Part shown: positions 1 through 64,000 of the stretch, piece after piece
How positions within the stretch are numbered: position 1 is the stretch's first letter
How the letters are laid out: every line of letters begins with the position of its first letter
Source of the DNA: Gammaproteobacteria bacterium
GTDB taxonomy: Bacteria > Pseudomonadota > Gammaproteobacteria > GCA-002705445 > GCA-002716945
NCBI GenBank assembly: GCA_038142325.1
Contig: JAYQJW010000002.1
Span: 811,328 to 875,327, forward strand
Reading direction: 5' to 3'
Length of the DNA: 64,000 nucleotides
Program-made: the position numbers and the translations under genes
Notes under the pieces: model-generated
What the model was told of the DNA's origin: nothing
What the model saw: the letters and a program-made list of their open reading frames with translations, nothing else
Databases searched by the model: none

Positions 1-210
1 TTCTTGGTCATGATAGTTGGTTCCTGTGTTTCCAATATGTGGATTAGTGAAAGTGATGATTTGACTGTTGTAAGAAGGATCGGTAATCATTTCTTGATAA
101 CCAGTCATCGAAGTATTAAAAACAATTTCTCCGACAGTAATTTCATCGCTACCAATGGATTGAGCTGCTATTACAGTACCATCATCAGTTAATATAGCTG
201 CTCGTTTCAA
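1..210 (-). CDS. carA: Carbamoyl-phosphate synthase small subunit, 5' part (runs off the window)
   Basis: Manual translation from TTG at 210: [63 protein letters not shown], containing the Car[20 protein letters not shown] motif. AAGGA lies 7 nt upstream. Not in the ORF track. Confidence 0.95.
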
Positions 211-231
211 AGACTTATCCTTGTTTTAAAT

Positions 232-265
232 AAAAAAAAAAAGATGCCTCTAATTGAGACATCTT
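232..265 (-). terminator. Intrinsic terminator (possible attenuator) about 21 nt upstream of carA
   Basis: Minus strand AAGATGTCTC-AATTA-GAGGCATCTT stem followed by a long U tract. Confidence 0.8.
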
Positions 266-314
266 GGATTGTTTTTAGTAAGTTTCACTAAAACTAAATG
301 ATACGATAAAACAC

Positions 315-1136
315 CTACTCTTGTCTAATAGATAATACGTTTTTATAGATTTCCTTTTTAGAATCTGTCGAAAACAACTTTATAACCTCCACAATATCCT
401 TATTAGATAACTTTTTAGAAATTAATTTTATAATTGCCTGGTGATAGTGACTAGTCGATTTAATGTTCTTACCTGGGCCAATTATAATTACAAACTCACC
501 TTTAGGCGCATTATTCCCAAAAAAATCAATTATTTCGTCAATATTGCCGTGTATAATAGATTCATGGATTTTAGTTAACTCTCTAAAAATCCCGATAGTT
601 ACATTGTCATAAATTTCTTTCACATCATTTAAAAGATCTATTACTCTATGTTTACTCTCAAATAAAACTAGAGGGAGTTTATTTGGATATAAACTTATTA
701 GTTTACTTTTCCTGTCTGATGACTTTTTAGGCAAAAATCCAAGAAATATAAACGAGTTGATTGGTATTCTAGACACAGATAGTGCGCAACTTAATGACGA
801 AGCTCCAGGGATTGGTATTACATTAGTAGACTTACTTATATTTGATTGAACGAAGAATCCAGGGTCTGAAATTGAAGGTGTGCCGGCATCTGTTACTAAT
901 GCAACATTATGATTTTTTTTTAGATAATTAATGATAGATTGAGCCTTTATACTTTCGTTATCTTTATTGTAGGAAAATACTTTCTTATCGATATCATAGT
1001 GAGACAGTAATTTTTTAGTCCTTTCTATGCTCTCTGCAAAAATTACATCAACACCTTTTAATGTATTGATAGCTCTTAATGTGATGTCTTCTAGATTACC
1101 AATAGGAGTTGAGACTAAATATAAATTTCCTTGCAT
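315..1136 (-). CDS. rsmI: 16S rRNA (cytidine-1402-2'-O)-methyltransferase
   Basis: LYLVSTPIGNLEDIT, DAGTPSISDPG and RELTKIHE motifs. Confidence 0.95.
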   Translation of the reverse strand: MQGNLYLVSTPIGNLEDITLRAINTLKGVDVIFAESIERTKKLLSHYDIDKKVFSYNKDNESIKAQSIINYLKKNHNVALVTDAGTPSISDPGFFVQSNISKSTNVIPIPGASSLSCALSVSRIPINSFIFLGFLPKKSSDRKSKLISLYPNKLPLVLFESKHRVIDLLNDVKEIYDNVTIGIFRELTKIHESIIHGNIDEIIDFFGNNAPKGEFVIIIGPGKNIKSTSHYHQAIIKLISKKLSNKDIVEVIKLFSTDSKKEIYKNVLSIRQE

Positions 1137-1198
1137 GAACTAACTTTATCACAGGCAATATATTATCTAATATAATTATCCCGGTTTCTGAGTTGAAA

Positions 1199-1825
1199 TT
1201 AAATATTAAAAAGTTCTTTTTCAGATTCAGTAAGACTTTCCTGAAATGATTCTCTTTCAAATATTCTCTCAGAGTATTCAGATATGATTTTGCTATTTTG
1301 AGCTAAATCAAAATCAAGTGATTTAAGCCTCCAGAGTAAAGGCGCTAAACTTGCGTCGACTAGCCCAAAATCATCGCTCATAAAAAATCCGTTTGTTTTA
1401 ATTAGTGGAGCTATCTCTAAAAAATAACTTTTAATCTTATCAATGAATTTAATGTCCAATTGCTCATCATTATAAGATTTAATATATTCGGGATACCATT
1501 GATTTTCTATTTCATATAATGCAAGCCTAAATTTAGCTCTAGAAATTGGATCGACTGGTAGTAATGGTGGATGCGGAAATCTTTCATCAAGATATTCAAT
1601 AATTACTCTCGAATTTTGAAGAACTAATTCTCTGTCAACCAAAGATGGGTATTGGTCATATGGGCTAAGAATTTTAATTTCGTCAGGTATGTTACTTAGG
1701 TCTACCTCATGTATTTCAGCAGATATCTCTTTTTCTTTTATTACTATTCGAGTTCTATGACTCTCAAGACAATTTGATAGAGAAAATAATAATATCGCAG
1801 ATCTGCGATTAGCCAACAATGTCAT
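1199..1825 (-). CDS. sspA: Stringent starvation protein A (GST-like)
   Basis: EYLDERFPHPPLLPVDP motif; conserved position after petC. No sspB follows. Confidence 0.92.
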   Translation of the reverse strand: MTLLANRRSAILLFSLSNCLESHRTRIVIKEKEISAEIHEVDLSNIPDEIKILSPYDQYPSLVDRELVLQNSRVIIEYLDERFPHPPLLPVDPISRAKFRLALYEIENQWYPEYIKSYNDEQLDIKFIDKIKSYFLEIAPLIKTNGFFMSDDFGLVDASLAPLLWRLKSLDFDLAQNSKIISEYSERIFERESFQESLTESEKELFNI

Positions 1826-2541
1826 TATTTAACATCTCTCCAATATTCTATCTTAAGAAGATAAGTAATAAAGACAAAAAAGACAAGGAATATCATTACC
1901 CACAAGCCTATTGAATATCTCTCAAGTTGCGCAGGTTCTGATACATAGGTTAAAAAGTTTACTAAATCTGTAATTTCTTGCTCATACTGCTTTTGCGTGA
2001 GTTCACCTTTTATTTTGACTGATAACATGCTGTTACTGTCTAGTGTCTTTAAACCTTCTTTATACCAAAGAACATGAGGCATGTTGACATTTGGATAAAG
2101 AATATTATTCACTCCCATCGGTCTTGTGTCATCCTCATAAAAAGATGTAAGAAAAGTATAAATCCACTCTGGTCCACGAGATCTTGCAGTTAGAGTTAGG
2201 TCAGGTGGTACAACACCAAAAACTTCTTTAATTGAGTCAGAATTTACAGAATTTAGGACAGTCGATCCAAGTTTTGTTTTCTCACCTTTATTAGTTGTTA
2301 GTATAAGATTAGACTTAACCATCTCTTCGCTGATACCTAAATCATCAACAAATTTACTGTATCTATGATATTGAAGAGTATGACATCCGGCACAATTATT
2401 AAAATAGATTTGTGCTCCCCTCTGTAATGATGCCTTATTTCCTAAATCTATAAATACAGGCTTAAGCTCACCTCCAGATGCTGTGTGAGCAAGTTGAGTA
2501 ATTAACATTAAAGGCAATAAATAAAGACAAAATCTAATCAT
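1825..2541 (-). CDS. petC: Cytochrome c1
   Basis: SLQRGA, CAGCH heme site, PPDLTL, C-terminal TM helix. Confidence 0.95.
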   Translation of the reverse strand: MIRFCLYLLPLMLITQLAHTASGGELKPVFIDLGNKASLQRGAQIYFNNCAGCHTLQYHRYSKFVDDLGISEEMVKSNLILTTNKGEKTKLGSTVLNSVNSDSIKEVFGVVPPDLTLTARSRGPEWIYTFLTSFYEDDTRPMGVNNILYPNVNMPHVLWYKEGLKTLDSNSMLSVKIKGELTQKQYEQEITDLVNFLTYVSEPAQLERYSIGLWVMIFLVFFVFITYLLKIEYWRDVK

Positions 2542-3751
2542 GCATTGTTACTCTGTCGGGAACTGGCTTAGTTTTCTCATTTTTACTTGTTATATAAAGC
2601 AGAACAAAAAATGCAAAATAAACTAAAGTAAATAGTCTACCAAGTAGAGTTAGTGTCGGAGTTGCTGCTTTCATACCTATATAGCCTAATCCTATAAAAC
2701 TCACTACAAATGATACAAGTAATACTTTATAGGTAGTTGATCTGTATCTTATTGATTTGACTTTGCATCTATCTAGCCAGGGCATTAAGAAGAGAACAAA
2801 AATTGCTAAGCCCATAGCAATGACACCTCCTAATTTATCTGGTATTGCTCTTAGTATTGCGTAAAATGGCGTAAAATACCAAACTGGAACAATGTGTTCA
2901 GGAGTTTTAAGTGGATCTGCTGGTACGAAATTATCTTTTTCCAGAAAAAATCCTCCAAATTCAGGAAGGAAGAATACAACAAACATAAATATAGTAAGAA
3001 ATACTGCAAGACCAAAGATGTCTTTAACAGTGTAATATGGATGAAATGGAATGCCATCAATTGGAACGCCGTCATTATTTTTATTTTCTTTAATTTCTAT
3101 GCCATCTGGATTATTCGAACCTACAGTATGCAAAGCTGCAATATGTAGATAAATTACTGCAAACAGCAATAGAGGTAGTGCTATTACATGGAATGCAAAA
3201 AATCTATTTAAGGTCGCATCAGAAATAACATAGTCGCCACGAATCCAAAGAGCAAGAGACTCACCAATAAATGGTATTGCTCCAAAAAGTGAGATTATAA
3301 CCTGAGCGCCCCAGTATGACATTTGTCCCCATGGAAGCAGATATCCCATAAATGCTTCTGCCATCAGAAGAACAAAAATAAACATACCAAACAGCCATAG
3401 AAGTTCTCTTGGCTTTTTGTACGATCCATACATCAACGCTCTCAACATATGTAGATAGATAACTATGAAAAAAAATGAGGCTCCAGTTGAATGCATATAT
3501 CTTATTAACCAGCCCCACTCTACATCTCTCATGATGTATTCTACTGACGCAAAAGCAGATGCTGCATCGGGCTTATAGTTAATTGTAAGAAAAATTCCTG
3601 TAATAATTTGTAAAATAAAAACGAAAAGGGCTAAGCTTCCAAAAAAATAAAAGAAATTAAAGTTTTTAGGAGCGTAATATTCTGATAAGTGATTTTTTAC
3701 AAACTTAGTTAGAGGAAGCCTCTCGTCTATCCAGGCGATTAATCTGCTCAT
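2534..3751 (-). CDS. petB: Cytochrome b
   Basis: [24 protein letters not shown] motifs. Confidence 0.97.
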
Positions 3752-4341
3752 GATGCGCTATCTTCCCCAACAATAAGTTTTGTTTCACTAGCAAAGTAAT
3801 AAGGTGGTACTTCTAAATTGTATGGTGCGGGCATACCTTTATGTACACGTCCTGACAAATCAAACTTTGAGCCATGACATGGACAGAAGAAACCTCCCTT
3901 CCATTCTAGACCTAGATCTTTATTTTCTCCTGGTTTGTAAAGTGGAGAGCATCCCAAGTGTGTGCATACACCGAGTAAAACTAAATACTCAGGTTTTATA
4001 GATCTAAATTTGTTTTGAGCATATTGAGGTTGATGTTCACCTGTTGATTCAGAGTCAGCTAAATAGTCAACTTGGTTTTCAATTTTAGCTAGCATCTCTG
4101 GTGTACGATGAACTACCCAAACAGGTTTCCCCCTCCACTCTATAATCTTGAAAGCGCCTGGTTTTATTCCCGTTAAATCTATCTCTACTGGTGCACCAGC
4201 CATTTTAGTTTTTTCACTAGGAGACATTGTTGATAAGAATGGAATAGCAGCAAACACTGCTCCGACTCCGCCCATCACCTTAGTGAGATTTGTGAGAAAT
4301 TTTCTTCTGTTTGGAGATTTATTACCTTTATTTTCGTCCAT
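3748..4341 (-). CDS. petA: Ubiquinol-cytochrome c reductase Rieske Fe-S subunit
   Basis: Tat motif RRKFL, CTHLGC and CPCHGS; start taken at ATG MDENK. Confidence 0.96.
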
Positions 4342-4420
4342 GTTTTTGAAGTACAATTTTGGGAGTAATATATCATATAATCATTCTCTAATATATACTT
4401 TAACCATACTTATTTGGATT

Positions 4421-5416
4421 ATGCTTAAAGAACTTACTAAATATGTGGTGATAGGAATACTTGCTGGTTTTATAGCTTACTCATTCACATTAAAGAAACC
4501 TGTGTCAATTAAAGTGACTGAATCAGAAACAAGTATGGCCAGTATATCTAAAGATTCCTTCAATCACATATACTCATCTGTTAAAGATTCTGTAGTTACA
4601 ATCAAAACAAATATCGGACGTGGGTCAGGTGTTGTTGTTACAGATCAAGGTCATATTGTAACGAATGAGCATGTTATTAGAGGTGCTAGGCAGATTCAGA
4701 TCATAACATCTGATAATGTATCTTTCCCAGCTACCATTGTTGGTACAGATGCTATAACAGACATTGCATTACTAAAAAGCAATTACATTGGTGAACCAAT
4801 AATATTCTCAGACTCATCAAAAGCAAAAATAGGTGATATCGTTTTAGCAATAGGAAATCCCTTTGGTGTAGGTCAAACACTAACTCAAGGTATCATCTCT
4901 AGAACAAATAGTGGGCATATTACTGAAAATCCCCTTGATGAGTTTCTTCAATCTGATGCAGCAATTAATCCAGGTAATTCAGGAGGCGCCATGGTGAACA
5001 CATCAGGAAAATTAATAGGAATAAATACAATGAATCTATCTTTAGGTGGAGGAAGTGATGGGATTGGTCTAGCTGTCCCATCAAATTTAGTGAAAAACAT
5101 TATTGAACAGATAATTAAATATGGTCAAGTTGTCAGAGGATATGTTGGCTTATCTGCTTACGATACTCCAAATGGAGTCATGATTACAAAAGTTCTTAAA
5201 AATGGACCAGCAGACCTAGCTGGACTAAAGCCAAGAGACATAATACTTAGTATTAATGATATGAAAATTAAAAACATTAAACAGGTAGTTAAAATTGTTG
5301 CATCACTTGAAGTAAATCAGAAAATTACTGTTAAGCATTTAAGGAATGAAAGCGTCTTAGAAACGGTAATAAACGTTGCCCAAATGCCTGAATCTCATAA
5401 AACTATAAATAGATAG
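4421..5416 (+). CDS. degS: DegS/AlgW-like HtrA serine protease with one PDZ domain
   Basis: N-terminal TM; TNEHV, DIALL and GNSGG triad motifs; single PDZ. Start reassigned to ATG 4421. Confidence 0.8.
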   Translation: MLKELTKYVVIGILAGFIAYSFTLKKPVSIKVTESETSMASISKDSFNHIYSSVKDSVVTIKTNIGRGSGVVVTDQGHIVTNEHVIRGARQIQIITSDNVSFPATIVGTDAITDIALLKSNYIGEPIIFSDSSKAKIGDIVLAIGNPFGVGQTLTQGIISRTNSGHITENPLDEFLQSDAAINPGNSGGAMVNTSGKLIGINTMNLSLGGGSDGIGLAVPSNLVKNIIEQIIKYGQVVRGYVGLSAYDTPNGVMITKVLKNGPADLAGLKPRDIILSINDMKIKNIKQVVKIVASLEVNQKITVKHLRNESVLETVINVAQMPESHKTINR

Positions 5417-6708
5417 TTACTTTCTTAATTTTGCTGAATTTGAATGTGAATACAATCCTTCACAGTCTGCCAATTGTGATGCTATTTCAGCTAATTCTTT
5501 TGAATGAGATTTTGATATCTTCATTAGACTTGTGCGTTTTAGAAAATCATAAACACCTAGAGGTGAGGCATACTTAGCTGAACCATTCGTTGGCAAAACA
5601 TGGTTTGGGCCTGCGCAATAATCTCCAAATACTTCAGGACTATTTTCTCCTATAAAGATTGCGCCTGCATTCCTTATTTTATCCTCTAATTTATATCTTT
5701 CATATCCAAATATTTCTAGATGCTCAGGAGCAATATTATCAGCTATCTCAACTATACTCTTGAATAGTATTTGCTTTTATAAAAAGGCCTCTAGAGGTAA
5801 GAGATTTTTTTATTATGTCTTTTCTCGTTTGATGAGTTAATAACTTATCAATCTGTTTGTTAACATCATTGATTAACTTATCACTAGTAGACAAAAGAAT
5901 TGCTTGAGCAAGTTCATCATGCTCAGCTTGCGCAAACATATCAGTAGCAATTAGCTCTGGATTAGTATTTTTATCTGCGATTATGAGCACCTCTGATGGA
6001 CCAGCAAAACTATCAATGCCAACTTTACCAAAAACTTTCTTTTTAGCAGTCGCAACATAGATGTTGCCAGGTCCAACGATTTTATCGACTGCTTTGAATA
6101 GTCTTTGTGCCAAAAGCAAGCGCGGCAATAGCATGTGCTCCACCAAATTTGAAAATCTTATCAACTCCACATAAATCAGCTGCAACTAAAACTAGTGGAT
6201 TTAATTTTCCATTAATAGGAGGGCATGTCATAACAATATTTTTTACGCCAGCAATCTTTGCTGGAATAGCATTCATTAGAACTGTAGAGGGATAACTTGC
6301 TTTGCCGCCAGGCACATAGATTCCCACGTTCTCAATAGGTACTACTTTTTCACCTATTTTGGAGCCCTTAACATTGATATGCCAGCTTCTTAATTTTTGA
6401 TTATTAGAGAATTTTTTAATATTACGCATAGCCTGTTTAAGACTTGACAGAGTTTTTTTTGATACAGATGAATATGCAGCATTTATTTCTTTTTTAGTTA
6501 CTACTGAATCAGAAATTTTTTTATAAGATGTTTTATCATATTGTTTAATAAACTTACGTAATCCAACATCGCCATACCTTTCAACATGATCTAAAATTTT
6601 TTGAACATTTTGCTCTATAAGGTATGAGTTCGCTTGTTTGAAAGATACAAATTGAGATAGTTTGCTATTAAAATTAGCTTGAGATGAATTTAAAACCTTA
6701 ATTTTCAT
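5417..6708 (-). CDS. hisD: Histidinol dehydrogenase (two apparent frameshifts)
   Basis: GIYVPGGKASYPSTVLMN, KIVGPGNIYV, AQAEHD, APEHL, GPNHVLPT spread over three frames. Confidence 0.93.
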
Positions 6709-7758
6709 TTATCGCTTGCAATGTTTCATCAATGCTTGTTATAAGGTCTTCGGTTTCACTCCAACCAATACAAGAATCGGTAATACTTTGTCCATATTTA
6801 AGCTTTTTTCTTTATCATCAATTTTTTGATTTCCCTCAACAAGATTGCTTTCTAACATTAATCCTATAATATTTTTTTCACCAGATAATAATTGCTGTCT
6901 CACGTCCTCAACAACATTGACTTGTAGCTTATAGTTTTTGTGACTGTTCGCATGACTCGCATCAATCATAATATTAGGCAACATGCCATTATCTACAAGT
7001 ATTTTTGAAGATTCCTTAACATCTTCTGATGTATAATTAACTTTATTATTACCGCCACGATGTATTATGTGACAATCCATGTTTCCTGAGGTATTAAAAA
7101 TAGCTGATTTACCTTCTTTAGTTACAGAAAGAAAGCTATGAGAGTGTCTAGCTGCGTTCATTGCGTCTATCGCGATTTGTAGACTTCCATCAGTTCCATT
7201 TTTAAAACCAACTGGGCAAGATAATCCAGATGCTAATTCGCGATGGCTTTGACTCTCAGTCGTCCTTGCGCCAATAGCGCCCCAACTTATTAGATCTGAG
7301 ACATACTGAGGACTGACTAAATCTAAAAATTCATGTCCACATGGTATTTTCATTTCTGCTAAATCTATTAGTAACTGTCTAGCTAACCTGATGCCTTTAT
7401 TTATCTTAAATGATCCATCAAGATCTGGATCGTTTATTAGGCCTTTCCAACCTACTACTGTTCTTGGTTTTTCAAAATAAACTCTCATGATTATCAAACA
7501 ATTATCTGAAAGACTTTGGTTTAATTTTTTTAGATTAGTCGCATATTCTTTAGCAGCATCAATATCGTGAATTGAACATGGACCTACAACAATTATAAAT
7601 TTTTTACTGGATTTATTTAAAATTGAGGATATTTCATCTCGGGCATTAATTATAGTTTCTATACCATCAGAGGACGGAGACATAGACTCAATAAGCTCTC
7701 TTGGACTAACAAGCTCTTGAGTATTTATAATTCTTAAGTCATCAGTCTTATTGGACAT
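6698..7758 (-). CDS. aroG: Class I DAHP synthase (AroF/G/H family); frameshift near the C-terminus
   Basis: VGPCSIHD, MRVYFEKPRT, GARTTESQ, DASHANS; YGQSITDSCIGW lies in a shifted frame after an A-run. Confidence 0.9.
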
Positions 7759-8365
7759 ATTTCTTTATTTCATCCAGAAAAAAATTAATTTCATCCCTTT
7801 TGATTTTGTAAGAAACCTTGTTAGCAATCAATAAAGATGAGATGTCTGAAATTTTATCATATTCTTTAAGTCCATTCTCTTTGAGAGTGTTTCCAGTTTC
7901 TACTATGTCTACAATAAAATCTGATAATTTCAATACTGGCGCCAACTCTACTGAACCATAGAGTTCTAAAATAGAACACTGTAATCCAATATGCTCAAAA
8001 TAACTTTTAGTAATATTTGGATATTTTGTAGCAACTTTCATGTTGTTAAAATATTTAGATTTAGCTTTGCCTGCAACCACTAGCCTACACTGTGATAACT
8101 TCATATCATGCAATCTATAATGGTTTTCTTTATCATCTTCCATAAGTGTATCAGCACCAACGATACCGAGGTCAACTTTGCCTGAATCAATGTATACCGG
8201 TACATCAGAGGCTTTAATTACTATAACTTCCAAATTCTTATAATTAGTAGGGATAATTAATTTTCTAGATGTTATTGGATTGTATTTACACTCAATACCA
8301 ATTTTTTGTAAAATAGCGTTACATTTTTCCAGGATTCTACCTTTGGCTATAGCTAATCTAATCAT
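7748..8365 (-). CDS. hisG: ATP phosphoribosyltransferase, short form (needs HisZ)
   Basis: LAIAKGRI, VATKYP, GSVELAP, DIVETGNTLKENGL; 205 aa. Confidence 0.95.
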   Translation of the reverse strand: MIRLAIAKGRILEKCNAILQKIGIECKYNPITSRKLIIPTNYKNLEVIVIKASDVPVYIDSGKVDLGIVGADTLMEDDKENHYRLHDMKLSQCRLVVAGKAKSKYFNNMKVATKYPNITKSYFEHIGLQCSILELYGSVELAPVLKLSDFIVDIVETGNTLKENGLKEYDKISDISSLLIANKVSYKIKRDEINFFLDEIKKYVQ

Positions 8366-8376
8366 GGATATGCATT

Positions 8377-9636
8377 TTACATAGGTTTTCTTGAAATCCT
8401 AGCACCAATTAACTGTAGTTTCTCTTCAATACAGTCATAACCTCTATCAATATGATAAACTCTTCCAATCTCAGTAGTTCCTTTTGCAGCTAAACCAGCT
8501 AAAATTAAACTGGCAGAAGCTCTGAGATCTGTAGCCATTACTGGAGCGCCATTTAATTCCTGGATGCCTGTAATTTCTGCTGTATTTTCTCTTATTTTAA
8601 TTTTAGCCCCCATCCTCAAAAGCTCTTGTGCATGCATAAATCTATTTTCAAAAATATTTTCTTTAACAATACAGTCTCCCGAACCTAGACAATTTAGTGC
8701 TGTCATCTGTGCTTGCATATCAGTGGGAAATAATGGATAAGCATTAGTCTCAATATTCACTGCCTTCGGACGTTTTTTCATTTTTATTCTCACTGAATTT
8801 TTTAAGACTTTGATATCAACTCCTGACTCAGTAAGTTTATCTATCACAGCTTTAGAGTGAGATGGAATAATGTTGCGTATTTCAACATCACCTTTAGTTA
8901 TTGCTGCAGCAACCATAAAAGTTCCAGCTTCTATTCGATCAGGTAAAGGTTTGTGTGTTGTACCTTTAAGTTTATTTACGCCTTCTACTGTAATCTTATT
9001 TGTTCCATGACCTGAAATCTTTGCACCCATCTTAATTAAAAAATTGCACAAATCAGATATCTCAGGCTCACATGCGCAATTTTCTATCACAGTTTTTCCC
9101 TCAGCTAGCGTGGCAGCCATTATTATATTCTCAGTTCCGGTGACAGACTTACTAGGGAAAACTATTTTCGCGCCTTTTAGCCTATGAGCTTTTGCAGATA
9201 CATAGCCACCTTCAACAGATATTGTTGCTCCCATTTTCTCTAATGCAGATAAATGCATATCAACAGGCCTCATTCCAATTGCACACCCTCCTGGCAGGGA
9301 AACTTTAGCCTCACCAAATCTAGATAATAGAGGCCCTAAAACTAAAATTGATGACCTCATTGTCTTTACAAGTTCATATGGGGCATAGAGTGTATGAATT
9401 GTTGATGAGTCTAGAGAAATATGCATTAGTTCATCCATAGTGACGCTAACGCCCATCTGAGTTAAGAGCCTTGTGGTTGTTGTAACGTCTTGAAGGTGAG
9501 GGATGTTCTCAAGTTCAACTGAACCATTTGAAACCATAACAGATGCACACAACATTGGTAAAACAGAGTTCTTAGCTCCTGAAATTTTTACTGAGCCAGT
9601 TAATGATTGTTGACCTTCTATTAAAAGCTTGTCCAT
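8377..9636 (-). CDS. murA: UDP-N-acetylglucosamine 1-carboxyvinyltransferase
   Basis: GAKNS, LPGGCAIG (active-site Cys), FENRFMH, ATDLRA. Confidence 0.97.
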   Translation of the reverse strand: MDKLLIEGQQSLTGSVKISGAKNSVLPMLCASVMVSNGSVELENIPHLQDVTTTTRLLTQMGVSVTMDELMHISLDSSTIHTLYAPYELVKTMRSSILVLGPLLSRFGEAKVSLPGGCAIGMRPVDMHLSALEKMGATISVEGGYVSAKAHRLKGAKIVFPSKSVTGTENIIMAATLAEGKTVIENCACEPEISDLCNFLIKMGAKISGHGTNKITVEGVNKLKGTTHKPLPDRIEAGTFMVAAAITKGDVEIRNIIPSHSKAVIDKLTESGVDIKVLKNSVRIKMKKRPKAVNIETNAYPLFPTDMQAQMTALNCLGSGDCIVKENIFENRFMHAQELLRMGAKIKIRENTAEITGIQELNGAPVMATDLRASASLILAGLAAKGTTEIGRVYHIDRGYDCIEEKLQLIGARISRKPM

Positions 9637-9687
9637 GACTATATTTTGTTTGTTTCGATATTCTAAAAGTTTATACTCAATAAAGCT

Positions 9688-12139
9688 ATGCTTAAAAGAA
9701 TTTCATTAATGTATGAGCGTTACATTCTCCATAACCCTATTAGAGTATTACTCTTTTTGGCATTAATTTTATCTTTCTCTATAGTTAATATTAAATACTT
9801 CGAGCTAGATGCCTCTGCAGACACTCTAATTCTTGACGATGATGAAGATTTAAAAAATTTTTCGTGATACCAACGAAAAATATAAATCAAGTGATTTTAT
9901 GATATTAACAATTACGGATAAGTATCAAGATACATTTTCACCAGAAACACTATCTTTTATAAAAACTCTAACACAAGAGATAACTAAAGCTGATTATGTT
10001 GAATCCGTTACCTCGATTACTAATATTCCATTAGTTACAAGTTCCCAAAAACCATTAACGGAACTGATCAATGAAGTTCCAAACATTTTAAGTGAAGATA
10101 TAAATAAAAAATTAGCTAGAGAAGAAATATTATCTAGCCCGATATATAAAGATTTGATAATTAGCTCTGATGCAAAAACTTCTGCGATGCAGATAGTAAT
10201 AAGAAAAAATCAAAATCTTGTAGACGCATTAAATAAAAGAGATATGCTCTATCAAAAATATTCAAGCAATCCCATATATGAAGATGCGTACGTTGAATCA
10301 AAAGCAGCCTATGATTCTATTGCAAAAGAAGAAAAGGAAAATATTGGCGCATTAATAAAAGAATTAAGAGTCATACAAGATAAATACTCTTCAGAAAGAT
10401 ATGAGATTAGGCTTGGCGGAATACCAATGATTACTGATGATATGATTACTTTTATAAGAAATGATTTAGTTAATTTTGGCATCGGTGTATTGGCTTTTAT
10501 TCTTGTGACTCTAATCATAATATTCAGAAAAGTAATTTGGGTTATAGCCCCAGTAATTAATTGTATTTATGCAGTTATATTTATGATTGGATTACTGGGA
10601 TATCTTGACTGGAAGGTTACAGTCATATCATCTAATTTTATATCTCTTATGCTTATTTTAACATTATCGATGAATATTCATATTATTGTACGGTATAGAC
10701 AAATATACAGTTCTAAGAAAAATAGTAAATTTAACTCAATATCAGAAACGATGAAAAAAATGATTTGGCCATGTCTTTATACCGCACTAACCACGATTGT
10801 TGCATTTGCATCATTAGTGTTTAGTGACATCAAACCCGTTATTGATTTTGGATATATGATGGTTATCGGGCTAACTACTCTTTTTATAACATCTTTTACT
10901 CTGCTTCCATGTGTAATTATAATTCTCTCAAATGATGAAAACTCAATAATCAATAACAGTCAAACTAGTTCATTCATAACGGATATACTAGCAAATGTTG
11001 CTCGTAATCATGGAAAATACATTTATGCAGCAACAGTTTTTATTTCAATAATTACGCTTTATGGACTTTTTCAGCTTAAAGTTGAAAACAGTTTTATAAA
11101 CTACTTCAGATCAGATACCGAAATCCACAAAGGAATGAAATTGATAGATAATGAGTTGGGTGGAACAACACCAATGGATATAATTTTGAAATTTGATAAT
11201 TCGCAGAATTCTATAGATGATGATTTTGATGACTTATTCGGTGGCGACGAGGACATCAAAAGTTCAAATTGGTTTACTACAGAAAAAATTAATAAAATAA
11301 AATATGTTCATGATTATCTAGACAACAACCAATACATAGGTAAAGTGTTATCTCTTGCTTCATCAATTCGGGTTGCTGAAATTGTGAATGATAATAAAGA
11401 GTTAAATAGCCTTGAAATGTCTTTGCTTTATAAAAAACTTCCTGATGAGGTTAAAGACATTGCGGTTAATCCGTATTTATCAATTGAACATAATGAGGCA
11501 AGAATTAGTGTTCGAATACTTGATTCTGATAAAGACCTCAGACGATCAGAGCTTATTAATACCATCAAATCTGATCTTACTACTGACCCTTACTTGAAAT
11601 CAGATAATATCACCGTAACTGGCATACTAATTCTATACAACAACATGCTTCAAAGTTTATTTGATTCGCAAATTAAATCTTTAGGTTTTGTAATGCTGAT
11701 TATTGCTCTAATGTTTCTGCTACTCTTTAGATCTTTTAGGCTAATGGTAATTGGAATAGTACCTAATCTGTTATCAGCGTTATTAGTTTTAGGAATAATG
11801 GGTATAATGAAACTTCCATTAGATATGATGACTATTACTATTGCAGCTATTACTGTTGGAATAGCAGTTGACAATAGCATTCATTATATTTATCGATATA
11901 GAGAAGAATACTATACTTATCAGGACTACCTCAAAACTGTAAGCGTGTGTCATTCCAGTATAGGTAAAGCAATATTTTTTACAGGTATAACAGTAATTTT
12001 TGGTTTCTCCATCTTAATCTTATCAAATTTTATTCCTACAATAATCTTTGGTACTTTGACAGGCCTTGCTATGTTTGTTGCGTTAATATCAGTTCTGACC
12101 TTACTACCTAGACTCCTTATCTCATTGAAACCACTTTGA
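9688..12139 (+). CDS. MMPL/RND-family (HpnN-like) transporter; frameshift near 9860
   Basis: Two-repeat RND architecture, GIAVDNSIH motif, TALTTIVAFASL. The N-terminal TM (MLKRISLMYERYILHNP...) is in another frame from ATG 9688. Confidence 0.85.
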
Positions 12140-12143
12140 TAAT

Positions 12144-12730
12144 CTATTTATTTAAAGTATTTATAAGTGAATCTATTCCTTTTTTTGAAACATGCTCTCT
12201 AAAATCCACTCTGTAGTTTTTCATTAAACTAATTCCATCAAAAATAATATCGTAGACCTTCCAACCAGAATTGTTTTTTATAAGTCTGTAATGAACATCA
12301 ATATCTCCACCGGGTATGAGATACTTTGACTTTACATAGGCGATGTTATCTCTTTCACCTGGGACATAAGGTAAAAACTGGACCTTCTCTCCGTCAAAAG
12401 CTGTAATAGATTTCATATATGTACTTGTCATTCTATAGCGAAATGCACTGATAAAATTTTCTTTTTGATTATCTGTTAAGTTAAGCCAAACTTTTTTTCC
12501 AAGAATTATTTTTGACATGAGTTCAATGTCTAATTTAGGCATCACTACAGTGTTCATCTTATCTCTTAAAATTTTTCATCATTTTCAAATCTATCCTTAT
12601 ATTTCGATATTAAATCAGAAATTTCCGTGACTGAATCTTTCAAAAAACCATCGGGGGTGTCTGATGTATGTGCCAAGCTAGAAATGCACAAAAACATTAC
12701 TAAGATTGATATTTTTTTAATCACACTCAT
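12144..12730 (-). CDS. mlaC: MlaC/Ttg2D periplasmic lipid shuttle (one frameshift)
   Basis: Signal peptide; MSKIILGK..W; WKVYDIIFDGISLMKNYR..F motif; two ORF pieces. Confidence 0.88.
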
Positions 12731-12754
12731 AATTTTAGTATATAATCTGGTTAT

Positions 12755-13497
12755 ATGATGCACAAGGTTGTAAAAAAATTATCTTTATTGACATTATTAA
12801 TAATTGGATCCATGTCTATTTCAAATATTGGATACTCATCTGATAATGATCCTTTGGAGCCAATGAATAGAGCGATTTTCGGATTTAATGAAATTGTAGA
12901 TGATAATATTCTAGAGCCTGTTGCGAAGGGTTATCGTTATGTGACGCCTGATCCTGTAGAGAGAAGTGTTAGCAACTTCTTCAATAACCTTTGAGAGATA
13001 AACACTATTATAAATAGTGCTCTTCAAATGAAAATAGATAAAACCATTACGTCAAGCTCTAGACTGGCAATAAATTCAACCGTGTGTGTACTTGGGCTTT
13101 TTGATGTAGCTACATCACTTGGCATTCAACGTGAAAGAGAAGATTTTGGTCAAACTCTTGGTTTCTATGGTATATCTTCAGGCCCATATTTAGTACTTCC
13201 ATTTTTTGGACCAAGTTCATTTAGAGATGCGCCTGGCTTCTATGCAGATGTAATGATGGAAAAAGTATTTCACCAGTTTATACAGAGTTACACCACGAAG
13301 AAAGACAAGCAATACAGGCAACAAATGTCATAGATACAAGAGCTAATTTGCTCAAAGCTACAAAAATTCTTGATACAGCGGCGAAAGATAAATACATATT
13401 CTTGAGAGAGTCATACCTTCAAAGAAGAGCGAAATTAGTTACTGATGGCAAAGACGTACAAGACTTCGAAATAGACGTTCTTGAGATTAATTACTAA
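12755..13497 (+). CDS. mlaA: MlaA/VacJ family protein (in-frame TGA and a frameshift, probably errors); no lipobox
   Basis: DPLEPMNR, NFFNNL, EDFGQTLG, GPYLVLPFFGPS; the C-terminal D.Y.FLRESYLQRR is in a shifted frame. Confidence 0.88.
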
Positions 13498-13530
13498 ACC
13501 TTCTAAATTAATAATCTATTTGGTTTAACT

Positions 13531-14464
13531 ATGATAGATGCCATTTTATTTTTATCAATAGGACTTGTCTTCTTAATTTATGGAGCAAACCTTCTAATCA
13601 CATCTACAGATGAATTTTCAAAAAAACTTTCAATTTCAGGTTTTATAGCAAGTTTTTTCTTAATTGGTATTGCTACATCTGCACCAGAAATTTTTATTTC
13701 TATTGAGTCTGCTCTACAAAATGAAACTATACTCGCTGTTGGGAACTCAATAGGCTCAAATATTTCTAACTTAGCATTAGTATTCTGTTTTGGCAGTATT
13801 GTTTATGAAAAAAAATCAAAAAACAATGTTTATTCCAAGTCTACCCTTTTTTACTATGATAATTTTAACAATAGTATGTTTTAGCGTTATCTATCCTGAT
13901 AGCATCTTCGATAAAACGGATTCATATGTTTTGCTTGCATTATTCTTTTTCTCTTTATTATTATTTAATTCAAAAAATGAAATTCCATCAGAATCTAGTG
14001 AAAACTTGATAAAAGCTAATATTTCAAAAATACTTCTTTATGCAATCATTGGAATTACGTTACTAATATATGGATCAAAATTTTTTATAGATGGCGCTAC
14101 TAATATTGCCCTTATGTTTGGAGTAAGCGCATATGTAATAGGATTAACTTTGACAGCACTTGGAACCAGCTTACCTGAATTAGTAACTACAGTACAATCC
14201 GCAAGAAAAGGAAAGAGTCAGTTTATAATTGGGAACATATTGGGTTCAAATATTTTTAACATAGGCGTTGCAATGAGCATTGCAGGACTCATCAATCCCG
14301 CAATAATTGATTCGAATGCATTTTTACGCGACATTTTGTTGCTTTTTTTATCTACACTATTATTTTATGTAATAACTAAATCAACAAAACATACTATAAA
14401 GGTTGTATACTCTATTTTGTTAATAACGATATATTGTATTTATATATTGATGATACTTAAATAA
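13531..14464 (+). CDS. yrbG: Ca2+/Na+ antiporter, YrbG family (one frameshift)
   Basis: ATSAPE/GTSLPE and GN..GSNI.N alpha-repeats; conserved position before kdsD. Confidence 0.88.
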
Positions 14465-14466
14465 AA

Positions 14467-15425
14467 ATGAAAACTTCAAATAAGCAATTTGCTAGACAGA
14501 TTCTTAATAAAGAAATAAGTGCTTTACGAAGAACCGCAAAACTCATAAATAATGATTTCGATGAAGCATGTCAAATTCTATCTAACATAAACGGAAAAGT
14601 AATCACTTTAGGAATGGGTAAGTCAAGCTTCGTTGCAATGAAAATGGCAGCAACCCTTAGTAGTACAGGTACCTCTGCGTTGTTTCTTCATCCAGCTGAT
14701 GCTTTGCATGGTGATATTGGGGTCATCAAAAAATATGATACGGTAATTATTTACTCTAATTCGGGAGAAACAGAAGAGATTATAAAGTTACTCCCATTAT
14801 TGAAAATTCTAAAATGCTCCTTAATATCAATTACGGGTAATATAAAATCAACTCTTGCTAAGCATTCCAAGGTTTTACTTGATGCATCTGTAGAAAAAGA
14901 AGCATGTCCAAATAACTTAGCGCCGACTTCAAGTATAGTGTGTGCTCTTGCTATATCAGATGCGCTTGCATTGACTGTAGCTGAAAAAAATAATTTTTCA
15001 GTTCAGGATTTTGCAAAAACACACCCAGAAGGTGCTTTAGGAAAAAGATTATTAATTACAGTCTCAGATATCATGACTAAAAAAAACATCCCGCTGTTAA
15101 AAGTGACTGATAAATTTATCAACTTAATAAAAAAGACTACCAAATCAAATTTAGGTCTCGCTGTAGTAGTTGATAATAAAAATAATATTCAAGGCGTAAT
15201 ATCAGATGGTGATATTAAGAGGATAATGCAAAAGAACACGAAATTTATGATTTAATTTTAAAAGATATTATGACTACTGATCCGTTATTGATTACTCCGG
15301 ATAGTCTTGCTGCTGAAGCACTTAATATCATGGAAGAAAATAATATAGATGCAATACCAGTAATAGAAAAAAGAAAAATTCTTGGGATTGTAACCTTAAA
15401 AGATGTTATCAAATCAATAAATTGA
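14467..15425 (+). CDS. kdsD: Arabinose-5-phosphate isomerase, SIS + CBS (frameshift near 15250)
   Basis: GMGKS, HPADALHGDIG, EACPNNLAPTSS, HPEGALG; second CBS domain in a shifted frame. Confidence 0.92.
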
Positions 15426-15426
15426 A

Positions 15427-15975
15427 ATGTTAGATAATAAAAAATATATTCCTTTTTACAAATCTTTGTATACAGAAGAATTAATACAAAAAGCTAGCCA
15501 GATAAATTTATTAGCATTTGACGTTGATGGGGTATTAACTGATGGCGGTTTATATTTTGATGCCAATGGTAATGAAGAGAAAAGATTTTTTGCTCAAGAT
15601 GGTCATGGAATAAAAATTATTCAATCCATAGGCATAAAAACAATGATTATTTCTGGAAGAGAAACAGGTTCAGTTCTCCATCGTGGTCAAGAATTAGGCA
15701 TAGAATATATAATACAAGGTAGCAGGGATAAGCTTAAAAGTTTTAATGAACAAAAATTATCAATACCTTATGAGGAAGTGTGTTTTGTTGGAGATGACAC
15801 AGTTGATATTGAACTTTTGGAGAAAGTAGGATTATCTGTTATCGTTCCAAATGCCAATACCCTGCTTAAGTCGCTTAATTTTGATTGGACCACTAACAGG
15901 AGTGGTGGAAACGGAGCTATAAGAGATGTTTGTGATCTTATTTATTTTTCTAAAATCATAAATGAAAAAGCCTAA
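15427..15975 (+). CDS. kdsC: KDO-8-phosphate phosphatase
   Basis: FDVDGVLTDG, VGDD..D, GGNGAIRD. Confidence 0.94.
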   Translation: MLDNKKYIPFYKSLYTEELIQKASQINLLAFDVDGVLTDGGLYFDANGNEEKRFFAQDGHGIKIIQSIGIKTMIISGRETGSVLHRGQELGIEYIIQGSRDKLKSFNEQKLSIPYEEVCFVGDDTVDIELLEKVGLSVIVPNANTLLKSLNFDWTTNRSGGNGAIRDVCDLIYFSKIINEKA

Positions 15976-16630
15976 GCTACTACTTTTATTTTGTATAACA
16001 ATCATATTTATAATGAGCAGCTTGTTTGCAAGTACTGTTGATAAAGATACTAAAATTAAAAATAAAATATTTAACTTCTCTTCAGAAAAAATTGATGCAG
16101 TTATGTCTACTGAGTGGAAGCTAAGTGGACAATATCTCGAAAAATATGAAAATAATTCCACTCTTATTAAGAATCCTAATTTAAAGTTATATAAGTCTAA
16201 TTTTTCTACCGATATATTATCTGACACAGCTTTTGATCCAACAGGTGAAATGATTGAAATTTATCTCAAGAATAATGTTTACATAAATAGAACTGACTCA
16301 TCGAATGTAAGCATTATTAAATTATATACATCTTATGCAATTTTTTATTTATCAAAAGATTTAGTCGAAACTGACCGAGATGTTACTATAATTACATCTG
16401 ATTCAATTACTACAGGAAATGGATTATCAGCTAACCTTGAAAGTGGCTTAATTTCGGTGCTTAGTAATGCTGAGAGGAAAATTAAAGACGGTGAAAACAC
16501 AAGAATAATTAAAGGCAATCAGATGATTTATAACACTAAGACAAAAAAATGGATAGTGAAGAATCAGTCGGCATCAAAACTTAAAAATTCAATTATCAAG
16601 AAAGTAAAAACAACATTCAGCTTGGATTGA
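15962..16630 (+). CDS. lptC: LptC-like LPS export protein with an LptA-like C-terminus (putative LptC-LptA chimera)
   Basis: N-terminal hydrophobic segment; LptC-type jellyroll (VETDRDVTI..GNGLSANL); about 45 extra residues resembling the LptA C-terminus; only ORF between kdsC and lptB. Confidence 0.8.
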   Translation: MKKPKLLLLFCITIIFIMSSLFASTVDKDTKIKNKIFNFSSEKIDAVMSTEWKLSGQYLEKYENNSTLIKNPNLKLYKSNFSTDILSDTAFDPTGEMIEIYLKNNVYINRTDSSNVSIIKLYTSYAIFYLSKDLVETDRDVTIITSDSITTGNGLSANLESGLISVLSNAERKIKDGENTRIIKGNQMIYNTKTKKWIVKNQSASKLKNSIIKKVKTTFSLD

Positions 16631-16631
16631 T

Positions 16632-17357
16632 ATGTCAATATTGAAATCAGATAACTTAAAAAAAGAATATGATAGTAAAACTGTCATACACGATATCTCT
16701 CTAGAGGTAAACTCAGGAGAAATAGTAGGGCTTCTTGGTCCAAATGGTGCTGGTAAAACCACAACATTCTACATGATTGTTGGATTGATTAAGGCTGATA
16801 ATGGTAAAATTATCATAGATGATGAAGATATAACTCAAGAGCCAACCCACAATAGATTTAAACACGGTATAAGCTATCTCCCTCAAGAACCATCGATATT
16901 TCGTGATTTATCAGCCAAAGATAATATCCTCTCTATTCTAGAAATTAATAATAAAATGAACTCAAATCAAAACGAAAAAACTTTAGAGTATTTAATTGAA
17001 AAATTTGACTTAAAAAAATTTCTTAACACAAAAGGTGTTCTTTTATCTGGTGGAGAGAGAAGAAGGGTTGAAATAGCCCGCGCAATAGCCTTGAAACCAA
17101 AATTCTTGCTGCTTGATGAACCATTTGCTGGTATAGATCCGTTATCAGTTATAGATATACAAGAAATTATTTCAGAACTAGCGCATGAGGATATAGGTAT
17201 ACTTATTACAGATCATAACGTCAGAGAAACTCTAAAGATTTGTGATAGATCATATGTGATAAATTCTGGAAAAGTCCTTGCTTCTGGCAAAGCAAAGGAG
17301 CTTGTTAAAAATGAAATTGTCAAAAAAGTATATCTAGGTGAATCATTTAAATTATGA
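16632..17357 (+). CDS. lptB: LPS export ABC transporter ATPase
   Basis: GPNGAGKTT, YLPQEPSIF, LSGGERRRVEIAR, LITDHNVRETL. Confidence 0.97.
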   Translation: MSILKSDNLKKEYDSKTVIHDISLEVNSGEIVGLLGPNGAGKTTTFYMIVGLIKADNGKIIIDDEDITQEPTHNRFKHGISYLPQEPSIFRDLSAKDNILSILEINNKMNSNQNEKTLEYLIEKFDLKKFLNTKGVLLSGGERRRVEIARAIALKPKFLLLDEPFAGIDPLSVIDIQEIISELAHEDIGILITDHNVRETLKICDRSYVINSGKVLASGKAKELVKNEIVKKVYLGESFKL

Positions 17358-18694
17358 GTAAACTTTTTCAAACGGTTAAGATTAGTCAGACGAAGGTTTT
17401 GTCTCAACAAACAAGACAAGCTATCAAATTACTGCAGTTGAGTACATATGAACTAGACAAAGAAATAGATGAACTAATTCTTGAAAATCCACTTTTAGAA
17501 AAGAATGATGATATACAAACTGATTATGACATCGGCAGTGCAAGTAACTCCGCTTTTTCTGATCCAGAGGATGTACTTAAATATTATAAAAAAAATGATA
17601 GTCTCAAAGAGTTTTTAAATCGACAAATTGAAATGTCGTCCTTATCAGATGATGAAAGACTAATTGCATCAATAATTATTGATTGTGTTAATGACAATGG
17701 TTACTTGACAGAAGATTTGAATGATATTTTTATTCAAGCAAATAGAATTACTGAAGTAACCTTCCAAGAGATATTTTATGTTCTACATACTTTACAAAGA
17801 TTTGAACCTGTTGGAACTTGTGCACTAGATTTGTATGATTCTCTGGCTATTCAACTTGATTATTTCTATAAAGACTCAAATTGTTATCATGAAGCAATGA
17901 GAATAATTAAGTCACTAAGTAAAATAGATTCATCTCATGATTTAAAATTTGATCAGGAAATTTCCTCTATTTGTAAAAATGAGGATTTCAACGAAAAAGC
18001 TTTTGAGTTAGTAAAGAAGCTCAATCCGAAACCAGGTTTAATAATTTCTAAAAAACTTGATTCTTATCAGATACTGCCTGAAGTTGTTATATATAAGAGA
18101 GATGATAAATGGATTACTGAATTGACAAGTAATAAACCTCCATTAAAGCTAAATTCAGAATATGTTTCAATAATGAAAGAAAGCAAAATTAAAACAGATA
18201 TTGATTATCTCAAAAAAAATTATAATGAAGCAAAATTCATAATCAAATCTATTAAAAATAGAAATATTACTATTCTAAATGTTTGTAAGGAGATTTTTAA
18301 AAAACAATTAGATTTTCTTAATAACGGTGACATAGGAATAAAACCAATGACTTTAAGAGATGTATCAGAAGCTCTAGGAATACATGAGTCCACGGTGTCA
18401 CGAGCAACAAGTAATAAATATGTCCAAACTCCAAGAGGAGTTTTTGAAATGAAATATTTCTTTACCTCTGAACTCAGCACTAATACAGGTCAAATGGTTT
18501 CTTCCAAAGCAATAATGAAAATGATAAAAACATTTGTAGATAGTGAAATTAAACAAAAGCCTCTCAGTGATAATCAAATTTCAGAACTATTCAAAAACAA
18601 GGGAATATCTGTAGCTAGAAGAACTATTACAAAATACAGAGAAAAATTAAAAATACCAAGTTCTAATGAAAGAAAGAGAGTTGTTAATGATTAA
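17354..18694 (+). CDS. rpoN: RNA polymerase sigma-54
   Basis: QAIKLLQLS region I, HESTVSRA HTH, RpoN box ARRTITKYR. Confidence 0.96.
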   Translation: MSKLFQTVKISQTKVLSQQTRQAIKLLQLSTYELDKEIDELILENPLLEKNDDIQTDYDIGSASNSAFSDPEDVLKYYKKNDSLKEFLNRQIEMSSLSDDERLIASIIIDCVNDNGYLTEDLNDIFIQANRITEVTFQEIFYVLHTLQRFEPVGTCALDLYDSLAIQLDYFYKDSNCYHEAMRIIKSLSKIDSSHDLKFDQEISSICKNEDFNEKAFELVKKLNPKPGLIISKKLDSYQILPEVVIYKRDDKWITELTSNKPPLKLNSEYVSIMKESKIKTDIDYLKKNYNEAKFIIKSIKNRNITILNVCKEIFKKQLDFLNNGDIGIKPMTLRDVSEALGIHESTVSRATSNKYVQTPRGVFEMKYFFTSELSTNTGQMVSSKAIMKMIKTFVDSEIKQKPLSDNQISELFKNKGISVARRTITKYREKLKIPSSNERKRVVND

Positions 18695-19145
18695 GGTAAA
18701 ATTAGATGACTCTCATGTAATTATTAATGACAATTCTAAAAGTAAAAAAATCATACTAGAGAAAGCTGCAGAAATATTTTATCAGTCCTCAGGTATACCA
18801 AAAGACGTAATCTTCCAAAAACTATATGAGAGGGAAAAACTTGGCTCTACATCTGTTGGTAAAGGAGTTGCCATCCCTCATGCAAGAATTGAAAATATTG
18901 ATTATCCTTATCTATCGATAATACTCCTAAATGATGCAGTTGAATTTGATAATATCGATGATCTAAATGTTGATATAATTGTATCAATTATAGTGCCGAA
19001 TAAAGATTTTGAAGAGCATTTGAAATTATTATCCTGTATAAGTGAAAAACTTGATAATCAAGAAACAAGAAAAGACTTGAGACATGCAAGAAATAGTAGA
19101 GATATTTTAACAATATTAGAGTCGAATAATTTAGAATTTATATAA
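18687..19145 (+). CDS. ptsN: PTS EIIA-Ntr
   Basis: REKLGSTSVGKGVAIPHAR phospho-His motif; follows rpoN. Confidence 0.9.
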   Translation: MIKVKLDDSHVIINDNSKSKKIILEKAAEIFYQSSGIPKDVIFQKLYEREKLGSTSVGKGVAIPHARIENIDYPYLSIILLNDAVEFDNIDDLNVDIIVSIIVPNKDFEEHLKLLSCISEKLDNQETRKDLRHARNSRDILTILESNNLEFI

Positions 19146-19146
19146 T

Positions 19147-19527
19147 ATGAAAGTTGGTATATTAATAATTACACACAGCGATATTGGTAAACAGTTGCTT
19201 TTGACTGCTATATCAGTATTTGGGAAAAATCCATTTCAAGTCGAATTATTATCTGTTGATAATTATGATCAGCCTAATGATATGAAACAATTAGCAGAAA
19301 AATATGTTAATTTTCTTGATAAAGGTCGTGGAGTTTTAGTTTTAACAGACGTTATAGGAACTACTCCATCAAATATTGCCTCATCTATAGAACATAAAAA
19401 TATAAAAATTGTTGCAGGATTAAATCTTTCAATGATATTGAATGTATTCAATTATCCAGGAGAAACACTGGATCAGTTGTCCAAAAAAGCAATTGAGGGA
19501 GGTGCAGAGGGAGTTTCTGTAGTGTAA
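19147..19527 (+). CDS. Stand-alone PTS EIIA of the mannose family
   Basis: ILIITHS, LTDVIGTTPSN, AGLNLSM. Confidence 0.88.
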   Translation: MKVGILIITHSDIGKQLLLTAISVFGKNPFQVELLSVDNYDQPNDMKQLAEKYVNFLDKGRGVLVLTDVIGTTPSNIASSIEHKNIKIVAGLNLSMILNVFNYPGETLDQLSKKAIEGGAEGVSVV

Positions 19528-19797
19528 ATGATATCCAAAGATCTCAAAGTAACCAATAAATTAGGACTACATGCCAGAGCTGCTGCGAAGGTTGTAGACA
19601 TAGCTAATAGATACAAATGTGAAATTAATTTTTTGAAAGATGATAAAAAAGCAGACGCTAGAAGTATTATGAAAATACTAATGTTGTCAGCATCACAGGG
19701 AACTTATATAAAGGTTCAAATTAGTGGTGATAATCAAGATGATGCCATGTCATCTATTGAAAAATTGTTCAATGAAAAGTTTAATGAAGAAGAATGA
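19528..19797 (+). CDS. ptsH: Phosphocarrier HPr/NPr
   Basis: GLHARAA (His15) and DARSIM (Ser46). Confidence 0.9.
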   Translation: MISKDLKVTNKLGLHARAAAKVVDIANRYKCEINFLKDDKKADARSIMKILMLSASQGTYIKVQISGDNQDDAMSSIEKLFNEKFNEEE

Positions 19798-21512
19798 GTA
19801 TCATACTTACAGGTGTTGGAGTTTCTAGTGGTATATGCATAGGTGATGCCATCATTGTCAATAAAGATAATATCAATTACTCCCCGTCCTATATTAGGAA
19901 ATCACAAGTTAAAGACGAGATCAAAAAGTTTGAAAAAGCATTATCACGATTAAGACAAGAATACCAAAAATCTATAAATAAAATAAAAAATAATCAGGCC
20001 ATTATTAAGTTAATGGATATGCAGTTAACTTTTGTAAATGATAATAGTTTTAAAAATAATATTTTAAAAAAAATAAAAAATGAATGCTGTACTGTAAATT
20101 GGTCAATCTCATCAGAATACTTAGAAATAAAAAAATTATTTGAGAGTGTTGAAGATAAATATATAAAAGAAAGGTTGGCTGATATCAAACAAATGATAAT
20201 TAGTTTACTTGATTTATTACAATCAAAGAGGAATAACAATAATTTTAATAATGATAATATAAAGAATAAAATTATTATAACTGATGAGATTACTCCAAAA
20301 GATGTTATTGATATTCATCATAGTAGAGGTCTAGGAATAATCTGCTCTCATGGCAGCAAGTCATCACACAGTTCTATTTTAAGTAAAAGTTTAGCTCTTC
20401 CAATGATTATAAATGTATCATCATCAGTAGAGTTTATAAAAAATACAGACACACTAATTCTGGATGCTGGTAATGATAATGTGATAGTTAATCCAAGTAA
20501 CTTTGAACTCAAACATTACAGAAAGACTAAATCCATCAATCGTAGCATTGAAAAATCCTATAACAAACTTGCAGCAAAAAAGGCAGTTACAAGAGATAGA
20601 ATTAGAATTGATGTCATGAGTAATTTAGAGCTGTCTGAAGAAGTGAAACTAATAAACTCCAATACAGATGGAGTTGGTCTTTTCAGAACAGAATATTTAT
20701 ATATGAACAGAAATGACTTGCCAACAGAAGCTGAGCAAATCAAGGCTTATAAAAAAGTTTTTAATAAAGCTCTAGATAAACCAGTCACATTGAGAACGCT
20801 TGACATTGGTTCAGACAAAGAAGTCTCAGAAAATATAAGAATAGGACAAATAGCAAAAAATCCAGCGTTGGGTCTAAGAGGAATTAGGTATAGCCTAATT
20901 GAAAAAAATGTTTTTAAAACACAAATTAAGGCCATGTTGAGGGCGGGTTTGGATAAAAAGCTTAGAATATTAATACCGATGATCACTTCATTAGATGAGA
21001 TAAATCAAGTTAAAAAACTCATTAATGAAGCTAAGACAGAGTTAGACAAACAGAAAAAAATTATACAAATAAATATGAACTGGGAATCATGATTGAAGTG
21101 CCAGCTTGCGCAATACAAGCTAGTGTGTTGTCCAAGCATGTAGATTTCATGTCGATAGGCACTAATGATTTAGTTCAGTACATACTGGCTACAGATAGAA
21201 TAGATGATGAAGTTACAAATTTATATGATCCTTCAAATCCAGCAGTTCTTCACATCATAAAAGATGTAATCGATAAATGTGAAAAATCAGGTATTGATGT
21301 GGCTGTATGTGGAGAAATGGCAAGCGAAAAACAATATACGAGATTACTTTTAGGGCTTGGTCTAAGATCATTTAGTATGCATCCTCAGGCAATTCCTGAA
21401 ATAAAAAATATCATCATGAACGCTAACGTAAAGGAAATAAAGAAAAAAATAAACGCGATTCTTGGTTGTAATGATTACCAGGACAAGACGCCAGCTTGTT
21501 GAGGATCTCTAG
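19794..21512 (+). CDS. ptsI: PEP-protein phosphotransferase enzyme I, no GAF domain (two frameshifts)
   Basis: SSHSSI, GLFRTE, RTLDIG, NPALGLRGIR, MIEVP, SIGTNDL, CGEMA. Confidence 0.92.
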
Positions 21513-22423
21513 CTATCTGCTGATAAAAGAAAATCTATTAGTGCCATAGAGCTATACAATCTATTATGGGCCTGTTGCCAGACCTTGCTATATTTTGAAT
21601 CTATAATATCATTATCAATTTCCACTCCCCTATGTGCTGGAAGACAGTGCAGAAAAATTGAATCATCTTTTGTTTTTGACATTAAATTCATATTAACTTG
21701 ATAGCTTTTGAATGCCCTTTTCCTCTCTTCAACTTCATTTTCATCACCCATGCTAGACCAAACATCAGTAGTGACAACATCTGCATTATCTGCTGCAGAT
21801 CCGGGAATATCACACAACTCAACATTTTCTCCAAATTTCTCGAGAGTGTAATTATCAGGCTCATAACCATTTGGGGTAGATATTTTTAACTTAAATCCCA
21901 ATAATTTAGATGCATTGATATAAGAATTACACATATTATTACCATCACCAATCCATGCAACTGTAAGTTTGTTAAAGTCATCGCCTTTGATTTCGCTAAT
22001 AGTCTGCATATCTGCTAGCAACTGACACGGATGAAATAAATTACATAAACCATTAATAACAGGTATTGAGGAGAATTTAGCAAGCTCTTTAATTTCTTCA
22101 TGTGAGTTAGTTCTCATCATAATTAGATCGACCATACCTGATAACACTCTGGCTGTATCAGATATATCCTCTCCTCTTTTCAGTTGAGTTGTTTCTTCGC
22201 TTAAAAAAATTGCATGACCGCCAAGCTTATACATCGCAGTTTCAAATGCTACCCTTGTACGCGTTGAGTTTTTTTTAAAAATCATAGCAAGTGTTTTGTT
22301 TGTATGAGTGTTCGGAATACAATTACTTTCATCCATCTTTTTATAATCAATCGCCTTGTTAATAATGCGCTTGAACTCTTGGGGATTAATATCTATTAGT
22401 GATCTAAAGTGTCTACTGTTCAT
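21509..22423 (-). CDS. argF: Ornithine carbamoyltransferase
   Basis: STRTR, HPCQ, FLHCLP; start at MNSRHF. Confidence 0.95.
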   Translation of the reverse strand: MNSRHFRSLIDINPQEFKRIINKAIDYKKMDESNCIPNTHTNKTLAMIFKKNSTRTRVAFETAMYKLGGHAIFLSEETTQLKRGEDISDTARVLSGMVDLIMMRTNSHEEIKELAKFSSIPVINGLCNLFHPCQLLADMQTISEIKGDDFNKLTVAWIGDGNNMCNSYINASKLLGFKLKISTPNGYEPDNYTLEKFGENVELCDIPGSAADNADVVTTDVWSSMGDENEVEERKRAFKSYQVNMNLMSKTKDDSIFLHCLPAHRGVEIDNDIIDSKYSKVWQQAHNRLYSSMALIDFLLSADS

Positions 22424-23588
22424 AATTCTCCTGTATGAGTTGTTCAAGTATATCAACTATTTTCAAAACATGTTCTTCTTCGCAAATTAAAGGCGGTAGT
22501 AATCTAATAGTTTTATCTTTAGTGACATTAATTACTAATCTTTTTTTCAAAGCTTTAATTACTAAATCTGCACAGTTCATTTTAAGCTCTATGCCTATCA
22601 TCATACCAAAGACCCTGATATCTTTAACTGAGGAGAGGGGTTTTATTCTAGCGGTTAATTCGTGTTGCATGATTTTACTGATTTTATTCACGTGCTCACA
22701 AAGCCTTGTTTCTCTCATTATGTCTAAAATAGTTAGTCCTACAGATGTCGAGAGAAAATTTCCCCCAAATGTTGATCCATGCATTCCTGCTTCAAGAACA
22801 CGAGATGCTTCCTCTCTTGCTAGACACGCTCCAATAGGAACTCCGTTACCGAGTGCTTTAGCAACCATGACAACATCAGGTTTAATGTTACTGTGTTGAT
22901 AGCTAAACCATTTACCTGTTCTACAAAATCCCGATTGAACCTCATCAATCATTAGAAGCATTTGTTTATCTGTGCATATTTCTCTTACTTCTTTAAGATA
23001 TGAGACATCACATGGAACTATCCCTCCTTCTCCTTGAACGGGCTCAAGGATCAAAGCGCTAATTTCAGTATGATTCTGCAAAGCAGCCTTTAAATCTTCA
23101 ATTGAATTAAAATTAACTCTTATCATGCCATCTAATATAGGACCAAAAGCATCATGAGATTTTGTATTAGCAGTAACACTCATAGCGCCCATAGTTCTGC
23201 CATGAAAGCTGTTGGACATGACTATAATTTTAGGGTTCTTATAATTTTTATCATGGCCATATTTTCTTGCAATCTTAATTGCAGCTTCTACAGATTCAGC
23301 GCCAGAGTTACAAAAAAATGCATTTTCCATTCCAGTTAACTGACATAATCGTTTAGCTAATCGTTCTTGACTTGTGATATTAAACGCATTTGAAGTATGA
23401 ATAAGTTTTTCAGATTGATCTTTAATTGTTTTAGATATTTTAGGATGAGAATGTCCTAAACTTGTAACAGCTAAACCACATAAAGCATCAAGATATTGAT
23501 TGCCTTCATTATCATATAGATACACACCTTCACCTTTAGTGAACCAAACTGGTTTCCTGTTGTAAGTAGGCATGATGTTAGTAGTCAT
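22413..23588 (-). CDS. argD: Acetylornithine aminotransferase
   Basis: NSGAE, FHGRT, EPVQGEGG, DEVQSG, AKALG, HGSTFGGN; coupled to argF. Confidence 0.93.
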   Translation of the reverse strand: MTTNIMPTYNRKPVWFTKGEGVYLYDNEGNQYLDALCGLAVTSLGHSHPKISKTIKDQSEKLIHTSNAFNITSQERLAKRLCQLTGMENAFFCNSGAESVEAAIKIARKYGHDKNYKNPKIIVMSNSFHGRTMGAMSVTANTKSHDAFGPILDGMIRVNFNSIEDLKAALQNHTEISALILEPVQGEGGIVPCDVSYLKEVREICTDKQMLLMIDEVQSGFCRTGKWFSYQHSNIKPDVVMVAKALGNGVPIGACLAREEASRVLEAGMHGSTFGGNFLSTSVGLTILDIMRETRLCEHVNKISKIMQHELTARIKPLSSVKDIRVFGMMIGIELKMNCADLVIKALKKRLVINVTKDKTIRLLPPLICEEEHVLKIVDILEQLIQENYEQ

Positions 23589-23740
23589 AATATGATTATC
23601 CTATAAAAAGGGACATTTTATATTAAATATTGAATATTACCAGTTGCACTCCCTTGTGACTTAATTAGTAATTTTATGTGTATTTTTGGTGCAAAATCGC
23701 ATAGTATTACACTGTTAACGTTAAACAAATAGGGGAAATA

Positions 23741-24835
23741 ATGAAAAAACTATTTAGTATGTTCTTCATACTAGCATTTTCATCGTCAATCTATGCTGGT
23801 GGAGCAAGCATGGGCACAAATCATGGCCATAATGCAATGTCTTCTGCCAAATCATCATCTGGTGTCCATTTCTATGGAAGAATGTATATTGGATATGATG
23901 ATAAACAAACTGGCTAGTGATCAGCTGATGTTGAAAATCTAGATGATGGAGGCAGTAAAAGCAGATTAGGTTTGAAGTTTACAGAAAGCCTAGGAAGTGG
24001 CTTACAACTCGTAGGTAATCTCGAATACAAATTTGATATTGGAGATGGAACAATCAACAAATGAAACTAACTGTACATCAACAAGTGAGGCAACATCATG
24101 TAGAACATTTGATTTGCATGTTGGAAACTTAGGTTTCAAAACACCTTATGGTTACATTGGTGCGGGTACGTTTGAATCGCCTTATAAAACTATGGGGCAA
24201 TTTGATAACAATATGGATACAGCAATTGCACTCAACGAACATGGGGGAACTAGCCAAGGTAATTCAGGTATTGCTGGCAATGTTGAAAGTATGATTGCAT
24301 ACAGTATTACAGCTGGACCTGCAACATTTGCATACATGGTTGGTGTCAGTGAGACTAGAGGCTCTAATGACAATACTAATACTGATCAAGGAGACTATGC
24401 ATTAGGATTACAATTTAAAGATATGTTAGTTCATGGTTTAACAATAGGTTACTCACGTAGTCATGATCAATCAGTATCTGGTGGTTCTGGAACAAGTAAT
24501 GATAGATTTTATGCATCTATGAAGGTTCTACCTAATATGGGAGTTTTTGTTTCTCATGAAGATCTTGTATTGCTGGTTCATACAATTCTAGTACTGTAGG
24601 GGACATTAGAACAATTGGTACACATTACAAAATGGGAATGACTGATTTGCAAGTAGTTTATGCAAAAGGTGATTCTGATGGTGCAGCAACTAATGATTAC
24701 AAAACATTAGGTCTTTCAGCTCAAATGAATCTGAGCAAATCTACAGATCTAACAATTGGTTATATCAAACAAGACTTTGACTCTACTGGAAGTGATATTA
24801 CTACCAGAGGTATTGGTCTAACACACAAGTTTTAA
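23741..24835 (+). CDS. Gram-negative porin (interrupted by stops and frameshifts, probably errors)
   Basis: GGGGA SD; signal peptide MKKLFSMFFILAFSSSIYA; FYGRMYIGY; SRLGLKFTE.LG.GL; C-terminal GIGLTHKF. Confidence 0.85.
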
Positions 24836-24849
24836 TTAATTTAAAACTT

Positions 24850-24890
24850 AAAAAGAACCTAACCTGAATAAATCAGGTTAGGTTTTTTTT
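24850..24890. terminator. Bidirectional intrinsic terminator between the porin and puuD-like genes
   Basis: AACCTAACCTGA-ATAAA-TCAGGTTAGGTT perfect 12-bp stem flanked by A and T runs. Confidence 0.9.
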
Positions 24891-25519
24891 TATTTGTTTA
24901 AGCAGTAAAAGATACTTAAAATTGATGCAACTGAAACTAAGCCAGGATGGTGGGCTGCTCCCATAAATAGAAGCATTGGAACGCTTAGTACAGTATTCGT
25001 TCTTGAAGCAAGTAATGCAGTTTTTTTAGCTTGAGCAATTTCATCTGCTGATGCATCAACAAGACCAAGAACCTTCTGTTGGTTAGGCCAAATTAATACC
25101 CATACATTGAACAACATTATTGTTCCTAGCCATGCGCCTGCTCCGATAACAGAGCTATAGCCACCAGCAAAAGTAAATGCATCAATAAACTGTCCATGAT
25201 GACCTAAGTATGCCGCTCCTGTAAGCCAAGTAACAACTGCTCCCCATCTAAACCAGAGTAATGCAAGAGGTGCTACATATTTTCCAATTGCAGCTGGTCC
25301 TGGCTCTTTATCAGCTGTAGCTTTTGCCATTGCCGGCACCTGAACAAAATTAAAATAATATAAAAGACCAATCCATGTTACACCAGAAAGATAATGTAAC
25401 CATCTGATATAGCCTTCAGCCTCTAGTGGAATAGTTCCATCGGCTAGAACCATTACAAGTACAATTGCTAGTACAAAACCAGAAATTATAGTACCTTTGA
25501 TTGATAATAAAGGATTCAT
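24890..25519 (-). CDS. Urate hydroxylase PuuD-family membrane protein, short form without cytochrome c
   Basis: RWLH..G..WIGLLYYFNFVQ, WFRWGA, GTIM.FNVW..IWPNQ, SRTN motifs; no CxxCH. Confidence 0.75.
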   Translation of the reverse strand: MNPLLSIKGTIISGFVLAIVLVMVLADGTIPLEAEGYIRWLHYLSGVTWIGLLYYFNFVQVPAMAKATADKEPGPAAIGKYVAPLALLWFRWGAVVTWLTGAAYLGHHGQFIDAFTFAGGYSSVIGAGAWLGTIMLFNVWVLIWPNQQKVLGLVDASADEIAQAKKTALLASRTNTVLSVPMLLFMGAAHHPGLVSVASILSIFYCLNK

Positions 25520-25600
25520 GTAAACCTCATTTGTTGATTTGAATTATGCTTATGATAAATGAAGATGAACATTTAATCTATAGGAGACATATCTAAAGTC

Positions 25601-27367
25601 ATGTGTGGCATTTGTGGAGAATTTAAATTTATCAGCGAAGATTTTGATTTGAGCAAACATGATAATCTTATGAATTCCATAGCAAGTCGAGGAAATGATT
25701 CAAAAGGTACATTTAAAGATAAAGATGTTTTTCTTGGTCACCATAGACTTGCAATAATTGATACAAGTGATAAATCTAATCAACCTATGCATATTGGTGA
25801 GCATATCATCGTCTTTAATGGAGTAATTTTTAATTATAAATCTTTGAGAAAAGAATTAATAAATAAAGGACATATTTTTAAATCATCCGGTGATACAGAA
25901 GTTTTACTAAGATCATATATTGAATATGGCAATGAGTGCGTGAAGCATTTAGATGGAGTCTTTGCATTCTGTATTTATGACTCTAAAAAGAAAACATTCT
26001 TCTTAGCGAGAGATAGAATTGGTATTAAACCTTTATACTATTCAAAACAAAACAGCGAATTCTATTTCTCATCACATATGAAAGGTATTATTCAAAATTT
26101 GAAAGCAAAAGAAATAAATCCTGTTGCATTGAATTATCAATTTACACTTCATTCTGTTGTTCCTGCTCCTCATACTATTATCAAAGATATTTATAAATTA
26201 GAACCCGGTCATACACTTTCAATAGATAGATCAGGGAAAATTTATAAAAGAAAATATTATGATATAAACGAAATTGGTTTAGCAAATTATAAAGATGAAG
26301 ACATTATGGATAGAATTTCAATTCTTATAGACTCAGCTGTAAAAAAAAGATTAAACGTAGCTGATGTTCCAGTTGGAGTTTTATTATCTGGCGGATTAGA
26401 TTCAAGTTTAATTACAGCGATTTCAAAAAAATATATAAATAATCTCTCTACATATTCAATTGGATTTAACACGATAGATGAGGAAGAAGGAAATGAATTT
26501 TTCTACTCAGATATTGTGTCAAAAGATTTAAATACTATTCATCAAAAATATCAAATTACAAATGATGAACTACTAACAAACCTTGATAATGTTATTGCAA
26601 ATATGAGTGAGCCAATGTTTAGTCAAGATTCCTCTGCTTTCTACTTATTAGCAAAAAATGTCTCACGATCATCAAAAGTTGTTATGAGTGGTCAAGGAGC
26701 TGATGAAGTTTTTGGAGGGTATTTTTGGTATAGAAAAATAATGGATGAAAAGAAATTAAATGAAATAGAAACATTATCCAAATATTATTTTGATAGAACT
26801 TTTGATAATTATAAAATTGCAATGAATCCGGATTTAGTCTCAAATAATTATGCATACAACGATATAAAATCTAGATTAGAGGAAATGGATTCTTCGCTTA
26901 GCATACTTGATAAAATTTTCAGACTAGAATTATCATTATTTATTATTGATGATCCTGTGAAAAGAGTAGATAACATGACTATGTCTCATGCCTTGGAGGC
27001 AAGAGTGCCATTTCTAGACATTGATTTAATTAATTTTATGCTTTCAATAAGCGCAAGCTTGAAAATTTCAAAAGGAGAAAAATATCTCTTAAAAGAAATT
27101 TCAAAAGGTTTTCTTGATGATAATATAATACTATCGTAAGAAATTTTATTTCCCGGTACCTCCTCTTAAGATAATTGAAGATAAATTCTTACATTACTGT
27201 CAAAAACACTCAACTCTGAACAATCAAATGAAAGAAGATTGTTTAATAAAAAGTATATAAACAGGCTATTAAGTGAGCCTAATAGTCACTTCACGAACCT
27301 GAACGGAAATGAATTGTGGCACTTTACCCTACTAGAAAGATGGTTACAACTAAATATTGAACAGTAG
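25601..27367 (+). CDS. Asparagine-synthetase-like amidotransferase, N-acetylglutaminylglutamine amidotransferase (AsnO-like) subfamily; frameshift near the C-terminus
   Basis: Ntn N-terminus MCGICG, LLSGGLDSS, SGQGADE, DDPVKRVDNMTM, RKK.YFPVP. Confidence 0.8.
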
Positions 27368-27408
27368 CATGACAAGTTATATAATTTTCACATTACATAG
27401 GAGTTAAT

Positions 27409-27723
27409 ATGTCAGCATTAGAAAGAATTAAGAAACAAGTAGAAGAGAGTCCAGTAATACTTTACATGAAAGGTACTCCTCAAATGCCTATGTGCGGTTT
27501 TTCTGCAAGGACTGTAGAAGCATTAAAGAGTTGTGGCAAAGAATTTGCATACGTTAATGTAATTCTAGATTCTGAAATAATGCAGGAGTTACCAAACTTT
27601 GCTGATTGGCCAACATTTCCACAATTATATATTAAAGGCGAACTCATAGGCGGATGCGATATTACTCTTGATCTTCATCAGTCAGGCGAATTACAAAAAA
27701 TGATTGATGAGGCTGTTGTTTAA
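27409..27723 (+). CDS. grxD: Monothiol glutaredoxin Grx4
   Basis: MKGTP..P.CGFS, WPTFPQLY, GGCD. Confidence 0.96.
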   Translation: MSALERIKKQVEESPVILYMKGTPQMPMCGFSARTVEALKSCGKEFAYVNVILDSEIMQELPNFADWPTFPQLYIKGELIGGCDITLDLHQSGELQKMIDEAVV

Positions 27724-28349
27724 GTAGAGGGCGTATTTATCGCGTGAATGATTCCCCAGTAATCAAACAAATTCACTTTTGAAATAGATTGTACGTTCAA
27801 TTTAGCATATGCATTGAACTCTGAAAAAGGAAAATAAGGTCTCCATCCTAAATATTTACTTACCGGCATGAGTCCTTTCTCAATCAGCTTCATTATCTTG
27901 CTATCTGTATCAAAGCTAAAGTGATTGACTAAATATATGTCACCATTAGGTTTGCAAACTCTTTTCATTTCCTTAATTAGTAAATCTGGATTTTGTGTGA
28001 CAGAAACAACATACATACCGACAACTTTATCAAATGAATGATCCTCAAACTTTAATTGCTCACCATTCATCATGAGCACATTTTTTTTTGATAAGTTTAG
28101 ATTTTTAATATTTTTTTTTGCTTTTTCAAGCATATCAGGTGAAATGTCTATACCGGTAACAAATGTCTCAGAGGGATAATATTTAAAAGATGTCCCTGTA
28201 CCTATACCTATTTCCAAAACCTTGTCATTTTTAGAACAATTCATCATACTGACGAGTTTTTTTTGACCGGGTCGGAATACTTGACCAAATGTATAATCAT
28301 AAAAACTCGATACTCGCTTATATGATTTTATTATAGACTTGTCATCCAA
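27720..28349 (-). CDS. pmtA: SAM-dependent methyltransferase, Rhodobacter-type phospholipid N-methyltransferase
   Basis: Y.R...FYD..FG.VF, VLEIGIGTG, FD.VV.MYVVSV, RVCKP.G.I..VNHF. Confidence 0.7.
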   Translation of the reverse strand: MDDKSIIKSYKRVSSFYDYTFGQVFRPGQKKLVSMMNCSKNDKVLEIGIGTGTSFKYYPSETFVTGIDISPDMLEKAKKNIKNLNLSKKNVLMMNGEQLKFEDHSFDKVVGMYVVSVTQNPDLLIKEMKRVCKPNGDIYLVNHFSFDTDSKIMKLIEKGLMPVSKYLGWRPYFPFSEFNAYAKLNVQSISKVNLFDYWGIIHAINTPST

Positions 28350-28392
28350 TATGATATCCTAGATGTGAATTAAGACATAATTATATCATTTT

Positions 28393-28908
28393 ATGAGTGG
28401 AATTATCAAAACTTTAGCTGATATTATGCTTTTTAAAAAAGGGCCTCAAGATCTACCCTCTAGTAAAGGGCTGTTAAATGTCTTTATACTTGCTAATATT
28501 TTAATTAGCTTCATACCAAATGATGTTAACTATAACCTTAGTGTGGCCGTGATTACATCTATAATTTATGTAGGAGCCAGTCTGTTTTTCATACAAACAA
28601 TTCTAAGTGTTAAAGAAAACATGTCCTCTTCAAATGGTTACAGAGTAAGATATGTTCAATCTGCAACATCCATATTAGGAATACATGCTGTTATTGGATT
28701 AGTGACAAGTATAATTTTTTTCTTGAGCAATAACTCCGAATCAATCATCTTTGTAATACTTTTAGCTACAGTCTATTCGTGGCTAATTTATGGATATATC
28801 TTTAAACAGACTCTTGATTGTACTACTTTCATGGGTCTATCAATATCATTTCTCTACAGCATGATTATTGGATTCATGTTAATTATAGTATTGTCTCTCC
28901 TTATATGA
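28393..28908 (+). CDS. Hypothetical multi-pass membrane protein
   Basis: 171-aa ORF, about 5 TM segments, N-terminal GPQDLP; overlaps the mpl start. Confidence 0.75.
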   Translation: MSGIIKTLADIMLFKKGPQDLPSSKGLLNVFILANILISFIPNDVNYNLSVAVITSIIYVGASLFFIQTILSVKENMSSSNGYRVRYVQSATSILGIHAVIGLVTSIIFFLSNNSESIIFVILLATVYSWLIYGYIFKQTLDCTTFMGLSISFLYSMIIGFMLIIVLSLLI

Positions 28909-30224
28909 AAATTCATATTTTAGGTATCGCAGGTACATTTATGTCTGCTATTGCAATTCTAGCCAAAAAAAAAGGTCATGAAGTAACCGGTTCTGATACA
29001 TCTTGTTATGATCCGATGAAATCTATATTAGAAAAGAAAAATATCAAAGTTATCAATGGACATAAAATAAAAGATGTAAAGAATAAAGACTTGATAATAA
29101 TTGGTAATATCATGTCTCGCGGTAATTCTGTAATAGAATATGTTATGAAGAATAATATTAACTACACATCAGGGCCACAATGGTTGTATGACAACATTTT
29201 AAAAAACAAAATAGTTATAGCTGTAAGTGGTACACATGGGAAAACAACAACAACATCAATGATAGTACACATACTAAGGGAAAATAAATTGAATCCCAGT
29301 TATCTAATTGGAGGGTCACCAAAAGGTAAGCTGAGGTCGGTGATGTTAAATAAGTCAGATTATTTTGTTATAGAGGCTGATGAATATGATACTGCATTTT
29401 TTGATAAACGATCTAAATTTATCCACTATAAACCTAACATACTTGTTATAAATAATATTGAATATGATCATGCTGATATTTTTAATAACATAGATGAGAT
29501 TATAAAGTCGTTTCATCACATGGTGAGATTGTTACCCTCAAATGCCACAGCTATTATAAACAATAATGACAAAAACATTGAGAAATTACTGGATATGGGT
29601 TTTTGGTCAAGACTAGTGACATTTAATAATAAAAATGAACCAGCGAATTTTAATTTACTGAAAAAAACTGACTATATGCTAAAACATATAGGTAAAAATT
29701 ATGAACTCCCCAATAATTTAATTGGTGAACATAATCAGCTAAATGCAACAGCAGCTATCGCTGCATGCAAGCAATTATCAATTCCAATTTCTTCACAAAT
29801 TAAATCACTCTCAACTTTTCAAGGAGTCGCAAAGCGAACAGATTTCATAGGTGAAATTAATGGTGTAAGAATATTTGATGATTTTGCACATCATCCAACT
29901 GCTATTGAATCATCAATTAAAGCCATCAAAGAAAGATTTAGAAATAAAAAAATACTTACTGTGTTTATTCCAGGCTCAAATTCAATGCTGCTAGGCGCTC
30001 ATAATCACCATCTAATTTCATCACTAAATAAATCAAATAAAGTATTGATAATAAGTAAAATGAGTCAATTTAAAAAGTTAAAAGTGAATAACATTAAAAT
30101 AAGTGTTATTGAATCTGAAGCACATATAAGACATTATCTCAGTAGGCAAAAAGGCATAGATATTATCTTAATATTGTCTAATAAAAATACTACTAACATT
30201 ATAAATATCATTAAAAATGGATAA
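28905..30224 (+). CDS. mpl: Murein peptide ligase
   Basis: IHILGIAGTFM, GTHGKTTT, EADEYDTAFFDKRSKF, DDFAHHPTAI. Confidence 0.93.
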   Translation: MKIHILGIAGTFMSAIAILAKKKGHEVTGSDTSCYDPMKSILEKKNIKVINGHKIKDVKNKDLIIIGNIMSRGNSVIEYVMKNNINYTSGPQWLYDNILKNKIVIAVSGTHGKTTTTSMIVHILRENKLNPSYLIGGSPKGKLRSVMLNKSDYFVIEADEYDTAFFDKRSKFIHYKPNILVINNIEYDHADIFNNIDEIIKSFHHMVRLLPSNATAIINNNDKNIEKLLDMGFWSRLVTFNNKNEPANFNLLKKTDYMLKHIGKNYELPNNLIGEHNQLNATAAIAACKQLSIPISSQIKSLSTFQGVAKRTDFIGEINGVRIFDDFAHHPTAIESSIKAIKERFRNKKILTVFIPGSNSMLLGAHNHHLISSLNKSNKVLIISKMSQFKKLKVNNIKISVIESEAHIRHYLSRQKGIDIILILSNKNTTNIINIIKNG

Positions 30225-30600
30225 ATTTAATCTCAAAGATAAGCTTACGGATGCACAATTTGAAATAACACAGAATAAAGGTACAGAAGCGCCTTTTTCC
30301 GGAGAATATCTCAATAATAAGGAAAATGGAATATATGCATGCGTTTGCTGTGGTAATAATTTATTTTCCTCTGATCATAAATTTGATTCTCATTCTGGCT
30401 GGCCTAGCTTTTTTGATGTCATGATTGCTGAGAATGTGAATCTAGTTGAAGATAATTCTCATGGAATGATAAGAACTGAAGTTACATGTAGTAAATGTGG
30501 TGCGCACCTTGGACATGTATTTGATGATGGACCCAAACCAACTAATTTAAGGTATTGTATAAACTCGCTATCATTGAGCTTTAAAAATGAAATTGTTTAA
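30217..30600 (+). CDS. msrB: Methionine-R-sulfoxide reductase
   Basis: GWPSF, HLGHVF.DGP, RYCINS, two CxxC. Confidence 0.96.
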   Translation: MDKFNLKDKLTDAQFEITQNKGTEAPFSGEYLNNKENGIYACVCCGNNLFSSDHKFDSHSGWPSFFDVMIAENVNLVEDNSHGMIRTEVTCSKCGAHLGHVFDDGPKPTNLRYCINSLSLSFKNEIV

Positions 30601-31189
30601 AGACATCCCTATATTTCCATTAAAAAGTATTATTCTACCGGGCGGTCAATTTCCTTTGAGGATTTTTGAAAGAAGGTATCTTGATATGACAAGGAATTGT
30701 CTTAAGCATAATACAGGTTTTATTATTGCTCTTACTAAAAAAGATTCAGATTACATCACATCGGTCTATGATTATGCTAGCTATGTTGAAATTGTAGATT
30801 GGTCTCAACTTGATGGTGGTCTACTAGGAATTACTGTAGAGGGAAAAAATATCATCAAACTAGACAATTACAAACTTGATGAGGGTAATTTGTTAATAGG
30901 TAATGGCAAAGAGATAGAAACAGGTTTAGATTATTTGATACCGCAAAAATATCAAATTCTTTCTAAGTTTTATAAAAAAATTTACCCAGAAATTAAATCT
31001 TACATCTTCCATAATAAACCAAAATATAATGACGCAAATTGGATTGGTTTTAGATTAATAGAATGTCTACCTATACAATTAAATGATAAAGCAGATCTCA
31101 TCTCCATGTCGGAACCATTGGATAGATTAGAAAGAATATTACATATAATAAAAAGGATATATCCTAATGAGCTTAATTTACTCAACTAA
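30587..31189 (+). CDS. Stand-alone Lon substrate-binding (LON/PUA-like) domain protein
   Basis: PIFPL...PG...LRIFE.RY..M motif; no ATPase or protease domain. Confidence 0.85.
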   Translation: MKLFKDIPIFPLKSIILPGGQFPLRIFERRYLDMTRNCLKHNTGFIIALTKKDSDYITSVYDYASYVEIVDWSQLDGGLLGITVEGKNIIKLDNYKLDEGNLLIGNGKEIETGLDYLIPQKYQILSKFYKKIYPEIKSYIFHNKPKYNDANWIGFRLIECLPIQLNDKADLISMSEPLDRLERILHIIKRIYPNELNLLN

Positions 31190-32848
31190 TGAGTAGTTGC
31201 ACCAGTATCAGCTTGACTTACAAGTTTTGCATATTTCTTTAGAGCGCCACTTTCTGCATTAATAACTACTTTCTTTGAGGATTTCATTCTAGCTGACATA
31301 TCCTTTTTAGAAATTAGGAGATTAATTTCTTTTTTCTTTGCACATATCTCAATCAAATCACCATTTTTTACGATATGTAATGGGCCTCCAATAGCCGCTT
31401 CAGGTGAAATATGGCCAACAACAAAACCATGACTGCCCCCAGAAAATCTACCATCAGTTATAAGTGCTACATCATTGCCCAATCCTTTACCCATGATTGC
31501 AGACGTTGGGGACAACATCTCTCTCATACCTGGACCACCTACGGGTCCTTCGTTTTTGATAACAATTACAGTTCCCTTATTAATTTTCCCAGCAAGTATT
31601 GCTTTTAGGCACTTCTCCTCAGAATCATAAACTTTAGCTTTACCTGTAAATTGAGTTCCTTCTTTACCAGATATTTTTGCAATTGCTCCATTTGGAGCTA
31701 TATTACCGCGTAATACAATTAAGTGACCATCTTTCTTAATTGGATCTTTGATAGGTTTGATAATTTTTTGGTCGTTGGGGTAAGGTTTAATTTTCTTGAG
31801 ATTATTTTTAAGAGTTTTACCGGTTACCGTCATACAGTCACCATGCATGAGTCCTACATTTTTTAGAGTTTTCATTAAAGGAGCAACGCCACCTATTCTT
31901 ACAAGTTCAGCCATTGAGAATGTTCCACTAGGTTTAAGATCTGCCAGAACAGGAGTTTTTTTACCGATTCGCTCAAAATCTCTCAAAGATAATTTAATGT
32001 TTGCTTCATTTGCAATAGCAAGAAGGTGAAGAACGGCATTAGTAGATCCACCAAGAGCCATAACAATAGTTATGGCATTTTCGATAGATTTTTTAGTCAC
32101 TATATCTCTGGGCTTTAAATCTTTTGCAACGCATCTCATCAAGGCTTTACTAGCTTCTTTAGTATCGGTTAATTTTGATTTAGAAACAGCTGTTTGAGCA
32201 GAACTGTTTGTCAACGACAAACCCATTGCTTCTATAGCACAAGCCATCGTGTTTGCAGTATACATTCCGCCACATGATCCTGGGCCAGGAATCGCTTTTT
32301 TCAATTTGATATAATTCATTATCATCTATAGCACCATTTGCATTTTTGCCAACTGCTTCGAAAACAGAAACGATATCAATTTTTTTGTTCTTATGAACTC
32401 CTGGGAGAATTGTTCCTCCATAAACAAAAACTGAAGGTCGATTAAGACGTAACATTGCCATGACACATGCTGGCATATTTTTATCACATCCACCGAAACA
32501 TATAAAGCCATCAAGGCCTTCGCCAGCAACAACTGCTTCTATTGAATCAGCTATGATTTCTCTAGATATTAATGAGTAACGCATTCCATCAGAACCCATG
32601 GAGATACCATCTGATATTGTAATTGTATTAAAGTTAACTGCTTTACCGCCGTTTGCATCAATTGCTTTCGTTGCAACTCCAGCAAGTTCATTGATATGCA
32701 TATTACATGGAGTGACCATGCTCCATGTAGAAGCAATTCCTATTTGTGGCTTCTTAAAGTCTTTATCTTTAAAACCGACCGCTCTCAACATCGATCTACT
32801 AGGTGCACGATCTTTACCGTCTACAAGTTTTGAAGAATACTTTCTCAT
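31186..32848 (-). CDS. ilvD: Dihydroxy-acid dehydratase (one frameshift near 32300)
   Basis: TPCNMH, GCDKNMP, CGGMYTANTM, GGSTNAVLH, GPGMREM, TDGRFSG. Confidence 0.95.
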
Positions 32849-32853
32849 TTAGC

Positions 32854-33906
32854 TTATTGTAACAGTTTACCAAAAATTTGATATCTCCACCCACTCATAA
32901 ACTTTGTCTTATTACTTGTGAGAGAAAATATCTCAATATCTCTCTTGTTGGCGATAATCGTAGAGTCAATTTTATATTCGTCTGAGACGTAACTTAGCAA
33001 CTTGTTATATTTTTGTTCGATATTTTTCGTAGATGGCAAATTTTTATTTTTAATTATTTTTTTAGACTCTAATAATTCATTTAAATCTTTCTTCTCGCGT
33101 TCCGTAATATCATGTTTAATATTATTTATTATTTCTGATGTTTTGTTATTATTGCTAACTATTATTTTAATCATTTGAGAATCGCTTAATAACCATCTCT
33201 TTGGAATATTATATTTAATAGCTAGATTCTCTCTCCATAATGAAGTTTTCTTTAATAATTCTATGTTTTCAGATTCAAAGTATAATGGATAATTAACTTT
33301 CTCCCATGCATCAGCTGGCTTGATTATTATATTAGATTTTTGTAACTCAGCATTTTGCTCTTCTTTAAACCATGAATAACGATTAAGTTTCTTTAAACTT
33401 TTTACAAGTTCATTTTTTATATTAATTAAATACTTAACATCGTCAGCTGCATAATTCTTTTTTTCATCACTCAATGGTCTCTTTAACCAATTAGTTCTCC
33501 ATGAGCCCTCTTTGATGTCCACATCACAGATGTTCTTAACTAGAGTTGAATACCCCATGTTAGATTTTTCAAATAATAAATTAGATGCAATTTGAGTATC
33601 AAAAATATTACAGGGAAATTCTTTGGTATAAGCATATAATGCCTCTAAATCTTGTTTTGAGGAGTGGATTATTTTGACTATGTTATTGTCAATAAGCATC
33701 TTATTTATCAAATCAATGTCTGAAATACTCAGAGGATCTATAAGATAAATGTCATCATCAGGGAGCGAAATTTGAATCAATGCAAGGATAGGTCTATATG
33801 TAGACTCGCGTATGAACTCAGTATCTAATCCTATTTCTTGGCAATCTTTGATTTTTAAAAAAAGATTATTGAGTTTTTTGTCTGAATCGACGAGAAAATT
33901 TGTCAT
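32854..33906 (-). CDS. rnd: Ribonuclease D
   Basis: LDTEF.RE.TY, FDTQIA, W..RPL...YAA.DV, HRDC region, GWR near the end. Confidence 0.9.
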   Translation of the reverse strand: MTNFLVDSDKKLNNLFLKIKDCQEIGLDTEFIRESTYRPILALIQISLPDDDIYLIDPLSISDIDLINKMLIDNNIVKIIHSSKQDLEALYAYTKEFPCNIFDTQIASNLLFEKSNMGYSTLVKNICDVDIKEGSWRTNWLKRPLSDEKKNYAADDVKYLINIKNELVKSLKKLNRYSWFKEEQNAELQKSNIIIKPADAWEKVNYPLYFESENIELLKKTSLWRENLAIKYNIPKRWLLSDSQMIKIIVSNNNKTSEIINNIKHDITEREKKDLNELLESKKIIKNKNLPSTKNIEQKYNKLLSYVSDEYKIDSTIIANKRDIEIFSLTSNKTKFMSGWRYQIFGKLLQ

Positions 33907-33950
33907 AATTATAAAAAATATGATGATAACATAACTTCATAAATGCTTAC

Positions 33951-34478
33951 ATGTTAAAAAAATATCTTTTAGAGAATTGTGAATTTATTCAATCATCTAA
34001 TTATGATGATAGGCCAAAGAATATGGAAATTGATTCCATAATTATACATTGCATCAGTTTGCCGGAGAGTGAATTTAACAATGACAACGTAATTAATCTG
34101 TTCCTAAATAAACTAAATTATAATTGTCATCCATCTTTCACGTCACTAAAAAACATCAGAGTCTCATCACATTTATTCATTAAAAGAACTGGAGAAATAA
34201 TTCAATTTGTTCCGTTTGATAAAAGAGCATGGCATGCTGGTGTATCTAAATATAAAGGAAGAGAGAACTTTAATGACTTTTCTATTGGAATTGAACTTCA
34301 TGGCTCAATATCTGAGCAATACACAGAAAAACAATACCAAGCTTTGAATTACTGTATCAGTCATTTGAAAGAATTATTTCCATCAATACAAGATAGTAAT
34401 ATACTTGGACATAATGAAATTGCGTCAGATAGAAAAGAAGATCCAGGTCCAAATTTCATATGGAGTAAGATAAAATAA
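33951..34478 (+). CDS. ampD: 1,6-anhydro-N-acetylmuramyl-L-alanine amidase
   Basis: IIHCISLP, VSSH, RAWHAG, SIGIEL, GH..IA..RK.DPG. Confidence 0.93.
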   Translation: MLKKYLLENCEFIQSSNYDDRPKNMEIDSIIIHCISLPESEFNNDNVINLFLNKLNYNCHPSFTSLKNIRVSSHLFIKRTGEIIQFVPFDKRAWHAGVSKYKGRENFNDFSIGIELHGSISEQYTEKQYQALNYCISHLKELFPSIQDSNILGHNEIASDRKEDPGPNFIWSKIK

Positions 34479-34481
34479 AAT

Positions 34482-35336
34482 ATGATTACAGTATCACTAA
34501 TACTCATTGCTCTAGCTATAGAATATTTTTATGATGATATAAAAAAATATAGAAGAAATGATATTGTAATCAAATCATATAGCTTATTTGAACAATTTTT
34601 CAATGATGAGAAATACTCAAAAGATATAAAGTTTTTATTATTTTTAGTAGCTATATTATTTTTTTCTATGATCTTAGTGACATTGTCATATTATTTATCT
34701 TCTGTGCTTTATTATTTACTTAGTCTTTTGCTAGTATTATTCTCACTAAGAACTAATGAATATAATAGAGAGATAGAAGAATTTAAAATTAAACTTGAGT
34801 TTAACAAAGACAGCATAGACAACAAGATGTTATATTCTTTATGTCCAAACCTTAAACAAACTCGAGCTAAATCAAACATAAATAATCTTGTAATAAAGAA
34901 TCTTTTCTTTAATTCAATGAGAAATACGTTTTCTGTGATTTTTGTCTTTATTCTGTTAGGAGCTCCTGCTGCTCTGACATATAAAGTTATTGATTTAATG
35001 CTTTACTCAGATATTTTCAAAATTAATATCCAAACAAAAAATAATATCAAAAAGTATGTATATTTTATTGACTATATACCAATAAGGCTAACTTCTTACT
35101 CTTTATCCATTGTGAGTAATTATGATCGTGTCATAGACAAAATTAACAACCTCAAACTATCCAATAATATGTATCTAAGTAATATTGAGTATATAAATCA
35201 AACTGGGGAAGCCGTATATGATGCATCTCAAAAAGAAATCGATCAAATTATACAAATTCAAAATATATTATCTAGGACGCTTATAGCCTGGCTAAGTATA
35301 ATTTTCCTACTTGGTATTACTGGTTTTTTTATCTGA
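34482..35336 (+). CDS. ampE: AmpE-like inner-membrane protein (divergent)
   Basis: Multi-TM; follows ampD; F.VIF.F.LLG.P.AL.Y and D.IP.RL motifs. Confidence 0.6.
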   Translation: MITVSLILIALAIEYFYDDIKKYRRNDIVIKSYSLFEQFFNDEKYSKDIKFLLFLVAILFFSMILVTLSYYLSSVLYYLLSLLLVLFSLRTNEYNREIEEFKIKLEFNKDSIDNKMLYSLCPNLKQTRAKSNINNLVIKNLFFNSMRNTFSVIFVFILLGAPAALTYKVIDLMLYSDIFKINIQTKNNIKKYVYFIDYIPIRLTSYSLSIVSNYDRVIDKINNLKLSNNMYLSNIEYINQTGEAVYDASQKEIDQIIQIQNILSRTLIAWLSIIFLLGITGFFI

Positions 35337-35966
35337 GAATGAATAGTATTTGATACCAATTTCTACATTACCTCTATTATTCTTATGTCTCCAAATATTT
35401 GTATCTCTCAATGAATAAACACAACCACAATATTCTTGCATATAGAATTCTTGTTCTTTAGAAACTTTTAGCATATTTTCTGAACCTTTATTTTTTCTCC
35501 AATTAAATGTCCAATATTTAATATTTGTAAATTGCGAAGCTGCTTTTACACCAGAATGATTTATCTGGGACATATCTTTCCATCGAGAAATTCCTAATGT
35601 GCTAGAGATAAGGGAAAAATTATTTTCATACGCATATTCTGCTGTTTTGTAAAATCTCATATCAAAGCATGTTGAGCACCGTTTACCTCTCTCAGGTTCC
35701 CATTCTTGCCCTTTTGTTTTGTTAAACCAATTTTTAGTATCATAATCTGCATCAATAAACGGAATATCATTTGCTATTGCGAATTGTAAATTTTCATCTT
35801 TTCTTAAGAGATATTCTTTCTTTGGATGTATATTTGGATTATAGAAGTATATTGTATAGTCGATATTTGATTCCTTTAATCTAAGCATTATATCTCCTGA
35901 GCATGGCGCGCAGCAGCTATGCAATAATAATTTTTTATGTCCGTCAGGTAAACTAATATCAGTCAT
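35307..35966 (-). CDS. queH: Epoxyqueuosine reductase QueH (B12-independent)
   Basis: LLHSCCAPCS, FYNPNIHP, E.G.RC..CF..R, Q.YCGC. Confidence 0.92.
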   Translation of the reverse strand: MTDISLPDGHKKLLLHSCCAPCSGDIMLRLKESNIDYTIYFYNPNIHPKKEYLLRKDENLQFAIANDIPFIDADYDTKNWFNKTKGQEWEPERGKRCSTCFDMRFYKTAEYAYENNFSLISSTLGISRWKDMSQINHSGVKAASQFTNIKYWTFNWRKNKGSENMLKVSKEQEFYMQEYCGCVYSLRDTNIWRHKNNRGNVEIGIKYYSFSDKKTSNTK

Positions 35967-36766
35967 TGTTTATATTAAAAAATGTACAACTATTTTTGTA
36001 AAGCTGTTTAGCAAAACTATTTTTGTCTTTGTTTAAAATTGATGCAATTGCATCTAATACATATATTAAATTAGACGGTTCATTATATTTTTTATTAAGT
36101 TATTGAATCTGAAAATGGCATCAAATATGGTGAATCAGTCTCAATCATAAGTCTATCATCAGGTATATATTTAATAATCTCATGAAGATGGTACCCTCTG
36201 TTTGGGTCAGTAATCCATCCCGTTAAACCTATATAACAACCTAAATCTAAGTAACTCTTTAAGCTTGCTTTATTACCAGTAAAACAGTGTACCACTGCAT
36301 CTTCTATCAAATGATAGTATTGACGAAGAAGTATAATAAAATCTTCATAAGCTTCTCTTTCATGAAGAAACATTGGAAGATTTACTTCGGTTGCAAGCTC
36401 AAGATGTTTTTTAAAACAATAAATTTGCTCATTTTTTGATGAATAGTTTCTCTTATAATCAAGCCCGCACTCACCTATAGCTTTAACATAAGGCTTAGAT
36501 GTTAAATCTTTCATTTGATCATAATAACTATCCTTAAAATCTTTTGCGTTGTGAGGATGGAAGCCAACAGTAGTATATAAAAGATCTGGTTCTCTATTAA
36601 TTAATTCAACCGCATTTTTAGTATCATCAATATGAGATGATGTAATAATAATTTTTTTAAGATATTTTTCTTTTGAACGAAATATTATTTCATCAAAGTT
36701 ACTATAGAGTTGTTTATCTAAAAGATTAGCCCCTATATCAAATAAGGGCTGAGAAAAATCAACCAT
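35959..36766 (-). CDS. tatD: TatD-family nuclease (frameshift near the C-terminus)
   Basis: FDIGANL, GFHPH, IGECGLD, FLHER, VHCF, ETDSPY. Confidence 0.9.
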
Positions 36767-37652
36767 TAAGTTTTTGAAGAACTGACTGGACTGTTTCACC
36801 AATCACAGATGGGTTTCTTGCTATGGTAACGCCTGCTGCTTTAAGAATTTCTACTTTTTCTGCTGCTGATTCACCGCCTGCACTTACAATTGCTCCAGCA
36901 TGTCCCATTCTTTTTCCTTTTGGCGCAGTAAGCCCAGCAATATAAGCTACTACTGGTTTTGTAACATTATTTTTTGCATACTCTGCAGCCTCAGCTTCTT
37001 GAGGGCCGCCTATTTCACCAATCATTAAAATTACTTTAGTTTCATCGTCTTGTTCAAATTTAACAAGATGATCTTTAAATGCACTTCCATTTATAGGATC
37101 TCCCCCTATTCCGACGCTTGTTGATATTCCTATACCAAGATCTTTCATTTGTTGCGCAGCCTCATAACCAAGAGTTCCAGAACGACCAATAACACCTACG
37201 TTCCCCTCTTTATAAATATGACCAGGCATGATTCCAAGCATGCACTTACCTGGGCTAATAACTCCTGCGCAATTAGGTCCAACCATTGTCATCCTATCTT
37301 CAGGATTAAATGTTTTTAAAAATCTTTTTACTTTGATCATATCATGTGCGGGAATTCCATCTGTAATTGCAACTAATGTCTTAATACCCGCTTCTGCAGC
37401 TTCCATTGCTGAATCAGCAGCAAATGCTGGTGGCACGAAAAGAATTGAAGCATCAGCTCCAGTCTGTTCAACAGCATCCTTTACAGTATTAAATACAGGA
37501 CGATCCAAGTGTGTTTGCCCACCTTTTCCAGGAGTTACTCCACCTACAACATTTGTTCCATACTCTAACATCTCCTCTGCATGGAATGTTCCAATTTTTC
37601 CTGTGAAACCTTGAATGATTATTTTTGATTCTTTTGTAATTAAAATTGCCAT
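36759..37652 (-). CDS. mtkB: Malate-CoA ligase (malate thiokinase) alpha subunit, SucD family
   Basis: GTFHA.EM..YG, ITDGIPAHDM..VKR.L, GPNCAG.IS, RMGHAGA; in an operon with mcl. Confidence 0.8.
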   Translation of the reverse strand: MAILITKESKIIIQGFTGKIGTFHAEEMLEYGTNVVGGVTPGKGGQTHLDRPVFNTVKDAVEQTGADASILFVPPAFAADSAMEAAEAGIKTLVAITDGIPAHDMIKVKRFLKTFNPEDRMTMVGPNCAGVISPGKCMLGIMPGHIYKEGNVGVIGRSGTLGYEAAQQMKDLGIGISTSVGIGGDPINGSAFKDHLVKFEQDDETKVILMIGEIGGPQEAEAAEYAKNNVTKPVVAYIAGLTAPKGKRMGHAGAIVSAGGESAAEKVEILKAAGVTIARNPSVIGETVQSVLQKLNG

Positions 37653-37658
37653 AAAATA

Positions 37659-38831
37659 TTAATTTCCAAGATTTTTTAAAGCTTCAACTGCTTTGTTAGC
37701 TGCATCCTCTAATGAGAAAGCTTCTGTATATTCAATTTTACTGTCTTTAAGTATTTTTATACCTTGATCAACATTAGTGCCAGCAAGTCTAATGACAAGT
37801 GGTTGTTCAATATTTATTTGATTTAATGCATCTACAATTCCTTGTGCTACCCAATCACATCTATTGATACCTGCAAAGATGTTAATAAGTATTACTTTTA
37901 CATTTGGATCACCAGAAATAAGCTTAAAAGCTTTAACAAATTTCTCAGGAGTAGCTCCTCCACCCACATCCAAAAAGTTTGCAGGTTGTCCTCCGGCTAA
38001 CTGAATCATATCCATCGATGCCATAGCTAACCCAGCACCATTGATGATATTGCCGATATCACCATCTAATGGTATGTAATTTAAACCTTGTTCGTGAGCA
38101 AATGTTTCCTTAGGGTCCTCTTGAGACTTGTCTTTCAAATCATGAAACTCAGAATTTCTATATAATGCATTATCATCAAATGACATTTTACAATCTAAGG
38201 CTAAGACTTGCTCGTCTCCTGTGAGTACAAGCGGATTAATTTCGACCATAGTAGCATCCGAGCTAGTAAATGCTTTATAAGCTCCGAGAATTGCTTGTGC
38301 ACATTGATTAACAGCTTTTGACTCTAAGCCAAGTGCAAATGCTATTTGACGAGCCTGATAAGGCTGCATACCAACTGCTGCTTCAATTCTTGTTTTAATG
38401 AGAGACTCTGGTTTTTCTTCAGCAATTTCTTCGACGCTCATTCCGCCTTCCGATGAGGCTACTACCATAATACTTTCTGAACTTCTATCGAGAACCAATC
38501 CAAGATAGAATTCTTTCTTAATATCTGTTCCTTCTTCTATGTAAACTCTCTCAACGGGTTTACCATCTGGACCTGTTTGATGAGTAACTAGAGTTTTACC
38601 AATTAACTTACTGGCTGCATCAGATACTTCTTGTTCAGACTTACATACAATAATTCCGCCTGCTTTACCTCTTGCGCCGGAGTGAATTTGGGCTTTTACA
38701 ACCCAAAGATTTCCGCCAAGTTCTTTTGCACTATTAATTGCCTCTTCAGGATTATGTGCTATGCCACCTCTAGGGATTGAGACGCCATGCTTAGCAAGAA
38801 TTTCTTTTGCTTGATACTCGTGTATGTTCAT
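37659..38831 (-). CDS. mtkA: Malate-CoA ligase beta subunit, SucC family
   Basis: KAQIHSGARGKAGG and NIFAGINRCDWVA, which are Mtk-type rather than SucC-type (GGRGKAGG / NIFGGIVRCD). Confidence 0.82.
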   Translation of the reverse strand: MNIHEYQAKEILAKHGVSIPRGGIAHNPEEAINSAKELGGNLWVVKAQIHSGARGKAGGIIVCKSEQEVSDAASKLIGKTLVTHQTGPDGKPVERVYIEEGTDIKKEFYLGLVLDRSSESIMVVASSEGGMSVEEIAEEKPESLIKTRIEAAVGMQPYQARQIAFALGLESKAVNQCAQAILGAYKAFTSSDATMVEINPLVLTGDEQVLALDCKMSFDDNALYRNSEFHDLKDKSQEDPKETFAHEQGLNYIPLDGDIGNIINGAGLAMASMDMIQLAGGQPANFLDVGGGATPEKFVKAFKLISGDPNVKVILINIFAGINRCDWVAQGIVDALNQINIEQPLVIRLAGTNVDQGIKILKDSKIEYTEAFSLEDAANKAVEALKNLGN

Positions 38832-39772
38832 TATTTTTTAGATTGTATTAATTTGTCAATATTAACAATGTTCTCAGCCATACGCTCCGACGCAGCATCA
38901 ATCATTCTTCCATCAAGTTGAGCAGCTCCACGACCTTCTGCTGCAGCTTTAGCTAGTTCTTCAATGATTCTTTTTGCTTTATCTACCTCAGCTTCTGGTG
39001 GTGAGAACACATCATTAGCATGTTCTATCTGCGAAGGATGTATTGCCCATTTACCTTCAATACCTATTGCTGCACCTCTTTTAGCAGCTTTAATATATCC
39101 ATCAGGGTCTTGAATGTCACCAAATGGGCCGTCTATAGGTCTCAAGCCAAAGGCACGACATGTTGCTACTAATTTAGATAGGCCATGATGCCACTGATCT
39201 CCAGGGTAATCTGGATTTAAACCACCTATTACTACTGTTCTTGCTCTTAAACTCGCGGCATAGTCTGCTACACCAAAATGAAGAGCTTCTAATCTACTTG
39301 ACGATTGTGCTATTTCCTCAATATTAACCATACCTAGTGCACTTTCTATTAAACACTCTAGGCCGATTTTATTCTCTAATTCACGTTCTTGTTCAATTTG
39401 TGTAACCATACAATCAACCATATAGACATCGTCCCTTACACCCACTTTAGGAATTAAGATTGTGTCTATAAATTCTCCAGCTTGCATCATTAACTCAACA
39501 ACATCGCGGTACATATAGTGTGTATCTAAACCGTTTATACGAACAGAAATAGTTTTACCATGTCCACGCCAGTCGAGTTCTTTAAGGGCTTTAATTACGT
39601 TTTCTCGAGCTGATACTTTATCATTTGGAGAAACAGCATCTTCTAGGTCTAGGAATATATAATCTGCATCTGAATTGAGTGCTTTTTCGAACATTTTTGG
39701 AGATGAACCTGGTACGGCTAACTCACTTCTTTGTAATCTTGTTTTGGCGCTTTTGTAAGACGTGTGACTCAT
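38831..39772 (-). CDS. mcl: L-malyl-CoA / beta-methylmalyl-CoA lyase
   Basis: RLQRSELAVPGS, LDLEDAV, RINGLDTHYMYRDVV, LHFGVADY, GKWAIHPSQ. Confidence 0.87.
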   Translation of the reverse strand: MSHTSYKSAKTRLQRSELAVPGSSPKMFEKALNSDADYIFLDLEDAVSPNDKVSARENVIKALKELDWRGHGKTISVRINGLDTHYMYRDVVELMMQAGEFIDTILIPKVGVRDDVYMVDCMVTQIEQERELENKIGLECLIESALGMVNIEEIAQSSSRLEALHFGVADYAASLRARTVVIGGLNPDYPGDQWHHGLSKLVATCRAFGLRPIDGPFGDIQDPDGYIKAAKRGAAIGIEGKWAIHPSQIEHANDVFSPPEAEVDKAKRIIEELAKAAAEGRGAAQLDGRMIDAASERMAENIVNIDKLIQSKK

Positions 39773-39885
39773 AATCTAATTCAATTTTGACTTGATATAC
39801 CCCTGTATATTAGCTATAACTCGATAAGTTTTGACGAAGTATATATGATAATTTTAAAATATGCAAAATACAGGGAAGTAAATAA

Positions 39886-40797
39886 GTGACTAAATTTGCA
39901 CTAGAAATCCAACAACTTAATAAAACCTATAGGAACGGTGTGAGAGCATTAAATGATATTAATTTGAATGTTCAAGATGGAGATTTATTTGCATTTCTGG
40001 GGCCCAATGGAGCAGGTAAATCTACTGTAATTGGAATTATTACAACGTTGGTAAATATAACTTCTGGCTCTGTTAAAGTATACGGAATGGACGTGGTTAA
40101 ACACCCTGAAGCAACAAAAAAGATGATTGGTGTAGTCCCACAAGAATATAATCTGAATCAATTTATCCCAATTCAAGAGACCATGATTAATATAGGAGGA
40201 TATTTTGGACTGTCAAAGAAAAAGTCTATGATGAGAACTCAAGAACTATTTGAAGATCTAGATATATGGCATAAAAGAGAATCTACTCCTAGAGAATTAT
40301 CGGGCGGCATGAAGAGACGACTCATGATTGCAAGAGCTTTGATTCATAATCCAAAACTTTTAATTCTTGATGAACCAACAGCAGGTGTTGATACAGAACT
40401 GAGATTAACGATGTGGGACTTTTTTAAGAAACTAAATCAAGATGGAGTAACAATCATACTTACTACACACTACCTGGAAGAGGCTGAGAGGTTATGTAAA
40501 AACTTAGCGATAATCCATCATGGAGAAGTAGTACAAAATTCTCCAATGAGTGAGGTTATTTCATCTACTAGAAAACACACTTATATCATTAGAACAGATT
40601 CAGATATTTCAAAAAGCAAAGTCTTTGAGGATAAAATAAAAATTATTGATGAAAAATCATGTGAAATAATGGTTGATAATAAAATATCTATCTCTCAAAT
40701 CATCAATGAATTTAATAAAAACAATGTTAATGTAGTCGACATATTAAGCAAGAGAAACAAGCTAGAGGAGCTTTTCATAGAGCTTACACAAAAATGA
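39886..40797 (+). CDS. yadG: ABC-2 transporter ATPase, YadG-like
   Basis: GPNGAGKST, LSGGMKRRLMIARAL, LTTHYLEEAE. Confidence 0.8.
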   Translation: MTKFALEIQQLNKTYRNGVRALNDINLNVQDGDLFAFLGPNGAGKSTVIGIITTLVNITSGSVKVYGMDVVKHPEATKKMIGVVPQEYNLNQFIPIQETMINIGGYFGLSKKKSMMRTQELFEDLDIWHKRESTPRELSGGMKRRLMIARALIHNPKLLILDEPTAGVDTELRLTMWDFFKKLNQDGVTIILTTHYLEEAERLCKNLAIIHHGEVVQNSPMSEVISSTRKHTYIIRTDSDISKSKVFEDKIKIIDEKSCEIMVDNKISISQIINEFNKNNVNVVDILSKRNKLEELFIELTQK

Positions 40798-41567
40798 TAA
40801 AAAAATTATATTTAATCCAGCTATCTACAATTTTTAAAAAAGAATTTGTACGTTGGTCAAGGATTTGGATTCAAACAATACTTCCATCAGTGATAACTAT
40901 CTTTTTATACATAACTATATTTGGAAACTTTATTGGTTCACGAATCGGTGAGATAAATGAATTGCCATACATACACTTTATAATACCGGGTTTAATTATC
41001 ATGCCTATCATTTCTAATTCATACATGAATGTAGTTGGCTCCTTTTATAGTGGTAGATTTCAAAAAAGTATCGAAGAATTATTTGTATCTCCATTGTCTA
41101 CTCATGTCATATTAATTGGTTATGTAATGGGCGGAGTATCCAGAGCATTCGTTGTTGGTTTTGCTGTTTATTTAGTATCTCTAACTTTTACAAATATTCC
41201 CATCTATAATATTTACTTAGCAATTTTCTTAACATTACTTGTGAGTATACTTTTTTCAATTCTAGGTTTTATAAATGCTGTATATGCCAATAGTTTTGAC
41301 GATATCAACATTATCCCAACATTTGTATTAACTCCCCTAACATATTTAGGTGGCACATTTTATTCAATATACGATCTTCCTGAAATCTGGCAATCAATTT
41401 CAATGTTTAACCCAATAGCATACATGGTTAGTGCTTATCGTTATGCATTTATAGGTGTTGAAGAAATGAGTACTGGTAGTGCTATTGCAATGATGTTCAT
41501 GTTAATATTTATTATGTATAGCTTAGCTATATACCTACTTAACAAAGGAATAGGTGTAAAAAATTAA
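40794..41567 (+). CDS. yadH: ABC-2 transporter permease, YadH-like
   Basis: RIWIQTILP, FI.PGLI.M, FDDI.IIPTFVLTPLTYLGG.FYS. Confidence 0.85.
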   Translation: MIKKLYLIQLSTIFKKEFVRWSRIWIQTILPSVITIFLYITIFGNFIGSRIGEINELPYIHFIIPGLIIMPIISNSYMNVVGSFYSGRFQKSIEELFVSPLSTHVILIGYVMGGVSRAFVVGFAVYLVSLTFTNIPIYNIYLAIFLTLLVSILFSILGFINAVYANSFDDINIIPTFVLTPLTYLGGTFYSIYDLPEIWQSISMFNPIAYMVSAYRYAFIGVEEMSTGSAIAMMFMLIFIMYSLAIYLLNKGIGVKN

Positions 41568-41679
41568 CTCTCACGAGGTTGGGAAAGTCAGTGAATATAT
41601 AATCTGACACTGCCCCCGCAACGGTGAACAATAGTCCGAATGCCAACGTGGTGAGACCAACTTTAGCGGTGGTGCTATG
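41568..41679 (+). ncRNA. Cobalamin riboswitch, compact class-II type
   Basis: GGGAA..GTCAG/CTGAC stem, CTGCCCCCGCAACGGT, B12-box-like AGTCCGAATGCC, closing pairs TCTCAC/GTGAGA, then a TAGC-GGTGGT-GCTA hairpin overlapping the ATG; upstream of a btuB-like gene. Confidence 0.9.
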
Positions 41680-43526
41680 AAAAAATATTAATCAATAATT
41701 ATATAATCATATAAATTTATGACAGAAAAAATCTACTGATTTAAGTGGAGCTATTCAAAATTTAATACATTGTGCATTCACGAATAGCTATGCGAGCGAA
41801 AAACTGAATCCTTTTAATTGTCGGATATTATGAACTTTAAGAAAAATTATACTATTAGATTTACATTTTTCATCGCCTGCATCATTAGAAATCAATTCAA
41901 TCAATAGATAATATTCGATCTATGGAAGGTTTTTCAGATATAGATATCTCTGACATGCATTAAATTGAGCTATCATCAGCTCTATAAGCATAAGTTCTAA
42001 TGGAGGAATTGGGCAAATTAACATCTATTTTCACCAGAGGAACAGAGAGTAATCATACAAAATTTTTACTTGATGGAGTTGAGCTAAATCCAGGAACACT
42101 TGGCTTAGCGCCTATACAAAATATTGCAATTAACACTATTGATAGAGTAGAAATTATAAAAGGATCCTCATCTTCATTATATGGTGCAAACAATTGGGGG
42201 CGTCATAAATATAATTACTAAAAATGATTCTAATTCAATTAAAATTTCATCAGGCTCATGGTCAACAAATGAGGGAACGTTAGTCAAAAGTTTCACCTAA
42301 ATGGATTCAAGATATTCAATTAAGCGTAAATCGGAAAGAGTCTAAATCAATACCAGCAAAAGTTACATCAAATAAAAGGCATTCTATAACAGCGAGAACC
42401 TAATGCTGAATATTAAAAAGGAGATAAATGATTACAAGCTCTTTTCTAATAGTTTTTTAGTTCAAGGAAATACTCAATATGACTCTTTTGGATCTAATTT
42501 AAATCAAGACCATGATGATTATTTTATATGTTAGGCATTACAAATTATATTAATGAGTGACATTTTAGAAATTAAATATACAAAATCTCAAAATAAAATT
42601 ACTCAATCAGCACCCTCTGCCACTGATTTTACTAAAACGCTTAGAGATAAATATGAAATATCATACACAAATAACAAAAGTGTAAATGTTTCAAAATTTG
42701 GTTTCATTTACACAAAAGAACACATGAGTGAACTATCATATGGTACTAGATATATTGCAGATCCAATAATAAAGGAATTATTCGTATCAGAATGATTATA
42801 GTAATGCCTCTTCATTTATAAACTTTGGAGCCCGATTCATTAATCACTCTCAGTTCGGTGATTTTACCTCTGGCAATTTTGGTATATCTTTACTTTCGAT
42901 AATGAAGATGTTTACTCATTTAATATTAATAAATCCTATGAGAGCTCCAGATGCAACAGATTTATATGGCTATGGTGGCAATCCTAATCTACAACCTGAA
43001 GAAGTCTGTATCATATGAATTTGGTGTCAAAAGGTTAATAAATAATCACATTTAGTTTTGCAACTACTTTAAAACAAATTTAAAAAATCTAATTGAGTTC
43101 GATTCTAGCTCAGTTCAGTACGTTGCAAAATCAAAAATAACAGGTATTGAAACGGGTTATAAAATTAACAAATATCCATTTAAATATGACCTATCATATA
43201 CATATATGGTTCCAAGAGATATTAGTAATAATCAGTACTTATCGAAAAGAAGTAAACATAAAATTAATGCAGGTTTTATTTATGAAATAGATAATAACGA
43301 AGTTTATCTTTAAAATTAATTGGTGAGAAGCGGAAGAAAAGCATCTCCATTTTCTACAATTGAACTTGGATCATATTTTATTTTCAATGCTGGCTATAAT
43401 ATTAAGGTTAATAATAATATTTTAAATATTAGTATAAAAAATCTTTTTGATAAAAGTTATAGAAATTCTCATAACTATAATGCTGCAGATAGATCAGTCT
43501 TTCTTACATATAATTATCTTTACTGA
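41677..43526 (+). CDS. btuB: TonB-dependent cobalamin receptor, BtuB-like; many frameshifts (sequence errors or true decay)
   Basis: Fragments SIFTRGTESNHT..LLDGV, IDRVEIIKG..SSLYG, LYGYGGNPNLQPE, NLFDK.Y, aromatic C-terminus; riboswitch upstream. Start approximate. Confidence 0.8.
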
Positions 43527-43531
43527 TAAAC

Positions 43532-44059
43532 TTGAATAAAATGAATATTTTAGAATAATACTCTTTTTAATAACGACAAGCCTTTTGGTGATATCAAAAC
43601 TTGCAAGTAACTTTACCAATGTATCGCCATTTATTGCATTAGTGATAGTTTCGGCGTATTTCATAGAAAATAAACAACATCTGCTAATTATGGTATTCAT
43701 TTCACAATTGATATCAGACATTTATTTTGGTTTTCACTCATCTAATTTTTGTATATCTATCATATTTTATTATGATATCTATCATTTATATTCACCAGAT
43801 TGAGTTAAGTATAGTCTCAAGTCTAATTAAATCCATCCACTCCAATATTATTTTCTTTTTTGTAAGCAATATTGGACATTTTCTTACATTCAACAACACA
43901 TACTCTTTGACTGAGCTGACAAGACTATTTATACAAGGGATACCATTTGGCTTGAATCTATTTTATTCAACAATATTTTTTGTACTAGTTATTCACGCTA
44001 TACTGGCTGTAAGTAAAATACAGCCAGCATGTGTAAGGAGTGCAAGAAAAATAAATTAG
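43532..44059 (+). CDS. Small multi-TM putative cobalamin transport protein (DUF6580-like / solitary ECF S-component-like); frameshifted
   Basis: N.SP..AL, ISD..FGFH, IFF.VSN.G, GIPF motifs over two frames; directly after btuB. Start approximate. Confidence 0.65.
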
Positions 44060-45263
44060 AACTTGAGTTGGCCACCTGTTTTATATTCAGTAACACGAGT
44101 TTCAAAAAAAATTCTTTTCTTTGTTTAAATCCATCATCTCAGACATCCATTCAAATGGATTGCTAACTCCAGGATATTGATGAGGCAAGCCTATACTTTC
44201 AAGTCTCCTGTTTGCGATGAATTTAATATACTCTTCAAATTTTTGTGCATCCATACCTAGCATAGGTTTTGGCATTGTGTCTCTTCCATACTGTGTTTCA
44301 AGCTCAACGCCTTTTTTGACTATTTCAATCATTTCTTGTTGAAACTCTTCTGTCCAAAGAGTTGGGTTCTCAAGTTTGATTTGATTTATTACGTCAATTC
44401 CAAAGTTCATATGCATAGACTCATCTCTAAGTATGTATTGAAATTGTTGTGATACACCAGTGAGTTTATTTCTTCTTCCTAATGATAAGATTTGGGTAAA
44501 ACCAACATAGAAAAATATTCCCTCAAAGACAACATAAAAAGCAATTAAATCTCTTAATAACCTCTGATCATCTTTATGTGTCCCGGTTTTAAATGTTGGA
44601 TCACCTAAACTTTGTGTGTATGGAAGTGCCCACTCAGCTTTCGTAGCAACAGCGGGAAGTTCTCTGATACATGTTAAATATTCTAGCTTCATCCAATCCG
44701 AGTGACTGAACACAATATTGATAAGCGTGTGTATGAATTGCTTCTTCAAATGCTTGGCGTAATAGGTATTGTCTACATTCAGGATTAGTTATATGTTTGT
44801 AGACAGCAAGAACTAGATTATTTGCAACTAATGAGTCTGCAGTAGAGAAGAAGCCTAGGTTTCTCTCCACCATTTCTCTTTCTTCAGGCCTTAATGCTTG
44901 AGGATCATTCCAACACTTAATATCATCGTGCATTGGTATCTCTTCTGGCATCCAATGATTAGCAGATCCATCAAGATACTTTTGCCATGCCCATTTATAC
45001 TTAAATGGTACAAGTTGATTTAAATCAGCTCGACAATTGATAATAGCCTTATCGTCTACCTGAATACGTTTTGCGCCATGTTCAATGTTTTCCATGCCAG
45101 TTGAACCTACACCGCTTGCATCAGCCTCTGGTAAATGTTCGATGTTTGTAGCTTCTGTAATCTGATTACTTACGCTTTCAAATTTTTGCGTTTGTATTTT
45201 TTTCTCTGGCACTATGTCTGGTTTACTTAGTGCGTCATTTATAGGGTCATCCCAGTTATACAT
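44056..45263 (-). CDS. nrdB: Class Ia ribonucleotide reductase beta subunit (two frameshifts)
   Basis: FFSTADS (Asp ligand), EEAIHTHAY (radical Tyr), EGIFFY, RDESMH, EKNFFETRV.EY. Confidence 0.93.
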
Positions 45264-45274
45264 AATATCTCCTT

Positions 45275-45403
45275 TTAATTTTTTTCAGCTTCTCTAATAA
45301 GCTCTATTCTTTCGTTTTCTAATTTTTTTAGTTTCATAATCACAAATATAGTTGCTATTACTCCAATTAAATAAACAACAACATCTGGTATATAAAAATT
45401 CAT
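45275..45403 (-). CDS. Putative 42-aa single-pass membrane protein between nrdA and nrdB
   Basis: [42 protein letters not shown]; ATG overlaps the nrdA stop (TAATG); stop abuts the nrdB SD. Confidence 0.65.
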
Positions 45404-48255
45404 TATTGGCAAGCCTCACAATCTGGATCATCAATCAAACATTGTTTAACTTCAGTTGATTGTGATTTTACTGCATTCAAATTTGAACCACTATTATCTG
45501 AAGTGCTTTTCTCTACGTGTGTTGCACCAAGTGATCTTAAATAATAAGTAGTTTTGAGACCTCTTATCCAAGCAAGCTTGTAAGCACTATCAAGTTTCTT
45601 TCCATCGGTATCTGGTATGTATAGGTTTAGCGATTGTGATAGATCTATCCACTTTTGTCTTCGTGCAGCTGCCTCAACTAACCATCGAGTATCAATTTCA
45701 AAACATGTTGAGTACATAGCTTTTAAATCATCAGGTACTCGATTAATGGGTTGCAGTTGTCCATCAAAATATTTCAAATCTTTTATCATCACCTCATCCC
45801 AAAGATCACGCTCTTTTAGATCTTTAATTAAGTAAGGATTAATCACTGTAAACTCACCTGAGAGATTCGACTTAACATATAAATTTTGATAAGTGGGCTC
45901 AATAGATTGAGATACTCCGCATATGTTTGAGATAGTTGCTGTTGGCGCAATCGCAAGCGTATTAGAATTTCTTATACCATGTTTTTTTATGCTCTCTCTT
46001 AGCTCATCCCATTTAAGAGTTTCATCTAAGTTAACGTCTAAATATTTTCCACGCACTTCTTTAAGTTTTTTAAGACTATCTATTGGTAGTACTCCTTGAC
46101 TCCAAAGGGAACCATCAAATGTTTCATATGCGCCCCTTTCTTTGGCTAATTCCATAGAAGCTTCTATAGCAAAATAACTTACGTATTCCATGCTTCGATC
46201 AGCGAAATCAACCGCCTCTTCAGATTCATAAGGCACCCTTATTTTATATAGAGCATCTTGGAACCCCATAATACCCATACCAACAGGCCTATGTTTTAAG
46301 TTTGAATTTTTAGCTTTATCAACACTGTAGTAATTATATTCGATAACGTTATCAAGCATTCTCATCGCTGTAGTAATCGTTGCTTTTAATTTTTTAGTGT
46401 TAATTTTTCCATCATCTGTTATGTGTGCAGCAAGATTGACCGAACCTAAGTTACATACAGCAATCTCGTCTTTAGATGTGTTAAGAGTAATTTCAGTACA
46501 TAGATTAGAAGAATGAACCACGCCCTTATGCTGTTGTGGTGATCTAATATTACAAGGGTCTTTAAATGTAATCCAAGGATGTCCTGTTTCAAATAGCATG
46601 CTGAGTATTTTTCTCCAAATATCAACTGCATTAACAGTTTTGAAATTTTTTATCACACCTGACTTTGCTAATTCTTCATATTCAGTATATTTTTCTTCGA
46701 ACTCTAAACCATATAAATCATGGAGATCTGGTGTATCTGATGGTGAGAACAATGTCCACTCTTCATTTGAGTGAACTCGTTTCATAAATAAATCAGGAAT
46801 CCAATTCGCTGTATTCATGTCATGCGTTCTTCTACGTTCGTCTCCAGTATTTTTTCTAAGCTCAAGAAACTGTTCTATATCAAGATGCCAGGTCTCCAAA
46901 TATGCGCACATTGCACCTTTTCTTTTACCTCCTTGATTAACAGCTACTGCAGTATCGTTTGCAACTTTGAGAAATGGAATTACTCCCTGACTTTTTCCAT
47001 TTGTGCCTTTAATATATGAACCGAGCGCTCTTACTTGAGACCAGTCATTACCTAAGCCGCCTGCAAATTTTGATAGCATTGCATCGTCGCTTATACCTTC
47101 AAAAATTCCACGAAGATCATCTGGCAAAGTAGAAAGATAGCATGATGAAAGTTGCGGTTTGAGAGTAGCCGAATTAAACAATGTTGGAGTGCTAGACATA
47201 AAATCAAATGATGATAATAATTTATAAAACTCTACTGATCTTTCTTCTCTATCATCTTCATTAATTGCAAGTCCCATTGCAACTCTCATAAAGAATGCTT
47301 GAGATAGCTCAAACCTTGTCTCATTATGATGAATAAAATATCTATCATATAATGTTTGAAGTCCTAGATAGGTAAACTGCATATCTCTTGATAAATCGAT
47401 ATTTTTAGCAAGCTTATCTAAATCATAATTTAATAGTTCTGAATCTAAATGTTTTAGCTCAACGCCTTTTTTGATGTAGCTTTTAAAATACTCGCCATAA
47501 GATTTTTTCAGCGCACTCATGCTTACATCAGATGTATCTAATCCTAAGAAAGAGTAAGCTTCCTCTGTCATAGAATGAGACAATAATCTTGCAAGAACAT
47601 AAGAATAATTTGGATCTTTTTCTATAAGCGGTCTAACTGAAATCAAAATTGAATCAGAAAGATCAGATTTTTTAATTCCGTCATATATATTTTTATCAAT
47701 CGTATCAAAAATTAAATCTTCGGAGACATCATCAATACCCGAACAGCTCTCTGAGATAATTTTTCTTAAACTTACAAAATCAATTGGGCTTGTTGATCCA
47801 TCATCAAGAATCATATTTTTAGAAATTGGCATGTCATCAGTTTGTTCAACACCAAGTTTTCTCGCTTTAGCTCTATCTTCTCTATAAATTACATAAGCTC
47901 TAGCAACGTCTTGATAGCCTGCTCGCATAATTGCCAGCTCCACTTGATCTTGAATGTCTTCTATATGTACAACTCCGCCATTTGGAAACCTTCTTCGAAT
48001 AGTTTGATCAACTTTATCTGTTAAATTCTCAACTTCGTTGTGAATTCTAGATGACGCAGCAGCACTACTACCTTCCACGCTTAAAAAAGCTTTGGTCATC
48101 GCTAGTACTATTTTATGAGGATCGTATGCTGTGACCTTACCGTTACGTCTCATGACCCGATGTCTTCCTGGTACAGGCTCAAGATGAGCTTGCTCTTCAC
48201 TGGCAGTGCTATTTAAAGGCGTTTCTATATTAATTTCTTCCATTTCTTTTGACAT
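45403..48255 (-). CDS. nrdA: Class Ia ribonucleotide reductase alpha subunit with N-terminal ATP cone(s)
   Basis: VMRRNG ATP cone, TPTLFN, LSSCY, SNLCTEI, VCNLGS, APTATIS, KTTYY, C-terminal CEAC. Confidence 0.96.
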   Translation of the reverse strand: MSKEMEEINIETPLNSTASEEQAHLEPVPGRHRVMRRNGKVTAYDPHKIVLAMTKAFLSVEGSSAAASSRIHNEVENLTDKVDQTIRRRFPNGGVVHIEDIQDQVELAIMRAGYQDVARAYVIYREDRAKARKLGVEQTDDMPISKNMILDDGSTSPIDFVSLRKIISESCSGIDDVSEDLIFDTIDKNIYDGIKKSDLSDSILISVRPLIEKDPNYSYVLARLLSHSMTEEAYSFLGLDTSDVSMSALKKSYGEYFKSYIKKGVELKHLDSELLNYDLDKLAKNIDLSRDMQFTYLGLQTLYDRYFIHHNETRFELSQAFFMRVAMGLAINEDDREERSVEFYKLLSSFDFMSSTPTLFNSATLKPQLSSCYLSTLPDDLRGIFEGISDDAMLSKFAGGLGNDWSQVRALGSYIKGTNGKSQGVIPFLKVANDTAVAVNQGGKRKGAMCAYLETWHLDIEQFLELRKNTGDERRRTHDMNTANWIPDLFMKRVHSNEEWTLFSPSDTPDLHDLYGLEFEEKYTEYEELAKSGVIKNFKTVNAVDIWRKILSMLFETGHPWITFKDPCNIRSPQQHKGVVHSSNLCTEITLNTSKDEIAVCNLGSVNLAAHITDDGKINTKKLKATITTAMRMLDNVIEYNYYSVDKAKNSNLKHRPVGMGIMGFQDALYKIRVPYESEEAVDFADRSMEYVSYFAIEASMELAKERGAYETFDGSLWSQGVLPIDSLKKLKEVRGKYLDVNLDETLKWDELRESIKKHGIRNSNTLAIAPTATISNICGVSQSIEPTYQNLYVKSNLSGEFTVINPYLIKDLKERDLWDEVMIKDLKYFDGQLQPINRVPDDLKAMYSTCFEIDTRWLVEAAARRQKWIDLSQSLNLYIPDTDGKKLDSAYKLAWIRGLKTTYYLRSLGATHVEKSTSDNSGSNLNAVKSQSTEVKQCLIDDPDCEACQ

Positions 48256-48293
48256 AAATTTCTCTGGTTTGAGATGTTATGACATTAATTATA

Positions 48294-48341
48294 TCACCAA
48301 ATATTGTGGTTTGATAACATTAAAAACACTATATGTTGTGT
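48294..48341. promoter_or_regulatory. Tandem NrdR boxes
   Basis: CCACAATATTTGGTGA (minus, 48294-48309) and ACACTATATGTTGTGT (48326-48341) match acaCwAtATaTwGtgt; 32 bp apart; upstream of nrdA. Confidence 0.85.
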
Positions 48342-48359
48342 TTAAGTCTGTTAGGAGCT

Positions 48360-48368
48360 TGTGGATAA
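48360..48368 (-). promoter_or_regulatory. DnaA box upstream of nrdA
   Basis: Perfect TTATCCACA on the minus strand. Confidence 0.65.
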
Positions 48369-48422
48369 GTTGTGAATTTGTTGAATTTGCTTGTATATAA
48401 GATTATGGAAATATACTTATAG

Positions 48423-49790
48423 TTACATCAGAAATGTTGCTATTCCCAACAAAGATACAAAACCGACAACATCAGTGATGGTGGTCAAAATAACCCCACC
48501 TGCCAGAGCAGGATCAATATCAAGTTTTTCTAAAATAAGCGGTAAACTCACACCGCTAATCGCACCGATGATAAGATTGATCATTATAGCTGCAGCAATA
48601 ACCCCGCCTAAAAATAAACTTTCAAACCAAAGATATACAATGGATGCAATTACAGCTGACCATATGACACCATTTAGTAACCCAATTGCAGATTCTTTTA
48701 AGATAAGTAGTTTTGAGTTTGAAGAACCTATTTGATCAAGCGCTTGTGCTCTAATGACGAGCGCAAGACTTTGACTTCCTGCAATGCCTCCCATACTTGC
48801 AACAATTGGCATTAGAATTGCCAGTGCTACAACTTTCTCAATAGTAGCTTCAAATATGCCTATAGCAGCTGCAGCTAAAAGTGCTGTTAGAAAATTAGCA
48901 CCCAGCCATAATGTGCGTCTTTTTGTACTTTGAATGACAGGCGCAAAAATATCATCATCTTTTTTAAGACCAGCCATATTCAAAACACTCTCATCTACCT
49001 CTTCTCTGATAACATCGACAACATCATCGACTGTAATCCTACCAAGTAAGAAGCCTTGATTATCTACAACCGCTGCTGATACAAGATCTGCATTTTCAAA
49101 TCTTCTAGATACTTCATGTTCATCAATATCTGGATCAATGGGGTCATCATCTTTTTGCATAATTTGGAAAACATATTTTGAAGGATCTGCAACAAGAACA
49201 TCTTTAACAGAAACGTAACCGTGATAGAAGTTAAGTCTATCAGTTACAAAGATTTTATCTGTTTGATCGGGCAAACTTTTCATGCGTCTTAGATAGTGAA
49301 GGAGGACATCAACTGTGACATTACTTCTAATTGTAATAGTATCGGTATTCATTAGCCCGCCTGCTGTACCATCTTCGAATGACAATACTTTCTCAAGCCT
49401 ATCTTGATTTTGCTTGGTTAAACTTTTAATCGCTTTACTAGTAAGATGCTTTGGAAGCGATTGAATAATATCTGCTAAATCATCTGTATCAAGCTTTTCT
49501 GCAATTTTGACTAAACCTTCTGTTCCGTCTTTATCAATAAGCTCATCTATTAAATATTCCCTAACCTCATCATTGAGCTCTGCTAAAGTTTCACCTTTGT
49601 TTTCATCTGTGACTAGAGTCCATAAAAGATCTCTTCTATTTCTAGGAGTACTTTCAATAACATCAGCTATCTCAGATGGGTAAAGAGAATTCAATAAATT
49701 TTTAGCTTTGATGACAGCGCCGCTATCAAGAACTTCAGATAACTGATCGAGAGTAACAGTATTCTCATTGTTAATGCTTTCTGCAGGCAT
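48423..49790 (-). CDS. mgtE: Magnesium transporter MgtE
   Basis: TAGGLM, CBS pair, GRITVDDV.D, MGGIAG.Q, DPALA...TTITD. Confidence 0.95.
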   Translation of the reverse strand: MPAESINNENTVTLDQLSEVLDSGAVIKAKNLLNSLYPSEIADVIESTPRNRRDLLWTLVTDENKGETLAELNDEVREYLIDELIDKDGTEGLVKIAEKLDTDDLADIIQSLPKHLTSKAIKSLTKQNQDRLEKVLSFEDGTAGGLMNTDTITIRSNVTVDVLLHYLRRMKSLPDQTDKIFVTDRLNFYHGYVSVKDVLVADPSKYVFQIMQKDDDPIDPDIDEHEVSRRFENADLVSAAVVDNQGFLLGRITVDDVVDVIREEVDESVLNMAGLKKDDDIFAPVIQSTKRRTLWLGANFLTALLAAAAIGIFEATIEKVVALAILMPIVASMGGIAGSQSLALVIRAQALDQIGSSNSKLLILKESAIGLLNGVIWSAVIASIVYLWFESLFLGGVIAAAIMINLIIGAISGVSLPLILEKLDIDPALAGGVILTTITDVVGFVSLLGIATFLM

Positions 49791-49961
49791 TGTAACTGAC
49801 CTCTCTTTTGTTATTAATTTCTACATGTTCTTAATTATAAGATACCACAAAACACCCTACTTTTGTAAGTAAGGTCTGTATATATATGATTTAGATGAAA
49901 AATCTTAATAAGTAATAACTAACTAATTATTACTAATACAGAAGATGTGTTTTTAATTTTA

Positions 49962-50330
49962 CTAAAATTTCCATTTGGTCTTGATTTCAATCTTATGCGA
50001 ATTTTTGGCATTGTGATTCTCTAGCCCTTCCCACTTTCCTTTCCAAGAAAATGCATCGGTAATTTTTTTACTGAATCCAAACTCATATGATTTTCCTGCA
50101 ACTCCATCAAAGATATCTTTTCCATGGCTAACAGATTCTGCTGCACCAATTTCGCCATATAGCTTTAAGCCACCTTCTGTTTTCCAAGAATGACCAAATC
50201 TTATATGATTGATAGTACTGCTGTAATCTGTATCTTTCATTTTAAATTCATGCTTAGTCATTAAATATGGTCCTGCAAAGACAGAATTTGAAATTAAGAA
50301 AACTAGCAATAAAGTAAATATATTTTTCAT
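49962..50330 (-). CDS. Small basic outer-membrane beta-strand protein, unknown function
   Basis: GGGAG SD; signal peptide ending VFA; alternating amphipathic strands; C-terminal WKF beta-signal. Confidence 0.75.
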   Translation of the reverse strand: MKNIFTLLLVFLISNSVFAGPYLMTKHEFKMKDTDYSSTINHIRFGHSWKTEGGLKLYGEIGAAESVSHGKDIFDGVAGKSYEFGFSKKITDAFSWKGKWEGLENHNAKNSHKIEIKTKWKF

Positions 50331-50414
50331 GTTGACTCCCTTTTTGTCTAAACAGAGATCTCACAAAGATTCTGTTATTTCAATAGCACTAACAATACAA
50401 GTTCATTATTATGA

Positions 50415-50469
50415 TTTTAGTAAAGATAAATGAAATATTTATAGTAGAAATATTTCAGTTTTATGAATT
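50415..50469 (-). promoter_or_regulatory. Putative degenerate Pho-box array upstream of the small OMP gene
   Basis: 11-bp units aaTTCATaaaa / ctGAAATattt / ctACTATaaat / atTTCATttat / ctTTACTaaaa; weak because the background is AT-rich. Confidence 0.4.
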
Positions 50470-50477
50470 TTTACTAA

Positions 50478-51167
50478 TCAAGCTTCAATGTCTAAAGAAT
50501 ATCCTGAAGATCTTATTGTTCTGATTACTTTGCATTCCTCAGTCGTACTCAAAGCTTGGCGTAATCTCCTAATATGTACATCTATAGTTCTGTCTGATAC
50601 ATAGACATTAGTTCCCCAGACTGAATCAAGGATTTGTTGCCTTGTAAAAACTCGACCTGGTTTTTTCATTAGAAATTCTAATATGCTGTATTCTCTAGGA
50701 CCTAATTTCGCCTCTTTATTACAACAATATACTCTGTGAGTATCTGTATTCATCTTTATGTTTTCAAATTCTAGAATACTTTCTTTATTTTTATTTTTAC
50801 TTCTTCTCAATAAAGCATTTATTCTTGCAATCAACTCTTTTGGACTAAATGGTTTTGATAAATAATCATCACATCCAATATTTAGACCTGATACCAAATC
50901 ACCCTCTTCACCTTTTGCGGTAAGCATTATAATAGGAGTTTCTGATAAACTTTCATGACTTCTAATAAATTTACAAATCTCTGTACCAGGTTGATCGGGA
51001 AGCATCCAATCTAATAATATTAAATCTGGTTTAACTTTTTGTATATCAATCATCCCCTGATAAGCTGTGCTCGCATGATAGAAATCATACCCAGAAGACT
51101 TAATATTATATTCAAGAAGAGATACTAAAGATTCTTCATCCTCCACAGAGAAGATTTTAGCTGTCAT
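50478..51167 (-). CDS. phoB: Phosphate regulon response regulator
   Basis: LLDWMLP receiver, RTIDVHIRRLR winged helix; follows phoU. Confidence 0.93.
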   Translation of the reverse strand: MTAKIFSVEDEESLVSLLEYNIKSSGYDFYHASTAYQGMIDIQKVKPDLILLDWMLPDQPGTEICKFIRSHESLSETPIIMLTAKGEEGDLVSGLNIGCDDYLSKPFSPKELIARINALLRRSKNKNKESILEFENIKMNTDTHRVYCCNKEAKLGPREYSILEFLMKKPGRVFTRQQILDSVWGTNVYVSDRTIDVHIRRLRQALSTTEECKVIRTIRSSGYSLDIEA

Positions 51168-51889
51168 TTATTACTACCTTCTAAACTCTTTTCGATAGAC
51201 TGACTCGGTTTGTTTGTAGTTGAGATATCATCGCCAGTTACGATGAAATGTATTTCCTCAGCTATATTACAAATATGATCTCCTGCTCTCTCGAGAGTTT
51301 TTATAGCAAATAGTAATTTAGTGTAAGTGAGTAATTTCAATTTTGAAACTTTGTCTTTTATCTGATCAACAATGATATCGTAAACAAGATTATACTTTTC
51401 ATCAATTATCAGATCATTCTTTCTAACAAGCTCTGCTTTTTTTGTATCTTTAGAAATATATGCATCGATAACATCCTTCATTTGTGTTTGAACAAGTGTG
51501 ACTAACCTAAGAATATCATTTTTAATATTTGTATCAGGGACAGTTTCTAAGGCCGCAACCCTCATGGCTATATTTTTTGCATAGTCACCCAACCTCTCTA
51601 AATCAGTCGATATTCTCAACGCTGTCAAGGTTGCTCTCAGGTCTATCGCAATTGGAGCTCTCAATGTAATTATTGTAATAACCGCGTCACGAATCTCAGC
51701 ATCATATTGATCCAATCTAGGTTCATTCTCTAAAATATCTTCAATTGTTGCAGGTGATGCAGTATCAATTACATGATATAGAAGTTTAAATTGCTCCTCT
51801 ACAAGAGTAGCCATCTGGGTGGTCAATTGATTAATATTTTCTATATCATCATCAAAAGACTTTACTATATGTTCTTTGTACTCACTCAT
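51164..51889 (-). CDS. phoU: Phosphate signalling protein PhoU
   Basis: EHIVKSFD, P.A.DLR, DLERLGDYAKNIA, LER.GDH..NIAE. Confidence 0.94.
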   Translation of the reverse strand: MSEYKEHIVKSFDDDIENINQLTTQMATLVEEQFKLLYHVIDTASPATIEDILENEPRLDQYDAEIRDAVITIITLRAPIAIDLRATLTALRISTDLERLGDYAKNIAMRVAALETVPDTNIKNDILRLVTLVQTQMKDVIDAYISKDTKKAELVRKNDLIIDEKYNLVYDIIVDQIKDKVSKLKLLTYTKLLFAIKTLERAGDHICNIAEEIHFIVTGDDISTTNKPSQSIEKSLEGSNK

Positions 51890-51926
51890 AATATCTCTTT
51901 ATATATATTATAAAATTATAAATAAA

Positions 51927-52691
51927 CTATCCAATCCTTCCTGTGATATAATCCTGAGTTTTTTGATGCTGTGGATTCGAGAAAATATTCTTAGTAAAAC
52001 CAGATTCAACAAGCTCACCCATATGCATATATGCAGTTCTATCTGAAACTCTAGCCGCTTGTTGCATAGAATGTGTGACAATCACAATAGTATATTTTGT
52101 TTTTAGTTCCTCAATTAATTCTTCGATCTTAGCAGTTGCAATCGGATCCAAAGCAGAGCACGGCTCATCCATCAAAATTATTTCTGGGCCAACAGCAAGT
52201 GCTCGTGCAATACATAATCTTTGTTGCTGTCCTCCAGATAGTCCGGTTCCCGGTTCAAATAATCTATTTTTAACTTCCTCATATAAGCCAGCTCGTGATA
52301 ATGATTTTATAACTATCGAATCAAGTTCATCTTTAGACTGAGCAATTCCATGTAGTTTCGGCCCATAAGCAACATTATCGTAAATCGATTTAGGAAAAGG
52401 GTTAGGTTTTTGAAACACCATTCCTACTTTTGACCTAAGCAGAACAGGATCTTGATTAGAATCATTAATGTCTGTTCCATCAATCATAATTTGACCATTA
52501 ATAGAGCATATATCTATTAAGTCATTCATTCTATTGAGACATTTAAGTAGTGTTGACTTTCCGCATCCAGAAGGACCAATTAATGAGGTGACCTCTCGCT
52601 CCATTATATTAAGATTAATATCATACAAAGCTTGCTTGTTAGCATAAAACACATTTAAGTTTTTGATTGATATTTTTAGTTTTTCGGTCAT
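51927..52691 (-). CDS. pstB: Phosphate ABC transporter ATPase
   Basis: [33 protein letters not shown]. Confidence 0.96.
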
Positions 52692-52695
52692 TTAT

Positions 52696-53914
52696 CTACC
52701 ACTTCTTCTCAAGTTTATTTCTCAAGTATATTGCTAATAAATTTAAAAGCACTAGAAAAATAAGTAATACCATAATTGCAGCAGATGTTCGTTCAACAAA
52801 TGCCCGCTCTGGACTATCTGCCCATAAAAAAATTTGTACTGGAAGTGCAGTTGATGGATCGAGAGGTGTCCCTGGCACATCAACAACAAAAGCAACCATA
52901 CCTATCATTAATAAAGGTGCAGTCTCACCTAACGCTCTTGCTATTCCAATAATTGTTCCAGTCATTATTCCAGGCATTGCTAAAGGTAATGTAAAATTAA
53001 GTAATGTTTGAATTTTACTTGCACCCAAACCTATGGAGGCCTCCTCTATAGACGGAGGGACTGATTTAATTGCAGATCGTGCCGCTATTACAATTGTTGG
53101 AAGAGTCATAACAGCTAAAGTAAGTCCGCCAACCAGTGGCGCAGACCTTGGAAGAGAGAAGAAATTTAAAAATATTGCTAAACCAAGAAGTCCAAAGACT
53201 ATTGATGGCACGGCAGCTAAATTATTAATGTTGGTTTCGATGGTGTTAGAAAATTTATTTTTCAATGCAATCTTTTCCATGTATAGAGCTGATAGAACAC
53301 CTAGCGGGAAAGATACTATAAATGCAATTAATATTGCATACAAACGAACCTATAATAGCTCCCTTAATTCCTGCCAATTCAGGCTCTCTGCTATCTGCAG
53401 AATAGAGCAAATATTGATTTGCTTTTAGTTTAATTAGGTTTTGTTCTACTAGAATATCAACGTATTGCATTCTAGAGGGATTTATTCTTCCTGCTTCGTT
53501 GCCTTGCCTCTCAACAGTGCCTTTGATATACATGTCAATATCAGCATGTGCTAAAAACCAATGATAACCATTGATATCTTCCTTATTAGAATTTTCTAGC
53601 AGTTCTTCAAACTCATATATAGCGCCTTTACTGAAAAGTGACATCAAGTTCCTTTTCTCGCTCCTTGTTTTAGCCTGTGGAAACATATTATAAACTTGTC
53701 TTTTAAATTCTTTTCTTGAATTAATATCACTTCGTTCAGTTTGAGCAGGTAAATTAATATTAACCCCTATGTAACTTGCTTTGAAAGCTGAAATACCAGT
53801 TGAGAATATATTAAATAGTAAAACAAAGAGAAAAGTGATTGCAACTAAAACAGCAAGGAATCCATAAACTTTAAATCTTCTCTCCGCTTGATTTCTCTGA
53901 GATAGATTATTCAT
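52696..53914 (-). CDS. pstA: Phosphate ABC permease PstA with long N-terminal extension (one frameshift)
   Basis: AERRFK.YG, DSREPELAG, NLAAVPSIVFGLLGL, ARALGETAPL. Confidence 0.93.
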
Positions 53915-55274
53915 ATAATTCCCTATATTTTTTTACCATATTTAATGCAATAACATTTAAAATTAATGTTAGAAAAAACAATACAAATGCCAAAGCAAAA
54001 GCTGAGAGAGTTTTAGCACTATCAAATTCCTGATCACCTGTAAGTAAACCCACAATTTGAACAGTAACAGTAGTCACGCTCTCGAATGGATTCAACGTTA
54101 AATTCGCAGCAAATCCTGCTGCCATTACTACTATCATTGTCTCTCCGATAGCTCTTGAGAATGCCAAGAGAAAACTGGCAACAATGCCATGAAAAGATGC
54201 TGGGATTATAACTTGCTTTGTAGTTTCAGAAACAGTTGCTCCCATTGCTAATGAGCCTTCCTTTAATGAACTAGGTACTGCATTCATAGCATCATCTGTA
54301 AGTGATGTTATAAATGGTATAATCATAATTCCCATTACAGTTCCAGCTATGATTGCGCTCTCACCGCTCAGAGCGCCTGGAGCTATTTTATCTCCTAAGT
54401 CTCTAAAGAAAGGTGCTACGGTAATTACAGCAAAAAATCCATAGACAACCGTTGGTATACCAGCCAATATTTCAATAACAGGTTTTGCAAAAGTTCTTAC
54501 TTTATAAGGGGCATATTGTGATAAATAAATTGCTGAATATAAACCTATTGGTACTGCAACAAGCATAGCTATAAGAGATATCAAAATTGTTCCAACAAAT
54601 ACAGGTATGGCACCAAAACTACCTGATGATGCAACTTGGTCTGCACGAATAGCTGTTTGCGGGCTCCATTGTAATCCGAATAGAAAGTCAAAAATATTTA
54701 TCATTGAAAAGAATCTTAAAGTCTCAAAAAGTAGTGACAGTACAATACCTACTGTCACAACTATCGCCATAATGGATGATAATTTCATAAGCATGACAAA
54801 TAATCGCTCAACATATTCTCTTGCCTTAAATTCAACTGTGACTTTTTTCATTGATAATCTTAGTAAAGTTACAGACAACCCGATTGCGACTATAATCTTC
54901 AAGATACTGTTTGTATATGTTAGAGATGAATATCTTTCAACTGCAGGTAAAAAACCACTATGCTCAATGACTCTTGTCGATACACCGCTTGAGTAGTCTA
55001 TGACTGAATTGATATAAAATTTAACTAATCCGGGATCATTTATATCACCAAAGTAATCCTTAATTGTTAGATTAGTTAGAATATTTTGAATACTCGTCCA
55101 TAGAATCAGCAATGTTATAGCTGGTAAGAACATAACAACAGCTGAATATATTCCATGGTAGTAGGGTTGAGAGTGAAGACTGTTAAACTTGGCTAATGAA
55201 ACTGCTCTACTTTTATTGATTATAAAGCTATAGATGGCAAGTGCAAGAATCGCGAGATATGTAATCGTAGTCAT
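53907..55274 (-). CDS. pstC: Phosphate ABC permease PstC with N-terminal extension
   Basis: LHSQP.Y.G, WSPQTAIRADQ, LAGIPTVVYG, SRAIGETMIV; start ATG 55274 (or TTG 55280). Confidence 0.94.
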   Translation of the reverse strand: MTTITYLAILALAIYSFIINKSRAVSLAKFNSLHSQPYYHGIYSAVVMFLPAITLLILWTSIQNILTNLTIKDYFGDINDPGLVKFYINSVIDYSSGVSTRVIEHSGFLPAVERYSSLTYTNSILKIIVAIGLSVTLLRLSMKKVTVEFKAREYVERLFVMLMKLSSIMAIVVTVGIVLSLLFETLRFFSMINIFDFLFGLQWSPQTAIRADQVASSGSFGAIPVFVGTILISLIAMLVAVPIGLYSAIYLSQYAPYKVRTFAKPVIEILAGIPTVVYGFFAVITVAPFFRDLGDKIAPGALSGESAIIAGTVMGIMIIPFITSLTDDAMNAVPSSLKEGSLAMGATVSETTKQVIIPASFHGIVASFLLAFSRAIGETMIVVMAAGFAANLTLNPFESVTTVTVQIVGLLTGDQEFDSAKTLSAFALAFVLFFLTLILNVIALNMVKKYRELYE

Positions 55275-55282
55275 GTACAAAG

Positions 55283-55316
55283 AATATATTATTTCAATGT
55301 TACATTTTTGTTACAT
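55283..55316 (-). promoter_or_regulatory. Pho box plus -10 element upstream of pstC
   Basis: Minus strand ATGTAAC-AAAA-ATGTAAC, 10-nt spacer, then TATATT. Confidence 0.75.
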
Positions 55317-55357
55317 TTCCTTTAATTTTCATGTATCACATAAAAAATAATTCTTTT

Positions 55358-56396
55358 CTAGAACCTCATATTAGCCAATGATTTTGCATCATTTTCATAC
55401 CTTAATAGTTCATCTTTAGGAAGTGGGATAAGGCCTTTATCAATTAGATATCCATCTTCACCAATTGCATCTTCACTTACAAAATGTGTAAGAAACTCTT
55501 CAATGCCAGGTATAGAGCCTATATGAGCTTTTTTAACATAAAAATATAAAGATCTTGATATTTCATAATCTCCGATAGCTATGGCATCGAATGTAGGGTA
55601 TACACCATTAATTTTTGTACCTTTTACCTGATCGCTATTTTGATCAAGAAAACTGAATCCAAATATTCCAAAAGAATTTTTGTTAGAATTAAGTTTTTGT
55701 ATTATCAGATTGTCATTTTCGCCCGCCTCGATATATTTTCCATCTTCTCTAATAGTTCTACAGAGCTTTTTCCATTCATTTTTATTTTTCTTTTTAAGGT
55801 CTTTTATCCAAGAAATCGAATTACATCCATCTGTCATAGCAATTTCAACAAATGCATCTCGTGTTCCTGATGTAGGTGGGGGACCATAAACCATTATCGG
55901 AAGTTCTGGAAGTTCAGAGTTAACATCACTCCATAATTTAGATTGATTCTCGCAAGTAACATCATCTTGAGCACCACATGGCACTTCCTTAGCTAAAGCA
56001 AGATAAATATCTTTTGTAGTCAGTTCTAAATCTATACCATTTTTTAGAATTTGCGAATACAATTCCATCAAATCCAATCTTAATTTCAATAATATCTTTT
56101 ACACCATTAGATTTACATAGAGAAATCTCTTTCAATTTAATACGTCTAGACGCATTCGTAATATCTGGAGTATTAGGTCCTAATCCTGAACAAAATAATT
56201 TTAGACCGCCATCAGAGCCAGTTGACTCAACAATAGGTGACTTAAAAGATGTATTTTTTCTTCCAAACTCCTCAGCAACAGTTGTCGAAAAAGGATAAAC
56301 GGTTGAAGATCCCACTATAGATATACTTTCTCTTGCACTAAGGTCAAATATAAAAATAAAGGTAAAAATTATTGTCAAAATAGTATTTCTAATCAT
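55358..56396 (-). CDS. pstS: Phosphate-binding protein (one frameshift near 56045)
   Basis: Signal peptide, VGSSTVYPF, ESTGS.GG, NASR, GPPPTSGTRDAF. Confidence 0.93.
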
Positions 56397-56446
56397 GTCT
56401 ACTCCAGTTTGATACATTTTTTTCATCTTAGTATTAAAACTCTAGA

Positions 56447-56490
56447 AAATTAAACTCGAATTAAGGATTTATTAAAGATTTGTTAACGAT
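56447..56490 (-). promoter_or_regulatory. Putative Pho-box array upstream of pstS
   Basis: TTAA cores at 56450, 56461, 56472 and 56483 (exact 11-bp period): cgTTAAcaaat ctTTAAtaaat ccTTAAttcga gtTTAAttttc on the minus strand. Confidence 0.6.
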
Positions 56491-56491
56491 A

Positions 56492-57712
56492 CTATTTTTC
56501 GATATAGAGAGGCAAGAAGACCTTAAATATACTTCCTGTATTCTCCTCACTTTCAATGACTAATCTTCCTGCATGACGATTAACAATATGTTTAACAATT
56601 GAAAGTCCTAGGCCAGAACTAGATTTTTTAAATTGAGCTGCATTCTTTGATCTATAAAATCTCTCTGTGACTTTCAAAATATCTTGTTTTGGAATACCAC
56701 ACCCCTGGTCTTCTACTGTAAAACAAATCTCTGAAGACCCTGCTTCAAAATCAATATTTATTGTCGTTGACTCTTGGCTATAGGTTAATGCATTTGAAAT
56801 TAGATTTTCAAATATTTCTATAATCTGATCATCATTGCCACGAATAAATAATTCATTTTGGCTATAAGAACTAGATAATTTTATTTGAATATTTTTTTTA
56901 TCTGCAGTTTGTTTTGCCGCATCTATAGCTGATGATGCGCAGCGGTAAATATCTACTTTTTCATTAGGTATCTGATACTCAGTCTCTTCTACTCTTATAA
57001 GTGCTAATGTATCGTTAACAAGCCTTTGCATTCTCTCAGCCTCAGTTTTTATAATACTAAGGAATTTGCTTTTTTGTTTTTCATCATTTTTAGCTGGTCC
57101 ATCAATAGTTTCAATAAAACCCATTATGGCAGTTAGAGGTGTTTTTAGCTCATGTGTAACATTAGATATGAAATCTGATTTTATTTTTTCAGAAACTTTC
57201 TGGATTGTCTCATCTGTTAATATAATGAGTACGAATTTTTCTTTTTCGATTTTGATAGGAAATAATTGTGCTTGTACATATCGATGAACTTGATCATAAA
57301 TAATTAAATTTACATCAAGTTTAAGATTCTTCTCGAATGCTTTGTTCAATCCTTCGTTGAGCTCATTTGATCTCATTGCTAAGGACAAATGTATATTATT
57401 AGAATCTTTACCTACAAACGAGTTAAATGCTACATTGGACTTTTCAATAATAAAATTCTTATTAACTATAAACATAGGAAAGGTATTTTGATTGAATATA
57501 CTCTTATCATATTCAGAAAAGAATATTGCTTTATTTTTTTGTTTTTCCTTTTCAACTCTGACTGAGGGCTCATTAATAAGCCTGTCCTCTCTGGATAAAA
57601 ATCTATATATAACAAAGTAAGAGAAGACTACAAAAAAAATTACTACTATGGGTGAATTAACTATATAAAGTATAAAAACAGTTGCAATGGAAATAAGTGA
57701 TAACAGTATCAT
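56492..57712 (-). CDS. phoR: Sensor histidine kinase PhoR
   Basis: N-terminal TMs, PAS-like region, DFISNVTHELKTPLT, NLISNA, DQGCGI, ERFYR, GLGLSIVKH. Confidence 0.9.
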   Translation of the reverse strand: MILLSLISIATVFILYIVNSPIVVIFFVVFSYFVIYRFLSREDRLINEPSVRVEKEKQKNKAIFFSEYDKSIFNQNTFPMFIVNKNFIIEKSNVAFNSFVGKDSNNIHLSLAMRSNELNEGLNKAFEKNLKLDVNLIIYDQVHRYVQAQLFPIKIEKEKFVLIILTDETIQKVSEKIKSDFISNVTHELKTPLTAIMGFIETIDGPAKNDEKQKSKFLSIIKTEAERMQRLVNDTLALIRVEETEYQIPNEKVDIYRCASSAIDAAKQTADKKNIQIKLSSSYSQNELFIRGNDDQIIEIFENLISNALTYSQESTTINIDFEAGSSEICFTVEDQGCGIPKQDILKVTERFYRSKNAAQFKKSSSGLGLSIVKHIVNRHAGRLVIESEENTGSIFKVFLPLYIEK

Positions 57713-57783
57713 AGGTATTGCTCGAATTTAACTATTGATAGTTTAGACTTCATGATAAAATCTTCCACTATAATATCAGATAT

Positions 57784-58899
57784 ATGACAGATATAATATT
57801 CCATAAATCAAGCAAATATATTGAGGATGATATAGATTACTATGCATCAGATACACGCGATAAACATGGTGCTGTTAAGCCAAGTAAGGATATTAAAAGT
57901 TATCTTCTAGATTCATTCAACTTTGATAATAACCAAGAACTGCCATCTTTATTTTATCCCTTTCCTAAACAATCAATTGATAGAATTTACTTAGGTATTA
58001 GTTTTCCGCTCTATGCCAACAACTGGGGTGCAGAGTTTCTTAGATATTTAATGTATATAGTCAAAAAAGATGGTGCTGTGGTATTTCCAGTTTATGCAGA
58101 ACGACAAGGTGTTGAAAAAAACTACTGGTCTAGGAGCATATTAGAAGTTGCATTTCAAAGCAGGCAGAAGTGGTGGGGCATGAGTAATATTTGGGCTGAG
58201 AATGATGGCGTTATGTCAATGAGAATTGGCAAAAAAGAGCCTAAAATAAGAAACAGCACTTTTACTCATTTCATTGATAATAAAATGCCGGAATTATTTA
58301 ATAATAATGATACAAACGCTATAGAAGCGGAGATAAAAATTCAGATAGATAATCTAAGATTAAGTGCAGTTGTTGAAAAAATTATTTTAGATCATCATGG
58401 AAGAAATAAAAAAATAAATCTAGGCTCAGTTAGTGATAATACTTTGTTGGCTATGGAATTAGCTTGTAGTGATTACATGAACATAAAAAATGTCCAAGTG
58501 TATACAAATAATGAGGATACCATTAGTACATACAAAGACTATCTTCCAAAAAAAATACCATCAGATTATAAACATATGATTACAAACATAGATAATGTAG
58601 AGCTAAATAATGAGCATAATGTAATTTTAATTGATGAGAAATTTATTGATGAAGAAAAAAGTCAGGCTCTAATAAAAAGTTCATTAAATGCACTTACTGA
58701 TGATGGATATATTATTTTAATAAATAAACAATATGAAAATGGCTACAAGTCTTGTCAGCATTCTCATACAGTTGGAACAAAACTCAAAACTGGATATGAT
58801 ATTCCACACTATTCTGATCTGATATTTAAAGAACTTCAAGATGAGAATCAAAATAGAGAGTCTGCAATTCAAGTAATCTACAAAAAAGATAATGCATGA
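57784..58899 (+). CDS. Hypothetical protein with two degenerate class I methyltransferase-like segments
   Basis: 371-aa ORF; PFPKQSIDRI...IVKKDGAVVF and NVILID...ALTDDGYIILI resemble Rossmann MTase motifs; no clear GxGxG. Confidence 0.6.
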   Translation: MTDIIFHKSSKYIEDDIDYYASDTRDKHGAVKPSKDIKSYLLDSFNFDNNQELPSLFYPFPKQSIDRIYLGISFPLYANNWGAEFLRYLMYIVKKDGAVVFPVYAERQGVEKNYWSRSILEVAFQSRQKWWGMSNIWAENDGVMSMRIGKKEPKIRNSTFTHFIDNKMPELFNNNDTNAIEAEIKIQIDNLRLSAVVEKIILDHHGRNKKINLGSVSDNTLLAMELACSDYMNIKNVQVYTNNEDTISTYKDYLPKKIPSDYKHMITNIDNVELNNEHNVILIDEKFIDEEKSQALIKSSLNALTDDGYIILINKQYENGYKSCQHSHTVGTKLKTGYDIPHYSDLIFKELQDENQNRESAIQVIYKKDNA

Positions 58900-60223
58900 C
58901 ATTTTAAATCTTATTAGCTCATTCATTTGGGGACCATTTACACTCATACTTATTTTAGGAACTGGTATATTTTTAAGCCTAGGTTTAAAAGGTTTCACTT
59001 TGACATTTATAGTTGTTGCCTTTAGACAAATTTTTAGTAAAGAAGAGAAATCATCGGATGGTGAGATATCTTCTTTTCAGTCGTTGACAACAGCCTTGTC
59101 TGCTACGGTTGGAACAGGAAACATTGCTGGTGTTGCTACAGCAATATTTGTTGGTGGACCAGGCGCTATTTTCTGGATGTGGGTATCTGCAATATTTGGT
59201 ATGGCAACTAAATTTGCCGAAGCGTTTCTTGCAATTAAATTCAGAGAAAAAAATAGTCATGGTGAGACTGTTGGTGGACCAATGTATTATATTAAAAATG
59301 GACTGTCACAGCGATACAGGATTTTCGCATATATTTTTGCTGCAGCAGGCATGATCGCCGCACTTGGTATTGGCAATGGCGTTCAAGTTAACTCTGTCTC
59401 TCAAGTCATTCACAATGAGTTTGATATTTCAGAATTATCAGTTGGAATATTTATTTCTATACTTGTGGCTTTAGTTATTTTAGGAGGCATTAAATCCATT
59501 GGTAAAATTACATCGACCCTAGTTCCGTTCATGTCAATTGTTTACATATTTGGTGGCCTATTAATTATTGTATTTAATAGCAATGAAGTTGGATATGTAT
59601 TTAACCTTATTATCACGTCAGCATTTAATGGAACTGCAGCAGCAGGTGGTTTTGCAGGAGCAACAGTCTGGATGGCGCTTAGATATGGTGTTGCAAGAGG
59701 CGTCTTTTCAAATGAGGCAGGTTTAGGAAGCTCTCCTATTGCTCATGCAGCAGCAAATACTAATAATCCAGTGAAACAAGGTATGATCTCAATGCTTGAA
59801 CCTCTAATTGATACATTGATTGTATGCACAATAACTGCGTTCGTTATTTTACTGAGCAATCAATGGATTGGAGAATTAAATGGTGCTGTTTTAACTGCAT
59901 CATCGTTTGAATACCTTTTTGAAAATGGAAAATATATAGTTATTTTTGGTTTAATTCTATTTTCATTTAGCACAATCATTGGTTGGAGTTATTATGGTGA
60001 AAAATATGCTGAATTTCTTTTTGGCTCGAAAATTGTAACTACATACAGGATATTATGGGTTTTAATAATCCCGTTAGCTGCAACCATAGAATTAAATTTA
60101 ATGTGGTTGATAGCAGATATCATGAATGGGCTAATGTCTATACCTAATTTATTAGCACTAATTTTATTAGCACCTGTGGTTTTTACAAAAACACAAGAAC
60201 TAAAAAACCAATTCAAAGCTTAA
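58892..60223 (+). CDS. Alanine/glycine:cation symporter (AGCS family)
   Basis: ATVGTGNIAGVA, GGPGAIFWMW, GGPMYY, FSNEAGLGS.PIAH. Confidence 0.93.
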   Translation: MHDILNLISSFIWGPFTLILILGTGIFLSLGLKGFTLTFIVVAFRQIFSKEEKSSDGEISSFQSLTTALSATVGTGNIAGVATAIFVGGPGAIFWMWVSAIFGMATKFAEAFLAIKFREKNSHGETVGGPMYYIKNGLSQRYRIFAYIFAAAGMIAALGIGNGVQVNSVSQVIHNEFDISELSVGIFISILVALVILGGIKSIGKITSTLVPFMSIVYIFGGLLIIVFNSNEVGYVFNLIITSAFNGTAAAGGFAGATVWMALRYGVARGVFSNEAGLGSSPIAHAAANTNNPVKQGMISMLEPLIDTLIVCTITAFVILLSNQWIGELNGAVLTASSFEYLFENGKYIVIFGLILFSFSTIIGWSYYGEKYAEFLFGSKIVTTYRILWVLIIPLAATIELNLMWLIADIMNGLMSIPNLLALILLAPVVFTKTQELKNQFKA

Positions 60224-60226
60224 AAG

Positions 60227-61030
60227 ATGGACATGGAAAAACATATAAAGCTTGCTCTAGCAGAGGATTGTTACAAGCATGATATTACAACTAAACTTTT
60301 GCCTGTTAAAAAATGTAAAGCAATAATTAAATCCAAAGAGTCATTTCATGTCTATGGATTGAAATGGTTTGCTAAAGTATTTAAAACCGTACATAAAGAC
60401 ACTGTCGTTAAGCGTTTTGTTAAAGATAAAGATTATGTAAAGAAAAATATGATTATTGCAGAAGTCCATGGATCAAACCATGCGCTCCTTCAAGCAGAGA
60501 GAGTTGCTTTAAACTACCTTCAGACAATGTCGGCAACATTTGATAAATGCATTGAGTATACAAATAAGATTAAAAATAAAAAAATTAAACTGCTTCATAC
60601 AAGAAAAACTGTTCCTTTATACCGACTCCCTCTCTCAGAAGCATGCTGTGCTGCTGATTGCAAGCCACACAGATATGATTTATCTGAATCTATTCTTATC
60701 AAAGAAAATCACTTAACTTTATCATCTCAAACTCTTACATTAATACAAAGGGCTGTAGATACCAAAAAAAAGGTCATTGTAGAAGCAAAGACAATTAAAT
60801 TTGCCAAAAGCTTATTAGATTTTAAGAAATATAGAATTCTATTAGATAATTTTTCACCTGAAATGATTAAAAAATTTTTATCATATAAACCAAAAATTAA
60901 ATTAGAAATATCCGGATCGATAAATCTAAAAAATATCAATAAATACGCACTTGATGGTATAGATTATATTTCCATCGGTGATTTAACAAAAAATATTAAA
61001 TCAAAAGATTTATCTATGCTTATAGTTTAG
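60227..61030 (+). CDS. nadC: Quinolinate phosphoribosyltransferase (divergent)
   Basis: AL.ED..DIT, ERVALN, TRKT.P, HR..L...LIKENH, ILLDN, SG.I. Confidence 0.85.
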   Translation: MDMEKHIKLALAEDCYKHDITTKLLPVKKCKAIIKSKESFHVYGLKWFAKVFKTVHKDTVVKRFVKDKDYVKKNMIIAEVHGSNHALLQAERVALNYLQTMSATFDKCIEYTNKIKNKKIKLLHTRKTVPLYRLPLSEACCAADCKPHRYDLSESILIKENHLTLSSQTLTLIQRAVDTKKKVIVEAKTIKFAKSLLDFKKYRILLDNFSPEMIKKFLSYKPKIKLEISGSINLKNINKYALDGIDYISIGDLTKNIKSKDLSMLIV

Positions 61031-61068
61031 GTATATGTTAATGTTACATACTAATATAATAGTTCTAG

Positions 61069-62253
61069 ATGAATAATTCTTTTAGTATTTCACAAGCAAT
61101 TAAAAATTTTTTCGCACGAGAAGAAAAATCAGGGATATTGTTGTTGTTATTCGCAACTCTTGCTCTCATAACTGTAAATAGTCCACTTAATTCTCTTTAT
61201 TACGATATTAAGTATACAGATGTACCAATTAGTCTTGGAGAATTTAATTTTACCAAAACGATATCCCATTGGGTGAATGATGGGCTTATGGCTATTTTTT
61301 TCTTTGTAATTGGACTAGAACTTAAAAGAGAGATTTTAGAAGGTGAGTTATCGAGTTTTGACAGAATGGTCTTACCTGCAATCGCTGCTATTGGTGGCAT
61401 GGTTGCACCAGCAATCATCTATGTTCTTATTAATATAAATAACCCTGAGAATATGTCTGGATGGGCTATACCAACAGCAACAGACATCGCCTTTTCGCTT
61501 GCAGTGTTATTGATAATTGGTAAAAATGTGCCGCTTAGTCTAAAAGTATTTTTATTATCTCTAGCTATCATTGATGATCTAGGAGCTGTTCTTATCATTG
61601 CTTTTTTCTACACAGCTCAAATTAGTGGAATTTATCTGATCTACTCATTAATAGTATTTTTCCTTTTGATTCTAATTAATCGAATGGGTATAAACAAAAT
61701 GTACGTCTACATGATTCTTGGTGTTTTCTTGTGGTACTTTGTCCTTAAATCTGGTGTACATGCAACTATAGCTGGGGTTCTACTGGCGACAACTATCCCA
61801 AACACGTCTAATAATGATTTAGAACATTCCATGTTGAAAGATTTAGAACATAAGCTTCATAACTTTGTTGGAATTCTAGTTCTTCCTATCTTTGCATTTT
61901 TTAATAGCGATATTAATTTTGCAGATGTGACATTGAGTAGTGTTTATAGCCCTCTATCACTGGGTGTAATCCTGGGATTACTTCTTGGAAAACCAATAGG
62001 TATCACGTTATTCACTTATGTTGGAATGAAAACGAATCTATTTAATTTACCTGAGAATGTCACAATCAAAGATGTCTTTGGTCTTTCTCTTTTATGTGGA
62101 ATTGGATTTACCATGAGTTTGTTTATTAACGGGCTTGCGTTTTCTGACCCCGTTTTGATTGATAGCAGTAAATTAGGTATTTTTATTGGTTCAATGATAT
62201 CTGCTGTTGCGGGTTATTTAATTTTAAAATCAAAATATCAGAAGAGTAACTAA
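61069..62253 (+). CDS. nhaA: Na+/H+ antiporter
   Basis: WVNDGLMAIFFF, GWAIPTATDIAF, LAIIDDLG, GKPIG, CGIGFTMSLFI. Confidence 0.96.
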   Translation: MNNSFSISQAIKNFFAREEKSGILLLLFATLALITVNSPLNSLYYDIKYTDVPISLGEFNFTKTISHWVNDGLMAIFFFVIGLELKREILEGELSSFDRMVLPAIAAIGGMVAPAIIYVLININNPENMSGWAIPTATDIAFSLAVLLIIGKNVPLSLKVFLLSLAIIDDLGAVLIIAFFYTAQISGIYLIYSLIVFFLLILINRMGINKMYVYMILGVFLWYFVLKSGVHATIAGVLLATTIPNTSNNDLEHSMLKDLEHKLHNFVGILVLPIFAFFNSDINFADVTLSSVYSPLSLGVILGLLLGKPIGITLFTYVGMKTNLFNLPENVTIKDVFGLSLLCGIGFTMSLFINGLAFSDPVLIDSSKLGIFIGSMISAVAGYLILKSKYQKSN

Positions 62254-62567
62254 TCGGAAGTGCAATCCATTGTAAGAGCTTCTGAAGCTCGAGTTGGAAT
62301 TACATTCATAATATAGTTCTGTGAATCAAATTTAATTAGTAAATCAGGAGCTACTAATTCTATTGAGTCTTTAGTTCTCTTGACCACTGCTAAATTCATA
62401 TTATTTAATTTTTCATTATCTTTTTTTAAATCTAAAATGAATACAATTCGCTCTTCATAGTTGTAGCATGTAAGCTTATCAGTCATGGTTCGTCCATCTG
62501 AAGCAAAAAGATATGAACTGAATAAAGCTGTTGTAATGAAAATAATAAATGCTCGAAGAGTAGACAT
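62250..62567 (-). CDS. Small hypothetical exported protein
   Basis: GGAG SD; signal peptide ending LFA; two Cys near the termini of the mature part. Confidence 0.6.
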   Translation of the reverse strand: MSTLRAFIIFITTALFSSYLFASDGRTMTDKLTCYNYEERIVFILDLKKDNEKLNNMNLAVVKRTKDSIELVAPDLLIKFDSQNYIMNVIPTRASEALTMDCTSD

Positions 62568-62611
62568 ATACTCCACTATACACGTATTGATATTTTGTAC
62601 AATTGGTATAA

Positions 62612-63928
62612 TTAGTTTCCGCCTATAGTCATTTCACTAATTAATAAAGAGCCGCATTTAATTTTTGAGTTTTCATAAACATCGCTTCCTATTGCTTCAA
62701 TGTTTTTGAACATTTCACTCATATTAGAAGCGATAGTAAAATTTGTAACAGGGTTAGATATTTTTCCATTCTTTATTAGATATCCAAATGCACCTCTTGA
62801 ATATTCACCAGTTAGTATATTCGCCCCCGAACCCATCATTTCTGTAATCAATATTCCATCATCTAAAGAACTGATAATGTCTGTGTCTATTTTCTTTGAC
62901 GATTGAATGTTTATATTTGAATATCCACTATTCGCAGTTGATTTGAGATTAAGTTGTTTTGCAGAGTATGTATCTAACATGTATGTTTCAAGGATTCCAT
63001 CGCTTACTAGAGACTTTTCATAAGTTTTTATCCCTTCAGAATCAAAAGGTCTGGTACCAAGACCCTCAGATATAGTTGGATCTTCAATGATACTTAAATG
63101 ATCTGGGAAGATTTTATTACCTATGGAGTCAAGCAAGAAGCTATTTTTTTTATAGATATTATTTCCGTTGATTGCAGAAAGAAAAGATGAAAATAATCCA
63201 ACCGATAATTCAGGGGTAAATATTACTGGACATTTTCTTGTCGAAATACTCTCAGCACCTAATCTGGATAGTGCTTTTTGAGCACTTAGTTCGCCAATTG
63301 TTTTTGGATTTTCGGTTTTTTCAAAATTTCTTCTTGTAGTGTATGCATAATCTCTTTCCTTAAGATTATTGTCTTCTGCAATAACAACACATGAAAGAGT
63401 ATAACTTGTAGAGGAATATGAACCTGCTGCACCGTGAGAGTTTAGAATAAGATTATTAGATTGAGAATAAGCATACTCACAACCTTCACTATTTTTAATC
63501 TTACTGTCATAATTAAGCGCGTATTTCTCACATTCAACTGTAAGATCAATCAATTCATCAGTAGTAAACTCTTTTGGGAAATTAATGTCACAATCAATGT
63601 CTAAATCATTAATTAAATTTTCTTTTGGAAGACCTTGGTATTTATCAGGTTCTAAAAAAGATGCAATAGTTTCACTTTTTTCAATAGTAGATTTAATGCT
63701 TTCATCAGATAAATTATTAGTACTTGCAATACCTTTTTTTTTATCATCAATACACGTAACCGTTAATGATTCATCATTATGATATTGAATATTCTCTAAG
63801 GCACCAAAACGTGAGTTTACATCAGTTCCATATGCTGAACTTAAATGAAACTCGTATTCTTTTGATTTTGGTAGACTGTCCATAATATTTTTCAATTTGA
63901 CAGACATTTCATTAAAATTATTTGACAT
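62612..63928 (-). CDS. pmbA: Metalloprotease subunit PmbA/TldE
   Basis: ERDY.Y, A..RLGA, PFDSEG, TGEYSRGA.G, TIGG; start at MSNNF just after the tldD stop. Confidence 0.88.
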   Translation of the reverse strand: MSNNFNEMSVKLKNIMDSLPKSKEYEFHLSSAYGTDVNSRFGALENIQYHNDESLTVTCIDDKKKGIASTNNLSDESIKSTIEKSETIASFLEPDKYQGLPKENLINDLDIDCDINFPKEFTTDELIDLTVECEKYALNYDSKIKNSEGCEYAYSQSNNLILNSHGAAGSYSSTSYTLSCVVIAEDNNLKERDYAYTTRRNFEKTENPKTIGELSAQKALSRLGAESISTRKCPVIFTPELSVGLFSSFLSAINGNNIYKKNSFLLDSIGNKIFPDHLSIIEDPTISEGLGTRPFDSEGIKTYEKSLVSDGILETYMLDTYSAKQLNLKSTANSGYSNINIQSSKKIDTDIISSLDDGILITEMMGSGANILTGEYSRGAFGYLIKNGKISNPVTNFTIASNMSEMFKNIEAIGSDVYENSKIKCGSLLISEMTIGGN

Positions 63929-63929
63929 A

Positions 63930-64000
63930 CTATACTTCTGTTCCACCTACTGTTATGTCATCAATTTTAAGTGTTGGTTGACCAACTCCAACTGGAACAC
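63930..64000 (-). CDS. tldD: TldD metalloprotease, 3' end (partial)
   Basis: Manual translation VPVGVGQPTLKIDDITVGGTEV*, the characteristic TldD C-terminus. Confidence 0.9.
   Translation of the reverse strand, partial: VPVGVGQPTLKIDDITVGGTEV

Follow-up and report, generated by a model that had tools for sequence, protein, structure and literature searches.

The product of the reading frame at 15962..16630 of the window (the whole stretch of DNA that was analysed, 64,000 nucleotides) is this organism's LptC, about 50 residues longer at its C-terminus than canonical LptC; we refer to this long LptC as LptC*. No lptA lies next to its gene. E. coli depends on each of its seven Lpt proteins for viability, and thanatin-type antibiotics target LptA. 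We lean slightly towards the view that the Lpt machine of the window's order is a natural one of six proteins, in which LptC* would fill the roles of LptC and LptA alike.

The long LptC, its neighbourhood and its distribution

The LptC* frame is intact, overlaps the 3' end of kdsC (15975) by 14 nt and is separated by 1 nt from the start of lptB (16632), and the kdsC-lptB interval of the window leaves no space for lptA (Table 1). An earlier note on this DNA had described a 222-aa ORF filling the gap between kdsC and lptB with no room for lptA; the ORF list and the Pfam-named neighbours confirm this description. The name kdsC comes from matches to the HAD family together with the position in the operon. 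In the window, kdsD is truncated by a frame change near 15240, and its second CBS part lies in another frame, to about 15420; in relatives, kdsD occupies one ORF of ~320 aa.

Table 1. Genes of the operon and features of LptC* (positions refer to the window)
Feature	Coordinates	Strand	Basis or remark
kdsD (arabinose-5-phosphate isomerase, SIS + CBS), first operon gene	14467..15255	+	Pfam SIS (E 1.3e-21) and CBS
kdsC (Kdo-8-phosphate phosphatase, HAD family)	15427..15975	+	Pfam Hydrolase_3 and Hydrolase; same position in 19 related loci
LptC* (long LptC), 222 aa, ATG start	15962..16630	+	No other gene separates kdsC from lptB
N-terminal hydrophobic helix, residues 4-22	15971..16027	+	AlphaFold2; membrane anchor or possibly signal peptide
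LptC beta-jellyroll domain, residues 7-170	15980..16471	+	PF06835, TIGR04409, hhalign, Foldseek
Extra tail, residues 171-222	16472..16627	+	Absent from canonical LptC; weakly similar to the LptA C-terminus
Three added beta-strands (179-185, 187-191, 196-200), predicted to continue the jellyroll	16496..16561	+	AlphaFold2, block pLDDT 90-96
Lysine-rich predicted C-terminal helix, residues 205-219	16574..16618	+	AlphaFold2, block pLDDT 83-90
lptB (LPS exporter ATPase)	16632..17357	+	ABC_tran (E 2.1e-36); position conserved
rpoN (sigma-54)	17354..18694	+	Named from operon position and reading of the translation; same neighbour in related loci

Several independent comparisons delimit the LptC body. 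PF06835 matches residues 7-170 of LptC* (E 2.7e-20, 73.1 bits versus a cut-off of 21), and TIGR04409, the NCBIfam LptC equivalog, matches residues 8-170 (69.2 bits versus a cut-off of 38) and is also matched by 19 of 19 family members. When a profile of 19 family members was compared by hhalign with 14 LptC sequences of other families of the class, residues 27-172 were aligned (probability 99.7) and the profile of the 14 LptC was consumed nearly to its end. The alignment of LptC* to the solved LptC 9doq_C (PDB; E 4.3e-13) runs up to the 'LLSNVR' strand. Taken together, the extents of the PF06835, hhalign and 9doq_C alignments place the end of canonical LptC near residue 172-176 of LptC*, and the LptC pattern up to about residue 175 that the earlier note had read by eye is borne out. 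The AlphaFold2 model of LptC* (35-row alignment; pLDDT 90.4, pTM 0.80) has its last canonical jellyroll strand at residues 163-176. In a Foldseek search with this model, LptC chains occupy ranks 1-7 (best E 2.6e-9), followed at lower significance by LptA (6.4e-4) and the LptD N-domain (8.7e-4). LptC* thus shares with canonical LptC (E. coli YrbK; PF06835, TIGR04409) a predicted N-terminal hydrophobic helix, the beta-jellyroll and the location of the gene, directly after kdsC and before lptB; the two differ in the C-terminal extension and in the missing lptA neighbour.

The window's genome (1.10 Mb in 9 contigs, 98.5% complete, 31.8% G+C) belongs to an order made up of one family with six genera and genomes of about 1 Mb. 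With LptC* as the query, full-length relatives were found in 22 of the 24 other family genomes (30-95% identity, coverage to residue 217-221). The protein query gave no relative in G005, a genome that is 81% complete, and the match in G017 proved to be an unrelated 436-aa ORF and was not counted. The family profile matches 35 of the 37 genomes of the order, in 34 of the 37 through profile position 230-231; in G052, only the tail is present, at a contig end. The LptC* gene lies between kdsC and lptB in 19 of 19 parsed loci, with a spacing to kdsC of -50 to +1 nt and a gap to lptB of 0 to 7 nt. Locus L006 (G010) was left out of this parsing because its lptB is split into two ORFs, although a 222-aa ORF is visible there. 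The relatives are uncultured marine Gammaproteobacteria, represented by both MAGs and single-cell genomes. A 2-kb stretch was found, whole or in part, in 20 sequencing runs from 11 marine and estuarine studies, with half of its words or more in 14 of the runs; the shares in the RNA runs X19 and X20 are small (0.12 and 0.09).

One could suspect that a deletion in this particular assembly removed lptA. The assembly does appear to carry indel errors: kdsD, lptD, lptG and a yrbG-like gene all change frame, in three cases at a homopolymer. However, an ORF of the same length with the same neighbours is present in the 19 parsed loci of other genomes, and the architecture extends to the 34 genomes of the order; the 14 runs counted above contain at least half of the words of the 2-kb stretch. 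A word-based search with the tail, which is uninformative on distant kin, retrieved 19 near-identical proteins across ENA, NCBI, Tara, JGI and Logan, all from the same genus. Because independent assemblies carry the same architecture, we consider the artefact explanation refuted and its probability negligible.

Searches for a separate LptA

We searched the window's genome for any other protein of the LptA type. At E <= 10, PF03968 and TIGR03002 match only LptD and the LptC* tail. HMMs built from the LptA and LptC of 14 relatives, from the family LptD jellyroll and from LptC* revealed no further ORF among 1,947 frames of at least 80 aa; the family LptD-jellyroll HMM does recover the LptA of relatives (E about 1e-3). 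The claim that no lptA lies elsewhere in the genome thus withstood the HMM searches.

The same holds for the family. PF03968 was found in an LptA-sized ORF in 0 of 24 family genomes; at E <= 0.1, it matches in 16 of the 24, always in LptD-sized ORFs (860-956 aa) except for a faint match to LptC* in G013. In other families of the class, PF03968 matches an ORF of 155-310 aa in 16 of 16 genomes, representing 16 families (E 3.5e-9 to 6.5e-30). Among the 15 of these loci that could be parsed, separate lptC and lptA genes precede lptB in 14 and are fused in one; locus L049 (G030), which runs to the end of its contig, was left out of the parsing. In the class sample as a whole, PF03968 is detected at E <= 0.001 in 191 of 201 genomes; G075 and G153, two genomes that are not yet published, contribute to the tallies for the class alone.

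Five other families, represented by G189, G078, G062, G119 and G143 (genomes of 1.5-1.7 Mb), gave no match to PF03968 or TIGR03002, although LptD barrels are present. Since the match is lacking even in LptD, these HMMs can miss divergent jellyrolls. In G189, an lptC of 206 aa is the only gene separating kdsC from lptB, and the window's order may not be alone in having lost or relocated lptA. The five families also lend some weight to another explanation of our negative results, namely that a very divergent LptA elsewhere in the genome escaped every search, in which case the machine would still count seven proteins, with the tail as an accessory. In the window's family, the LptD jellyroll itself is detected weakly (E 6.4e-6 to 0.026; 0.0012 in the window's genome), which fits such an escape. 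On the other hand, the family-specific LptD_N and LptC* HMMs find LptA or LptC of relatives and no further ORF in the window's genome, this genome is nearly complete, and LptA is equally absent from 24 family genomes. We therefore regard a hidden LptA as improbable.

The C-terminal tail and its likeness to LptA

Judged by sequence conservation, the tail is under constraint, at a level that matches the LptC body: mean pairwise identities are 0.44 for the tail and 0.46 for the body, and between the window's genus and other genera the values are 0.30 and 0.31. The residues that are invariant in the family are L167, R172, G185, Y190, W197, V215 and T217. In the class sample, 66 of 201 genomes have a match to the LptC* profile, and the tail columns are covered only in two family genomes: the 64 LptC matches outside the family end at or before profile position 189, whereas those of the family reach 230.

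The tail appears to bear a weak resemblance to the C-terminal end of LptA, in colinear register, and to no part of LptC. The LptA model TIGR03002 aligns residues 174-219 of LptC* with profile positions 102-139 of 142 (E 0.086), with a score of 12.7 bits that is far below the 71.7-bit cut-off; it is matched at E <= 1 by 7 of 19 family members (best E 0.0041). PF03968 gave no match in the LptC* protein of the window. In hhalign, the profile of the tail alone scores 22.8 against LptA (P 0.0015, with a probability of only 16.6%) and pairs columns 14-62 of the tail with columns 132-172 of the 183 in the LptA profile; the tail profile scores 12.7 against LptC and 11.2 when reversed. None of 200 column shuffles reached the score of 22.8 (mean 9.8, sd 2.0, max 18.3), a lenient null because shuffling also destroys strand periodicity. 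With the whole family profile, residues 159-222 pair with LptA columns 117-169 of 183 (P 0.0067, probability 5.7%). A local LptA HMM finds its best stretch within the last ~70 residues in 23 of 24 members, with individual scores of only 1.6-12.5 bits, and in 22 of those 23 this stretch aligns within positions 107-172 of the 177 in the model, towards its C-terminus. Finally, among the top 40 hits of a tail HMM in a set of 1,976 sequences there are 4 of 14 LptA, all matched at their C-termini, and 0 of 14 LptC; the E-values of 0.9-15 are not significant.

On these comparisons the tail may correspond to the last three strands of LptA, a weak assignment that we take as real evidence but short of proof of descent. 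The last ~45 residues of LptC* are the part that aligns in register with the C-terminal end of LptA (YhbN; TIGR03002, PF03968), and in E. coli this end of LptA pairs with the next jellyroll, as described in PMC5575297. In other respects LptC* departs from LptA: it is without the LptA core, its end is predicted to be helical, and it is not a free periplasmic protein as LptA is, unless its N-terminus is cleaved. The 'KKVKTTF' stretch (residues 205-219) is where the two kinds of evidence conflict, with a helix in the AlphaFold2 model and a pairing to the last LptA strand in hhalign.

The earlier note had matched the tail by eye to the C-terminus of E. coli LptA. The likeness was recovered, at the level of the profile P-value and the shuffles, but it is weak by the TIGR03002 score, and the very end of the protein was modelled as a helix and not as the last LptA-like strand. 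The note's further proposal of an origin from lptA by an in-frame deletion goes beyond what these comparisons show, as the similarity is weak and the search described next recovered no intermediate form. A search with the tail profile among 1.84 billion protein representatives returned 30 matches at E <= 0.001 with no LptA and no longer or intermediate fusion among them. Twenty-four of the 30 are the same type of protein or its fragments (35-246 aa, with the match at the C-terminal end). The other six are long repeat proteins, which we counted as spurious because Pfam assigned repeat families (FG-GAP, Kelch, TIG and similar) to four of the six.

These results bear on a reading in which LptC simply grew longer in this lineage, so that the tail would not descend from LptA and would resemble it only as any added jellyroll hairpin would. 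LPS would then cross the periplasm in some other way, for example along head-to-tail stacks of LptC* or at sites of close membrane contact. Such a reading accords with the weakness of all tail-LptA scores, with the missing intermediate fusion and with the predicted helical terminal segment. The nearest neighbours of the tail in the ESM Atlas point the same way, being generic Lpt jellyroll clusters with a mix of LptC and LptD_N (scores 0.91-0.93, fewer than 170 shared features), and we treat them as a lead only. It accords less well with the fact that the best match is specifically to the C-terminal end of LptA in register and not to LptC, as seen in both the hhalign scores and the top of the tail-HMM ranking. 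Moreover, the tail was gained in the very gene slot from which lptA was lost. Overall, we consider a lengthening unrelated to LptA unlikely.

A possible six-protein Lpt machine

The rest of the pathway is in place. LptF, LptG, LptE, LptD, LpxC and WaaA were found, with kdsC and kdsD adjoining the LptC* gene; given the presence of the Lpt, LpxC and WaaA genes, LPS is presumably made and exported. Under the six-protein reading that we favour, the machine would consist of LptB, F, G, C*, D and E, with no free periplasmic LptA. The N-terminal edge of LptC* would receive LPS from LptB2FG in the manner of LptC, and the lengthened, LptA-like C-terminal end would hand it on directly to the jellyroll at the N-terminus of LptD. 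The simplest path of LPS without LptA would thus run from the LptF jellyroll through LptC* to the LptD jellyroll. Such a protein would most likely have arisen by an ancient lptC-lptA fusion in which most of lptA was lost, and its fixation would date back to the common ancestor of the order. We infer the LptC*-LptD contact, the origin by fusion and deletion and the narrower periplasm that this arrangement would entail.

In the open frame of the window, the LptD jellyroll starts near residue 43 ('TLEIRAD') and barrel-type motifs appear from about residue 185; as the jellyroll is of ordinary length, LptD does not supply the missing length of the bridge. We also predicted the complex of the LptD jellyroll (residues 15-200) with LptC* (residues 28-222), using alignments A5 and A4, respectively, of which A4 holds 10 of the 14 LptC sequences of A3. 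The ipSAE values of 0.00 and 0.01, versus a mark of 0.32, come from a run without controls and give no verdict on the contact.

LptD of the window's family has an unusual N-terminus. It is 895-929 aa long in 13 of 13 fetched loci and carries a BamE domain at residues ~56-141 in 4 of 4 scanned proteins (E 2.8e-15 to 8.4e-22); the 13 family sequences align through this region. The domain is the only BamE match in the window's genome, and among the 150 of 192 BamE matches listed for the class sample, only those of the family lie in an ORF of more than 440 aa. A model of the N-terminal part, suited to rough domain order only (mean pLDDT 57), predicts a BamE-like fold, an unstructured linker of ~50 residues and the jellyroll. 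In the window, lptD is split into frames of 168 aa and 738 aa at an A7 run; contigs of three of four runs carry one more base at this site, and the fourth does not cover it. A more specific version of the six-protein reading joins these features. Here a whole order of free-living marine Gammaproteobacteria would lack LptA, a chimeric LptC that retained nothing of LptA but its LptD-facing end would hand LPS directly from LptB2FG to LptD, and LptD would be fused to the only BamE domain of the cell. As a whole, we hold this version to be tentative and somewhat doubtful.

Shorter and fused bridges are on record, and a shorter natural bridge is therefore conceivable. According to PMC4986956 and PMC9972910, E. 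coli mutants without LptC run a six-protein bridge: delta-lptC strains with suppressors at LptF R212 have a working bridge with one jellyroll protein fewer. There, LptC is missing while LptA is kept and over-produced, whereas in the window's order it is LptA that is missing. PMC4986956 describes LptC as bypassable in the laboratory and delta-lptA clones as not obtained, and its authors suggest that contact with the outer-membrane complex needs something that LptC cannot supply. By the account of PMC5575297, growth continues when LptA loses residues 160-185, which include the last strand; the same paper puts a one-LptA bridge at ~16 nm versus a periplasm of 21 nm. A bridge without LptA would be shorter still, which argues against the six-protein reading. 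Transfer of LPS in vitro is reported for an engineered LptC-LptA fusion (PMC12065857), and there, as proposed for LptC*, one polypeptide links LptB2FG to LptD. The engineered construct of PMC12065857 appears to join the LptC and LptA proteins; LptC* keeps at most the last ~fifth of LptA and, unlike the construct, is natural and order-wide.

A natural LptC-LptA fusion is present in G037, a genome of another order. Its 307-aa ORF (L048:994-1914) occupies the same slot between kdsC and lptB as LptC* and combines LptC residues 15-161 (profile positions 2-148 of 175) with a complete LptA core at residues 168-278 (PF03968 profile 1-111). It differs from LptC* in that the whole PF03968 core is kept and the end of LptC is dropped. 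Its family and order hold no second genome, the sole identical protein record is its own, and the fusion is thus known from one assembly. Long ORFs over PF03968 matches in G219, G151, G111 and G208 were rejected as fusions, LptC and LptA being in different frames. A search of the open full-text literature turned up no description of a natural LptC-LptA fusion and none of an Lpt system without LptA.

If the more specific version of the six-protein reading is true, the bridge would be much shorter, perhaps ~12 nm, a figure roughly gauged from the 16 nm in PMC5575297. The periplasm would then be narrow or locally pinched, and the fusion of BamE to LptD would connect LPS insertion physically to the BAM machine. 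A lineage without LptA but with an LptA-like end on LptC would reveal the portion of LptA that is indispensable. It would also give a minimal bridge for structural work and would turn the envelope width of very small marine cells into a testable question.

A BamE domain on LptD

In the family of the window organism, LptD carries a BamE domain (PF04355) N-terminal to the jellyroll, as found by Pfam searches run on 4 of the 13 relatives fetched. The protein is encoded by a single ORF of 895-929 aa in all 13 (loci L024-L036), and in the genome holding the window (G000) the match on LptD is the only BamE match. The class sample gave 192 BamE matches; among the 150 of them listed, none besides the family's lies in an ORF longer than 440 aa. 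Among the papers listed by one full-text literature search, none showed a report of this architecture.

Frame changes in the window genome

In G000 itself, an A7 run divides the BamE-LptD gene into frames of 168 aa and 738 aa. An extra base at this site is present in contigs from 3 of the 4 public sequencing runs compared, the fourth having no cover there. The split probably reflects an indel introduced in assembly, or else a difference between strains. Frame changes also occur in G000 in kdsD, lptG and a yrbG-like exchanger, three genes that relatives carry intact; in two of these cases the site is a homopolymer. The assembly seems prone to indels.

Features and their positions
Feature	Location	Remarks
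BamE-LptD	G000:C7:63620-66315 (locus L001)	outside the window; relatives' loci L024-L036
A7 run in lptD	L001:~2005-2013 (G000:C7)	
kdsD frame change	window 15230-15426	second CBS part runs on in a different frame
yrbG-like exchanger frame change	window 13780-13890	A8 run is the split point
lptG frame change	G000:C2:761182-762230	two frame shifts close to the 3' end
Putative PTS-type set	window 18666-21092	past rpoN
LptC-LptA ORF, 307 aa	L048:994-1914 (G037, a genome from a different order of the class)	between kdsC and lptB

Judged by reading ORFs, the putative PTS-type set comprises a PtsN-like EIIA, a second EIIA-like ORF, HPr and enzyme I; on the same basis, hpf is absent between rpoN and these ORFs.

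LptC and LptA elsewhere in the class

The G037 ORF joins an LptC part (profile positions 2-148 of 175) to a full LptA core (PF03968 1-111). It is a natural full LptC-LptA fusion, for which one assembly is the sole source.

PF03968 and TIGR03002 gave zero matches genome-wide in G189, G078, G062, G119 and G143, genomes of 1.5-1.7 Mb (97-98% complete) that represent five other families of the class with small genomes. LptD barrels are present in all five. In G189 (locus L077), lptC encodes a tail-less protein of 206 aa and lptB follows directly. Either these families have highly divergent jellyrolls, or the loss of LptA was not a single event.

Follow-up and report, generated by a model that had tools for sequence, protein, structure and literature searches.

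The window analysed here is a 64,000-nt stretch of DNA, and on its minus strand lies a full block of phosphate genes, phoR-pstSCAB-phoU-phoB, that ends in a small ORF with a 122-aa product (Table 1). Frameshifts are found in pstS and pstA of this same assembly. As the original prediction held, the ORF has the same orientation as phoB and follows it directly, with a 147-nt spacer between the two. A scan for sigma-70 promoters returned seven sites against 5.5 expected from shuffled sequences, i.e., no better than chance. The members of 19 of 22 clusters of close homologues are 121-122 aa long, and because this length is shared, truncation of the ORF or its misassembly can be ruled out. Contigs covering the ORF are present in four seawater RNA libraries from four studies, and a single 395-nt contig spans positions 49952-50345; these contigs speak to presence rather than to expression level or P-dependence, may include DNA carry-over, and leave some bins of the stretch uncovered.

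Table 1. Features of the Pho block and of the ORF that follows it; positions are those of the window.
Feature	Position	Strand	Basis or remark
Terminator-like hairpin closing the Pho block	49854..49875	-	shuffled sequences hold a mean of 0.2 such sites
PF24653-family ORF (Phage_OMP / DUF680 / PhCOG173), 122 aa	49962..50330	-	Pfam profile match
Strand 6 and C-terminal aromatic signal, residues 109-122; predicted seam partner is strand 1 of the other copy	49965..50006	-	dimer-model interface, family alignment
Strand 1, residues 20-33; predicted seam partner is strand 6 of the other copy	50232..50273	-	dimer-model interface
Putative signal peptide, residues 1-19	50274..50330	-	model helix 2-14, family alignment; probable cleavage after VFA
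Ribosome-binding site GGGAG, 5 nt before ATG	50336..50340	-	read off the sequence
Pho-box-like array, 11-bp-phased heptamers in the phoB-ORF spacer	about 50408..50458	-	matrix scan
phoB	50478..51167	-	best match TIGR02154, 288 bits, just under the cut-off of 296
phoU	51164..51889	-	
pstB	51927..52691	-	
pstA, two overlapping ORFs; 1-nt insertion relative to the nearest relative	52696..53914	-	
pstC	53907..55280	-	
pstS, split over two overlapping ORFs; an A-run is longer by one A than in the nearest relative	55358..56426	-	
Reference Pho-box array of pstS: four heptamers at 11-bp phase, upstream of the gene	56449..56488	-	
phoR	56492..57712	-	

The repeats noted originally upstream of the ORF are real, and consist of heptamers phased at 11 bp. 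A matrix made from the heptamers upstream of pstS alone gave a best two-unit score of 9.23 bits in the spacer, where 0.015 such hits are expected per 147 nt; the score is modest and the matrix was trained on 10 heptamers. The consensus used for comparison is that of E. coli. A 20-nt core of the array has no second copy in the genome at up to two mismatches, so the array is not a dispersed repeat. In relatives, the stretch homologous to the array lies upstream of a Porin_4 gene. From the synteny and the motif arrays we infer that the ORF is under P-regulation in this organism.

Seven genomes of the genus carry an orthologue of the ORF (87-100% identity), and its position is conserved in all of them, between the Pho block and mgtE. 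It stands directly after phoB in four of the seven; arsC-like and Porin_4 genes lie between the Pho block and the orthologue in three, together with ppk and ppx in one of these three. The neighbourhood check that had been proposed for pst linkage thus came out strongly in its favour, with 7/7 orthologues at the end of a pst-phoU-phoB block. In cyanomyophages, the homologue sits directly 5' of pstS in each of the six records inspected. Linkage to phosphate genes recurs in three settings, namely the pst block, the cyanophage pstS, and the phoB-PiT loci of tandem-fused relatives described below. More distant homologues (40-48% identity; four loci) have no pst gene nearby, and there is none within 1.5 kb on each side at the 16 loci where paralogues of this bacterial family were matched. 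The genome encodes three PF24653 paralogues, this ORF included. One of the others adjoins a gene for a periplasmic glucose/sorbosone dehydrogenase, and the other adjoins genes for an HMA-domain protein and a TonB-receptor plug.

Residues 1-19 of the product form a hydrophobic helix that ends in VFA and is followed by GPY, as seen in the structural model and the family alignment. We called the signal peptide by eye and from this helix, and the cleavage site is the likely one. The mature chain would then have 103 residues with a pI of 9.2. It had been described as rich in Lys, His and Arg; this holds for Lys (16) and His (6), and fails for Arg, of which there is one. The BAM-type aromatic signal claimed for the C-terminus is borne out by an alignment of 31 family members, which end in F in 28 cases and in all cases have Y, W or F two positions before the last residue.

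The ORF matches PF24653 at 72 bits (cut-off 27; E 6.5e-20), residues 6-122 of the product aligning with positions 7-122 of the 122-position profile, and it has the traits of that family: a length of about 100-130 aa, a signal peptide, six strands and a C-terminal aromatic residue. It also matches phrog_417 (E 2.3e-18). No NCBIfam family was matched, and besides PF24653 no Pfam family, and no porin family, was matched at E 0.1 or better. Phage homologues are 36-42% identical to the ORF over the full length among the 30 records listed, and the matched homologues include g247 of P-SSM2. One phage record labels its homologue an 'oligogalacturonate-specific porin family protein'.

A dimeric or porin-like structure has already been published as an idea for the phage homologues, and what is new here is the cellular member. 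One preprint suggests a porin-like homo-oligomer for the phage g247 protein and cites work in which g247 and pstS were the sole P-SSM2 genes up-regulated under phosphate limitation (bioRxiv 10.1101/2021.07.20.453049). In a 2026 preprint, two subunits of the family are predicted to form a 'flattened' 12-stranded barrel. The accessible portion of PMC10976474 does not mention the PF24653 family, and a literature search with few subscription journals in its scope and sources seen in part returned no paper that describes a homologue in the pst operon of a bacterium, or the tandem-fused forms.

The AlphaFold2 model of the monomer has six long amphipathic strands (mean pLDDT 86.7; residues 17-32, 35-50, 56-68, 77-89, 94-105 and 111-120). 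All six strands that had been drawn by eye fall within them, and the model is neither soluble nor eight-stranded, the outcome named beforehand as telling against the idea. In a structure search of 48,161 solved chains, the top 14 matches were all outer-membrane barrels or designed transmembrane beta-barrels, the best being a 12-stranded BrkA domain (Z 9.3, rmsd 2.8 A, 99 residues). Superposed on parts of outer-membrane barrels, the model fits those of 10 to 16 strands (rmsd 2.6-3.9 A) better than eight-stranded ones (rmsd >5 A). A Foldseek search with the monomer model gave no match at E 0.001 or better (best OmpX, TM 0.63), and when solved structures were searched with the single sequence, no match fell below E 0.63. 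With the family profile, the first strands of OmpK35 and PhoE are matched weakly and locally (E 0.0034-0.044, 52-63 residues), which is not evidence of homology.

The strands have two alternating faces, a hydrophobic and aromatic one with 11 aromatic residues and a mean hydropathy of +0.51, and a polar one with a mean hydropathy of -1.76 and 13 K/R against 5 D/E over 38 positions. We assigned the inner and outer face from this alternation and not from coordinates. A net-positive inner face is found across the family (+2 or more in 31/32 rows) and the charge reaches +7 in paralogues without pst linkage, so as judged from the alignment the basic inner face is a family-wide trait and not peculiar to the Pho-linked clade. 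The conserved residues of this face are paired acids (E28, E60, E83, E101, E115) and bases (K26, R44, K99, K113), which may form a structural salt-bridge network instead of an anion path. An enzyme of the PagL, OMPLA or LpxR kind was considered and dropped, as there is no conserved Ser-His-acid set; the sole conserved His (H112) is on the lipid face and is W in 8/31 members, which also counts against it.

Two copies of the chain were predicted to pair with an ipSAE of 0.59, 0.64 and 0.63 over three runs, as compared with 0.00 in all three controls; ipSAE is the model's own confidence, and two was the copy number run. In calibration, the mark was reached by 20 of 30 proteins solved as one-chain pairs and by 1 of 23 solved as single chains. 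The partner pLDDT was 81-82 and all contacts agree between the runs. The predicted interface is made by residues 20-33 and 109-122 of both copies in antiparallel fashion (e.g., 115 with 27 and 120 with 22), and both seams are closed because these residues of both copies take part. Strand 1 is thus predicted to pair with strand 6 of the other chain at each seam, which would give a 12-stranded barrel.

Nature appears to offer the same arrangement on a single chain. Five clusters of relatives (51, 104, 34, 14 and 4 member sequences; 50-83% identity among the clusters) are 186-211 aa long and have two tandem units behind one signal peptide. One fused form was modelled with AlphaFold2 as a closed barrel of 12 strands (pLDDT 84.5). 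The best Foldseek match of this model is KdgM (E 9.5e-8), and structural alignment gave Z 15.6 with KdgM (rmsd 3.1 A, 159/171 residues), Z 13.9 with NanC, and Z 16-17 with autotransporter barrels. The loci of the fused forms are tied to phosphate as well. A phoB gene adjoins the fused form in all six loci with enough upstream flank, phoR is adjacent in all three that reach far enough, and a PHO4/PiT transporter lies downstream in 7/8; TIGR02154 and TIGR02966 are both matched above their cut-offs, and 11-bp-phased heptamers of the TCAT type lie upstream of the fused forms. None of these forms was found in the viral contig collection searched. For the homo-oligomeric 2x6 barrel put forward in the original prediction, the support is computational throughout: the predicted dimer (ipSAE 0.63 against 0.00 for the best control), and the natural tandem fusions, of which one is modelled with 12 strands.

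We propose, at a probability of about 0.55, that the ORF encodes a dimeric outer-membrane half-barrel made in a PhoB-dependent manner, which serves as a cheap conduit for phosphate or a small anionic phosphorus compound. Transcription of the gene, which closes the phoR-pstSCAB-phoU-phoB block, would start at a promoter that depends on PhoB. The 103-residue chain would be exported by Sec and reach the outer membrane, where it would form six antiparallel transmembrane strands. A single chain should be unable to close a barrel of normal geometry; two chains joined by strand 1 and strand 6 at two symmetric seams would form a 12-stranded barrel of the size of KdgM or NanC; its loops would be very short, and its inner face charged and net-basic. 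When phosphate is scarce, phosphate or another small anionic phosphorus compound would pass through it to PstS in the periplasm. The membrane location, the open pore, the preference for anions or phosphate and the control by PhoB are all parts of this reading that we infer. The checks made of the original prediction turned up neither a soluble or eight-stranded monomer, nor truncation, nor an absence of pst linkage.

The barrel may also be dimeric and Pho-controlled without being a phosphate channel, acting as a general small-solute pore or as a structural or surface protein under phosphorus scarcity, while the paralogues serve other periplasmic systems in a like manner. The basic inner face common to the paralogues is consistent with this, as are the dehydrogenase, HMA-domain and TonB-plug neighbours of the other two, and the conserved acid/base pairs resemble the interior of small barrels that are not channels. 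The dimer may have no open pore at all, because the 2026 preprint calls the barrel 'flattened'. However, a link to phosphate genes is seen in three separate settings (pstS, the pst block and PiT/phoB/phoR), and in P-SSM2 only g247 and pstS are said to respond to phosphate limitation in the preprint cited above. We consider this alternative unlikely.

Assembly from more than two copies (for instance 18 strands from 3x6 or 24 from 4x6), or into a heteromer with either of the other two paralogues, appears improbable. The two-copy state alone was predicted, antiparallel seams of strand 1 with strand 6 would form at any copy number because the number of strands per chain is even, and three paralogues in the genome provide partners for a heteromer. 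Yet the natural fusions have exactly two units, the fused model closes at 12 strands, and the curvature of the monomer model fits barrels of 10 to 16 strands. No relatives of 224-2000 aa were found among the 8000 candidates scored, which is weak evidence in the same direction.

We think it quite doubtful that the product forms no barrel of its own and serves a classical 16-stranded porin as an accessory partner, modulating or assembling with the 385-aa Porin_4 protein encoded just upstream in some relatives. That gene is in the same orientation and directly upstream in three of the seven genomes with an orthologue, and its upstream stretch is homologous to that of the ORF in the window. It is, however, absent from the site in the window genome and in three others (the sole match in the window genome is 28% identical, partial and elsewhere), the small gene is retained where the porin is absent, the phage and fused-form loci are without such a porin, and the self-pairing prediction passes.

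Least credible, and by our estimate very improbable, is a phage-origin gene serving mainly in the interaction of phage and host (as a membrane-inserting module associated with the virion, or with a function as receptor or in superinfection) that came by chance to a variable spot beside the Pho block: the family is otherwise mostly cyanophage (66/66 phage records matched) and rare in cells (a match in 0/400 other genomes sampled across the class), the ORF is split off from the other paralogues of its genome and grouped with the phage sequences (100/100), the virion proteome of one phage includes a homologue, and virion-assembly loci are among the contexts of the family in the 2026 preprint, but no phage genes flank the ORF, its position is conserved in 7/7 genus genomes at 87-100% identity, it has its own Pho-box-like array, and the fused bacterial forms are Pho-linked too. 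Loss-of-function mutations in the homologue were selected in another phage; this and the detection in a virion also count against the preferred reading.

If the preferred reading of a dimeric phosphate conduit is right, phosphate would enter at very low cost through a channel made of two 103-residue chains, and the textbook minimum of eight strands for the chain of an outer-membrane barrel would be broken. [quoted passage not shown] The pieces at hand are a cellular gene that is intact and has a Pho-box-like promoter to itself, three independent phosphate contexts, and a natural 12-stranded form on one chain, which lends itself to structure work; the bacterial copy and the fused forms are test material for an idea raised so far for phage proteins only, and bear on how cyanophages benefit from a gene carried beside pstS. 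More tentatively, and at somewhat short of even odds, PF24653 may represent the first outer-membrane barrels made of two identical six-stranded chains and the smallest known BAM substrates. They would provide a minimal phosphate-starvation channel shared and exchanged by streamlined marine bacteria and cyanophages, and the split and fused Pho-tied genes would form a fission/fusion series for the origin of KdgM-like barrels by duplication of a half-barrel.

Among known systems, the KdgM and NanC channels, which are anion-selective, resemble the proposed barrel in their short loops and charged lumen. Their 12-stranded fold of similar size is matched by the model of the fused relative and, for this protein, by the predicted dimer only; each is a single 12-stranded chain, whereas this protein has six strands per chain and would need two chains. 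The Pfam matches up to E 10 for this protein do not include the KdgM family, nor do the matches up to E 1 listed for seven family members, four of them fused forms. Multi-chain barrels are known from TolC and the trimeric autotransporters, both with 3x4 strands. As proposed here, the likeness would lie in one barrel built from identical chains that are each too small to close it; the difference is in two chains of six strands, without a passenger or periplasmic domain, and we saw no sequence relationship. PhoE and OprP share the Pho-regulon context and the proposed role, but are trimers of 16-stranded chains of 330-440 aa, as compared to 103 mature residues and six strands here.

The closest relatives are the cyanophage proteins DUF680/PhCOG173/gp247 (PF24653; IPR056410; phrog_417), which belong to the same family and share its length, signal peptide, six strands, C-terminal aromatic residue and linkage to phosphate uptake. 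The present copy differs in being cellular; it comes from a marine gammaproteobacterium that is uncultured and has a genome of 1.1 Mb. It is placed behind phoB, where a complete phoR-pstSCAB-phoU-phoB block ends, whereas the phage homologues precede a lone pstS. It is also more basic, with a pI of 9.2 as compared with 5.1-8.1 in six phage proteins encoded 5' of pstS.

The 122-aa protein matches Pfam PF24653 ('Cyanophage outer membrane protein like beta barrel domain') from end to end (72 bits vs. a cut-off of 27). It also matches PHROG 417, whose function is not known, and an NCBIfam search with it returned no family. We give a probability of roughly 55% to the full reading, in which the PF24653 protein would be an exported, dimeric barrel under Pho control that offers a path for phosphate. 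The protein would be exported by Sec, its C-terminal aromatic signal would be recognized by the barrel-assembly machinery, and it would insert as a homodimer, forming a 12-stranded barrel of minimal loops that is closed at two seams, each joining strand 1 to strand 6. It would be produced when PhoB is active and add a cheap path by which phosphate, or small phosphorus-containing anions, could reach PstS. Export, recognition and insertion draw on sequence features and predictions, the last two steps on synteny, motif arrays and phage data. The original prediction had proposed such a homo-oligomeric (for example 2x6 strands) channel; its observation is confirmed and, within the reach of computation, its interpretation finds support.

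Close homologues form 22 clusters, 19 of them 121-122 aa long, which rules out truncation by misassembly. More widely, 47 representatives at 50% identity were found (E ≤ 0.001; 51-198 aa). All 66 records matched in the phage collection are cyanophages, with 36-42% identity among the 30 matches listed; the homologues, which include P-SSM2 gene 247, go by 'DUF680 domain-containing protein' or are labeled hypothetical. The host genome has a size of 1.1 Mb and a G+C content of about 32%. Within its taxonomic family 17/37 genomes, this one included, match at E ≤ 0.001 and eight exceed the Pfam cut-off, while an even sample of 400 other genomes of the class gave no match at E ≤ 1e-5. In a 32-row maximum-likelihood tree, the 17 rows that are paralogues from the bacterial family split from the other 15 (four Pho-block, four other gammaproteobacterial MAG and seven cyanophage rows) with 100/100 support. 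The tree is unrooted, and thus we claim no direction of transfer.

An N-terminal hydrophobic stretch, which ends in VFA ahead of GPY, is read as a putative Sec signal peptide. The remainder is 103 residues, the predicted length, with a pI of 9.2. The expected richness in Lys (16) and His (6) held, that in Arg (1) did not. An AlphaFold2 monomer model from a 31-sequence family alignment is confident (mean pLDDT 86.7, pTM 0.70) and consists of one N-terminal helix and six strands (17-32, 35-50, 56-68, 77-89, 94-105, 111-120), each containing one of the strands first parsed by eye. The six strands are thus real as a prediction. Their residues alternate between a hydrophobic/aromatic face (mean hydropathy +0.51, 11 aromatic residues) and a polar one (−1.76; 13 Lys/Arg vs. 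5 Asp/Glu over 38 positions). The anticipated C-terminal aromatic signal recurs in the family: the last residue is Phe in 28/31 members and the residue two before it is aromatic in 31/31. Foldseek with the monomer gave no match to a solved structure within E ≤ 0.001 (top, OmpX, TM 0.63). In a fold search against 48,161 chain representatives the top 14 were all outer-membrane or designed transmembrane beta-barrels. The model superposes well on portions of barrels with 10-16 strands, e.g., BrkA (Z 9.3; 99 residues at an rmsd of 2.8 Å), a designed 10-stranded barrel (2.6 Å) and PgaA (3.3 Å), but fits the 8-stranded OmpW, NspA, OprF and PagL poorly (5.1-5.6 Å). The modeled chain therefore looks like the open, curved half of a bigger barrel.

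Two copies of residues 20-122, predicted together with the family alignment, gave ipSAE values of 0.59, 0.64 and 0.63, vs. 0.00 in each of three controls, with partner pLDDT of 81-82 and fully agreeing contacts. In calibration, this mark is reached by 20/30 proteins with solved same-chain pairs and by 1/23 solved as single chains, counts that apply here only roughly because our own alignment was supplied. The predicted interface consists of residues 20-33 and 109-122 of both copies in antiparallel register (115-27, 119-24, 120-22). Thus, strand 1 would pair with strand 6 of the other chain, closing both seams into a 12-stranded ring.

As first described, the gene is co-oriented with phoB and next after it, with 11-bp repeats upstream, which here are phased heptamers in the spacer (see table). 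Further upstream are phoU, pstB, pstA, pstC, pstS and phoR; downstream are mgtE and a ribonucleotide reductase gene. Terminator-like sites such as the hairpin past the stop occur at a mean of 0.2 in shuffled sequence. Alignment to the closest relative (96.7% identity over 3.7 kb) shows that the window carries an extra A in an A-run of pstS and an extra G in pstA. These frameshifts could be assembly errors or genuine decay of the Pst transporter.

Coordinates of features in the window and in other loci (G000, the window's own genome; L, loci examined)
Feature	Position	Strand	Remark
PF24653 gene	49962-50330	minus	ORF, 122 codons
GGGAG ribosome-binding site			5 nt before ATG of PF24653 gene
Terminator-like hairpin	49854-49875		about 87 nt past PF24653 gene stop
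11-bp-phased heptamer array	about 50408-50458		spacer between phoB and PF24653 gene
phoB	50478-51167		same orientation as PF24653 gene; 147-nt spacer between
pstA	52696-53914		two overlapping ORFs
pstS	55358-56426		two overlapping ORFs
Four 11-bp-phased heptamers	56449-56488		ahead of pstS, same genome
Further six-stranded paralogue	G000:C2:314877-315257 (L002:1480-1860)		same genome
Further six-stranded paralogue	G000:C2:746061-746429 (L045)		same genome
Insert after phoB, relative	L027 (G001:C6) 5163-9812		
Insert after phoB, relative	L028 8330-10008		
Insert after phoB, relative	L029 4622-6300		
Porin-to-PF24653-gene spacer	L027 4916-5162		G+C-rich hairpin; same spacer in L028/L029
P-SSM2 gene 246	L030 2377-2766		second DUF680 copy, just upstream of gene 247

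The gene's linkage to phosphate genes, a point on which the proposal depended, recurs in three settings. Within the genus, orthologues (87-100% identical) are flanked by the Pho block on one side and mgtE on the other in all seven genomes that carry one. The gene is next after phoB in four; in three an arsC-like phosphatase-fold gene and a 385-aa Porin_4 gene intervene, in one case with ppk and ppx too. This slot is variable, and the arsC-like gene is of the low-molecular-weight phosphatase type. In the same relatives a gene for a MIP-family channel, absent from the window, separates pstS from pstC. In cyanomyophages, the homologue is directly 5′ of pstS in 6/6 records opened (S-8S55, P-SSM2, S-SSM5, P-RSM1, S-SSM4, P-SSM3), picked from the best matches and not at random. 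A 2010 comparison found DUF680 in 15/16 and pstS in 9/16 cyanophages; thus the pairing is not universal. P-SSM2 gene 246 is highly divergent and acidic, and its branch in the tree is very long. The third setting is that of fused forms, relatives with two tandem six-strand units in one chain, on eight metagenome contigs of 44-51% G+C. In the six loci with enough flank, phoB (TIGR02154, 305-308 bits vs. a cut-off of 296) lies upstream in divergent orientation, and phoR (TIGR02966, 356 bits vs. 334) is present in the three reaching far enough. Downstream, an ORF and then a PHO4/PiT-family transporter follow in 7/8 loci; the ORF is conserved, 131-176 aa, and without a Pfam match.

Arrays starting CTGTCAT or CTGTAAC, which we take to be near the E. 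coli Pho-box half-site, precede pstS in the relatives, and 11-bp-phased TCAT-type heptamers also precede the fused genes. With a matrix trained solely on ten heptamers upstream of pstS, the top two-unit score in the PF24653 gene's spacer was 9.23 bits. Of 2.19 million genome positions, 246 attain this score, which gives an expectation of 0.015 matches in such a spacer on one strand. As sequence motifs, the arrays are suggestive of Pho-box signals but not proof. A generic sigma-70 promoter scan did no better than shuffles. The array stretch shares recognizable homology with the sequence ahead of the relatives' Porin_4 gene; therefore one promoter region may serve both porin and PF24653 gene there. 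The hairpin in the relatives' porin-to-gene spacer follows a stretch resembling part of the window's array and may terminate or attenuate porin transcription. RNA contigs from four seawater libraries of four studies match the gene at 90-99% identity; one of 395 nt covers 49952-50345, and contigs from two runs span the spacer to phoB. They indicate presence only, as contigs give neither transcript level nor strand nor any response to phosphate, and some may stem from carried-over DNA. Overall, we consider Pho control of the gene quite likely.

The genome has three PF24653-type paralogues, two of them away from the Pho block. One of these two (L002) adjoins genes for a 201-aa protein with an aromatic last residue, an HMA-domain protein and a TonB-receptor plug; this receptor gene is also broken, its plug separate from the barrel. 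The other (L045) lies 10 nt after a periplasmic glucose/sorbosone dehydrogenase gene; paralogues of this second type are the commonest in this bacterial family. Neither the family's paralogues (1.5 kb of flank at each of 16 matching loci) nor more distant single-unit homologues (four loci) had pst genes nearby.

Three points tell against a selective phosphate pore. The inner face is indeed net-positive (+2 to +8 in 31/32 rows), but this holds across the family, with pst-unlinked paralogues reaching +7, and at the best conserved inner positions acids are paired with bases. The barrel may also be flattened: a preprint describes the IPR056410/DUF680 barrel as incomplete, with two subunits forming 'a flattened 12-stranded' barrel in AlphaFold-Multimer (bioRxiv 10.64898/2026.10.24.761521). 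Passage of phosphate or anions through the PF24653 barrel is a tentative proposal, at a little under even odds.

The family and the half-barrel-channel idea are already described for phage homologues. Published sources place DUF680 in phosphate-acquisition modules and virion-assembly loci (bioRxiv 10.64898/2026.10.24.761521) and in a virion proteome (PMC9146016), and list it with pstS among cyanophage genes over-represented at BATS (table, PMC3686209). In other papers, pstS and the adjacent g247 are reported as the sole P-SSM2 genes up-regulated under phosphate limitation (bioRxiv 10.1101/2021.07.20.453049, citing Lin et al., 2016), and the DUF680 gene is suggested to act in phosphate limitation, with disruptive mutations built up in phages evolved on one Synechococcus host (PMC6224464). 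The literature searched, with partial coverage, gave no account of fused forms or of a bacterial homologue that forms part of a pst operon. New here are the natural fused forms, the three-fold phosphate linkage and a cellular member of a family known from phages.

The tandem fusion is made by nature, independent of any model. Five clusters of 186-211 aa (51, 104, 34, 14 and 4 member sequences; 50-83% identical to one another) have one signal peptide and then two tandem units. A search of proteins of 224-2000 aa found no relative with three or more units, which is weak evidence. Together with the closed seams of the two-copy prediction, the fusions favor the 2x6 arrangement originally proposed, and the PF24653 protein is probably a dimeric 12-stranded barrel. 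An AlphaFold2 model of one fused form has 12 strands (pLDDT 84.5), and a second aligner maps its entire mature part onto 12-stranded barrels. We saw no sequence-level tie between PF24653 proteins and the KdgM family. In structure, the KdgM porin is the top Foldseek match of the fused-form model (E 9.5e-8) and aligns over 159/171 residues at 3.1 Å (Z 15.6), compared with Z 17.0 for AIDA-I and 13.9 for NanC.
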